DNA of 64,000 bases from Anolis carolinensis. Lineage: Eukaryota. The stretch is taken from assembly GCF_035594765.1 (NCBI RefSeq), contig NC_085844.1:146708107-146772106 (forward strand). The letters run 5' to 3'. Under the pieces are notes generated by a model, which was not told the DNA's origin, made no database searches, and saw nothing but the letters and a program-made list of their open reading frames with translations. A program made the translations under genes and the position numbers. Position 1 is the stretch's first letter; each line of letters begins with the position of its first letter. Shown here piece by piece: positions 1 to 64,000 of this stretch.

Positions 1-159
1 GATATCAGGCAGGATGCTCTGAACATCTGTAATATCTAATCCAGATTACTGTCAAAATGCTTTAATACATTGGGCTGCTGATGAATAGCGCCAGGAAACC
101 TCAGTGGGTCGAGAATATAGCAGGAAGAATATTAACAACCCTTATAGCCATGGTGAATG

Positions 160-460
160 TATTTCATTAGCTTCTAGTAAGTTCCCAGGTGCAATTCAAG
201 GTGGTAATTTTGGTCTTGAGAGTATGGAAAAGTATGAAACAATGTGGAACAAAAATATCTGAAAACCTATTTCCTCCCATATTAATCTGTCTGTTTGCTT
301 AAGTCATCCAAGGTTTTATGTCAGACAGTTGTCAACTGGAGACAGAGCCTTCTCTGTAGCAGCATCCCACCTCTGGACTCCCTTCCTTGGTATGGTATCC
401 TGAAATTCTCTTCCTAGATATGCTATCCCACCTCTGGAATTCTCTTCCTAGGTATGACTG
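160..460 (+). mobile_element. old L2 fragment
   Basis: CAATTCAAGGTG and GACAGAGCCTTCTCTGTAGCAGCATCCCACCTCTGG remnants. Confidence 0.55.
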
Positions 461-878
461 CCTGGTGATTGGTAGAAATTAACTGCATGATCCCCAAACA
501 TAGCTGATTTTCTGCTAGTTTTGCTTTCTGCTTTTGACTACTGCTTGTTTATATCGGATGTTTTTAGTTAACACAGACGTGTTACCTATAGACATGTGTT
601 TGTGTGTAAAACTGAGAGAGAAAAATGAGTTAATACTGTTAGTCAGGTACAAGTGACATGTGTTATGTTTAGGACATCATAACTGCTTCATATTCTCGTT
701 TGCGATTATGGCACTATTTTCATGACCACAAAGTCACCCTGAAAGTCACTTCAAAGCCAGTCAGCCATTCAGAGGTCTGAACTATTGATGCGTGGGACGC
801 TGAAGAATGATGTGACCAGTATCTTCTCTATGATGCAGTTTTCTGCTTACAGTGTCTTTCACGCATGTCATACTACAG

Positions 879-1013
879 CAGTGGTTCTCAAGCTGGAGTC
901 CCCAGATGTTTTTGGCCTTCAACTCCCAGAAATCCTAACAGCTGGTAAACTGGATGGGATTTCTGGGAGTTTTAGGTCAAAAACATCTCGGGACCCCAGG
1001 TTGAGAACCATTG
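879..1013. mobile_element. ~135 bp palindromic hAT-type MITE
   Basis: TIR CAGTGGTTCTCAA; 8-bp TSD tactacag/tcctacag; six further copies in window. Confidence 0.85.
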
Positions 1014-1330
1014 TCCTACAGGTTCCTACAACACAGATCTCAACTGCACTGAATTGTTGTCTGATTTTTGGGTTTCAGGGGCGGGATGGGAAGATAAAGT
1101 GTAGCCACAATATCCCGGCTACATACTTGATGCAAAATCTTAGACAAAATGTGTCAAATTAATATATATATATAATCAAGTGTTGTGGCCAACAATTCTT
1201 AGATGTTCCCAATTCTCACTGCTGCATGAGACAAGACCACTGACATGATGTCACATGAATGTGTTGTTTCAAATAACAGTTTTGTTCAGGCTTGTTCATA
1301 CACATTAAAAAAAATGAGAGATAGCTTTAC

Positions 1331-1950
1331 CTTGCAGTCCATCTTAAGTATATGGTGAGCAATCGTCTTTGCACTGTTGTTAGTGAAAAACTCCTTCACC
1401 CTTTTTAACATGGCTGTCTCCAAGGGTTTGTTTTCTGAGGGAAGGAGTTTTGACTCAAAATGGTTGGGCTGGAAACTGGAGACCATCTCAAGAACAGGCG
1501 CAACAAAGACGTCACTCTCGTTGCTCATCTCTGTCTGGGCTGTTAGTGGGTCCACAGAACTGAGGAAAGAATCTCTATTGTCCAGGACCAAATAGTTCGG
1601 CTCAGGATGTGTCCCATTCTCCTTAGTAGTCAGATAGTCTACAAAGTTGTTCTTCTGACATAAAGATTGCTTTGAAATTCTACAGTCTGCGGGAAGAGCT
1701 GCATTAAGTTCACAATAGAGCACTTCTGAACCGTGTGATGGCCTCAGAAAGGGCACTTTACTGGGTTTAGGGGGAGGCTTCGGGTAGAGCTGGCTATCTG
1801 AACCCCTGAGAACATCATTTATTTGCAACTCAGAAGCAAATCTCCGAAACATCAAGGGACTCAGAGCAGGTTCGCTGCCTGTCCTGAAGGCTGGAGACTT
1901 TCGGCAAGGACTGGTTTCTGCTTCAGTTCCCTGAGACAGGTGTCTTGAAC
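1331..1950 (-). CDS. BCAR3: BCAR3 Pro/Ser-rich exon and start of the RasGEF-like domain
   Basis: ccag acceptor, AAG|gtaaag donor, 620 nt, phase 1-0; RTGSEPALSP, LRGSDSQLYPKPPPKP, YCELN, FESKLLPSENKPLETAMLKRVKE. Confidence 0.96.
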
Positions 1951-2379
1951 CTGGAGGTCAATATGGGAAAGAAATGAGACAGTATTAACAGATGTCAAAT
2001 GGCAAAAGACCATGAAATGCTGGTGAAATCTCAATGGCAACTGAAGCAAACAGAGAGACAGGAAAGACGACTTCCCAACCCATCTCAGAGCACACAGCAA
2101 AGAGTTGGGAGCTAAGGAGTCACACGGTTTGGTCACAAAAAACCACAAAGTGTGTCAGGCATTCCTCCTCATCCCAACAGTTTCACAGGTAGAGTATAAG
2201 GAGGTGTTGGGAGCTCTCAAGGACAAATCATCTCATTAAATGTCTTATACAAAATTTAACAGGAAGTAATTTCATTCTCTCTGTTTTTTAGAGAAAACAA
2301 GATTATTCCTACAAAAGCACTCACTCACAAACCTAACTGGCAGATTTTCATGTTTGAGAGAGTGTGCGTAAACAAAATG

Positions 2380-2420
2380 CATCATCATCATAATCATCAT
2401 CATCATCATCATCATTATTA
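2380..2420. repeat. (CAT)n microsatellite
   Basis: Direct reading. Confidence 0.9.
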
Positions 2421-2480
2421 ACTTTTTCAATGTTTATGTCTTATATAACAGGTTGTGTTTTTTAATTAAATTTTAGTGTA

Positions 2481-2727
2481 TTTTTTCTGTGTCAGGAGTG
2501 ACTTGAGAAACTGCAAGTCGCTTCTGGTGTGAGAGAACTGGCCATCTACAAGGACGTTGCCCAGAGGATGCTGGGATGTTTTATCATCCTGTGGGAGGCT
2601 TCTCTCATGTCCCTGTATGAGAAGTTGGAGCTGACAGATGGGAGCTCACCCAGATTCGAACTACCAACTATTCAGTCAGCAATCCTGCCAGCTCAAGGGT
2701 TTAACTCATTGTGCCACTGGGGACTCC
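2481..2727 (-). mobile_element. AnolisSINE2-type SINE
   Basis: GGGACATGAGAGAAGCCTCCCAC core, TCAAGTCACTCCTGACAC-polyA tail. Confidence 0.85.
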
Positions 2728-4141
2728 CTTTTAATTTTAGTGGTTAAGTCATAATTTGTTTATATATGTTGGGTTGTCAATTTTCGTTATTATGGGTGTA
2801 TTTTTGTTGTGTTCGGGCATTGAATGTTTGCCTTTTATGTTTGGAATCTGCACTGAGTCCTTCTGGAGAGATAGAGCAGAATATAAATAAAGTTATTATT
2901 ATTATTTATTTATTTATACAGCACCTCCCCCCCCCCGAGAGGATTCAAGGCAGCTAACAGTCAAAGCAGAAGTTTACTCCAATCAGATGCCTTCCATATA
3001 TGTTTGGTTGCAGTTCATTCCGAGACTGCATAACCAAACATAGCTTTTCCAAGCTCTGTCATTCTCTTCAATTCATCTACAGTATTTATATAATTTATAT
3101 CCTGTCTTTCTTCCAAAGGGGAGGGTCCCAAGGTGGCTTACCAAAATAAAAAATAGCTATAACAATATATAATAAGTCTTTTAAAACAATTACACAAAAA
3201 CACAATCAAAAAGTAATCTGAATAGTCCATGACACCACATTAGGGTGCCTTGTATGGCTTTCTGGGACTGCTTATTCTTCTCTGATGGGAAATCTTTCAG
3301 ATTACTTGAATTCTTCACAATGCCACATACTGAAGATGTGTCACTTACAGAAGGGTGGGGAAACACACATGTTCCTGGATTACAAGTCTGAGATACCCCA
3401 GCCAGCAAATCCAGTGGCGAGGCATGCTGGGAGTTGTATTACAACATAATGTAGAAGGCCACCATGACTTGAATGAAGTTCACTGGGAAACTCCACCCAA
3501 ATGGTTCCCCTTCTGCTATGCAAAGTGGCTGTACTGTCACATTGCTCAGTGGTGACTGTGATAATATTATGGGCTCTACAGTCAGAGGTGGAACATCTCC
3601 AGGGCTTTAAACAGGAGCCAGTTTGTAACAGAAGCTGACGGGCAAAAGCAGAAACAAGAGAGTGTGACTCATAGGAAGAGTCCCACATTTTGTATGGAAA
3701 GAACATTTCCTGTAAAGAGAACCTGAGTACATAAGGAGTTATGACAAGCATGAACTCCGAGGGGCTGCATGGCTCACTCGGGATCAATCAGAATGTTAAT
3801 TGCTTCCAGAAGGGAGGAACATACCAGAAAAGGCATTTGAGGCCCAGTCTTTGAAGAAGCAAAACTCTTTCTGACGTAATAGTAGATCTTGTTGATGGGA
3901 AACTTTAACTGGGGTGGAGGAGAGAACAGAGCCATCACCCTCTCCCCCCTTAAAATGACATGAGGCCAAGCCCATTAAATGTTCTTCCAATTTGATTGAT
4001 TCCTCAAAATTAAAAGAATATAGCAAGGACCACACTGGATCAAAGAGAAGCCCCATTTAACTAGATCTCCTGTTACTATTCTGCCCAAATAGATGCCCCT
4101 GGGAGACCAATAAGTTAGACATGACAACAATAGACTCCTTG

Positions 4142-4317
4142 TCTGGTCATGTAAGTGTGATTTATTGTCTGGTCATGTAAGTGTGATTTATTGTTATAAT
4201 TGTATTATTTTACTTTGTTTAATAATGTGTATTATGTTGTTATGTAATGTTTGTGTTGCTTTTATTACTGTAAACCGCCCTGAGTCCCATTCGGGAGATA
4301 GGGCGGTATATAAATAA

Positions 4318-4368
<51 letters not shown>
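4142..4368 (+). mobile_element. L2-clade LINE 3' end with (TTA)n tail
   Basis: TGTAAACCGCCCTGAGTCCC...GGGCGG stem-loop; near-identical to 35582-35731. Confidence 0.85.
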
Positions 4369-4585
4369 GTCAAGTTTGCGAGAACTGGATAATTTATTTT
4401 CAGGAAGGAAGAGGTGGGACATACAAGTAATGGAGAAACATGCCCTTCTCTGGCCTGATGGTTATTTCGGTCACACTAATAAATTTCTAGTGTCGCAGTA
4501 AACAAGTACACAGGTAGCATTACCAGCAAAATGATTTATAGGAAATTAAGAAAAGAAAAATTGGCCAAGACTGCAGGTCTATTGG

Positions 4586-4891
4586 GTAAGGTAAAGGTTT
4601 CCCCTTGACATTAAGTCTAGTTGAGTCCGATTCTGGGGGGTGGTGCTCATCTCAATTTCTAAGCCAAAGAGCCGGTGTAGGTGCCTCCTAGGTCATGTGG
4701 CCAGCATGACTGTATGGAGCACCATTACTTTTCTGCTGAAGTGGTACCTATTGATCTACTCACATTTGCATGTTTTTTAACTGCTAGGTTGGCAGAAGCT
4801 GGGGCTAACAACGAGAGCTCCCTCTGTCCCACGGATTCAAACCACCAAGTTCTGCAGTTTAGTGGTTTAACCCGCTGTGCCACCTCAGCTC
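4586..4891 (-). mobile_element. Sauria SINE
   Basis: tRNA-like head, GTGAGTAGATCAATAGGTACC core, (ACCTTT)n tail. Confidence 0.9.
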
Positions 4892-5024
4892 CCCCACTTC
4901 TAAAACTTTTTAAACTTTTTTGTCTACTGGGACAAGACAAAATATACAACTTGCCAAGAGAATCTTTAAAGCAGAAGTTCTGTGAAGAGCATACCCCATT
5001 AATCAATCTCCACTTCAAACATAC

Positions 5025-5125
5025 CTATTGGAAGAAAACTTTCTGACTGGTGAGCCTTGAGAGGGAACCTTTTCTCCTGCACATGGTCCAAACATGCTGG
5101 GTGACTCCCACTTTTTTCTTTGTTT
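5025..5125 (-). CDS. BCAR3: BCAR3 linker exon, (R)NKEKSGSHPACLDHVQEKRFPLKAHQSESFLPI(G)
   Basis: ctttcag acceptor, G|gtatgt donor, 101 nt, phase 2-1; correct frame not shown in the ORF track. Confidence 0.94.
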
Positions 5126-5686
5126 CTGAAAGGAGAGAAAGAAAAATGGTCCAATATGATACTTTTGACAGTTCAGGGTTACATTTCCACATGCTTCCTT
5201 GTCTCCTTCAGCAGCCAATTTAGTTCTGGGGAGAGGAATGAGGGAGGTATACACACAAAGAAAAAGGTGTGCCACTTGTAGGGCCAGCCCAGGACCTTTT
5301 GCATGGTGCATCCAGACTGACTAAGAAGTTCCAAAACATCTTGTCAAAATTGAAGCCAAACTGTTTTATTCGTGTGAAATTTTGAAGTTCAGTTTTGTTT
5401 TTAATTGCTGAGTAACAAACAATGCTATACAAGGTGTTTTTCTATCTTCCTTGAAAGTAGTAGTCCCAAATTCCAAATACACCTGGCAGAAGCTGTGCTG
5501 GAGGACCTGGGTAACAACTAAAGACGACATATTTTGTCAGATATTAGTAAATGAAATGGGGGAGACTACTTCTGCAAATACAAGAGCCATATTATTAAAA
5601 ATATAGCTTTAATTGATTAATCTATTTCTGACATTATTTAAAATAACACCATGGGGGCAAACTGCAGTGAAGCCATTTTCTTAAAG

Positions 5687-5821
5687 CAGTGGTTCTCAAC
5701 CTGTGGGTCTCCAGATGTTTTGGCTTTCAACTTCCAGAAATCCTAACAGCTGGTAAACTGGCTGAGATTTCTGGGAGTTGTAGGTCAAAACACCTGCAGA
5801 CTCGCAGGTTGAGAACCAGTT
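5687..5821. mobile_element. ~135 bp hAT-type MITE
   Basis: Same family as 879-1013. Confidence 0.85.
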
Positions 5822-6011
5822 TTTAAAAGTCTATCAGAAGGTGGAGCTGAGACTGTATCAGAGCAAGAATATGGGGGGAAGCTTTTTCACTTGTAATGTT
5901 TACAAAATAATACTCATCACACAGTAAAGATATGGAAAGTCCCACTAGAGATATAGTCCTTTTGAGGTGCAATTGTGTCTTGAAGTGCTTCAGAGGAGAA
6001 GGCTGCAGTAC

Positions 6012-6454
6012 CTTAAAAGATTTCCCCGAACTGAATTCTGCTCCCTGGCCAGGCGGTTGCACATATTGAGGCTGAGCCTTTTTGGAGTATCGACTTGTCC
6101 TTCAGGAATGCTGCCTTCTCTTTGCATGCCTGGGGAAATGCCATATTTCTCCTCCAGACAACGCAAGGGAACAGTCCTGTTGATGGGCTGAAATATAATT
6201 GCTCCGCTCTGCTTTGATATCGGCCGGCGGTTTCCTACATAGCACCGAACCAGGCCGGGGATGCTGTCAAAACTTTCGTCTTCAAAGCAGTACTGAACGC
6301 GGCAGTAAGCTTCATTGAGCCTCAAGATGGTTTTATTGATCTTGAAATGCTGAGAGATGTTTTTCCACTGACAAGTAAGGACAAAATTCCCAGGGCTGGA
6401 AAGCGAGTCCCGAATCAAGAAATCTCCATCTCTTTGAATGAGGCTTTCTGCCAC
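6012..6454 (-). CDS. BCAR3: BCAR3 exon encoding the SH2 domain core
   Basis: ttttag|GTG acceptor, AG|gtactg donor, 443 nt; GDFLIRDS (FLVR-type) motif, FDSIPGLVRCYVGNRRPISKQSGAIIFQPINRTVPLRCLEEKY. Confidence 0.97.
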
Positions 6455-7194
6455 CTAAAAATGGAAACAAATGAACTGTTATTGGATACTCATGTGAATT
6501 ACATTATTTTACTGAAATCCATAGTCTAAGTTGTTTTTAAAATTTTTGCTAAAACAAGAGCACTCGTTGACACAAACAGTTTTCTTTTCCAAAAATGGGG
6601 TGTTCGTGGGACGCCAAATTATGAAAAACCTAGTTTCCCACATATTCCCTATTCCAATGTGTCACAATCTTTCAGCCATGTTCGGCAGACTCCACTAAAC
6701 TTTGTTCCTTTCGCCTTTCCAGAGATTGTCTTACTCAATAACTCTTTTCTGTGCTAGTGTCAGATTTTACTCAACCATGCTCTCTGTTTTCTGGCATTGT
6801 CCAAGGTTCCCAGTGGCTGACACAGATAATTTTAGCTCCTGTTAAAAAAATTGGCTCTTGTAAAAAGATTTGAAATGACTTCTCAGCTGAAATTCTGACT
6901 GATATAAAAACAGAGGTAGAATCCAAAAAATAATGAGAAATATGAAAAGACTATATCATCTTGGAACAACCATTCTTTTACAGACTGGATGACCTCACAG
7001 GGCTCTCTGGAGGGGAGAAAATATGGAAGCAGGAGAGGCCCACTGAAGAAAAGGCAGTATATAAATACAGCGAAAAAAGAAACTAAAGTGCATATTTAAC
7101 AGTGCTCCGTCAGCAAGGGCATCCTCATGCACTTTAATTAAAAGGCGAATTACAGAGCACATAAGACTCTGAACAGGGAGCAATGACCTCAAGT

Positions 7195-7500
7195 ATGTTG
7201 CTGTTTACACTCGATCAGGATTATAGTTTGCCTTCTTACTCCAAACAGCTGATTGCCATTTGTATACTGTACTCAACTGTGAAGAGCTTCAATCATCAGG
7301 GAGTGAGAGTCGCTCTAACCTTCAGAACACACCTCATTCACTTTGTTTCCCACTCAGATGAAGTTGCCTGCTGTGTTTTCAATCACAACACAACTAATTA
7401 TGGACTGCAAGAGCTCACAGCAGAACAAACCATTTAATCTCCAAGGCTCCTCATTGAACTCTTTGTTCTCATTTGCTGCTACAGAATAAGCAACAAATAC
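7195..7500 (+). repeat. unclassified interspersed repeat, copy 1
   Basis: Reverse-complement similarity to 25120-25435. Confidence 0.75.
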
Positions 7501-7591
7501 TTTTGGAATTTTTCGAGGGACAACAAACTCAAATCTGTGAAATGATCAGAATGCAAAGAGCTTTGGGTACAGCTGTGCTAGAAAGACGCAC

Positions 7592-7918
7592 GGTAAAGGT
7601 AAAAGTTTTCAGCATTAAATCTAGTCGTGTCCAACTCTGGGAGTTGGTGCTCATCTCCATTTCTAAGCCAAGAGCCAGTGTTGTCTGTAGACACCTCCAA
7701 GGTCATGTAGCTGGCATGACTGCATGGAGCGCCGTTACCTTCTCACCGGAGCTGTACCTATTGATTTACTCACATTTGCATGTTTTCTAACTGCTAGGTT
7801 GGCAGAAGCTGGGGCTAATAGCGGTAGCTCATGCCACTCCCCGGATTTGAACTGCCGACCTTTCGGTCAGTAAGTTCAGTATCTCAGCAGTTTAACCTGC
7901 TGCACCACCGGGAGCTCC
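7592..7918 (-). mobile_element. Sauria SINE
   Basis: Full-length head, core and tail. Confidence 0.9.
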
Positions 7919-7949
7919 AGAAAGACACAAAGCTGTGATGAAACACCGA

Positions 7950-8140
7950 TGCTGCCGTTTCGTGCCTTCATGCCATTCATGACTTATGGTGATTGTAAGA
8001 TGATCTTATCACAATAGTTTCTAGGGCTGAGTGTCTGTGGCTTGCCCAGTATCACCCAGTGGATTTCTGTGGCTGAGTGGGGAACTGAACTGTGGTCTTC
8101 AGAGTCAAAGTCTAATACTCAACCCATTATACCACGCTGG
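7950..8140 (-). mobile_element. older tRNA-derived SINE with BovB-like tail
   Basis: A/B-box-like head and GAAGGCAC tail; related copy at 50680-50825. Confidence 0.55.
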
Positions 8141-8974
8141 TTATCATGTTCCAACATGGAAAGGTACGAAACAACAGAATCCACTGTATAAGCTGCACTC
8201 TCTTCTCAGTAACTCAATCACTTGTCCCAATCAAAAGCATAGTGTTTGTTATTATCCATGGTATCAATGCAAAATTTGGAAAGATCTGCCTTGTGGATAC
8301 AGAGGTTATACTGTAATGGTACTTGCACTTTGGTAAAACCCCTACACCATATGTCATGATACATTAAAATCATTGATACAATAAATATGCCCTGTTTTAA
8401 AAGCTGTAAGTAATACAGTAATACCAAACAGCAACAGAACAACAAAAAGTGGCAAGAATGAGTTTAATCCTTTCCTCCTATTAGTGGTCCAAATGAAAAT
8501 TACTCCACTTCCCTAACTCCTATTTTCAGTGAGATGGAAGTCACTTTGGGAGAACAGTCAACATTAGGATGTGGGATAAGAAGGCGTCAGCTCATTATTA
8601 TAACCTCTGATCCCAGTGCTTTTCTTCCTTGGCATTGTTGATATATGTTAAGACATTAAATCAATGTCATGCCTACATTATTCCAAATGCCAGGCATAAT
8701 GTTATGAGGCAGAAAAAGTAGTAGACTTAGCTCTGCTTCCTTATCGAAGTGTCCTAGGGAATACCTCAGCTGTGACCATGATGGATATCAAAGGTTTTTC
8801 AGCTAAGAATGAGTGGAAAGAAGCAGAGGAACTATCTTATTTCCATTCAGTCATCAGAGATAAGGAGGGAAGTTAATACGTGATCAGGGCCTGAGGAGAG
8901 CAGGAGAAGCTATTGGACTGAATGGAAACTCCTACAGGCTACACCTAGACCAGATATTGAGATTTCATGTCCTA

Positions 8975-9183
8975 GAGTGCATCTACACTGGGAAATTAAT
9001 GCAGTTTGACACCTCTTTAGCTACCATGGAATTCTGGGATTTGTAATTAGGTGAGTCACCAGCCATTTTTCACAGAAAAGTTTAAAGACCTTGGAAAATT
9101 ACAACACCCATGATTTTATAGAATTGAGCCATGGCAGTTAAAATATTGTAAAACTGCCTTCATTTTATAGTGCATATGCACCC
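8975..9183. mobile_element. PIF/Harbinger-like MITE (degenerate)
   Basis: GAGTGCATCTACACTG...TAGTGCATATGCACCC inverted ends; related ends near 42540 and 62555. Confidence 0.55.
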
Positions 9184-9193
9184 CAGTCATATT

Positions 9194-9290
9194 GACCCTG
9201 GTGGTGCAATGGGTAAAATCGCTGAACTACTGAACTTGCTAACCGAAAGTTCGGCAGTTCGAATCCGGGGAAAACCTTTATCTTTCCCTC
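9194..9290 (+). mobile_element. internally deleted Sauria SINE
   Basis: Head with B box GTTCGAATCC joined directly to tail GGGGAAAACCTTTA; 17-bp TSD with one mismatch. Confidence 0.85.
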
Positions 9291-10570
9291 TGCACTCCAG
9301 TCATATTAATTCCCAAATAATTTCCTTCTTTTATCCCTAGGCCAGTAAATCCTAACATATCCACCATTTCCAATTGCCAGGAACAAGTTTTTTAAATAAA
9401 TAAATATGCAAATTTTAAAGGGAAAAAAAACCCTTGAAACTATGTCCCGATATTCAAAGATGTCAGATGTTCAGTTTGGCAGCTGGATGGATGAAAGGGG
9501 GAAGGAGGTGAGCTGCCCACCTGTGATTCAATAAAATACTCAGGAGAAAAAAATATGTGAGTCGCACACTATTTTAGTGTCTTTATCACTGGGTGAAAAG
9601 ATTTACTGCAAGGTGAAAGGATTCTCTGAGAAGTACAGACAGATAAATCTGCTAAAAACTTGATGAATGACATACGATGCTACATATAAGGTTCAATTGG
9701 GGAAAGGGACACATGTGAGGTGTCTGAATGCCATTAGTTTTGTTAGAATATCAAGAGAAATATTGAGATTATACTAAAGATCATAGAATAACCTCCAAAC
9801 TCCCGTAAATGTAGCTTGCTTAGGCTTCCATAGAAGCACAAGTGTTTCATCTGAATGGCTCTAAAATGTCATTGTCAGTCAATGCATTCCCTCAATGGAT
9901 TTCATATTCTGGTCTTCTTTACTGTAGTGTAATTAATTCACAACCTTGGAATAGTATTGTTAATGAATTCTCATTTATCATCAAAGAAGCTTTAGTTAAT
10001 AAACATGTAAATTTCGTGGCCATTGGTTTCTGTTGTCCCTGAATGGTTTCCAGGACTGATATCCACAGGGAACTCGGAAGATCTGCATTTTGATCACCAA
10101 CTCATGCTGTTTCAGTTGCATTTGATTAAAACAGTAACGGCTGCTTTCAGACAGATGCTGGGGTCCATGTAAAAATTATTAGAAAAGCCATGAGAGAAGG
10201 AGAGAATAAATGTCACTTAACATCTTAAACGTTCCAAATATGGATTCCTGAAAAATCATTCCCACAATATTGTTAGAGATGGGAAGGCCTGTAAAAAAAC
10301 CAGTTTCCCCCATTTTTTCCCAGTTTTTTCTGGTTATTTTCAGCCCGTGTCCCATTTTTGCATTTTTCCCCAGGCCTTCCCACCTCCAGATATTGGTCAT
10401 GTTTAGCCAGGTTTAAAATTACCGCATTCACATTTCCTGTTAAAATGATGGCATTATGTAGCCACAGTAATATGTAGTATGTGCTTTTAAAAATATTGCT
10501 ATTAGAAGCCCTGCAATCAAAATGATCAGTGAAAAAATATGTATATACTTGAGTTATTTATTTATTTATG

Positions 10571-11600
10571 CATATAATAAAAGTGAAAATCTGTATGTGT
10601 GTATGTGGCAGAGGTGTCCACTCACACAGACAGCCTCCGGCCTTCACAAACAGGCTATAGTTCCCAGTGCTGTGGAGCCACCAAGTCACTCTCTCCCAGG
10701 ACATTGCAGGTTACAGCGAGCACATCTCAGTGTTCCTTTCTCTCTCCATTTGCATGGCCCCGCCTACTGCCTCTCCCTTAATCCTTTCTTACCCTTTCCT
10801 ATGCACACAGCAAACAAAGGAATTGATCAGTAACTGAACATACCGGAGAGGTTTGGGGAGAATTCACCATGATTTATAGGAGTTGTAGGGACTGGGATGT
10901 ATAATTCACCTGCAATCTGAGAGCACTCTGAACCCCACCAGCGATGGACCTGGCACTAACTTGGCACACAGATCCAACATGGCCAAATTTGCATACTGGC
11001 AGGGTTTGGAGGTGATTGACCTTGACATCCACCCATATTCAGAGAACACTGAACCCATCTGATGATGGATCTGGACCAAACCTGGTATACAAATTCAACA
11101 TTGCCAACTGGAAACACTAGTGGACTTTAGAGGTGATTGTCCTTTATCTCTGGGAGTTATAGTTCACCTGTATTTCGTGAGCCTTCTGACCCTACCAATG
11201 ACAGATTTGGACTAAACTTGGTACACAGACCCAATGCTGCCAACTTGGGGTGATTGACCTTGGCATCAGAGAGTTATAGTTCACCTGTATTCAGGGAACA
11301 CTGAACCCAGCAGATGACAGATCTGGGCCAAATTTGGCACACAGACGCAACATGGCCACCTGTGAATACTGGAGAGTTTTGGGAGGATTGTCCCAAGATT
11401 TTTGGGAATTGTAGTTCACCCACATCCTTATGCATTTTCTAATTGGAGCATTCATAAAAAACAACAGGAAAGACTGAGTTTTTTCTAAGAAATAATGTAA
11501 CATATGACCAAACTGATATTACCTAATATCAAAAAAAAAACACAAAAAAAAAACAAGGCCCTTTTCAAATAACTTGGGCACTGCTGGGTACCCAAGCTAG
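10571..11600 (+). mobile_element. non-autonomous Helitron with internal ~125-bp tandem repeats
   Basis: 5' ATATAATAAAAGTGAAAA, 3' hairpin CTTGGG...CCCAAG then CTAG|T, no TIR or TSD; 4-5 degenerate repeat units 10875-11425. Confidence 0.75.
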
Positions 11601-12603
11601 TTTTAAAATAAACATATTCAATATGTACTTATTTGGGTGTTCAAAAAACTGAAGGCCTTTTGTACAGGAAAAGCTATCAGAGAACAATAGAAAAAAGGCA
11701 AAATATAAAAACCATAAGAATTTGACTGCTATATGTAAAACTGAAAGCTGATATTTTCAGGACAGATAGGTTTTGTAGCATGTAGTATATTCTGTACTTA
11801 TGTGACAAACCTATAAACAGGGTTTTCCCCTGACATGAACACATGGCTGTATTCCCAACTACAGACATTTAAGACATGGTACAGAAGATTATTTTAGATC
11901 TCAAATGCTAGTGATATAATTGGATTCAGAAGCTAAGTATACAAGTTCATGGAGAGTTAGAATGGGTCAAAGGATACAACTAACTAAGGGATTTCAGCAT
12001 TGATCACGTTTCTCTATTCAGTCGCAAGATGAATGATAATTAAAGGTAAAGAAAGCAATCCTGGGATCTTCCATACTTGAATGATTCACTACTGCTCTAA
12101 ATGGGCAACACATACAACAGAGTTCTACCAGACTAAAACTTGGAAAAGTTATATTTCTGGACTGCAACCTTCATAGTTCCCCAATCTGCTACTATGATGC
12201 GTAGTGGGCGATTCTAGGACTTTTGCTCCCAAAAAAGTAATTTTTCCAAGTTCCAATCAGATTGATACTCCTCTTGCTGGAAGAAATAACTTTCTGTTTC
12301 ATTTTCACTTATGTATATAAATGCTTCTCTAATCCGAACGATTTGTTCAGGTCATCTCACTGCTTTTAAAAATAAGTGATAGATGTGCCCTATCATTCAT
12401 ATTCCTGTCTTAAATATTTCTGATCAACTGGATCCAGTTTGAAAAAAAAAGGAGGACAAGGAGGAGGAGGAGGAGACGTAACCTTATTGCTTCCCTTGAA
12501 ATGCTGGGTAGAATGATAACATAGCTAAATGTCACAAGCAAAACCAAATGGAGGAAAACAAGCTGGCAGAAGTGCCTGAATGGGGGACTAAGGCAAGACG
12601 TAC

Positions 12604-12750
12604 CTGGCGTGGAATACGTCCGTGATACCAGGCGTGGCTTCGCAGATCTTCACTGCTCATCTGCAGCTCCTCTTCCAACTCTTTCTTCAGTTTTTCTGGG
12701 GAGCTGTCCATTGTCACCTGCCTCTCCATCACCTGCCTCTCCTTGGAAAA
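12604..12750 (-). CDS. BCAR3: BCAR3 exon, pre-SH2 segment and SH2 start (FSKERQVMERQVTMDSSPEKLKKELEEELQMSSEDLRSHAWYHGRIPRQ)
   Basis: Pyrimidine tract plus tcag acceptor, CAG|gtacg donor, 147 nt, phase 0-0; WYHGRIPR SH2 start motif. Confidence 0.96.
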
Positions 12751-13492
12751 CTGATAAAGAGAAAGAAAGAGTTTGATTATTCCAGATCTGGTAAGAAACT
12801 CCTTATCTTTCATTTTCCCCCATGTGTCAGGAGGTCCACAACAGCCAATGGAGCTTGTGCTCTGCCTCCCTCTAAGACTTTGATCATCTCTAAGCAGTAG
12901 CTGTGAAGGCTACCGCCAGGTGAGAATCTAGGTAATGATTACATGTTGCAAAGTGTATCATAAATGTCCCACCTGGATGGCGGAGATAATAACTGGTGTG
13001 CCTACCTGCTGAGTCATTTATGGACTTTCTCCAATAAAAATGTTTCACATAGAAGAAAGAAAAAGACCCTAACTGGAAAGAGAGACATAGTAGCTCATTT
13101 TTCAGCCACATGGTTTATAAAGAACAGTCCTAAGTTCAAGCCCTGGCATCTTCAGGTAAGGGCTGGGAAAGACTAAAAGCTCCAGTGACTGCAGACCAGT
13201 CAAATCAAACATCCTCCAAACATTTCAGGCTCCAACTCCCATCAGCTCTGGCTAGTATGATCAATTGTATGGGACTGTAGTTCAAAACACTTGGGGAAGG
13301 CTGTTGTTGGCAATTCAGCACTGAGTACACAGGAGAGAGTTTCATCTGCTATGGCCTGCATTGTTGATATGGGCCGATACTTCATACTTTTGTCAGGCTA
13401 AAGCATGGCTTTTCATCAAGGCCTTTGGGCTTAATTGATTTCTTAAAATGTACAGAGTTGGGCTGAATTCTTGTTAGTGAACTATGCCAATA

Positions 13493-13828
13493 CAGTGTTC
13501 CCTCACTTATTGTGGGGGTTACATTCCAGGACCACCCGCGATAAGTGAAAATCCGCGAAGTAGGGACACTAGACTTTTCTTTAGGAAGGAAGTAGAAAGA
13601 GGGAGGGAGGGAGGGAGGGAAGAAAGAGGCAGGGGAACATGGTGTCACCTCCTTCTCCTCCCGCTGCCGTTTGGGCTCCTTCTCCACCCTGCCGCCCGCA
13701 CCCGACTGAGACCACCATCACTGTAAATCATAAGTTTTTATGATTTATAATATTATTTTAGTGTTTATTTAAAAACCGTGAAATAGCGAGGGAGTGAAAA
13801 GCGAACCGCAAGAAACGAGGGAACACTG
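13493..13828. mobile_element. Tc1/mariner (Tigger-like) MITE
   Basis: TA-flanked TIR CAGTGTTCCCTC...GAGGGAACACTG. Confidence 0.8.
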
Positions 13829-13958
13829 TATACAAGGGGAACACTGTTATGCCGTGAAAGTGCTGCATGTTTCTTTGCTAACCACCTTGGTCTAGACTAG
13901 AGACACAGAAATACCCAAGTGGCAGGCACAACTGCCTGACTTCTAAGGTGGGTATAGG

Positions 13959-14302
13959 CAGGCCTGTAGCTGGGGAGTGGGGGGTGTGGGTTAGGGGTTC
14001 AAACCCCCCTCCGAAATTTTTCAGGTTAAAAAAAAACCTGGTTTACTCATGAATTGGCGGGGGGTTGGACTAGATGGCCCATGAGGTCTCTTCCAACTCT
14101 ATTATTCTATGATTCTATGAATTTTAACTGGTTAACCAAATCCCCATGCTAAGTCTATGAGATGCACAAAATTAAGAGTCCCTCCAGGCACTATCTCAAG
14201 CAGATATTGACAGGCCTGTAGCGGGGGGAGGAGGGATTTAAACCCCCCCCTCCAAATTTTCAACCCCCCTCCCCCCAAAAAAATTTTCTGGCTACGGCCC
14301 TG
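13959..14302. mobile_element. non-autonomous hAT element carrying a nested CR1 tail
   Basis: Ends CAGGCCTGTAGC...GCTACGGCCCTG; 8-bp TSD ggtatagg/ggtgtagg. Confidence 0.75.
14056..14116 (+). mobile_element. CR1 3' tail only (61 bp)
   Basis: GGGGTTGGACTAGATGGCCC...ATTCTATGATTCT; TSD atgaatt. Confidence 0.85.
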
Positions 14303-14319
14303 GGTGTAGGGTTTGCTAT

Positions 14320-14453
14320 GTTTTTTCCCATGTCAGGAGCCATTTGAGAAACTACAAGTTGCTTCTGGTGTGAGAGAATTGGCCATTTGCAAAGACGTTG
14401 CCCAGGAGATACCCGGATGTTTGCTGGGGGCACAAGAGAAGCCTCCCACAGGA
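14320..14453 (-). mobile_element. AnolisSINE2-type SINE, 3' half
   Basis: Tail and part of core. Confidence 0.8.
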
Positions 14454-14689
14454 TAGTGCAATGATGCAATGATTGTAAACACGAATCCCAGTATTTACAA
14501 GGTCCTAAATACAGCTTACAATATCACAAATATTGAATGGCACATCAGCCTATAATAATGACTTTGTATAGGTAGTACTAGACTCAAATTTCACATATGG
14601 TTCATACCAGTTGCGAGTTATGCCCAAACACTGTAGTGAAGCAAAACCAAACAAAATAGAAATATATTCCTAAGAAAATGCCAAACCAC

Positions 14690-15500
14690 ATTTTCTAATT
14701 TTTGCAAGAAGCTCCTGCAGTTCCTTCCATGATGCATCTAACTCTGTTCCCCATAGAACAAGATGTGTGAAAGCCACTCCCAGGCAATGAATGCTTATGG
14801 ACAGCAGTGACAGCTTCCCAGCTCTTTCCCCTGAAGTGTTCCTCTCCACTGGCAAAGATAGCTGAGTACATCACATAATCTCCCCTGGCCACTAAACGAG
14901 ATCTCAAGTGTGACGAAGGAGAGATGGTATCATCTTGTCTTCAGACAGCAAAATGTCTTGGACTGATTCTGAATCCATCTCTGCCAGAAACCTTCTGCCA
15001 CTAACAGCTGTGTTGGTGCCATTGAACAATTGTGCTTTTGGTGAAGCACAAAGAACACAACTGGTCTAATTTTAATTTCATATTCTCTCTGCACCACTTT
15101 TTGCATTACAAGTGACCCTCTCTTGTTCCAACATCCCTCTTTGATGGGTTCTTGTTGACATATTCTCACAATCCTTCTTGGCATTATGTCAGCAGTCTGT
15201 CAAAAGAGCGGCTCTCATCCTGGGAGCTTTCATTACAGCTCAACTGTTTTGTTTTTTAAGAACACTGCATTAGGAGTTGTAGGGTTAAATTAAAAGCTGT
15301 ATGAAGAACTAAAGTAATCCTCCCCACATTTTGCTCTTCCCTCTCTAGTCTACTTCTACCCTCTTCCTTTCGAAAGAGAGCAAGGGTTGAAATGGTGTTT
15401 TAATTGTGAGCAGCTGGCATTCCTGCTGCTATTGCAGATTTTGTTTCAAAAAGCAGACATCAGATACAATGACATTTTACTCTTACCCAGATAGATTTGC
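14690..15500 (-). mobile_element. possible degraded Gypsy (Gmr1-like) gag and LTR end
   Basis: Broken frames loosely resembling gag; AGTAAA...CA followed by a PBS-like stretch near 15436. Confidence 0.3.
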
Positions 15501-16425
15501 TTTTTTTATTATCTGGATTACTTGTATGTGATGACCTATCTCTCAACAGGACCATAACCTGAAGCAACGTGATGCCTCCAAATCAGTGACATACATGAGA
15601 AATCAGTGTCTTCTATTGCCGTATATTTTATTTATATTCCAACTCTAGCCTATGCGTTGGATGAAACCTAGAAGAATACTGCATCTTCTGCTCAAACTTC
15701 ATCTGTTTTTATTTCCAATCAGTGATCAGACAGAAGAGATAAATTAACCAATTAAATTTTGCAAAGTCTGCTTTGGCTGTAGTATACAAATTATATGAAT
15801 CAGTTACAATACATGCCATACTAGTCCCTTCTAGCTCCTTGGGGAGTCAGGCAGTGTGGTATTGGAAGGTGAAGAGTACGGAAGGTGGAAGAATGTTGAA
15901 GCCACACAAGTCACATTGAAGACACACAAGTCTCATCAAAGCTAGATAAAAGCAAAGACACAAACTAAAGCCACGTCGGAGATATAACTGATTGAGATCC
16001 AATTGGAGCTATATTAAAGTAACATCTAGTTAGAACTGTGGTCATGCTTCAAGGCCTTTACCTCCCTTCACAAAGACTGGCAGTAAAACTGTGGAGGAGA
16101 GGAAGTTTGAGATCTGTTATTTAATAAATTGTTGTTTTTACTTCAAATGTGTAGCATTCAATCTGCTCCTGGCATCACAGACACCTTCCAAATAAATAGC
16201 TAGTGTGGGGGCAGAACACACAGGAAAAACTGGATGTGGACACCAAATTATGCAATACTATTAATATTATAGACTCCAAGTTCCAGAAGCACAACTCCTT
16301 TCTCCTATTGAATAACTTTGGGATAGCAAGTAGAAGAGATCTTTCACACCAGTAGACTCCTTGGCCTTGTTCCGTACTGTCTTTGTTCATTAATACTCAA
16401 TGACACACAAAGTTTAGGATACACG

Positions 16426-16986
16426 TGTCAGAAATATTAAAAATCAAATAGGTATTTTTAATTATAAAAAAGTGAGTCATGCACTGAAAGAGTTAAATAA
16501 GCAAGCATGGAGAGTGAGTAGGCCAAAGCCTGTTAGAGTTAGTGGGCCAAAGCTAGTGTCGTCCTTAGGTGTGTTAGCCTCAGTGAGAGAACGCCTCAGT
16601 GTGAGGTCGACCTCAGTGTTAGTCAGTCACAGTGAGAGAAGGCCTCTGTGTGAGTTTCAGTGAGAGAAGCTCCAGGTTGAAGGCCTTATGTGTGAAGCTT
16701 CTGGGTGAAGGCTGCAGTGTGTAAAGCTCTGTGAATGCGAAGCTGTTTATCTGCACGAGAAAGAAGCCCAACATGGAAACAAAGAAGGAAGTATAAAGAA
16801 CGTTAATAGTGTTATGGAAACCTTGTTTTTGTATTTTGCTATAAAGAAAAGCCTAAGGAAGAGATAACATTGGTCTCTGTGTTTTTGTTCTTTTGCTCAC
16901 TTTTGGCTTCTGGTGCTGGGTCATGGTGCTGCTAATAAGTTACTCTGCTATACATTTCTGGAGAGCGTCTTTTGTTAATAAGCCCA
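16426..16986 (+). mobile_element. solo LTR, probably Gypsy-type
   Basis: TG...CA termini with perfect 4-bp TSD CACG; internal CTCAGTG repeats. Confidence 0.6.
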
Positions 16987-18379
16987 CACGTCCAACAACG
17001 CATGCCAAACATAAGGCCCACAGGCTGAATCCACCCCACCATGTTATTTAATGTGGCCCACAAGGCTTTCAATGCCAGGGCAACATGGTTAAATGTATAC
17101 ATTCTTACAGTTACAACCAGCACTTTGAAGGCAACCATAATGCTGATGTCACTTCTGGTGAAATGAATGTGACACCCCTGGTCTAGCAGAAGGCTGCAGT
17201 GAAAAGACAACAAAAGTAATTGGGATGGGATCCGCATACTCTCCATGCTTATTATTCTGGCCCTACAAAAAAGCACACTAGACATGGAGAAGTCTCCAGA
17301 AAAAAAGAATAACCAGTAGAAGTTTTTGCAGTTCTCCTGATAAAACTGCCACTCAAAAAGTCCAATGCAATATGGATTCCGGGAGTATTTGTGGCAGCCT
17401 GCCGGGTGCTAAATAAATCTTTCCTTGCAACATCTACGGAAGAAACAGAAATAAAGTGACACAGATATGGAGACACCAGGACGGCAGGCTGCATGTTACC
17501 ATGCAACGATAACCACAGAAACATTTTTTCCCATGGCTCCGTATTTCCTCTCAGGAACTTGGACGAACTCCCAGGCCCCTCCAGTGAAATGAATGCCTCC
17601 CTACTGGGGATGGGAATTAAAAAAGCAGAGTGAATGACACAAATCCTCATTCAATCTGGGACTTTCAATGAATGCTCTAGCTTAAAGTGTTTCCTTTAGG
17701 TTCATCTTTATAGCATATACAGTATGAACTTGAAGACATGCATTTTGTTAAGGATGCCCCTCAATAGTTCATTGTAACACTAGTCTACTAAAGTAATTTA
17801 GCCATATTGTTAAGAGAGCATTATTCCTGATGGAACTATGCCAAGAAGAAAGGCTCTTTTTAGCTATGACTGTTCAGACATGCTGAGCAGTCCAGGCTGG
17901 GTCCATGGTTAATTTTCTTTCTTTCTTAAGTTTTCTAAGAGCTTTAGAAATGGTGGGCTGTATCACAGGGGGATAACAGCTTATATCAGCATTTAGCAAA
18001 GCTCCTGGAGGGCAGCAATTCTCAGAATCCCCCATGGCATTCCCATGCTGGCCTAGATATTCTGGGAATTGCTTTAAAAAAGAAAGCCTAAATAATTCTA
18101 AAATCACCAGGGTCAATCCTGTTTAGATCAGTGAATAGTGGGTGCTGTAGGCAATATTTTGGAGGAAGGAAGTGGTAAAAACCACATCTGAATATTCTTT
18201 GCCAAAGATGATCCCATGACATTCCCATGATTCAACAGGCAAATATAGACACACAGAATGTTACTAAACTCTAGTTTATAAACTTGTATGATAATTTAAG
18301 TGATACAACCCAGTAGCCTATTTATATAACCGGATCTTTATAATAGCTCATTTTGTACCCATTTCCCAGTTATCCCAGG

Positions 18380-18843
18380 GATCTGAACGTATCTCCTCCT
18401 ATGAGCCTACGAGAACTTTAAGATCGTCTGAGTAGGCCCTGCTCTTGGTCCCACCTGCCTCGCAAGTGCGGCTGGTGGGGACGAGAGGCAGGGCCTTCTC
18501 AGTGGTGGCTCCACGGCTGTGGAACTCCCTCCCCAATCTGGCAGGCTCCACCCCTTCTGGGCTTTAGAAAGAAATTGAAGACCTGGCTATGTGTGCAAGC
18601 ATTTAAAGAATAAGCTCTGACGGCTTCGACTCAGTCTGGATCAAGGATTATGCGCAAGGTTCTTTGGATGAATGGTTTTAAGCGCTTTATATGTTTTAAA
18701 TTGTTATATTGTTTTATTGTGTACTGCCTAGTTGTTTTTAATTGCTTTATGTTTTATTCTACTGTATTGTTGTTTATTGGCATCGAATTTTGCCCTCAGG
18801 TGGGAAAGGCGGGATAGAAATGATGTAAATAAATAAATAATAA
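18380..18843 (+). mobile_element. L2-clade LINE 3' end
   Basis: ORF2 end RLVGTRGRAFSVVAPRLWNSLP; (TAAA)n tail. Confidence 0.85.
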
Positions 18844-19096
18844 AATTGTAAAGGTTTTCCAGCTACAAGAGATGCTGTTTCCCATTTTCTTTCCTTTTTG
18901 CTTTTTCGTAATGAATCTTTTGTGAATAGGCTTGTTATAAATGGCTTGTATTTAAATGTGATTTAACGTGGGATTAGATTTTGTCATGAACTTTAACAGA
19001 CATGTTTTGATCCAGCATGTGATTTCTTTTTATGCTTGCAAATATTTTTAGATTGACTATCAGTGTATGATATCAGTGTATCAGTGTATGTGTATG

Positions 19097-19420
19097 TGGG
19101 GCTGCAGTGGCGTAGCAGGTTAGACCGCTAAGCTGCAGAACTTGCTGACTGGAAGGTCAGCAGTTCACATCCATGGGATGGGGTGAGCTCCTGTTGCTAG
19201 TCCCAGCTCCTGCCAACCTGGAAGTTCAAAAACTTGCAAATATGAGTAGATCAATAGGTACTGTTTTGGTGGGAAGGTTATGGCATTCCATGCAGTCATG
19301 CCTGCCACATAACCTAAGAGACATCTATGGACAACGCTGGCTCTTCATCTTAGAAATGGAGATGAATACCAACCCCCCAGAGTCGGACCCCCAGATGTCA
19401 AGGGGAAACCTTTACCTTTT
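19097..19420 (+). mobile_element. Sauria SINE
   Basis: Head, core and tail present. Confidence 0.9.
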
Positions 19421-19467
19421 TATCAGTGTACAGATGGTCAGGCACAACAGATGCCCCAGTGATTACA

Positions 19468-19987
19468 ATATATACTAGAGTATAAGCTGTTTTCAGCACT
19501 TTTTAGGGCTGAAAAAGCCTCCCTTGACTTATACTCGAGTGAAGGTCCGTGTTGGCTTATATTCGGGTTGGCTTATACTCGAGTATATAGGTAATCAAAG
19601 TTGGACAATCTTAATGTATTAAAGTCTTATTATTATCTTAAATTACAGTTTTATGGAAATATTCAAAAGCACTTAACCTACTGATGCTTCATTGGCTTAT
19701 ATTCGGGTTGGCTTATACTCGAGTATATAGGTAATCAAAGTTGGACAATCTTAATGTATTAAAGTCTTATTATTATCTTAAATTACAGTTTTATGGAAAT
19801 ATTCAAAAGCACTTAACCTACTGATGCTTCATTAATGTAATTGTATTAGAATCTATTTTTATTTTTGAATTTGACCCATAGCTGCTGCATTTCCCACCCT
19901 TGACTTATACTCGAGTCAATAAGCTTTCCCAGTTTTTTTGTGGTAAAATTAAGTGCCTTGGGTCAGCTTATACTTGAGTCTATACGG
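19468..19987. mobile_element. pogo/Tc2-like MITE with internal 140-bp tandem duplication
   Basis: Repeated CTTATACTCGAGT motifs; terminal CTTATACTTGAGTCTATACGG. Confidence 0.65.
19552..19831. repeat. perfect 140-bp tandem duplication
   Basis: 19552-19691 identical to 19692-19831. Confidence 0.95.
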
Positions 19988-20073
19988 CCCATGTCAAACG
20001 ATTCTGTTCAAACCTTGCCAATATATGTTTTTAAAATGAACTATTGAGTAGTTTGGGGTTTTATGAAGTACTA

Positions 20074-20469
20074 CCCTGTTTCCCCTAAAATAAGACATCC
20101 CCAGAAAATAAGACCTAGTAGAGGTTTTGCTGAATTGCTAAATATAAGGCCTCCCCTGAAAGTAAGACCTAGCAAAGTTTTTGTTTGGAAGCATGCCCCC
20201 CGAAGCATGCAGGATTGGTAAATGTACGCAATATAGAGTGTTGTACATGGAAATAACGGCAGTAACAAGAAATTCTTGATAGGACTCAGTTAGTCTGGTT
20301 TGTGATAACAACTGCTGTACAGTATATAATAAATGTTCATTTTTTTGTTCAACAATAAATGTGAATTCTTCTTCATGGAAAAATAAGACATCCCCTGAAA
20401 ATAAGACCTAGAGCATCTTTGGGAGCAAAAATTAATATAAGACACTGTCTTATTTTCGGGGAAACATGG
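20074..20469. mobile_element. pogo/Tc2-like MITE
   Basis: TA-flanked TIR CCCTGTTTCCCCTAAAATAAGAC...GTCTTATTTTCGGGGAAACATGG. Confidence 0.82.
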
Positions 20470-21249
20470 TACAAATCTGACACCAAAGTATTTCAGGGGT
20501 TGTTTCAAATTTACATTATATTTCAGACTGCCATAATTCACACCATACTTCACACCTCATTACACTGTTGTCCTTCCGACCTCAGCAAGATGCAAAACTA
20601 TGGATCAATTCACATCATACTTGATTTATGTTCTTTCAGTCTGTGTAGCTCTCTAAAACACATAATAATCTGTCCCTCCACACTGACTCATAAATAGGTA
20701 CAGTATACTCAATTTGCACAGTTCTTCTCCTCTCCCGTATTTTTAAGACCGAACAAAGATCACAGTCTTGTCATCTTTTATATTCTGTATGCAAAGTCAC
20801 ACATGCCTGTTCCGCCATCAGAAAAAGAGACAGCCAAATAAGAGTGTGGATCCACTCACTCACAAGCTAAAGCATGGCTCCAGAGCCTTCTTCAAATATC
20901 AAGACTCAGTCATGGAAATTCTGAAGCAGTGTCTCTGAGAATGTGTAAAGTGCAAAGGGATTTATATTGGTTAGCCATCTAAAAAATGCATGTTTCAAAA
21001 GGTTGCACCGAGGTCTCTAAATTATAATCCCCCGCCCCAACATAGTTACTGGTGAAAGTAATTACTCTCGCTCTTCCTTCATAGATTTGTCATCTTATTT
21101 TCCCATTTGTGAGATACCATTCACTCAAAGGCTTCTGTGATAACATGGGAACAGACAGCAACTATCCTAAAGCACACAATACATAACTGTTAATGTGTGC
21201 ACAAAGGTGATGTGACCATATAATCTTCTCCAGGTCTTAAAGACATCAG

Positions 21250-21900
21250 TCTTGATCTGATCTTGGAAGCTAAGCAGGGTCCAGATTCCTTCCGGAAGAA
21301 ACTGAAAACTTGGATGTTCACAGGTGCCTTCTCATAACTGATAATTAATTGTCCATGCACTTTGCCTAGGCCTTGGCCATTCCATGCACTTTATTACCTT
21401 TAGTCATTCCCATCCCTAGTCATAGAAGAATATGCATTTTCAGATTTCCATTCCCCTTAAAATGGCCCATGGCCCATGCTGCTTGACTACGGATTGGAAT
21501 TACTGTATGTTTTAAGTTATTTTAACTTTTGTAAGATGTGTTATTATATTATGATTTTATTGTGTTACTGTTTTTATTGATGTAATACTGTTTTGGGCTT
21601 GTCCCAGTGTAAGCCACCCCAAGTCCTTCGTGAGATGGNNNNNNNNNNNNNNNNNNNNNNNNNNNNNNNNNNNNNNNNNNNNNNNNNNNNNNNNNNNNNN
21701 NNNNNNNNNNNNNNNNNNNNNNNNNNNNNNNNNNNNNNNNNNNNNNNNNNNNNNNNNNNNNNNNNNNNNNNACCAATGAAAACCAGGTGCAGGGGAAGGA
21801 ACTGATTAAACAAATTCTGTTGTATTCCTTGCCAAAGAAAACCCTGCAAAATACATGGAGTTATTATAAGTCAACAAATGACTTGAAGAAACATACATAT
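21250..21900 (+). mobile_element. 5S rRNA-derived SINE split by an L2 3' end and the assembly gap
   Basis: TCTGATCTTGGAAGCTAAGCAGGGTC (5S-like) at 21256-21281; BovB-like remainder 21772-21900; another 5S-like fragment on minus strand at 37896-37975. Confidence 0.6.
21639..21771. other. assembly gap (133 N)
   Basis: Run of n. Confidence 1.
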
Positions 21901-22816
21901 ATATCCTACATACATATAAGCTACATACTTTCTCTGATTTGAGAGAGAGAGAGAGAGATCTAATATCCTGATGGGTTTTTGAGTAGATGGAGCAATTCCA
22001 TGTTGCCTTCTGCCTTCTCTGAAGGATTTTATCCACTTCCTGCTGCTACACATAGAGACTCACCATGATAACATTCAATTAAACCCCAGGAGCTGCCTGT
22101 AAAAAGCTTCTTATTTAGCACCTAAGTGCTACTGTTGAGCAACCTCAACATCCAGAATATTGAAGATTATTATCTAAATCAAATCAAACTCTACAGTTTG
22201 CCAAAGATACACAAAATGAGACAGGCAGGGCAGAACCATTCTGCCAAGGGATTTATAATTTACAATAGCAACAAGGCTCAGGACAATAAATCTAGCATTT
22301 AGGGTTGTATGGGGACAATAACAGGTTGAAGCAGGGCAGTGAAGGGGATGGCAATGTTACAAGGCAGCTATTCCTAGCTAATTCTACACAACAGAGAACA
22401 CAAAGTGAAATATGCTTGGTGCAGGTTCTTAACCCTTTTTATTTACCACTGCTGCTGTATTGACAAGAATAGAAAATGACATCATGGAAATATTAAAATG
22501 CATTTGGCAGTCATTTTGACTCTTGGAATTGTCGTGTGTGTGTGTGTGTGTGTGTCCAAGGACAACATTTCACTAGCTCAAAATATATTAGAGTATCCAG
22601 AGTATTAGAGATATTGTCTGACAAGATACAGGGTTAGTGTTCACAGTAAATGCTATGTCCATCTAGAAGGTACAGTATACAGTATTTTGAACTGTTTTCA
22701 AGCAATACTGCTTAAACATTTTGGGGGGCAAAAAGATTGCTGATAAACCATAAGAGATCCTTTAAGCTCAATAGCAGTGCTCCCTGGACCCCATTGGCCT
22801 TTTGTTTTAGAGTATA

Positions 22817-23136
22817 CAGTAGAGTCTCACTTATCCAAGCTAAACGGGCCGGCAGAAGCTTGGATAAGCGAATATCTTGGATAATAAGGAGGGCTGAAGG
22901 AAAAGCCTATTAAACATCAAATTAGGTTATGATTTTACAGATCAAGCACCAAAACATGTTATACCACAAATTTGACAGAAAAAGTAGTTCAATGCGCAGT
23001 AATGTTATGTTGTAATTACTGTATTTACGAATTTAGCACCAAAATATCACGATATATTGAAAACATTGACTACAAAAATGGCTTGGATTATCCAGAGGCT
23101 TGGATAAGCGAGGCTTGGATAAGTGAGACTCTACTG
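22817..23136. mobile_element. Tc1/mariner MITE
   Basis: TA-flanked TIR CAGTAGAGTCTCACTTATCCAA. Confidence 0.88.
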
Positions 23137-23911
23137 TATATTGAAACTATTTTCTACCTTTCCTTTGAGTTAACATTGAAAATTGTTTATTACTTTGGAT
23201 ATAACTGCAGTCTCTTAAAGTCACGAACAGGCTCATAGTTCCTCTACTTTGCTATCACGGAAACCACAACCCCGGTGAAAGAGAAATCTCAAATTATAGC
23301 TTTCCCATGATGGTCATCAAGAAACAGATTTTCAGAGACAGGTTTGGGGCAGGAGAAGGGAATGTGCAGACATATCATTCATTCTAGGACAGATAAACTA
23401 TGGTTTTGTCAGATGAATATCATTACATCAGATCATTACATCAAAACTACGGCAACAATATCCAGCTTTATTAATGAGATTTTGACACTAATTTGTAGAA
23501 TCAACAATTTTTTCATCCACATTTTCCCCTTGCCTCTATTTCCTATCTCCACAAAGAAACTCTCTCCCCAGATATAATAAGGCAGAGCAGATACAGTACA
23601 GCAATGGCAACTATTGGGGATCACATTTTCCTGTTTAGCCTGCAGACAACGCTGGGGCAGCTTCGGAATAATTGGATCACTGCTGCTAGACTTCATGGGA
23701 ACAAAAGAGCTGTCATAGAAGAAAGTTTCAAGGAATACAGGAAAAAGCGAGAAACAATGTGAATCTATAGTGAAGGGAGCAAGGGGAGAGAAATCACTGC
23801 AGAGATGGAGACAGAACACCCACAATAGTTTACCGCAATGTTTGTCTTCTTGCCAGAAAAGATCACCAACTACACCTACAGCAAGTCAGTACACCATGGC
23901 AACCTGATGAG

Positions 23912-24205
23912 TCTTGGCGCAGCGGGTTAAAACGCTGAGCTGCTGAACTTGCTGACTGAAAGGCCAACAGTTTGAATCCGGGGAGGGGGTGAGCTCCCAC
24001 TGTTAGCCCTAGCTTCTACCAACCTAGCAGTTTGAAAACCGCTCCAGCAGGAAGGTAACAATGCTCCATGCAGTCATGCTGGCCATATGGCTTTGGAGGT
24101 GTCTACAGACAACGCTGGCTCTTCGGCTTAGAAATGGAGATGAGCACCAACCCCCAGAGTTGGACATGACTAGATTCAATGTCAGGGAGAAATCTTTAAC
24201 TTTAT
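23912..24205 (+). mobile_element. Sauria SINE
   Basis: Head and tail present, core partly deleted. Confidence 0.88.
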
Positions 24206-25119
24206 CTATGTGTGCAAGATGGTCTTTTTATTGAGATTTGGGTCCCCTATGCAAATACGGTATTCCAAAATCCCAAGTGCTTCTGGTCCCAAGCATTTCT
24301 GATAAGAGTTGTAGTGGTATTAAAAGGAATAGTAATAGTGCCCCAATAATCTTATCAGAGGCTGAACATTTTTTGAGAGCACTACTGCTACATATGTAAG
24401 CATTCATTGAAGATTATGATACCAAATAATTGATTGCTGTTTGAAACAAAGTTATAAATGCACCCCATGGATCTCATTAGACTCACAAGTAGCCAAACAA
24501 ATTATTTTCATTAAGAACCACTTTTTATAGAACATGCATTTTCAGACTGATATGCCATCTCTTGTTTAGACCTGGCTCCCATCTTCAGGATATTTCATTA
24601 TGTCTGTATATGCAAGTACTCTATGAGTATTTCAAAATCAGAAAAAGTTGAAATCCAAAATACTTCTCATCCTAAGTATTTTGGATCAGGAATATGCCAT
24701 ATTATGAGTTTTCTGATAATGACTGTTTGCCCAAAATTGTTTCCTTCAGACAGAAAACAACAGATGAGGAAATAACATAATTTAATTTCACTAATGGGAG
24801 AGAAGGGTTGAATTCACCCTTGCAACTTCTTGTGGTTCTGCTGCTGCTTACTCCCCACCAGCAGCTGATACTTGTAGCATAAACAGTGTAAATTACTTGC
24901 ATTCATGCACATGATCTATGGTAGTTAGATGACAAGGGGCATAGGATTTGAGCCAAAGAGCAAGCATTATTATATAAATTCTGGCTTTTTTGCACCTGTC
25001 TCATATTCCATCCCAGCTTTCCATCTTTCTAGCACTGCTATACCCAAAGGACTTTGCATTCTGATCACTTTCTTTGCCTTCTCAGGTTAGAATTTGTTGT
25101 ACCTTGAAAAATACCAAAA

Positions 25120-25435
25120 TAATTTGCTGCTTGTTCTGCAGCAGCTAATGAAATCAATGATTTCTGTGTGAGGCCTTGGAGACTAAATCATTTGTTTCTA
25201 CTGTGAGCTCTTGCAGGCAACGGCTTCTAAATGAGTTGTGTTGTGATTGAAAACACAGCAGGCATCTTCGTCTGAGTGGAAAATAAAGTGAACCTGTTGC
25301 ATCCTTGAGGTTAGAGGGACTCTTGCTTTCTGATTTTTGAAGCCCTTCGCAGTTGAGGAGAGTACACAACTAAATAGCAATCAACTGTTTGGGGTGAAAG
25401 AGGAAACATTCATCCTGACTGAGTATGAACAGCAA
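25120..25435 (-). repeat. unclassified interspersed repeat, copy 2
   Basis: Shares CTGCTGTGTTTTCAATCACAACACAACT and GCAAGAGCTCACAG with copy 1. Confidence 0.75.
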
Positions 25436-26430
25436 CATATCTGAGGTTCCTCATTCACCAAGAGGTGAAGGCTCATATGGGTGATATGATATGATTCTTC
25501 AGATATCCTGGTCGTGAACCATGTAGGGCTTTATAGCTCACAAAGAAAAGAAAAGTCAAGGGATTGCCTCTGCTGCTGACTCAAATGGCTGCCTCACAAT
25601 GCTAGTGTTATCCCACATGAGAAAATCCAAGTCCACACCATCCTCCATGCTTCACAAGTGTGGCATGGTTTGCAAAGGCACTGTGCTGTGTGTGTTAACT
25701 GGAAAATGAAGTCCATGAAGCCTGCAAAGACCTGGGGATTGATCTGATTCTGTTCTGCTGCTGCAGAACCAGTTTGGACAAATTTTCAGTGTTGACTGAG
25801 TACTGTTGGTGAAGAGAGCAGTGTACTCTGAGAGGCCTTGCTATTTTGAGATCTGTTTGCTGCTGAGAAATGAGGGAGAAGAACCAGGACTGTATTCTTC
25901 TCTGAAGCAGATTTGTGGACTGGGAAAGGACTATTTATGACCGTAGACTTCTGTAAGTGATCAGAGGGATCATTGTAAATACTTTTTTATCTCTTGAAAT
26001 CAGTAAAGTTCCTGTATTGTTGTTCTGCAAATCTGAGTGGCATGCTATTGTTCTGCGGGTGACTCTGGATCTCAGGCATGTAAGAGCTTCCATTTATCAT
26101 CATCAATCCGTAAAAAGTGCATTCCTATTGACAGCAATGAGCCAAAATGTGTGGCTACCAACTTGCCATTATGCTGGCTAGTTCCCCTAACACCCACAAG
26201 TAATTTGGGCAACTCTTTCTGGACCTCTGGGCTGTAAATAGAAAATCCTTGAATTTAATTATACATGACACAGTATAGGCCTGAAAATCCTACATTATAT
26301 TTGTCACATCTATTTTAAAGAGCTGGAAGCCTCCTAAATAGAACCTGATTTCTGCACAAGCCCAGCTGTATTTCTGTACAAAATGATACCCTAGTTTTCC
26401 CCGAAGACGTGCGGATTGAACCAACGGAAA

Positions 26431-26444
26431 GTTGCCATGACAAC
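26431..26444. promoter_or_regulatory. candidate RFX X-box GTTGCCATGACAAC
   Basis: 13 of 14 positions match the palindrome GTTGCCATGGCAAC, in a CpG-retaining non-repeat patch. Confidence 0.4.
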
Positions 26445-26954
26445 CTACAGCACGGTTTAGGTATTAGGGACTCATGCCAAGACAGACAACACAGTCAAGA
26501 CGTGTGGCTCTGATTCCGCTTTGATGGTGAACCCCATGCCTTAAAATTCACACGAACATTTATAGGCCAGGTTAAAAACATGGCTTTGGCAATTTAATAA
26601 ATCCTGAAAACAACCTTAAGTATAATGCATAAGCTGTGCCTGTTAGGGCTCTCTCCATTTATTCTTGCATCTTCCCATGTAGGTTCCTGGGATGCAATTT
26701 CTGGATTTCCCATGTATTCCATAGAGACCTGTTCACGAATGCCTCATGAGTAAAACACCTGTTATGGTGAATGGGTATCCACTTTATGAGCTTTTAGGTC
26801 TTAACAGGTGCTCTCAAGGGATAAACTGAACACCAGTAACTCAGAGCTCGAAAGCAACTATGGGGGATACATTCCCTGACTTTGTGCGAATGCATGAAAC
26901 TGTGAATAACAGCAAACCCTACTGAAATGAGGTTTAGGCCCAAGAATACCGCAG

Positions 26955-27337
26955 AGTCATAGAATCCTGAGTTGGAATAGACCTCGTGGGCCATCCAGTC
27001 CAACCCCCTGCCAAGAAGCTGGAAAATCGCATTCAAAGCACCCCTGACAGATGGCCATCCAGCCTCTGCTTAAATGCCTCCAAAGAAGGAGCCTCCACCA
27101 CCCTTCAAGGCAGAGACTTCCACTGCCATACAGCTCTTACATTTAGGAAGTTCTTCCTAATGTTCAGGTGGAATCTTCTTTCCTCTGGTTTGAAGCCATT
27201 GTTCCGCATCCTAGTCTCCAGGGCAGCAGAAAACAAGTTTGCTCCCTTCTCCCTATGACTTCTCTCATATTTATACATGGCCATCATGTTTCCTCTCAGC
27301 CTTCTCTTCTGCAGGCTAAACATGCCCAGCTCTTTAC
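26955..27337 (-). mobile_element. CR1 LINE 3' end
   Basis: ORF2 C-terminus LGMFSLQKRRLRG...RFHLNIRKNFL; ATTCTATG tail. Confidence 0.92.
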
Positions 27338-28020
27338 GCCAAAGTGGAAGACCTAGGAAGTGTCCAGAGAGGACACATTTTTTTGGATGTGGATAAATGA
27401 CACTGCAGAAACCGGTCTGATGGATATGGAAGTACTACTGTAGTGCAAATGACAATAACTAATGTATAACTAGATTACATTATAATTAATTCCACAAGGC
27501 ATAACTTTGCTCCGTTTACAGTCTAATAGTCCCTTTCAAGTTATTCTTATAGTTAAGAATGTGGTGTTACTAAACAATCCAGGAAGAGCATCACATAGTT
27601 CAAAATTTAGCTTTTCATGCTGCTGGCTTCTGCTCTATTGTGGGCATTGGAGCAACAAATAGGTCTATTGGAGGAGGATACCACAGGTCAGCTACCTTGT
27701 GTTTTCTTTTTGAACAAGAGCAATGTCTTTGAACTAAAACTGATTGCTTTTCCAACTGACAGAATTTCCAACAGAGATACAGTAAGTTGTATCCAATATA
27801 TCATTTCACTTTCCAAACTAAGATGAGAAATCAGGAGTGTGCCCCAGACTCAATTACAGTCTCAGACATTCTACTTTTGTACTAAGCCTCTGATACATCT
27901 GAATTAATCATACTAACTGGAATAACACACACATATTCTAGGTTGGCCTAGTGTCCCTTATTATGATCCTTTTTTGAGATCAGAAAGCTTGTCTCTTATA
28001 GAACTAGCAGGTATCACTTA

Positions 28021-28327
28021 GGTAAAAGTAAAGGTTTTCTCCTAACATTAAGTCTAGTCATGTCCTGCACTGAGGGTTGGTGCTCATCTCCGTTTCTAAG
28101 CCGAAGAGCCAGCGTTGTCCGTAGATGCCTCCCAGTTCATGTGGCCAGCATGACTGCATGGAGCGGTACCTATTGATCTACTCACATTTGTATATTTTCA
28201 ACCTGCCAGGTAGGCAGAAGCTGGGGCTAACAGCGGGAGCTTACCCCACTCACTTGATTCGAACTGCTAACCTTTCAGTCAGCAAGTTCAGCAGCTCAAC
28301 AGTTTAACCCGCTGTGCCACCGGGGAC
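28021..28327 (-). mobile_element. Sauria SINE
   Basis: Full layout; TSD tcactta. Confidence 0.9.
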
Positions 28328-28405
28328 TCACTTACTATATTTAAAATCTGGAAGTTTTTATTTGTATATGGAGTGAACAAGATGACAATAATACTATATT
28401 AGGAT

Positions 28406-28701
28406 AAAGGTAAAAGGTTTCCCCTGACGTTAAGTCCAGTCGTGACCGACTCTGGGGGTTGGTGCTCATCTCCATTTCTAAGTTGAAGAGCTGGCGTTGT
28501 CCACAGACATCTCCAAGGTCATGTGGCCGGCATGACTGCATGGAGTGCCATTACCTTCCCGCCATCTACTCACATTTGCATGTTTTCGAACTCCTAGGTT
28601 GGCAGGAGCTGGGGCTAACAGCGCACCCGGGATTTGAACCTGGGACCTTTTGGTCCGCAAGTTCAGCAGCTCAGCGCTTTAACACACTGAGCCATCGGGG
28701 G
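28406..28701 (-). mobile_element. Sauria SINE (adjacent second copy)
   Basis: Full layout. Confidence 0.9.
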
Positions 28702-29887
28702 TAATAAAGACAGAAATGTATGCAATGTGTCATTTATAATTGTGGACAACATATTATTTTACAGAGAAACATAACAGTATGACTAAAAACAATACTTTGA
28801 TTTGTAATTTGGGTAGAAGACAAAGTTATTAATTTTCTGACTCTCAACTCAGCATATCACAAATTTCAACTGTTTATTACTGTTGTCTTGAAAATCTGAC
28901 AACACTCACATGGATTGCACTATACTACATCCTATATTGCACTAATTTATACTGTACTATACTATGCATATTATACAGTGCTAACTATGAGTATTATTTG
29001 ATATAAGATTTTGAGTTATAGCTAACTAGGATTACTCTCAGAATAATAATTTGAAGATATATATGCAAATTGGGGTTATGAGAGTGTGCAGGTAGCACTG
29101 ATGGAGATGCGACACTATCATTATGAAAACAGGAGACTGGAAAGGCAATTCACAGGGAAGGAAAGAAGGAAGGAAGATACTTTATTAGCTGCATGCCCCT
29201 GCTTTCTTAATAAAAATTATATCTGGTCAGGGACACTTAGGGCTGATAGATTTTGATGGAAAGTTTTGAACTTTTACTAATAAAATGGTTCCCACATTAT
29301 GTCTATGGGGGTGGGGGGGAGTTAGAGATTCTGTGTAGATCCAAGAAATGTCTTTTTTAGGAATTGCTTTTAAAATATAGGTTGTAACAGCACTGTGTTT
29401 TCTCTATGAAAAGGTCATAAGAGTATTTTTAACCACTGCATATCACTTCCAGTTTTCCCTGAGGAAGAGAAGAGACGATTGAAAATATTTTGGGTAACCT
29501 GATAAACAAACCGGGGGGGGGGGGGGGGGCTACCAATAGGACCTCAGCCTTATTTTTCTTTGGGCACCCCCTTCATTTTCTATGCTATTTTGCCTGAGCA
29601 GACAATCTACATTTTAAATAAAGATGCCTGAATCCAATCTCTGTGAATTTTCATATACACTCCATTGATGCACATCTCTTACTCCAGCGTGGGGAAAACA
29701 ATTGTTTTCCTGCTTTCATATTTCCCAAATGATCCAATGCCTCAAAACAATATGCATAATTTGAAAGAAAACAAGGACTGAAACATGAATATGAAAGTGT
29801 GTATTTTCACTCAAAATAGAATTTCAAATGAATGCAGAAATCAGGAAGAATAGACAATCAGGTAAGTCCATATAGTAAGTAACATAT

Positions 29888-30192
29888 GTTAAACCGCTGA
29901 GCTGCTGAACCTGCTGACTGAAAGGTTGGCAGTTCAAATCTGGGGAGCAGGGTGAGCTCCCACTGTTAGGCCCAGCTTCTGCCAACTTAGCAGTTCGAAA
30001 ACATTCAAATCTGAGTAGATCAATAGGTAGCGCTCTGACAGGAAATTAACAGCACTCCATGTAGTCATGCCGGCCACATGACATAGGAGGCATCTACAGA
30101 CAACACCAGCTCTTCGGCTTAGAAATAGAGATGAGCACCAACCCCCAGAGTCAGGCATGACTAGACTTAATGTCAGGGGAAAACCTTTACCT
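29888..30192 (+). mobile_element. Sauria SINE, slightly 5' truncated
   Basis: Core and tail present. Confidence 0.9.
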
Positions 30193-30460
30193 ATACATTC
30201 TCTCCAGGAATGATGAGGTATTTTCAGTGTCTAGAGAATGGAGTTCATGTTGGCATACATGGGATTTCCCCATAGTTTACAACAATCTTGTGAGTAAGAT
30301 CAGTCTAGGTTTTTTCACCAAAAGTGGTCCAGAAATCAGCCAATGAGTTTTGTAGCTCAGTGTTGCTTTGAATGCAGGTCTCCCCTGCCAAAGTTTGACA
30401 GTTTTATCAATGGCATCACACCAGCCACACCTAATAGCACAAAAAGCTGATTTCTAAGTT

Positions 30461-30735
30461 TTTTAAAATCATGTCAGAAGCGACTTGGGAATTTACTGCA
30501 AGTTGCTTCTAGTATGAGAGAATCGACCATCTACAAAGAAGTTGCCCAGGGTATGCTCAGATGTGTTACCATCCTGCTGGGAGGCTTCTCTCATGTCCCC
30601 GCAAGCTAGAGTTGACAGATGGGAGCTCACCCTGTCTCGGAGATTCGAACCAGTAACCTACAGGTCAACAACCCAACCTTCAGGTCAGCAGTTCAGCTGG
30701 TACAAGGGTTTAACCCATTGCCCCACCGTGGCTCC
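30461..30735 (-). mobile_element. AnolisSINE2-type SINE
   Basis: Full layout; about 90 bp downstream of the alternative-exon donor. Confidence 0.85.
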
Positions 30736-30822
30736 AATTTCTAAGTAAAGCATGGGTTGCCCAAAAGGCAACTTATTCAGATTCACTACAACCTGACTTG
30801 GGGTACATTAAGGACCACCTAC

Positions 30823-30906
30823 CTTCACACCAATAATGGTCTTGCGATGGTAAAAACAGCAGAGAAAAGCTATGAGTGTCTGAAGAGCATTGCGATCCTT
30901 AGGCAT
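30823..30906 (-). CDS. BCAR3: BCAR3 alternative first coding exon, MPKDRNALQTLIAFLCCFYHRKTIIGVK
   Basis: gaaaATG (A at -3), 28 open codons, donor AAG|gtaggt in phase 0; resembles the recalled short-isoform N-terminus of human BCAR3 (MPKECSAFHALSAALCCFYHRKSFIGVK). Confidence 0.88.
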
Positions 30907-31260
30907 TTTCCGAATCTTTGTCCCAGGGACCAACAACCTGTTTCAGAAAGCAAGGCAAATGGCTCCTTCCCAGCTACTTTCCAAAGCTCCCACTGAGCTC
31001 TTGTTTTTAGCTTAGCTGCTGCCTGCGGTGACTTCTATACTTGCCTCCCCCTGGCAATACTTTTAATCCCAGGCAGTTTCCTCAGTGAAAGTTGATCCTG
31101 TCATCTGGACATCTTTTGCTTGCTTCCATCTAGCAGGGATCAGTATCCTCATGGGATTGCATGCAGCCTGCCAATGAAATCCTAACCCTCGAAGAGAGAG
31201 AGTCTCTTTTCTAGTCGGGAATCCCCGAGATTAAACAAATACAACTACACACATCCTGGT
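30907..31260 (-). promoter_or_regulatory. probable 5' UTR and proximal promoter of the short BCAR3 isoform
   Basis: Repeat-free, GC-richer sequence directly upstream of the alternative ATG; start site not locatable from sequence. Confidence 0.45.
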
Positions 31261-31267
31261 CGAATTA

Positions 31268-31568
31268 CACTATGTAGCAAAATGTGAACAATTTTCTGTC
31301 CCTGGTTTGAAAGCGTTATCCTTATTTAATTGTTTGGTACTTAATTTGAAAGTAGTTGTTAGACTTCAGAAACTTGGTTTTTGTGGCTGCCACAAACTAT
31401 GTTGACTTGATTGAGACCTATGAGATATTCATTGGAAAAATTATAGCAAAATGTGCTCCAGAAAAAAGAAAGTTTTTGCAGTTTAATAAATATTTTCCAT
31501 GTTTTTATGATAGAACCAATTAGGAAATTGCAGTTATAACCCAGAAACAAAAATCATGTTATATAGTG
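31268..31568. mobile_element. non-autonomous DNA transposon, Chapaev3/CACTA-like
   Basis: TIR CACTATGTAGCA...TGTTATATAGTG; 3-bp flanks tta/cta. Confidence 0.65.
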
Positions 31569-32429
31569 CTATTTATTTATTTATTTATTTATACCCTGCC
31601 TTTCTCCCCATGGGGACTCAAGGCAGCTCACAACCACACACTTTGGTCCCCATTGAAAACAAATCAAATACAAAAATAAAATAGTACTGTGTAGGTTAGG
31701 TTAAAATACAACCAAGATATAATAAATACAATTAAAATGCATTTAAAACACACACATTTTCCCTGCCCAGATCCCGTCCACAACCTTCCCAGTCTAACTA
31801 AAAGCATCACCTTTTTCTTAACCGCACCATGTAGTAGCAGAGTCATTGGCCCCCAAACAGGCTCCTCAGCCCAGATGCTGCTCTCCAGCCACAGAATATG
31901 AATAATATCCATGCTTACATCAGCGGCACTGCTAAGTATGTAACTGATAAAGGTGAGAGGGTGGGAGGAGAGGGGACATGAAGGAAATAACTGCCTGACA
32001 CTGGGATACATGTCCGTGTTCCTCCGCATAATCAAAGATGACGTTATCTTTTAACGTACAGGTAACCAAGGATAGCAGCATCAAGACACTGTTTGTTTTG
32101 AATTAAGAAGCCACTGGCAACCTGCCATGGAACAACACGGAGAGGCCAGTGACATCCTCCTGGGCTGCTCTTTGCGTCACAGTAGTAAACACAAGCCTTA
32201 TGCTTTTTAATTAAAAGATCAGCCAGTGAATTTCCAGATCTAGGGCTAGTAGTCCCATACAGCTATTTCAGGCTTCTACTAAGAAATACTTAATGCTTGC
32301 TTCATAAACGTGGAGTGCCAGCAACACTAATGAAAATCCATGGGATTAAAAAAAATCATTTCAGTTACAAAATTTGACAGGAAGGGTAAAGAGTCCCTTT
32401 CAAAAACACGGATTGAGATCAACTCTGTT

Positions 32430-33345
32430 AGAAGGGTTAGAGGGCATAGCCATCAAGTTTGCAGATGACACCAAATTGGGAGGTATAGCTAATACTCCAG
32501 AAGACAGGAGCAGAATTCAAAACTATCTTAACAGATTAGAGCGATGGGCTGAAACTAACAAAATGAACTTCAACAGGGACAAATGCAAGATACTCCACTT
32601 AGGCAGAAAAAAATGAGATGCACAGATACAGAATGGGGGACGCCTGGCTCGACAGCAGTGTGTGTGAAAAAGATCTTGGAGTCCTCGTGGACAGGAAGGT
32701 GAACATGAGCCTACAATGTGATACGGCAGCTAAAAAAGCCAATAGGATTTTGGCCTGCATAAATAGGAGTCTAGTGTCTAGATCCAGGGAAGTCATGTTA
32801 TCCCTCTATTCTGCCTTGGTCAGACCAACCTGGAATACTGTGTCCAATTCTGGGCACCAGACTTGAAGGGAGATGTTGACAAGCTGGAAGGTGTCCAGAG
32901 AAGAGTGACTAAAAAGATCAAGGGTCTGGAGAACAAGCCCTATGAGGAGCGGCTTAAAGAACTGGGCATGTTTAGCCTACAGAAGAGAAGGCTGTGTGGA
33001 GATATGATGATGGCCATGTATAAATATGTGAGGGGAAGTCATAGGGAGGAGGGAGCAAGCTTGCTTTCTGCTGCCTTGGAGACTAGGACATGGAACAATG
33101 GCTTTAAACTACAGGAAAGGAGATTCCACCTGAACATTAGGAAGAACTTCCTCACTGTGAAAGCTGTTCACCAGTGGAACTCTCTGTCCCAGAGTGTGAT
33201 GGAGGCTCCTTCTTCGAAGGCTTTTAAACAGAGGCTGGATGGCCATCTGTCGGGGGTGCTCTGAATGCGATTTTTCTGCTTCTTGGCAGGGGTCTGGAAA
33301 AGATGGCCCACGAGCTCTCTTCCAACTCTATGATTCTATTATTCT
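32430..33345 (+). mobile_element. CR1 LINE, 5'-truncated and frameshifted
   Basis: RT motif KFADDTKLGG, EKDLGVLVD, RFHLNIRKNF; tail ATTCTATGATTCT. Confidence 0.95.
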
Positions 33346-35017
33346 GTCACTTTTAGGTCATACTTTTGTGGTGAAAAAGACCATGTTATGTTATCACATT
33401 TTCAACCTTTCCATCTAATTGTAAGTCCCATTGAAGGATCCATAACATAATGTGCCTAACATAGACAACTTGTGCCTTGGAGATACAGAAACAAAACAAG
33501 ACCAAAAAAAACCCCCAACAACCTAGCCATCTCTGAATGTCTGCAGTAAACAATCCATACTGCAATCTTCAAGGAAACCATCACCACTAAATGTAATTGT
33601 ACAAGTTAATGTGGAAGAAAGTACCATGCAGATTTGAACTACAAGAGCCTCTATTTTATTACAGGGAACCCACAAATAGCAAAGGGGATTCCAGTTGAGT
33701 CTGTTATTATATAGCAATTTGGAAGGGCAGGTAATGAGGAGTTAAGACAACAAAGTGTACCATTTGCATCCCTACTCTTCTATTTTTTTTAATAATTGGA
33801 AACCTGTTCAAGAAGTAGTAAAGATCGAACAGATGCATAATATCTTTTGAATGGTGGCCCTAAGAACCATGCATTTGGAAGCACCAAGGCTCATGCCAAA
33901 AGGACAATTGTTTGATGCAGTTTCGTACCACCTAATATGCTGTTTCTGGTTATGGAAAGTGCGTGAGAAACAGGTGGAGAAAACTCTTGAGTAAGGAGCA
34001 TTAAAGACATCTCAGAGCTATCCACATATTGCAAAGAAAGCATTGTGGTTCAACTCTTTCTCTGCTGCTTCCAGATGGACAGCTCCTGGTGCTATCGAAT
34101 AGGAAGGGATCTTGCAGCTAATCTTTCCTTCCTTAACAGATTGTTGTGGTAAGAAAAAAGATAGCAGGGCAACACAGGAGGTTTAAAATACACTTCTATA
34201 AAAGTTTACATAAGAGGAAGGACGACAACACTCTAAAAGCCAAATTGGGAAGCACTCTTCAACTCAAGATATTGCATATTTCAATGTTCCCCAAGTTAAA
34301 AATATTTGCTCAAAAAAGCTAGTACATCATGAAGAATGATTCTAACATCGGTTTTCTATACTTAAACATAAATATTGCTGGTTTGTTATTTTTAATGTGG
34401 GGAAACATTCTAACATGGAGTTCATTAGCATCAGGAAACAGATGTAATGTGTAATATTCTTGCAAATATGAAAACATTCCAAAGATGAAATTTCCAAAAT
34501 CCAAGCAAATTAACATTAGTGGCTTTTTAAAATTCAGGACTATAAATAGTTTTGTCCAACACAAAATGTTTATTATGAGACAATCATTTAAATAGCTTCA
34601 AGAATGAGGTCAGATATTTATACTTATGAGAAGAACTTTCAAAGTTTAATTTTAGGGATTTAATTTTAGATGAAATCAGACATCCCTTGTGAAACAAATG
34701 AATCAACAACTTGTCTGGGAGGCAGCTAGCCAGCAGATGTTTTATATAAATAGATTCTTTCCTAACAACTTCATCCTATATTTTTGGCAGGACACGTTCT
34801 ATATGACAGCAGTCCACCCTCCAGATGCACAGATTCTGCATTAATGGATTTGATCATCTATGGTTTGAAAATATCCCCTCTCCAAAAAATGAGGGATATT
34901 TTATATAAGGTATGCCAATTTACTTCACCACAGTGTATAAATGGGATATATAATGGCATTTGAGCATCCAAGGATTTTGGTATTTGTGGCCTGACTGGGG
35001 ACTAAACCCTAATAATA

Positions 35018-35772
35018 GGTAAAGATAAAAGTTTCCCCTTGACATTAAGTCTAGTCATGTGTTTAACTAGTGGTGTTCATCTTCATGTCTATGCCAAAGA
35101 GCTGGCATTGTCCATAGACGCCTTCTAGGTCATGTGGCCAGCATGGCATGACTGCATGGAGTGCTGTTACCTTCATGCCAAAGTGGTACCCATTGATTTA
35201 CTCACATTTGAATGTTTTCAAACTACAAGGTTGGCAGAAGCTGGGGCTAAAAATAGGAGCTCACCCCATCCCACGGATTCGAACCGCTGACCTGCAGCTT
35301 AGCGGTTAACCCACTGGTCTCAAGTGCGGCTGGTGGGGACGAGGGAACGAGCCTTCTTGGCAGTGGCCCCCCGGCTCTGGAATGCATTGCCAAAAGAGAT
35401 CAGGCAATCCCCTACATTATCCAATTTCTGTAAGGAACTGAAGACCTGGTGGTGTCGGCAGGTTTTTGAGTAATCATATTGGACTACCGCCGATTTCTGA
35501 GCCTGAATATATTGCACAAGATTTCCCTAGCCTAAAATGATACATTTTAATATATTGGGTTTATGGTTTCTGTCCCCTTGATCTGGTCATGTAAGTGTGA
35601 TTTATTGTTATAATTGTATTATTTTACTTTGTTTAATAATGTGTATTATGTTGTTATGTAATGTTTGTGTTGCTTTTATGACTGTAAACCGCCCTGAGTC
35701 CCATCCGGGAGATAGGGCGGTATATAAATAAAGTTTTATTATTATTATTTATTACTGGGGCACCGCAGCCCC
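35018..35772 (-). mobile_element. Sauria SINE interrupted by an L2 3' end
   Basis: Body 35018-35317; head resumes at 35754. Confidence 0.85.
35318..35753 (+). mobile_element. L2-clade LINE 3' end nested in a Sauria SINE
   Basis: RLVGTRERAFLAVAPRLWNALP; TSD ACTGG. Confidence 0.88.
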
Positions 35773-36170
35773 CCTAATGACACCTGGAACCAAACCCCAA
35801 TGGATACCATAGGACCCAATATATCCGTTTTATTGATAGAGAACACTACACTTGTACAGATCCAAAATTACAATAGTTATTCTGGATGAACTAAATCAAA
35901 TTAGGAAAAATTACACCTAAAATAAAGTACTCTAGTTACACAATTGTTTATAACCATCCTATTGTTTATTTTTTAATTGTTGTTAGATTTCCTGGAGATG
36001 TTTAATGGAAAAATGGACTACAAATAAAACAAAGGTCCAAAACCTGCCGCAAACCGACACTTAAGAAATTGATATTCTTTCTTCACTAGTACTATAAGGA
36101 AATTTTGCTGATGTTTGCAGAAATGATCGTTTGTGAATGTAGCGGAAAAATGGCTCAAGATTATTTATTG

Positions 36171-36251
36171 ATTCTGACATTTCTACCACTAAAATCCATA
36201 GGCTAGAGCAGATTCTGATATTTCTACCACTAAAATCCAAGGATAGAGTAG
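36171..36251. repeat. ~41-bp tandem duplication
   Basis: ATTCTGAYATTTCTACCACTAAAATCCA twice. Confidence 0.85.
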
Positions 36252-38274
36252 TGAGCTATTTCTGAGCCATATGAGTGAATCCTGATTTCTGATTCAAGCT
36301 CCTGGCAAGGGTGGTTTTCCCTAGCAAAAATGGGATAGCCCTGCTTATTTTTCACCATGATCCCATCCAGAAGTGACATATGGATCCCAGGAGATTACTC
36401 CTAAGGAGATGTGGACTCCAGCAAACCCACTAACTGAAAAAAAAATCTGTAATTAGAAATCGATATTTGTTTGGCAAATGATTGGGATAGAAGTAATACT
36501 GCCTTTTCACGAAACATAAAATGAAAATGTTTTGCACTCAAGTACATTGTTGGGTATGTTCATTGAAACAGCTCTAGTCAACATCCTAAATTAGAGCTTT
36601 CCAAACTTTTATTGCTAGTGACACATTTTTAGACCTGCATCATTTCACGGCATAGAAATTGCTAGCAAGCTGGAAGTTAAACCAACATTTTATAATAGAT
36701 GCAGACACATACATGTATTGTAATAATGAAACATATGGGGACACAACGTATCTCATGAAAATGTTTTATTTATATATTGCAAATTATAAGATAATTGTTT
36801 ATTTCATATACATTCAGAGGTTTCTCATTACATTTGTGCAACACACTTACACACTGCAGCCGACATGCGAATGTGTCACAACACACAATTTGTAAAGCTT
36901 TGCTAGAAAGTCAATGTAACAGTCAAAGTAAAGCATCTGTTCATTGAATCCAGTTCACAATGGATAAATGCCAGAAACTATTCTAGACCTCAAGGAAAAC
37001 ATAGTCTATTTTAATACGGCCATTCAGATTGAAAACAGCAGTTACATTGTTGCTAAAATTAACAAACAGCACTTTTCTCTGAATTTAGTCCAAGTTCTAT
37101 AGTGGGCAAGTTAAAACAGAACATTTCAACAAGTTCTTGAAAACCCATTGACTTCAAGGAGCAAATTTAATTCTTTCCCTGGAATAAATGAGATTTGAAA
37201 AAGCTGAGTCTGTACTGAAAAAGTTATAGATGTCTTGGTAGATAACATGCTAAACATGAATCAACAATATGATGAGGTAGCCAAAAACAGCCAATGCAAT
37301 TCTAGGTTGTCTTCCTAACAGTATAGTGTCCAGACTAGCCAAACATTACCTGCAGATCAGTACCAATAAGGGATGTGATAGTTAGCTGGGTATGTTTAAA
37401 TGGGAGAAGAGATGATCGAAAGGTGACTTAATCACCATATTTAAATATGTGAAGAGGTGTCTTGTAGATATTTCAGATACTAGAGGCTTGTCTATGCTTA
37501 CCCTATCCCTGAATTGGACCATAAGTTGTTTCTAGATGTCCAGACAATATCCTAAACTGGTCCTAAGGCAGGTTAACTCAGTTTTACCTACATTAACTAA
37601 TGTCAGGGAATGCTCCGGAGCTTCAATGTTAACTTCAGCCCCATACTTTAGCGTATCCCAGTGTCTGCTCTAACTTGAACAGGTTTGCTGTCCTGCACAT
37701 GGGTCAGTGCCAGCATCCCCCTTTCCCTGTGCTTAAAAGTTTAGGTAAAAAGAAATTAATCAGACCTGCATCTCCCTCTCTGTTGCTGCAGTAGAAGGCC
37801 ATGGAGCATCGAAAGGCTCATGGACATCTCCTGACATTTTGATAACATCAGCAAAGATGCCTGTACAACGGGGGGGGGGGGGGGGGGGAGGGGTGTTGCC
37901 TGGCAGTCTCCCTTCCAGGTACTAATTAAGTTTGGCCCTGTTTGGCTTTCAAGATTAGACAGGATCTGATGGCTTTTGTACAAATAGAAGTACCTTTTAT
38001 AATAGGAATGTAAGAAGCAGTTTTATAGCAAAGCACATCGATGTCTGATCCAGTGAAATATACTCCTATTCACCCTTACTCTACCAAAACCTTAAATGGA
38101 GATTGAACCTGGAAACTTTGATATGCAAAGAAACGTGAATGTGTCCTATATCCAAGCTGTCCTATCCTACCCTGTCCAATTTGTCTTGAAATCACTCCTT
38201 TGGGCTTCACACAAATCTACCATTTGCCAAAATATACGATTCTGTGCTTTTATTTCCTATTTGTTGCCATACAG

Positions 38275-38890
38275 CTTGCTTGCTTACTTACTTAGGCGAT
38301 CCCTCACTGTTCAAGTATGATGGCCTTCCAAGTGTAGTGTCTTGGCAGTGAGTACGGAGGTGACTGTGGAGCCCTATTCTTGACCCGCATGTTCTTCCAC
38401 AGTGAAGACATCAGTTTCAAGGTGGAAGGCGGTCCCAGTCAAGGTTGGCTCGACGCACCTTCCTCTTGGCACATTTGTCCCTTAAGACTTCCATTTGTGC
38501 ATCTTCAAATTCCACAGTACTGCTAGTCAGAGCTGACCTCTAGCTAGAGTTCTCAAGGGCCAGGGATTCCCAGTTCTTGGTGTCTAGGCCACCATGTTTA
38601 AGGTGAGCTTTAAGCCCATCTTTAAATCTCTTTTTCTGTCCACCAACATTATGTTTTCTGTTCTTGAGTTGTGAGTATAGTAACTGCGTTGGAAGACGGT
38701 GATCAGGCATTCGGACAACGTGGCCAGTCCAGTGGAGTTGATGGCATAGGAGCATCGCTTCAATGCTGGTGGTCTTTGCTTCTTCCAGCATGCTGACATT
38801 TGTCCACCTATCTTCCCAAAAGATGTGTAGGATTTTTCGGAGACAACACTAATGGAATTGTTCCAGGAGTTGAGTGTGACGACTGTAGAC
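38275..38890 (-). mobile_element. RTE-clade LINE 3' end
   Basis: SIEAMLL...LHWTGHVVRMPDHRLPTQLLYSQL...GGQKKRFKD; (TAAG/CAAG)n tail. Confidence 0.9.
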
Positions 38891-40285
38891 AGGTCAAACA
38901 ACTCAACCATTGGTCTGTCCAAGGGTCTCTTGGTATCCAGTTAATTAGTTAACATGTCCAACAACTGATATCCAAGCTATAGTAACTTCTAAACATTCAC
39001 TCAGAAAAAAAATTGTTTAGGAAAGGCTCAGAGCTCATTGGTATCACGTGCTTGGCCTGCAGAAGGCTCTAGATCCCACCCTTACTGTCTCCAGAGAAAG
39101 CATCAGTAGTGACAGATCATTGAAGGAAGACCTAACAGTACAACAATTTTCTTTGTGAAGTAGTGGAAGAATTCATTTTGTGCATGTATGGAATAATGTA
39201 ACAACTGAAAACATCCGCTTGAGAGGTGTAATGAGCAACAATTTCTTGTTATTTCCCAAATATTATTTTGTTGCATTGTTTGGGGACCTGGGGAACATTT
39301 TCTCCCTTTTATTATACAATCAAATGGAATACATAAACACATTGTTGTTTTTAAAATAGCTTTCAAAAACAATGATACAAGCTCTGAGTAGCAGGCAATG
39401 AAGCAGGCATCGCATGAGACTCTAGAGAGATAACAGTCAAAGGAGATAACATTCAGCAAGACAGACATATAAAGTAGCTTTTTATATTCCAAACTGCACA
39501 CATTGATGTGGCAACAATGTTTGGGGATCTGGATTCTCGAATCCCCAAATATGTCCCCAATCACCACAAGAACAATCAGAGGGAACCTTGCTAACAATTT
39601 CACCATTCAACTGAAGCAGTATCTTCTTATGAAATGGACATATTACAATCTGGGTGACATACAACACTATGTTTTAAGGCTAATCTATTTTATGTATAGT
39701 TTGATGAAATAAGCAGCCCAAGTCTACAGGGTGCCACATGGAGGCACACACTGCACTTCCTTTGTTACACAATCTGATCTCATTTCTAAAATCTTAATAG
39801 GCAAGAAATTACACTCTGGCTCCCCCACATGGAAACATACGCAGCAGTACATTTACTGTTTCCATTTGCTTTTTTCTGAAAAAGAAGGACGTGACTTGTC
39901 AAGGCTGAATCCAAGATAAAAAAAATAACTGTGAACAATGACTGGCACTCAGGGTACATTCCTTAATTTGGGGACTCTCGTTTAAGTGGGAAGTAAAATT
40001 AAAATAGACCATGAATGAGTGAAGGTCAGTTAAGTAAAACTTTGTCCCCAGCATTTCCAAATATAGCAATTTTCCTTGTATTTTTCCTGTCTCTTTGTTT
40101 AGTTAGTACATTTATACCCCCATCTTTCTTCCACAGAAAAATTCAAAGCAGTGTATATAAGGTTCCAAATTTAAAAAACCCAAAAACTAAGAAGACCTGG
40201 AGCTGTTTAGCTTTAACAAAGTGAGTGAATCACATGTTTGCAGCTGCACAATTAACACTGAATTTAGATGCTGTTGGTAAAGATT

Positions 40286-40400
40286 AAGGGCCCTTCCAGA
40301 CAGGCCCTATATCCCAAGATCTGATCCCAGGTTTTCTGCTTTAAACTGGATTATATGAGTCCGCACTGCCAGATAACCTGGGATAAACAGAAAACCTGGG
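40286..40400. mobile_element. PIF/Harbinger-like MITE fragment
   Basis: taAGGGCCCTTCCAGACAGGCCC terminus and internal palindrome CCCAGGTTTTCTG...CAGAAAACCTGGG. Confidence 0.55.
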
Positions 40401-40611
40401 TGAATAAAGCTGATTCTTGGGTTCAGAAGCCCAACCTTTTCCCTAGTATTGTCCAACCCTGGCTTCTGGATTTTTGTGCAGGTAGAGCTCTAGATTTATC
40501 ATGTTTGCCTTAGGCATTGCTATCGCAACCCACATAGTTCCAGGTCCTTTTTAGACCCATAAAGCTTTCTCATACATGGATCTCTTCCCATCCATACAGA
40601 CTTGAAGAAAA

Positions 40612-40770
40612 GTATTGTACCTCAATGTATGGGCCACATGTTTTACATGCGAAAGGCCCCAAGTTTAACCCTTGGCATTTCTGGATAGAGCTTGAAATTC
40701 CCTGCTCTGAAACGCTAAAGTGAAGATGTAGTAAGTATAGACTAGAGATGACTAAACATAAGACCTCCTC
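40612..40770 (+). mobile_element. degenerate Squam3-like tRNA SINE
   Basis: ACATGCGAAAGGCCCCAAGTTTAACCCTTGGCATTTCTGG; similar fragments near 13085-13175 and 39025-39100. Confidence 0.5.
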
Positions 40771-40988
40771 CTTGTGTTATGAGTTCTCTGCTAGTGAACA
40801 TGGTGGTGGGATGATGGGAGTTTAATGCAACAATATTTAGAGGCCACATATTATCCGTTCCTGGTGTGTCTATGTGGTATTGACTAAAGTCAGTGGGCCA
40901 ACTGTTTGATTTGGCACAAATGAGCTTTTTATGATCTTGATAATTATTTTTTGTCTTCCTTGTAAAGCTGAACAATTTGTTTCATTCC

Positions 40989-41461
40989 TATTATTTGAGA
41001 AATGTCATACCACCCTAACAACCACCATGTCAGACTACACAGAGAAGTCACTAAAGACCACAAGCATGTGGACAATTTCAACAGAAAGGGGGAAATCATG
41101 AAAATGAACACAATCTGGCTACCAGTATTAAAAAAACTCTAAAATCAGGACAGTAAATAAAGAACAATACTCAAAAACAGGGGAATTCCAGACAAGAAAT
41201 AATCATGGCCAGCTAACACTTCCCAATAAAGGATTCCCCCAGGCAGGAAGCAGCCAGGCTTTAAATCTGCAAGGCCATTAAATGCTAATCAAGGTGGCCA
41301 ATTGCCATATTCACACTTGCCTCCAACAGACAAGAGTTCTTTCTCCCACCCTGGACCTTCCACAGATATATAAACCCCACTTGCCTAGTTTCCAACAGAC
41401 CTCACAACCTCTGAGGATGCCTGCCATAGATGTGGGTGAAATGCCAGGAGAGAATGCTTCA
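40989..41461 (+). mobile_element. Penelope-like element 3' fragment
   Basis: GIY-YIG end (HVDNFNRK), TATATAAA pseudo-LTR, hammerhead-like CTGAGGA...GAAA. Confidence 0.85.
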
Positions 41462-41915
41462 AAGGTTGAAATAAAGAAACTGGCTGGTTAATTCCAACCA
41501 GATGATGAAATTCTTAGTCTTCATTGTCTGCTTTGGGTTGCCTGGACAAAACTACTATAAAGTCCAAAGCACATCATGTTTCAGGCTCTGCACTTAGCAG
41601 GTAAATGCTCTCTGAACCAGAAGCAAGTCCTTCTGTTTTTAATGAACCTCACTTCCAAAAAATTGTTTATAAGATTATAGTCTGATTTGGAATTGATTGT
41701 GTCAGTTTAAAGTTAGCATCTGAATTTTAAGCTCTTCTGGATTTTTGTGCCTGTCGTGTTTCTTCCCTCATATCCTCTATGCCAGATCTCATTTTCACTC
41801 TTCCTCAAGATTCTTTCTCTTTGTTTTTTGCTTTTGTATTCTTGTTTCCATATGCACTCGAGATCTCTTTCAACGACCTTTCTGTTCCGTCAATCATGTT
41901 CCCTTTCTTCTAGAC

Positions 41916-42050
41916 CAGTGGTTCTCAACCTGTGGGTCCCCAGGTGTTTTGGCCTACAATTCCCAGAAATCCCAGCCAGTTTACTGGCTGTTAGGATTTC
42001 TGGGAGATAAAGACCAAAACATCTGGGGACCCACAGGTTGGGACACACTG
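41916..42050. mobile_element. ~135 bp hAT-type MITE
   Basis: Same family; TSD ttctagac/ttctataa. Confidence 0.85.
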
Positions 42051-42654
42051 TTCTATAAGATTTTTTTTAGTGCTCTTCCTGCCCTAAACCCCTGTTTTCA
42101 TTCCCACCACCTTTATGGGGTTAAATGTATTCTCATATTCCAATGAACATCTTATATTTCCCTCAAAAATTAGACATGAAATCATACTAGCAGAGCTGTT
42201 CACTGAGCAGTTAAAATGGTCATGAACATTATTTTTCATCTCAGCCACTTTGTATCTACAAGTGCAAAATAGTATAGATTAAAACACTTTAGACTTTAGT
42301 TCAGTTTGACAGCATCCATGACAATACTATAAAACAACTTTATCTAGGATTGCACTACAGATGGATGGCCTCAATCGAGGAAGCCCCATCTCGCCCATCT
42401 ATCTATTGATAACAAGATGACTTGGAGGATGATTCATAGGGTAATTATAAGTCAAAGTAAACGATGACAAATAACATCACAACATCTGGCATATAATAAA
42501 AGGTGGCAGTTAAAGTGATGTCAAGCTGCATTAATTCTACAGTGTAGATGCACTCTTATGGCAGGGCTGTTGATAACAGGGTAATTTGGAGGGTTCTTAT
42601 TCACAGGTCACCATAAGTTGAAAGGAAACTGATTACAATTAACAGCAATAAAAA

Positions 42655-43277
42655 CTGGGTTGCTGTGAGTTTTCCAGTCTTCTGGCCATGTTCTAGAAGC
42701 ATTCTCTCCTAACGTTTTGCCCACATCTATGGCAGGCATCCTCAGGGGTTGTGAGGTCTGTTGGAAACTAGGCAAGTGGGGTTTATATATCTGTGGAATA
42801 ATGTCCAGAGTGGGAGAAAGAACTCTTGTCTGTTAGAAGCAAGTGTTAATGTTGCACTTGGCTAGCTTGATTAGCACTAAATAGCCTTGCAGCTTCAAAG
42901 CCTGGCAGCTTCCTGCCTGGGGAAATCCTGACAACCAGAGAAGACAGACATAGCAGAGCACTTGATGATATTATTTGAGAACAGAGAAATGCTGGACCAC
43001 TCTAACAACCACAATGTCAGACTATAAAAGCCACTGAAACCCACAAGCATGTGGACAATTTCAACAGAAACCATGAAAATGAACAAAATCTGGCTCCCAG
43101 TATTTAAAAAAACTCTAAAATCAGGACAGTAAATAAAGAACAAAACTCAGAAAACAGAGGAATTCCAGGCATGAACAATCAGAGTCAGCTAGCACCTCCC
43201 AACAAAGGATTCCCCCAGGCAGGGAGCAGTCCGGCTATGAAGCTGCAAGGCTATTCAATGCTAATCAAGCTGGCCAA
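42655..43277. mobile_element. Penelope-like element with inverted pseudo-LTR
   Basis: 42655-42929 is the reverse complement of the pLTR; 42930-43277 is the forward 3' end. Confidence 0.85.
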
Positions 43278-44250
43278 GTTTTCTGGAATTTCGGGAAACA
43301 TGGAGTTTCTAGCATTTGAACACCAAGTTGGAATTTACCCAGAAAACACCCTTCTAGTTTATTACACTAGAGGGCAGTGCATCACCACAAGGCATACATT
43401 TTCACATCAAATACACCTAAGTAAGCTAAAGATTCAAGAAATTACACACCTGGATCAAGTAAAAGACAGAACCCAGGTTATTCATATTAAATAATGACAA
43501 AATAGGTCATTTACGTTTTGGAGCCTTGGCTGTTTCTTGCAAGCCTTTCCACCATAGCTAACACAAGAAGTTGATGCCAAAAAGTTTTAAAATCTTAAAG
43601 GTCTTCTACAAATAAATTAGCTCCTCTAACTTCTATCCTCATTTTAAAAAATCCTCATGCTTAATAGTCCACACCTCCTACAGAATGGAAGTGTAGCCAT
43701 AATTTTGGCAGAATCTCTTTCCATTTCTGTTTGTTTCCAAATGACTACCTCTTGGCCTCATTTGATTTATTCTCATAATATTATTACCTTTGCTCCAGTA
43801 CCATTCTTGAGATTCCTACAGATGGAGAGACAGGTTTCATCTTTTGGATCCCACTTCACTTCTACGGCATGAATAGATACTCTCTCACTTTCTGCCATGA
43901 GAAACTCTGGGTCTGGCAGAAAGTGCTAAAAACCGAACAGACTCACCATTTGCAAGCCACAACAAGCACATTACTGTACCAGGCGCCTAAGGCTAGTGTT
44001 TGCCAGCAGTTCCTGTCATCACTATGACTGGGGCTGAGTTACATTGTGGAAAGATATTCTATAATGGTTGAAAGGCAAATGGAAGAATTCTCTCACTAGG
44101 TCAAATCTGGGCGAAGAGAGAAGGAATACTCCCCCAAATTAAGAATGACAAGATCACCCTTAATACTGTTGAAAACAATGCCCCCTTGGTCAATTTGGTT
44201 TGCTTTTGAGAAGGGCCAGTATACATTTGCAATCCTTTAGTCCTTAAGAG

Positions 44251-44385
44251 CAGTGGTTCTCAACCTGTGGGTCCCCAAGTATTTTGACCTACAACTCCCA
44301 GAAATCCCTGCCAGTTTACCAGCTGTTAGGATTTCTGGGAGTTGAAGCCCAAAACATCTGGGAACCCACAGGCTGAGAACCACTG
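44251..44385. mobile_element. ~135 bp hAT-type MITE
   Basis: Same family; TSD cttaagag/tttaagag. Confidence 0.87.
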
Positions 44386-45288
44386 TTTAAGAGCAACTAT
44401 TGTTTTTAAACAGAGAATTCAAAGATGCCAACAACTTTGACTTGATCCACTGAGTCAACTCCCCACATGGAGGTAAACAACAAAAATATACTTTAACACT
44501 TTGCGCTTGTGAGCTAATAGTACTAGGGAGTTTTGCATAGCTCTGTCCTTCTCCATATTTACATCTGATACTAAGGAAAAGCCCAAAATCCTTTGGGAGT
44601 GGGTCATGTGGGGCCTCTGGGGGTCACATTGATGGGTTGTCAGTTGCTCATTACATCTTCAGTCCTCCATCAACTTCAAATATTCACAGAACTGCCCTTT
44701 TTCCATTTCTAATTGTTCAAGCATTTTACTTAAACTTATACTGAATGTAACCACCTTGTGGCTGAAACCCTTGAATCACTTCCCACACTACATTTTTCAT
44801 GACACTCATGAGGTGATCTCAATTTAAACATCCTCCTAGTATCACATGAAGGAACATGTGGGAGATTAAAAGAGTCAACAAACGTTACCATTTCCAGACA
44901 GAGTCAGATAATCTAGACATCAAGGGCCATCCGGAAAAGGTTCCTTCAAAGGGCAACTACTCACAGCTTCCAAAGTAAGTAGTTCAAGCACAAGTGAATT
45001 CTGAGGGTACGCTTTGCCAGTGTTTGCACGTTTTCTAGGATAACACAACAATGAGTGAAGACAGACAAAATCTGCTGGCTCTGAGCAATTTATTTCTCCA
45101 ATCTTTCCTCCTTTATGTCTAAGGCAACTGCAATCTTTTCCTTCTGCTCTCACTATCTACACTGGTATAGTTATACCACTGCAGCTCAATTTCAGAGGAC
45201 TTTGTTTGTGATACTGCACATCTGGCATTTACATACAAATATACTGGCAGACCGTGAGGAACTCATATTTAGAGCTATCTGTCTATGG

Positions 45289-45423
45289 CAGTGGTTCTCA
45301 ACCTGTAGATCCCCAGGTGTTTTGACCTACAACTCCCAGAAATCCCAGCTAGTTTACCAGCTGTTAGGATTTCTGGGAGCAGAAGGCCAAAACATCTGGG
45401 AATCCACAGGTTGAGAACCATTG
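45289..45423. mobile_element. ~135 bp hAT-type MITE
   Basis: Same family; TSD gtctatgg/gtcgatgg. Confidence 0.87.
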
Positions 45424-47693
45424 GTCGATGGCAATTTTATATTATGGCAGAGAAGTGGAGATCATAATAACCTCCTAATACCTATACTGGCCAGTCTACT
45501 GGATACATTGGCCCAACAACTCTAAAATACTAACTTTTCCAAACTTTGAGATTAATAGCAGTGATGGGGGGCTGAAAACATTGTAAGAAAAGGGTAGGCA
45601 AAAGCGCATTGCCACATCTGCTTGAAGCAATGACTGAAAGTAATAACACATCAAGTATTTTTGAGGTTTTAGGCATGGAAGAGACTTGCAAAGTCTCATA
45701 ATCTGTTGACTATTTTCTAAACATTCATTTTAAATATATTTCCTACTGAATGGGGTAACACCGTCTGAGGGGGTGAAACCAAAAAAAGGCAACGATTCAA
45801 CAGAAACTTATCTTTTTAAATAAAATTATCCTTGTGGCTACCTATTACCACAAAAACATTTTCATAAGCCCAGTTTATGTGAATCGTATCTGGATATCTA
45901 TAAGCTTAAAATTCAATGCTAATTTGCTTTTTGAACCAATGACAATGACACTTCAAATAATGTGGTTTCATCTATGCACACAGCAAGCATGTGTTATTGT
46001 TTTCATTGCAGCTGGTGTTTCTTTTAAATCAGATTTCCTGGTATTTTGTCACAATATTGTGGTGTAGTCTGGTATTGAAGGAAGTTCAACTGGTGGAGGT
46101 GAACTTGGTTTCATTCCCATGGAGTGGATGACACCAATCCCAGTAAGCTACTTATTTCCATCACTTACTTTCATATTCATTGACATAAAATGGTTAAAAA
46201 TATAATTACATTTTCAAGCCATTTCTAATTATTATGAAACACCATTCATAATATGTTTCATATCAAGCCATAAAGAAAATGGTTCAGTTTTCCCAGTAAA
46301 AACATGAATCTGGCTTGTGAGTAGATGACACACAAGGACAAGAAGATTGGTGCCGGCTACCGGTCATGAGTGTAATCATTGTCTATCGAAGTACCAACGA
46401 AGAGCAAGAATGTGCTTAGTTTTAATTTGGCAAAAGTAATAAAAACCAATCACTCTTAGTTCTCTCTTGATTTACCACCCAATAAATGTCACGAGAAGAG
46501 TAGCAATGCTTCCTACCAAGGGAGGTCAGGCTCTATAAAACCGTGGATTGGGCTACACAGCCCTGAGAGTATTGTTTTCTATTCCTAAAGGAAATATTGG
46601 ACAGACTGAACTGTTAATTGTTGAAACTGGGTGGGTGGGTTATGAAGCTGAGGATGGGTGGTCAATGGTTGCTAGGAACAAAGAGTAAAAAAGTTGCTGC
46701 TGATACTAAATAGGGAGACTCACAAGAGGGTCTTGAACAAATACAGAATTTCACATTTATCTCTGGGCACATCTCAGGTCGATTGCCTTTGTTTCCAACT
46801 TGGTTCCTTGATATAAAACTGAGAGATAGATAAATCAACTGTTGGGTGGATAATCTATGTCCATTCCGACATATTGTTGGGTTACCAATTCTATAATCCC
46901 CAAGACGCTTCATGTGGACTGGAGCAGAGAGAGACTACATGGCTAACATCTAGAGGCTATAGGAAAGTTTTCCCAAGGTTATACACATCATGATGCCAAT
47001 ATTGAAGAAAAACACTTTAGTTCATCCCTACTATGGCCACTATCTGAAGATCTTTGTACATCTTGTTTTCACATACACTACAGATCTGTACCCTCTGAGC
47101 ATTAAATGTCTTGGTCAAGGTGGATGTATCCTCTTCTGCTGCCTCAAAAACATAGATTGGTCAGCACTAGTATGTGCATGAAACTGAACATATAGAAGAA
47201 CTTAGTACACCGCTTGTACATCCTTAAAGTAACTGCTTAAACACTGCATATGCTCAGATTAATACACGCATAATACAGTACAAGATCCGCTGTTACACCA
47301 GATCTCATGTTCTTTCTTACAAAACTGTCATGAGCAATTGACCGAGTCATACAATTGCGAAACCAATACAGACAAGTTGCTGCAGAATAAATTAATACAG
47401 CATTAACACAGCACAGAAGAAGAGATATTTTAGCAGTTTGTCATCAGGAAGACATGGGTGAATAGGCAATGGTTCTTGGTATGAAAATATGAATGATAAA
47501 AGTAAGAATATTCCTATTGTAACTAGTGAAACTTCAGACAGGTGTGGTGGAGTCTAACACTAGTGTCCTCCACCTTCTCTTGGACCCACAAGACTATAAG
47601 CGGTAGGCAGGTTGCATGTCGACCATGTAAACCAGATCAAGAAGGGCAGAATAAAATCTCACATCAAAAAGCAAATATGGGACTATTCTCATG

Positions 47694-47949
47694 TTTTTGT
47701 GTGCGTCAGGAGCGACTTGAGAAACAAGTCACTTCTGGTGTGAGCGAATTGGTTGTCTGCAGGGACGTTGCCCAGGGGACACTTGGATGTTTTCTGATGT
47801 TGTACTATCCTGTGGGAGGCTTCTCTCATGTCCCTGCATGGGGAGATGGAGCTGACAGACGGGAGCTCACCCTGCTCCCTGGATTCGAACCTTGCGATCA
47901 GTAGTCCTGCTGGCACAAGCGTTTAACCCATTGTGCCACCGGGAACTCC
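47694..47949 (-). mobile_element. AnolisSINE2-type SINE
   Basis: Full layout. Confidence 0.87.
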
Positions 47950-49614
47950 ATTCTCATGGTGAGACTCCTTTTATTTTGTTCATATTTTTGAAAGGTTACA
48001 TAACTAAAATTGCCCTTGGTGAACTCCGATGGCAGGTTCTGGCTATAAACTTTCCAGAAAACTATCATAAATCTATAATTATGCCTATCAGGTGATCTTC
48101 CCAGACACACCTACGAGGTACTACTCTCAGGGCTGTCTGAGGCAGAATAACAAACAGCCTTGAAATAATCCAGGACTCTCATTGGCAAAGATATTTTCAC
48201 ATCTAAGAAGGAAAATCCCACAAGACCCATTCCCTGGGAGCACAAACTCTTCAATAATGAATTCAGTGACTAACCACTGTCTCTTTACAGCAGCCAAAAC
48301 CAACAGCCTGGGGCAGCTGCCTCATTCTTCTCAATGGGAGTGCCAACCCTGATGATTGTTCAAAGATTGTGCCCAGCCATCAATATTTGAAGAAAATCTT
48401 CCTTTTAAGGAAGAGATTAAACCCACCTTTGCATCTTTCTTTCCTAAGATCCAGACAAAGGAGAGACACAACCCTTTTCTATACAGAACGTATTTTCAAT
48501 ATTGTTTGTCATTGGAGGGCTAAGGAACACAAGCAAATTTTATTGCAAATGCATTAATGTTGTTTTCAATCACACTCACAACTGGCAATTCTGATCTTCC
48601 CTTCTCTCCCGTAAGATATTGGGATGTTAGGCAGCTCATGTGGAGTATTTGGGCAAGCCAAAAATCCTCCAACGGTCAGTTTATTTGTTTAGTTTGTCTT
48701 TAGCCCACCCTTCCACCCCCAAATTCCAAAAATCAGGGAAAGAAAAAATAATTTTAAGTTGTGCTCTACTATTGAATTTGTTTTGCCATAATAAAAAGCA
48801 TATCTCTTTCCATCTTTCATTACTCCATTTCCCCCAAATATCTGAACACAAAATTCTTTTCATCGCTTCCATGTGACTAGCCAGGCCAAAGTGGATTGGT
48901 CTGTTTTCACTGAGAAATAAAAGCTGTTTCTAAAAGAACTATTTAACTGTGACCAGAGTTTCAGCCTCACAAACAGAACAAAAGAAGAGCTCTAGTCATA
49001 TGGCCGCTTCTCAGTACATTCACTTGTTCATGGACCCATTTTTGTATAATTAGCAGCCTCCTTTTTAATCTGCCGAATGACCTAATGCATAAATACTTTA
49101 GATGTTATAAAAAGCATTCATTTGCATTCAGCTATTACAAATGCTATTCCCTATCTGCCTTTAGAGTCAATGGAAATAAGAGTCGCCCCAAGAATTTAGG
49201 TCACAAATGATCAGGCTAAAAATATCTAGTTCTCATGTGTTTCTGAGTAACATTATTAGGAAGTAAAATCCATCCCTACTGCTTTCACTCTGCAGTGTAA
49301 CATCTGTAGACAGATCTCTTAATTTACATCTAAACTGCAACTAATCATTTGCTTCTAAGACATACAGAGGTGCTTGTCAAACAAGGGAAAGTACAGACGA
49401 TGAATGTTAAAACGATATAGCAAACTTACAACAAAGATGTTATTCAAAAGTACACGACAAAAAGAGTTCAAATGGGTGACACTAGTATGCTCTGTTTTTG
49501 TGTGTACATTGTCATTATTCTTTTGAAACTAGCCAAAGTCTGTTTGATCTTCCAATTAGTTTAGCAAGACACCAGTCAATCACATTCTAGGGATGGATTT
49601 GTTGTTGTTGTTGT

Positions 49615-50642
49615 TTATTTATTATTATTTATTTAAAACATTTATATTCCGCCCTTTTCACCCCAAAAGGGATGGAGGACAACATATATTCGGCAAACAT
49701 TCAATGCCAGAACATAAAATAAACCTTAAATATACATAAACACTAAAATCAGGCATCTTCACATTAAAACCATTATTTAAAACCATCACAAGTCAGCTGT
49801 ACCATATCCAGTCAGCAGGGTGAACTTTCCTATTGCTGCCATTATTGCACTGCCCCAAAGGTTTGATCCCACAGCCAGGTCTTTACCATCTTTCTGAAGG
49901 ACAGAAGGAAGGGGGCTGATCTAATCTCACCAGGGAGGGAGTTCTATATCTGAGGGGCAATCACTGAGAAGGCCTTGTCTCTCGTCCCTGCCAATCGCGC
50001 CTGTGACGGTGGCGGGACTGAGAGCAGGGTCTCCCTGGAAAATCTTAATCTTCGTGGTGGTTCCTAGAGGGAGATGCATTTGGACAGGTAAACTAGGCCA
50101 GGGCCATTTAGGGCTTTATAGGCCAAAACCAGAACTCTGAATTATGCTCGGTAGCTAATTGGCAGCCAATGCTGCTAACGCAGCATGGGAGTTGTGTGCT
50201 CCCTGTATGCTGACCCAGTTATTAACCTGGCTGCCTCTTGTTGGACTATTTGAAGTTTCGGAACAGTCTTCAAAGGCAACCCCATGTAGAGCACGTTGCA
50301 GAAGTCTATCCTAGATGTAACGAGAGCGTGGACCACTGAGGCCAAGTTCGACTTCCCAAGGTACGGGCGCAACTGGCGCACAAGTTTTAATTGTGTGAAA
50401 GCCCCTCTAGCCATCGCCGAAACTTGAGTTTCCAGGCTCAGCGATGAGTCCAGTAGAACTCACAAGCAGTGAACCTGTGCCTTCAAGGGGAGTGTGACCC
50501 CGTCCAGCACAGGCTGTACCCTGTTCGGCCTTACGACTGACCAGGAGGACCTCTGTCTTGTCTGGATTCAACTTCAATTTGTTCGCCCTCATCCAGACCA
50601 TCACAGAGGTCAGGCACCTGTTCACGACCTGGACAGCCTCCT
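49615..50642 (-). mobile_element. L2-clade LINE, ~1 kb 3' fragment inside a (TTG)n tract
   Basis: WMRANKLKLNPDKTEVL and HALVTSRIDFCN ORF2 motifs; TTG runs on both sides. Confidence 0.92.

Positions 50643-50680
<38 letters not shown>
50643..50680. repeat. (TTG)n microsatellite
   Basis: Direct reading. Confidence 0.95.
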
Positions 50681-50682
<2 letters not shown>

Positions 50683-50952
50683 GTGCCTTCAAGTAGTTTC
50701 TGACCACAAGGTAATCCTATCACAGGGTTTTTTAGGACTGAGAGTGCATCACCCAGTGGGTTTCCATGGCCTGGCAAAAGAATCAAATTCTGTAATCCAA
50801 CACTCAGACCACTACATCACATACAGATGACCATTTACCAAGTGGTAAGTTACCATGATGTAAGTTTTAACTATCTGGCAAGGTGGGAAGAGGATACCAC
50901 CTTACACCAGCAATTGATACATAACCTGAAAGCATGGGTGGCAGTAGTGGGG

Positions 50953-51219
50953 TTTTTTTTTCGTATCAGGAGCAACTTGAGTTGCTTCTGGAGTGAGAGA
51001 ATTGGCCGTCTGCAAGGACGTTGCCCAGGGGACGCCCGGATGTTTTTTTTGATGTTTTTACCATCCTTGTGGGAGGCTTCTCTCATGTCCCCGCATGGAG
51101 CTGGAGCTGATAGAGGGAGCTCATCTGCACTCTCCCCGGGTGGGATTCGAACCTGGCAGCTTTCAGGTCAGCAACCCAACCTTTAAGTCACTTAGTCCAC
51201 TATGCCATCTGGGGGCTCC
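50953..51219 (-). mobile_element. AnolisSINE2-type SINE
   Basis: Full layout; 21-nt tandem duplication at the head. Confidence 0.85.
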
Positions 51220-52321
51220 ACTACGCCATCTGGGGGCAGTAGTGGTAAAATTCTTCTTGTCATTTAGCAGGCCAAAACCAGCTTTCAAAGTGACAATTTG
51301 CAAACGATGGTCAATTATTGGTAGTGGATACCTATGGGATATTGACCCTCTTACATCAACATTTCCAAGCAGGACCAAGCACTAAGCAAATCCAAGAACA
51401 AACAAAGAGACACACCAAAAGATCTGTATATGCATTACAAAAGAAGTCGAGATACCTTTTCCAGACATCTGGCTTCCCTTCATATAAAACAGAATGAAGT
51501 TAGTTCAACCAGGAAAGAGGACTTAGCGTGGATTGAGAGTCTTATTCTGGTAAAGATGTTCAGAACCTTATTACCTTAACACCAGCAAGGACTTTCCTCT
51601 GCCTGCATTAATAAACCTTGCTCCGGGGATGGGTCATAAAGCAAAATGTTAAGAACATGGACATTGAGAGCAGCAAATTGTACTGAGTTTCTGTTCCCTC
51701 TTCCAGTCTCTAGTCATAACCCTGAGATATGGTATCAGCACACTGAACATTTTCTCATAGAAACACAGTGACAGCCAATGTAGAATGAAGACAGGGAAAT
51801 CAATAACATGATAATGTGCTATCATGAGGTTAGTAGATAGAAGATTCAAAACGAGGCTCTCATTTTGCACACTGGATCCATATTCTTCAATACATCTGTT
51901 TTCATATTACATAACAAGGGAATACAAACCATTTAAGAAACATTAGATGAAGAACCAGAGATAGCAGAAAACTGATATACTGTGACACAATATTTATATT
52001 TCTTGTCCAGTGTAGACTACAGATAGACTACAGACTGGCAGATAGAGTTGGGCCCAAATCCTGTTTCATCTGTTTATTTCATGGTTTTGTACCTTTCCAT
52101 CCATTCGGATGCCACAGAATGGTACAACCCCCTCTGGAACGAAAGAAGCAGTGAAACGGAAAAAAGGGGGAATGGTAGCTGTTTGGTCAGTTGATTTTTG
52201 CCGCTTCGCTGTAGGTCCTAGCTGGCATGGCCTAAAGCTGAGCGCTGGGCGCTCAACGTCCATAGGCCCAGCTTGCAGGGTCTACAGTCGAGCACCAAGT
52301 GCTCGATGCTTGTAGGGCCAT

Positions 52322-52944
52322 CAGACTGTGCAAGGAAACTGACAAAACCATTGATCATATCCTCAGCTGCTATAAGAAAATCTAACAGACTACAAACAGA
52401 GGCACAACTATGTGGCCCAAATGATTCATTGGAACTTATGCCTCAAGTGCCACCTCCCAGCAGTAAAGCACTGGTGGGATCACAAATCTGCAAAAGTCTT
52501 GGAAAATGAGCACGCAAAGATACTGTGGGACTTCCAAATCCAGACTGACAAAGTTCTGGAACACAACACACCAGACATCACAGTTGTGGAAAAGAAAAAG
52601 GTTTGGATCATTGATGTTGCCATCCCAGGTGACAGTCGCATTGATGAAAAACAACAGGAAAAACTCATCCGCTATCAGGACCTCAAGACTGAACTTCAAA
52701 GACTCTGGCAGAAACCAGTGCAAGTGATGGGCACACTGGGTGCCGTGCTAAAAGATCTCAGCCGGCATTTGGAAATAATAGACATTGACAAAATTACGAT
52801 CTGCCAACTGCAAAAGGCCACCCTGCTGGGATCTGCACGCATCATCCGAAAATACATCACACAGTCCTGGACACTTGGGAAGTGTTCGACTTGTGATTTT
52901 GTGAAACGAAATTGAGCATATCTATCTTGTTTGCTGTGTCATGC

Positions 52945-52976
<32 letters not shown>

Positions 52977-52977
52977 C
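52322..52977 (+). mobile_element. R4/Dong-clade LINE 3' end (restriction-like endonuclease)
   Basis: CCHC remnant, then KILWDFQIQTD...PDI...IIDVAIPGD...EKLIRYQDL; (CAA)n tail. Confidence 0.92.
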
Positions 52978-53391
52978 TTTCTTTTTGTACCCCGTCTCCA
53001 TCTCCCCGAAGGGACTCGGGGCAGCTTACATGTGGACGAGCCCATTCAACATAGTTAAATATAAAATATGAACATACTAAGTACACACATTGTAGTGCAT
53101 AAACAGTAACATAAAAACAGAGAAATAAAAACATTATAACAAAATAAATCAATGAAAGCACACCTATATGCAAACACAAGAAATCAAAGCTATGACCACT
53201 GGAAATATTGCTCAGTTGTGTACCAACCATTTCCCCCCAAATTTCCAAGATTTCTAAGAATGTATGAGCTTAGAAACTTTATTTTTAAATGGTAGTGATA
53301 TACTTAGAATGGGCAGCACTGCCTCTAATTCTGCCATTTTTCTACCTCCAACAGGAATTTTCCTAGGTGGACTGAGATCTATGGCATAGAG

Positions 53392-53594
53392 CAGGAGTTC
53401 TCAAACGTTTTTAGCCATGGAGCTCTTTAAGAAGCAAAAGTTTCTCGTGGAGCCCCAAGAAATGTATATATATTGCATTATCTATAATGTGTACTATATC
53501 AGGCATGGGAAAACTTTTTGACCAACATAAACTTAACAGGATTTCAGTGGAAGATCCCAGAGGCCATCCAGTCCAACGATTAAGTCACCCAACC

Positions 53595-53647
<53 letters not shown>

Positions 53648-53943
53648 GTAATAATATAGCAGAAATCCCAGGGACCATCCAGTTCAACTCCCTTCTGTCC
53701 TGCAGGAAAAGCACAATCAAAGCACATTCTGAGCAGTGGGAAGGACATAGGCTTTTGGAAGCAAGCAAGGTGAGAAGAAAAGGATCTGGGCAGCGAGGAA
53801 AGTGAGGAAAAAAGGCTTTTGAAGTGAAGGGAGGGGGAAGAGCAGGAAAAAGGGGGGAAAGCTTGGAGGGGGAGGAAGAGGGAACCACGGAGCCTCTCCA
53901 TATGCTTTGCGGAGCCCCATGGAGCACACTTCGAGAACCGCTG
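53392..53943. mobile_element. non-autonomous hAT element with internal (AAT)n
   Basis: CAGGAGTTCTCAAAC...TTCGAGAACCGCTG ends; TSD gcatagag/acataaag. Confidence 0.7.
53595..53657. repeat. (AAT)n microsatellite
   Basis: Direct reading. Confidence 0.95.
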
Positions 53944-54743
53944 ACATAAAGGATTGTTTTCAGATTCAAGGTGTACCATTGTACTGACAAGCCAGTGTTT
54001 ATATGTGGCAAGTTTTCAATAGTTAATTTTCCTTTCTTGGGTTTAGTCTGCTGGATCAAAGTCTGAGAACCTCTGACCTACAGATGTGTGTGCAATCCAT
54101 TGATTGCACCTATATGGTTATAATCCCTTGCACATCCTTTCAAGTTCTGATGTCTCACTCAGATATTATTTGTGCAAATTATGGTTCTTGCCACAGGAAA
54201 CTCCACAAGACATTTCTGGAACACTATATGGCTTAATAGTATATGGGTAATTATTCCAATATCCTTAAATTGTATGTCCACATCTCTACTTCACCAAAGG
54301 GATAGTCCCCAAGTAAGCATGATTATCATAATGACCCGGTCTATTTATTATTTTTTGGAAACTACATTGGTTTCAGTGGTGATTACTTCTAAGTAAGTAT
54401 GCACTGAATTGCAATTTAAAGGTTATTTTTATGGCTTCCTGCTTATCATGGTCATTTCCTTCTCTAGCAGACAAACATGTGTCAAAGATTATCGGAACCA
54501 AAGAGGTGAGATCACTAAGGGATACTGCCAAGCGTAGTTTAATTTTCTGAGCTCAAGGAAAACAAGCAGACTTTGTGCCTTCGTACACTTGTTATACAAG
54601 TCTAAAACAAAAAGAGGAGATGAACAGAACTCATTACCTATGGGATTTGCATGGTTTTTGCTCAACCATTTATTGACAGTAGGATTCCATTCTATTCAGA
54701 AAGCAATTTCAATAAAATAATGGTGTATTTTTATTTTTTATTA

Positions 54744-55066
54744 CAGTAGAGTCTCACTTATCCAACATAAACGGGCCGGCAGAACGTTGGATAAGCGAAT
54801 ATGTTGGATAATAAGGAGAGATTAAGGAAAGGCCTATTAAACATCAAATTACATTATGATTTTACAAATTAAGTGCCAAAACATCATGCTATACAACAAA
54901 TTTGACAAAAAAAGTAGTTCAATACCCAGTAATGCTATGTAACAATTACTGTATTTACAAATTTAGCACCAAAATATCATGAAGTATTGAAAACTTTGAC
55001 TACAAAAATGCGTTGGATAATCCAGAACGTTGGATAAGTGAGTGTTGGATAAGTGAGACTCTACTG
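54744..55066. mobile_element. Tc1/mariner MITE
   Basis: Same TIR and TA TSD as 22817-23136. Confidence 0.88.
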
Positions 55067-55096
55067 TAAATACAAATTGACTTACATACATTATGT

Positions 55097-55219
55097 CAGT
55101 GGTTTTCAACCTGCGGGTCCCCAGATGTTTTGGCCTTTGACTCCCAGCTGGTAAACTGGCTGAGAATTCTGGGAGTTGTAGGCCAAAACACCTGGGGACC
55201 CACAGGTTAAGAACCACTG
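55097..55219. mobile_element. hAT-type MITE with small internal deletion
   Basis: Same family; TSD cattatgt/cattgtat. Confidence 0.83.
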
Positions 55220-55870
55220 CATTGTATACTCATGTGTAAATCGATCTCATGTATAAATCGAGGGTAAGTTTTTAATAAGAATTTTGATATGACCCATGGA
55301 TAACTCAAGGGTCAAGTAAAGACCAGTCACTATCCCCAGCTCAGATGACACAATAACCAATCAATTCCCCATTTGTTCTTTTTCTAGCAAGCTGCTCTCC
55401 TGTCTTCTGAGAAAAGGAGCATTATTTTAATGGCTCTGCCTTAAAGACTCCACCACTTTTTTGCGTATACACATTATTATTTAGAAATCTATGTGCAAAC
55501 CTTCATTTACATCTATGCATTCTGTGATGAATGGCCATGTAAAAGATTGCATTACACATTTGTTTTGCTCTACTTCTGATACAAAAGCCTAAAATCCTGG
55601 AATATAGTCAGGAGAAAATGAAAAGGCCCCTCCATGACAGTGATGATTAATTGCCAAGGTCACAAACTGACCTTACTTTCTACTTGCTTGATTCAAAAGG
55701 TCTAATTAGGGACTCCTTTCTTTCTAAAGAGTCAAAGCACCATACTGCTGTGTCCCACAATGAACCAGGGAAGAGATAAATAATTGGAAGTATTGGCATT
55801 TAGGAATAAAATAGCAGGGTTTTTTTTAGCCTTTGAAGGCACCTAAAAATAATGAAATGATATTTCATAC

Positions 55871-55910
55871 CTTTACATACTCAATAGTTGGGTCTGCCAC
55901 ATTCTGATCC
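55871..55910 (-). CDS. BCAR3: BCAR3 40-nt internal exon, (R)DQNVADPTIEYVK
   Basis: Minus strand tcctttgcag|G GAT CAG AAT GTG GCA GAC CCA ACT ATT GAG TAT GTA AAG|gtatga; resembles human DPHLLDPTVEYVK; phase-0 donor fits the acceptor at 12750; absent from the ORF track. Confidence 0.93.
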
Positions 55911-56919
55911 CTGCAAAGGAGAAAGACATGAATAATTTTAATGATCCAATCTGATTCCTGGGGGTGGAGACAACAATGTGTTGTTATTAGTCCCCTGCAG
56001 ATGCTAGATCTTTTTCAGCCAATACAGATAGCCCCCACCCCAAGTGTTTTTCTTTTGATTTTGTGACAACAAATTATTATTGGAAAGCGAAAAAAACAGC
56101 ACAAAAATTCAAATATTTCAATTCTGTTTAGCTGCCATTCATGTCATTAACATAATAATATATATAAACAAGTTTGTCTCACTTCATTCATTCTAAAACA
56201 AAGTAGGAACCTATTTATACAACTACTTTTTCTGGACAAATGTTCACTTCACTGGATATGAGGGACTCTCACAGTCAAACAAGATGAGGCATTGACGATT
56301 GGATCTCTTGTCTCCTTAAGCTTCTTTCCAAATCCATTCCGGGTTGTGGCGGCAGGCAAGAATGCCAGACTGCTTTGGGGCATGGGACAAAGTTCTCATC
56401 CCGTGAAATCATTCTACCCAAGCTGGTACTTGACCCATCCTATGTTTTTCATAACCAGCCAAACAGTAGTGGGAGGAAACCGACTGACATCAGGAAATCT
56501 TAACTCTCTGTCGCCATTCCGCAGCACAATGATCCTTAAAAATTCATGCCCTGCTCCTTAGTGTGGTTTTCCAAAAAAGAAGTTTCAAGAGACAAAACAT
56601 CCAACCACAGATTTCCAATGCCTGATTAACTTTAGCCCTCATTGTGCATATGCAGTAAATCGGAATCTGTATATCATTGTAGTGGGACAGGATGCTCCAA
56701 TTCCTTCAAAACAATCGAGTAGTTATTCAGAAAGGTCAATGCAATAGTTAGACACAGTTATATAAATCTCACATCTCATTAGTAGATATCCATTAGTATG
56801 ACAGGACTTCCTTCACCTACCTACCACATGCCTTTATATCATCCAGAAGTTTGCTCCAAAGTCTTTCCCAGGACACATGGGAGGATCAAGACCCTCCTGG
56901 TTCTGTTCATCGATTAGAT

Positions 56920-57366
56920 CAGTGGTTCCCAACCTATTCTGTATAGACTACCAGTGGTGCACAAGAACTAAAATATGGTCACCGTTACTATTACGGATAA
57001 TAACACAGCCCAAACAAAAACATTTTGGGTGTCTTCATTTTTAGGCCTGTTCCTGGGATTATTTGGGGTGTTGATTCAGAAAATTGCATTGGATAGACCA
57101 CATCAGCCCTAGATTATTAAATATGGTTTTCCGTGGGTGAGCAGATGGTGACTACTGGATGGCATATGTTCTGTATCAGAAACTAGAGCTGATGTTGTCT
57201 ATTCAATGCAATTTTCTGAATCAAAACCCCAAATAACCAAACCAAATCTAAAATTGACCCAAAAACAGATTTCTGCCCTTTTGGTACTCATGTTGGAGAG
57301 TGGTCCCTGGTCAAAGTGGTCCTTGGTCAAAGCGGTCCCTGGTCAAAAAAAGGTTAGAAACCACTG
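56920..57366. mobile_element. non-autonomous hAT element, 447 bp
   Basis: CAGTGGTTCCCAACCT...AGGTTAGAAACCACTG; perfect 8-bp TSD gattagat; three subterminal GTGGTCCCTGGTCAAA-type repeats. Confidence 0.88.
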
Positions 57367-57870
57367 GATTAGATTTTGTGGGATCCCTACCAAAATGTAG
57401 CTACTATTATACACAAATAAATATATGACTAGGTATGCACATCAAAGGTGCAAGTCCCTTTATATATATATATCACATATAGTCATATACCACAGATTTG
57501 TCTGCATTGATTACATAGTAACTATGGTATAAACAGGGAAATGGAATTAACTTCTCACATGGACTTTGAAGGCTGACCAATTTATCATGGAGTTCTACAC
57601 ACACATACGAGGGAGATCCGTCCTTGAATTCAACAAGCTATGTTTCTTGAAAAATCTAACAATGGCCCTTTAAATGTGGCTAGTTATCTATCATCTCTCC
57701 AAATGACACCTGAAATGGCAGTTTGGGCGCACATTCAATTTACACTGTCAAGGTGTTGGAAACTCAGCACATATTGAAACTAAATGAAACCCTCTCTATG
57801 AAATTATGAACCTCAAATATAACACTCAAGGTCAGCCCTTCATGCCACAAAGTAGGATTATATAGTGTAC

Positions 57871-58135
57871 CATTTGAAAAACCATAATGACTCATACATG
57901 TCTTTCCCACTAACCTTGGAGGCATTTGAAAAACCATAATGACTCCTACATTCATTTTCCACTAACCTTGGAGGCATTTATAAAAATACAAAATGCTTTT
58001 TGACGCTATTAAATTGCCAAAAAAGACAGATGTGAACTACACATCGCTTGGAAAGGATTAGCTTTAGGACTACAATTTCCCAGTTATGAACTACACATGG
58101 CTTGGAAAGGATTTGCTTTTGGGCTACAATACCAC
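57871..58135. repeat. two adjacent tandem duplications (52-bp and ~54-bp units)
   Basis: 57871-57922/57923-57974; TGAACTACACAT..CTTGGAAAGGATT twice. Confidence 0.85.
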
Positions 58136-58599
58136 AATTCGCAAGCCAGCATGTACAATGGGTTTGCAACTATGGCTGGGGATGCTGGTGGATTTAACAC
58201 ACACACACACAAAAAGGATTTTTCTAAGCTCTGAAAATCTTGTCCAGGATTTTACATGATTGATATTAATAACATAAATTAGCATTTTTGGCTACATGTT
58301 TTGCTACAGATTTGTGCAAAAGAATCCTCAATATTTGGCAGACTGATAAGTATCTAAAAGTAGTTTGTGTTCAAGTAGGATCGTGGTTGGCCAGATAATC
58401 TCTACTTACTTCATCGCAAAGAAGGTTGAGATCTATATTATCTAGACAAAAAGAATTGAGATTCACAGAGATCCTTCACAAAACACAAATATTTATGAGA
58501 ACTAAAGTAAATTTGTAATATTGTAAGAAATTTGAATATTGTAAGGAATTGTGCTTCATTGTCAACTTTAGAAGATAAAGACGGCTTGCTTTCCTGAGT

Positions 58600-59480
58600 T
58601 GATGGCCATCAAGCACTCCTTACCACTAGAGTCATTCCCCAACAAATTGGATTGAGAGCATTGAAAAGATTTTATTCCATTCAAATACGTATTTAAAATA
58701 ATTAGAAGGAAGATTTTCAAAGCACTTGTAATTGAAATGAACAGAAAATAAAAGAATCTAATCATTAAATGGAAAGTACAAGCATCTTTCATTTTGTAAG
58801 TGACAATTTGAAGTAGAATATTGATTTCAACAATAATGTGCCTCTTGAAAGGCCTATTATGGTTTGTGACTATAAAGCAAACTGATTTAGAAACTGTTGG
58901 GAATCTATTGAGCGGTTCAGTCTTCAAATCAGTAGAAGCCTTGTTTAAGAAAGGAAGGACCTATGCTCCTTTATATAGTAGTCTACGTATTCATCTTCGT
59001 GCAGATTGAAATTGTTTCATTCACCAAAGTCTTCAAACAAAATTACACAGCTATGTTATACACCTTGGGCTCGATCTGTCTGATTGAAGCTACAATCACT
59101 AGAAGTCCTAGATATACCAAGTATACCAATTCTACGGCCATGACGGATGTCTGCCCCAAGGCACAGAGAGGAGTAATCCCTATAGTGGTCCCCTGAAGAA
59201 TTCTCCACACAAACTCCTTTGATTAAATGTAACAACAACAAATCCTATGCACTGGTTATTGAAATCTGCGGCATTGTTTCTGAACACGGTACTTCAGATA
59301 CCACTAATGGCTTGTGTTTGAAACCTACAGCCAAAGACTACAAGCCAAAGACCCCAGGCTCTCCACAAATTGAAGGCTGTCTGTCTTCATGATGCACAGC
59401 TAATTCTGGTGAGTATTCTGGGGGGGTTAGTTTTAAACTGGCTTCGCCTCAATTCAGGAAAAGTTAGGGGATACATAACA
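58600..59480 (+). mobile_element. degraded Ty1/Copia pol (RT) remnant
   Basis: Ordered motif remnants DFIPFKYVFKI, MCLLKGLL, ALFKKG, LLYIVVYV across frameshifts. Confidence 0.55.
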
Positions 59481-60088
59481 GCTTGCTGCAAACTCCAGAT
59501 TATCATGTAGCTTTAGGGCATTCTGGACTGCTGGATCGGGCTGATTCAGCCAGATCCACCATCCAGATGGCATACCATCACTCATTCCCTACAACGGATT
59601 ATGGCCATGTCTCCATCACCACCACTCCTAGCTGGCAATAGAGCTCTATTAGACCTCCTGGCCATCAGAGGCACCTCTGCTGACATACGAATTGAGCACC
59701 TGCATGACCAGGAAGAAGAATGCAATCCACCCTTCTTCTTCCTGATTTTGCAAGGGGTCCATTCTGACATTAGAAGAGGTGTCCACATAACTAGATGATC
59801 ACTTCTCCTCCATCTTGGTCTCAAGGACATTTTTGCTGACATCAGAATAGGGCAATGTTCCCTGATCTGAAGTTACCAGAGGCACTAGGAGTGGCAGCAG
59901 TGGTAAGATGAGTGATGCTCCAGAGAAGCATCTGAACTCTCCAAATATGACAACAGTGGCCACAAATTTGATGTGCACATTTGGTGCTAGATCGGTGCTC
60001 TCCAGGGCACATTTACACTGGACTAAATGGCCTGGTATAGAGGAATCTAAAGACATAGACTTGAATCTCACACATAATAAGTCAACAC

Positions 60089-60412
60089 TAAAACCACTGA
60101 GCTGCTGAACTTGCTGACCACTGTTAGCTCCAGCTTCTGCTAACCTAGCATTTTGAAAAAAAGCAAATGTGAGTAGATCAATAGGTACCACTCACAACAA
60201 CAACAACAATTCTTTATTGATTAGTCACTTTTGACCATAGGTACCACTCCAGCGTGAAGGTAACGGTGCTCCATGCAGTCATGCCAGCCACATGACCTAG
60301 GAGGCGTCTATGGACAATGCTGGCTCTTCGGCTTACAAATGGAGATGAGCATCAACCCCCAGAGTCAGATACGACTGGACTAAATGTCAAGGGAAAACCT
60401 TTACTTTACCTT
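60089..60412 (+). mobile_element. Sauria SINE with 43-nt nested insertion
   Basis: Core split at a duplicated ATAGGTACCACTC. Confidence 0.87.
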
Positions 60413-61199
60413 TTAAGGCATTTTAAAACACAGAAAAGCTTCCAAATAGTACAAGTAGGATGCTGTGGTACTCTAGTGTTAAAGAGAAACATGTGAATAA
60501 ACATTGCAGGCATTATAACCCCTTTCATAGAAAAAATCATGTTCCATATTAAGGTGAGGCTTTATTCCATGTGGGAAATAAAATCTGCCAGGCAGAGCCC
60601 CCCCCCCCCTCAATTCTACAGAGCCACACATCCTATTAAAAGCAGGTGGCAAGTACCAAAGGCTGTAGCCAAAGAAGAGATAATGGAGAAAAAGCAATCT
60701 TAGTTTTGTGAAATTCCAAGATTTGACGAGGAATTTTTAAAAACCATCTTTTTCAACATTGCAGAAGAGAGCAAAACCCTCCTCCTAGAAGTAGAAGGAA
60801 GGAGTGTAATGCCTTCAATAATAGAAAAAACAAACATCTGGGACCCTGAACAGAACTATTCCTCATAAGATGATGTGTGTGGGGGGCAACTTTAAGGCCC
60901 ATCCCTGGACCTCAGTGATCAGAGCTCTCCAAGACCTCCCAATCCTGAAAACATAACATTTTTAAAAAGGTGAATTGAACATGCAGACACCGCTGGATCT
61001 GTTTTCGAGGCTTCTACATAGAGACCTCATATTTTAAACATAGGAATTGGCCAGATGTTCACTTCTGGTCTTTTTAGAATCCTATTTCAAACATGAAACA
61101 GGTCCCCAGCAATAGCCTCTGAATGGACACAGCATTCCTTCCAAGGCTTTAGGGTTGAAACTTGGCTTTTCTTGACCGAAAAAATCAAATTCCTTAGGT

Positions 61200-61333
61200 C
61201 AGTGGTTCTCAGCCTGTGAGAACCCCAGGTATTTTGGCCTACAACTCCCAGAAATCCCAGCCAGTTTACCAGCTGCTAGAATTTTTGGGAGTTGAAGGCC
61301 AAAACATCTGGGAACCCACAGGTTGAGACACTG
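61200..61333. mobile_element. ~135 bp hAT-type MITE
   Basis: Same family; TSD ccttaggt/ctttaggt. Confidence 0.87.
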
Positions 61334-62700
61334 CTTTAGGTAGTTCAAAGCGTTCCAAGGAAGCAGGATGTCAGTGAGGAACAGGTGAGCTTTATGCTAT
61401 CAATCGACCACATTTTGCACAAAGTGACAGAAAACACAGTACTCTGCCCGACTGAAAGCTGTAGGTATCTCTGATATTTTTAATGGTTGTGTAAAAGAAG
61501 GAATTTCAGCAAATCTTACTTGTGATACATCCAGGGAACAAGCAACAGGAGGCACCATTCCAAGATATGACTCTTTAGCGTGTTAGTTTAGAGTTAGCCA
61601 TTTAATAATTTATTTTGATTGTTGTTTGGACAGCCCATTGAGCTTTTTCTTTTATTTCTTTTAAGAGAAGCCATAGATATATGATTTTTTTTTCAATCAA
61701 TACTTCATCCCATCATTTCCCTCTAAATGGTTTTTAGTGATGGGGATAATTCTCAATGAGAACACAACCTCACGTCATGTCTCACATTTTTTCGTTCCTG
61801 CAAATTATTCCTCGGCTAGCTCCTCACACAACCAAGGAAGGAAACAAATCACCTGTGTCAGTCTGTTGCCACCAGTTCTAATTAGACGTGTTTATGGGGC
61901 TACTGACAATAAACCAACAGGATTACTGCTGTGGTCAAACACAGCTGCAAACGAGACCTTTCATAATCCACTGCAGTTGAAAGCTTGTTTCACGATCTTA
62001 ATAAGCTGTCTTTCATCTGGCAATATAATGAATGCCCCTAGTTAAAAAGATGTTTAACTTTCTAGAGAACACAGAGTTTGTTTTGCTTTTTTGCTTATAG
62101 GATCTTCTTAGCTTTTTAGCCCTTGCTTTCGACTTGTATGGGATAACCCATGAGTTCGCAAGTGCTGAGTTTGCACTGTATGTTTGGTTTCCCAGTGATC
62201 AGATACGCTTATTTCCAAGTCAACAAAGGAGCATTTGATGTGGAGAGCTGCTCATTAGCATCGGAAAGGGAAGGCTGTTTCATTCTGTAGAAGATAAGGA
62301 ACAATTGTAACAAAATGCAGCTTCCCACCAAATTCACTTATGACATCATAGACTCTCAACACTGTGGAAGTGAAACAAACTTGCTTTTAGGTACTAAATT
62401 TTCAGAGGGATTGTTTTTTTTTTTTTGGTTTTTTTTTTTCATTTTAGCACCTTTGCTGCCAAAGAGTGTTGGTGCCTCATCAAACTACAAACTACAAGAT
62501 TCCATGGTATTGATCAATGACACTTAAAGTGGCATGGAGCTGCATTAATTCTATAGTGCAGATGCATTCTTAGACTAGGCAAAACAGATTGCCTAGCACA
62601 GGAATGCACAACTGCACAGGGGAGGAAGGGCAATTTTTCCATCCTGCCTCTTCCCCAGTTGACTACACTGGAAAATGACATATCCTCACTTCCAGGCATA

Positions 62701-63011
62701 GGAGCCGCAGTGGCACAATGGGTTAAACCCTTGCGCCAGCTGAACTGCTGACCTGAAGGTCGGTGTTTTGATCCAAGAGGTGGGGTGAGCTCCCATCTGT
62801 CAGCCCCAGCTTCCTATGCGGGGACATGAGAGAAGCCTCCCACAGGATGGTAACACATCCTGACGTCCTCTGGGCAATATCTCTGTAGACAGCCGATCCT
62901 CTCACACCAGAAGCGACTTGCAGCATATTCTCAATTTGACAGCCGATTCTCTCATAGCAGAAATGACTAGCAGTATATACTCAATTTGCTTCTGACATGA
63001 TTAAAATTTTT
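62701..63011 (+). mobile_element. AnolisSINE2-type SINE with duplicated 3' segment
   Basis: GGAGCCGCAGTGGCACAATGGGTTAA head; GACAGCCGAT...CTCAATTTG occurs twice. Confidence 0.87.
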
Positions 63012-63129
63012 TCCAGGCATCACATTTTTTCCATTTCTTTGGTGTTCTGGAAAGCTTTGGAGGCTCAGTGAAAGTACAACACTGTGGTTTGGGTACATTT
63101 TTAGCTATTTAGGAGCAAAAAAGAAATTA

Positions 63130-63597
63130 CAGTAGAGTCTCACTTATCCAACATAAACGGACCGGCAGAACGTTGGATAAGCAAATATGTTGGATAATAA
63201 GGAGGGATTAAGGAATAGTCTATTAAACGTCAAATTACGTTATGATTTTACAAATTAATCACCAAGACATCATGTTTTACAACAAACTGACAGAAAAAGC
63301 AGTTCAATGCACAGTAACGTTATGTAGTAATTACTGTCTTTACGAATTTAGCACCAAAACATTGCAGTGTATGGAAAACATTGACTACGAAAACATTGGC
63401 TACTAACAAATTAACTACAAATAAAGATAGAATTGCATAAAATGAATTTACAGTAACAACATTGTCAGAAATTAAATGCGTAAAAAGTTCAGTCCTTGCT
63501 GCCTAGAGAAACAGTTGTGGATCTGGGCGGAAGGCAGACTGCGTTGGATAATCCAGATTGTTGGATAAGCGAATGTTGGATAAGTGAGACTCTACTG
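63130..63597. mobile_element. Tc1/mariner MITE, longer subfamily
   Basis: Same TIR and TA TSD, about 145 bp extra internal sequence. Confidence 0.87.
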
Positions 63598-64000
63598 TAC
63601 TCAAAAATTAGCTCAATGCTTTGGAGGGCTTCTGGTATTACATATAGGGGTCTCAAGGGCCTCTCCTAACATATGGGATTCCATCCGTCCTAGACATCCA
63701 TAAGAAGAAATTAAGGACAGGCACAATATACTTACCACATTGAAAACTTATTATTTAAACTTCCCATGTGATATAAATGCATTTCAAAATACCTAAATGT
63801 AACAGAATCATGCATAAAGGGCAACATAATATCATATACCCATGTATCTCAGCAGAAAACAGATCTCTTTAGTCTGCGACATTTTGCACTTAATTGTTAC
63901 ATTCATTTCACATTTCAGCTTCCCTAACCCTCCAGAAGATTTTCGCAGTAGATCTCAAAGCTTCACTGTTTAAAAGGAAAAGGAGGGAGAGAAGGGAAAA

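Follow-up and report, generated by a model that had tools for sequence, protein, structure and literature searches.

BCAR3 (NSP2/AND-34) is a driver of Cas/Src signalling, of cell migration and of resistance to anti-oestrogens. Nearly all work on this adaptor concerns its long form, whose tyrosine Y117 acts both as on-switch and as degron: it is the SOCS6/CUL5 degron and, along with the SH2 domain, it is needed for Cas activation, ruffling and migration. A short human form, BCAR3-beta, has been catalogued since 2007. According to the summary given in a 2024 review (PMC11083344, citing Vervoort et al. 2007, Gene 391:161), BCAR3-beta is "initiated at exon 8" and has exons 9-17 in common with the long form, while its N-terminus is unique and the net loss amounts to 91 residues. 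The same review describes its role as unknown. No other paper mentioning BCAR3-beta was found in a full-text literature search, and the short form appears to be unstudied.

Two described systems are relevant for comparison. As stated in a paper summarising Vervoort 2007, variants of BCAR3 and of SH2D3C (SHEP1/Chat/NSP3) differ in 5′UTR and N-terminus, probably through the use of separate promoters. In the SH2D3C variant Chat-H, plasma-membrane association, which T-cell migration requires, is mediated by an N-terminal domain peculiar to this variant. The principle that the choice of N-terminus sets membrane association is thus already established in the NSP family, via a different N-terminus. 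The second system is the A domain of stathmin-2/3 (SCG10/SCLIP), which has Cys22 and Cys24 within a hydrophobic subdomain beside charged residues. Golgi DHHC3/7/15 palmitoylate this domain, and it suffices to bring GFP to membranes. Here we describe the probable start exon of a short BCAR3 form in Anolis carolinensis. The exon itself is no discovery; new are the evidence of selection on its 28-residue peptide, on the Cys-Cys pair therein and on a block upstream.

The window, which is the whole 64,000-nt stretch of contig NC_085844.1 analysed here, carries BCAR3 on the minus strand, and all coordinates are window positions. Exons were placed by tblastn with P0054, a spliced, RNA-derived mammalian fragment that differs from the human N-terminus and was used only for this purpose (Table 1). 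The long form also has a large coding exon for its N-terminal part, which is located beyond the limits of the window. The most 5′ exon placed, ending in IEYVK, is the upstream alternative partner of the acceptor at 12750, which reads ..tttatcag followed by TTTTCC and opens the exon starting with FSKE. These residues begin at position 120 of P0054, and the exon ends before a GTACGT donor. A protein word search with the SH2-domain exon returned 53 close relatives, one of them named "breast cancer anti-estrogen resistance protein 3 homolog". Several of these relatives, P0053 for instance, look mammalian and could be of human or near-human origin; they were left out of the analysis. PDB sequence searches retrieved generic SH2 domains only for this exon and no match for the FSKE exon. 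The lizard FSKE exon contains a 15-nt tandem duplication at 12712-12741 (minus), whose units start with GAGAGGCAGGTGA and encode ERQVM-ERQVT; P0054 is gapped opposite this duplication in the tblastn alignment.

Table 1. Features of the BCAR3 locus, given as positions in the window.
Feature	Position	Strand	Remarks
Conserved non-coding block, candidate promoter or leader	31072..31190	minus	about 165-285 nt upstream of ATG
Presumed 5′ untranslated leader	30907..31101	minus	195 nt, free of ATG; stop in frame, 12 codons before the start
Coding part of the alternative start exon	30823..30906	minus	ATG + 27 codons; MPKD and Cys16-Cys17-Phe-Tyr invariant
5′ splice site AAG/GTAGGT, phase 0	30817..30822	minus	AAGGTAGGTG identical in five sequences; best donor score in intron
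Long-form exon ending ..IEYVK (Y117 site)	55871..55910	minus	40 nt; GTATGA donor; P0054 tblastn
Common downstream exon FSKE..WYHGRIPRQ	12604..12750	minus	phase-0 acceptor at 12750; P0054 tblastn
SH2-domain exon of BCAR3	6012..6454	minus	147 codons; Pfam SH2 E 9e-11; homologues; tblastn
P0054 residues 105-119 (..LEYVK)	55915-55871	minus	tblastn
P0054 residues 120-162	12750-12604	minus	tblastn
P0054 residues 163-230	6454-6251	minus	tblastn

Between the EYVK and the FSKE exon stretches an intron of 43,120 nt, which houses the 28-codon exon. An earlier note on this DNA had described an ATG with A at -3, 28 codons and a phase-0 GTAGGT donor some 18 kb from the 12750 acceptor. Read on the minus strand, every one of these coordinates and features proved correct. 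The start ATG occupies 30906-30904 in the context GAAAATGC, and the codons end in ..GVK directly before GTAGGT. Phase 0 at both the 30823 donor and the 12750 acceptor allows an in-frame join over a distance of 18,073 nt. The intervening intron contains a 133-N assembly gap at 21639-21771. From ATG to stop the open reading frame comprises just 32 codons (42 from an upstream TTG), and owing to this shortness it is missing from the ORF track. Scans of the 28- and 34-residue peptides against Pfam and of positions 26000-36000 against Rfam yielded no family and no match, respectively.

To judge how often such a pattern arises by chance, we counted comparable reading frames in the same intron. It holds 20 ATG-initiated ORFs of at least 20 codons, which end at 12 distinct donor-like sites. 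The donor at 30822-30817 ranks first among the donor-like sites of the intron and fits eight of the nine consensus positions. Since about a dozen similar sites are present in one intron, the combination of ATG, reading frame and donor is not significant on its own. That the exon is real follows from its conservation across species.

The 32-residue ORF served as query in an exhaustive protein search, which gave five matches, three of which were true (P0002, P0004 and P0005). All three are reading frames predicted from contigs that are unspliced; residues 1-28 are common to them, after which they read through the donor as "VG" and then diverge. The remaining two, P0001 and P0003, were rejected as tandem-repeat proteins with a chance 'LCCLFHR'-like unit. 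On the DNA level, the exon is carried by the contigs behind the three true matches, L001-L004, which are Logan assemblies of four runs, and by L005, a JGI metagenome contig (Ga0065711_1042883) on which it represents vertebrate host DNA within the metagenome. All five contigs display the same donor AAGGTAGGTG and the same start context GAAAATGC as the lizard. The alternative exon is ancient and exists in at least three other vertebrates; the comparison covers two deep lineages, of which one is represented by the lizard and the other by three taxa related to each other. Two further searches were length-limited and thereby blind to full-length short isoforms: a word search with the alignment of the three proteins returned only those three, and the MPKD start was absent from all 53 BCAR3-like fragments retrieved with the SH2 exon.

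DNA alignments revealed high similarity from the start context through AAGGTAGGTG that was gone in the intron beyond. Between the lizard and L001/L003, pS amounted to 0.85, which is saturated (14.7 of about 17 synonymous sites differ), and pN to 0.17, giving a pN/pS of ~0.2. The third codon position takes 16 of the 26 differences (p=0.003). In the L005 exon (L005:1501-1581) one codon, for the His following CCFY, was lost in frame. Unchanged in all sequences are M1, P2, K3, D4, N6, Q9, L11, I12, A13, C16, C17, F18, Y19, R21, I25, V27 and K28. Thus, CCFY, whose lack of conservation would have spoken against the proposal of the earlier note, is invariant in the lizard and in the compared contigs, and C16 and C17 persist in five sequences drawn from both deep lineages, including the one whose adjoining His codon is lost. 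All lineages likewise retain the start context, a leader free of ATG and the stop that precedes it in frame.

These patterns bear on the possibility that the region is a regulatory or non-coding transcript element, composed of an intronic promoter or enhancer and an untranslated exon, and that no stable protein is made from the reading frame. A conserved non-coding block does adjoin the exon, and an ORF followed by a donor is common by chance. However, the substitutions follow the codons, as the low pN/pS at saturated pS and the excess at third positions demonstrate, the one indel is in frame, and similarity ends exactly at the donor while start context, leader and upstream stop are preserved. 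We regard a purely non-coding element as improbable. Its substitution pattern gives 30823-30906 the signature of a translated exon under purifying selection and not that of a conserved regulatory DNA element. Purifying selection across lineages with saturated synonymous sites indicates that the peptide does something.

The region upstream of the ATG was compared in the same way. The block at 31072-31190 aligned locally with L001/L003 at z values of 5.4-6.8, a score that was reached by 0 of 200 shuffles, and it was recognisable in L005 too. The intron downstream of the exon stayed at chance level (z about 0 against shuffles). A conserved upstream block next to a non-conserved downstream intron fits a candidate intronic promoter or leader, and the exon is likely to be a true first exon. 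In that case its transcription would be predicted to begin between about 31100 and 30940. A pyrimidine tract with CAG (30940-30938, minus) lies exactly 31 nt before the ATG, and tract and CAG are found at this distance in L001 (about 2967-2969), L003 and L005 (about 1467-1469) as well. This candidate conserved 3′ splice site may allow the exon to be used also internally, behind a non-coding leader. Within the conserved block, a GGAA-core, ETS-like motif is present near 31085. The block of the non-lizard contigs contains a donor-like CTG/GTGAGT; the lizard lacks GT at this place.

How does the lizard exon relate to the catalogued short form? FSKE corresponds to residue 120, and replacement of 119 residues by 28 gives a net difference of 91, exactly the figure reported for human BCAR3-beta. 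The position of the exon fits as well. Both forms share a start exon located between the EYVK and FSKE exons and keep the SH2 domain. The lizard exon differs from human BCAR3-beta in being a squamate orthologue that is known here from genomic sequence alone. By gene position and the 91-residue arithmetic, the exon is the one already known from the catalogued isoform. Taken together with the predicted splicing and the loss of residues 1-119, we consider it quite probable that the 84-nt reading frame of the lizard is the orthologue of the start exon defining the short beta form of BCAR3. The earlier note had called it an intronic alternative coding start exon of this gene; this is borne out by the selection at the protein level and by the position relative to the EYVK and FSKE exons, which were located from the sequence itself as well as with tblastn. 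The human short isoform presumably carries LCCFYHRK, and residue-level identity with the lizard peptide is assumed on this basis. The short N-terminus of SH2D3C, which we take to read 'ACCFY' before FSKE, would be a parallel to the lizard peptide; if the two are homologous, the exon is older than the duplication that separated BCAR3 and SH2D3C.

According to the model that we favour, transcription of the short form would start from an intronic promoter just upstream of the exon, for which the 31190-31072 block is a candidate. The donor at 30823 would then be joined to the acceptor at 12750, likewise in phase 0, and none of the coding exons further upstream would be included, so that residues 1-119 of the long form would be replaced by the conserved 28-residue peptide. 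From the SH2 domain onwards, Cas-binding domain included, the predicted product would be complete. The EYVK tyrosine had been assigned to the long form in the earlier note; the long-form exon of the lizard indeed keeps IEYVK, and this residue is the functional Y117 of the literature. It would be missing from the short form because the EYVK exon lies upstream of the start exon of that form. Given the gene structure, the loss of Y117 is certain, and it constitutes the firmest functional inference. A short form of this kind would be expected to escape the SOCS6/CUL5 degradation route and to signal differently.

What the new peptide contributes is less clear-cut. It carries a net charge of +4 and a hydrophobic patch of 13 residues (Kyte-Doolittle maximum of 2.2-2.4 over 11 residues), at the end of which the invariant Cys-Cys pair is flanked by basic residues. 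Typical traits of S-acylated peptides are present: cysteines in a hydrophobic patch beside basic residues, a patch too short for a membrane span and conservation of the cysteines among orthologues. The peptide would bind membranes peripherally and be S-acylated, thereby anchoring the short form. The closest model for such behaviour is the A domain of stathmin-2/3, likewise a short N-terminal domain with two nearby cysteines, a hydrophobic patch and charged neighbours. Its cysteines differ in their C-x-C spacing and lie 22-24 residues in, and the comparison is meant as an analogy with no claim of homology. Among NSP proteins, SH2D3C shares the use of promoter-driven variants differing in 5′UTR and N-terminus. 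In contrast to the 28-residue peptide of short BCAR3, the N-terminus of Chat-H is a long domain.

The same hydrophobic patch raises the question of ER targeting, in which the N-terminus would act as signal peptide or as membrane-spanning signal anchor and bring the protein into the ER membrane or across it. The sequence begins with a basic n-region, MPKDR, followed by about 13 mostly hydrophobic residues. The 19-residue Kyte-Doolittle maximum of 1.1-1.2 stays below the ~1.6 usual for a span, however, and a membrane span was rejected on account of this weak hydropathy. Gln and Thr interrupt the patch, His-Arg-Lys follows it directly, and the lumen of the ER would be no place for an SH2 adaptor whose partner Cas is cytosolic. 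An ER-targeting function is accordingly the least probable of the readings considered, and very improbable in itself.

A far more serious competitor of the lipid anchor accepts translation of the exon and holds that its main effect is subtractive. Residues 1-119, with Y117 and other phosphosites, would be lost, and the peptide would serve, for example, in a contact with another protein or with the SH2 domain of the same molecule, or in stability, its cysteines being free of acyl groups. The loss of Y117 is guaranteed by the gene structure and the importance of this residue has been shown experimentally, both of which suit such a role. Conservation, moreover, spans the entire peptide (MPKD, N6, Q9, LIA, R21, I25, V27 and K28) and goes beyond the cysteines, and full-text literature searches brought up no work that deals with acylation of BCAR3 or SH2D3C or ties their N-termini to palmitoylation. 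On the other hand, an invariant Cys-Cys near the N-terminus, in a hydrophobic patch with basic flanks, is a classic S-acylated context, as in the A domain of stathmin-2/3, and few other conserved roles exist for cytosolic Cys-Cys pairs. We give the subtractive explanation a substantial probability, somewhat below an even one.

S-acylation of the Cys-Cys pair, by analogy with such peptides, is plausible to a similar, tentative degree. In a palmitoyl-enrichment proteome, BCAR3 was listed among the proteins changed after irradiation, with neither site nor isoform; it stands next to unlikely substrates in that table, which is a hint at most. The complete membrane switch, as proposed in the earlier note, is to be taken with slightly more reserve. 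Promoter choice might, with the same reserve, yield a lipid-anchored NSP adaptor without the Y117 degron and activation site, which would keep Cas at membranes outside the control of SOCS6/CUL5. If true, the lipid-anchored short form would be a regulatory layer not described for BCAR3. The lipid anchor is a cheap and easily testable hypothesis that is apparently unpublished.

Finally, we inspected the surroundings of the exon. Contig depth over 28000-33900 was determined from four of 24 runs, none of the 24 being recorded as RNA. Their short contigs behaved as low-pass genomic DNA with repeat pile-ups and displayed neither a splice junction nor a transcript start. One genomic contig, covering 30673-30836, is unspliced across the donor, as DNA would be. 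Very high-copy interspersed repeats at 28000-28790, 29770-30757, 31349-31545 and 32334-33515 bracket the single-copy exon region, and their summed contig depth reaches up to several hundred thousand in these low-pass runs. An origin of the exon by transposon exonisation was rejected, as the contig depth table displays exon and leader as single copy between the high-copy repeats. Two near-identical copies of an interspersed repeat were noticed at about 4254 and about 35668 (plus); both have the same stop-ridden translation, in which CCFY occurs by chance.
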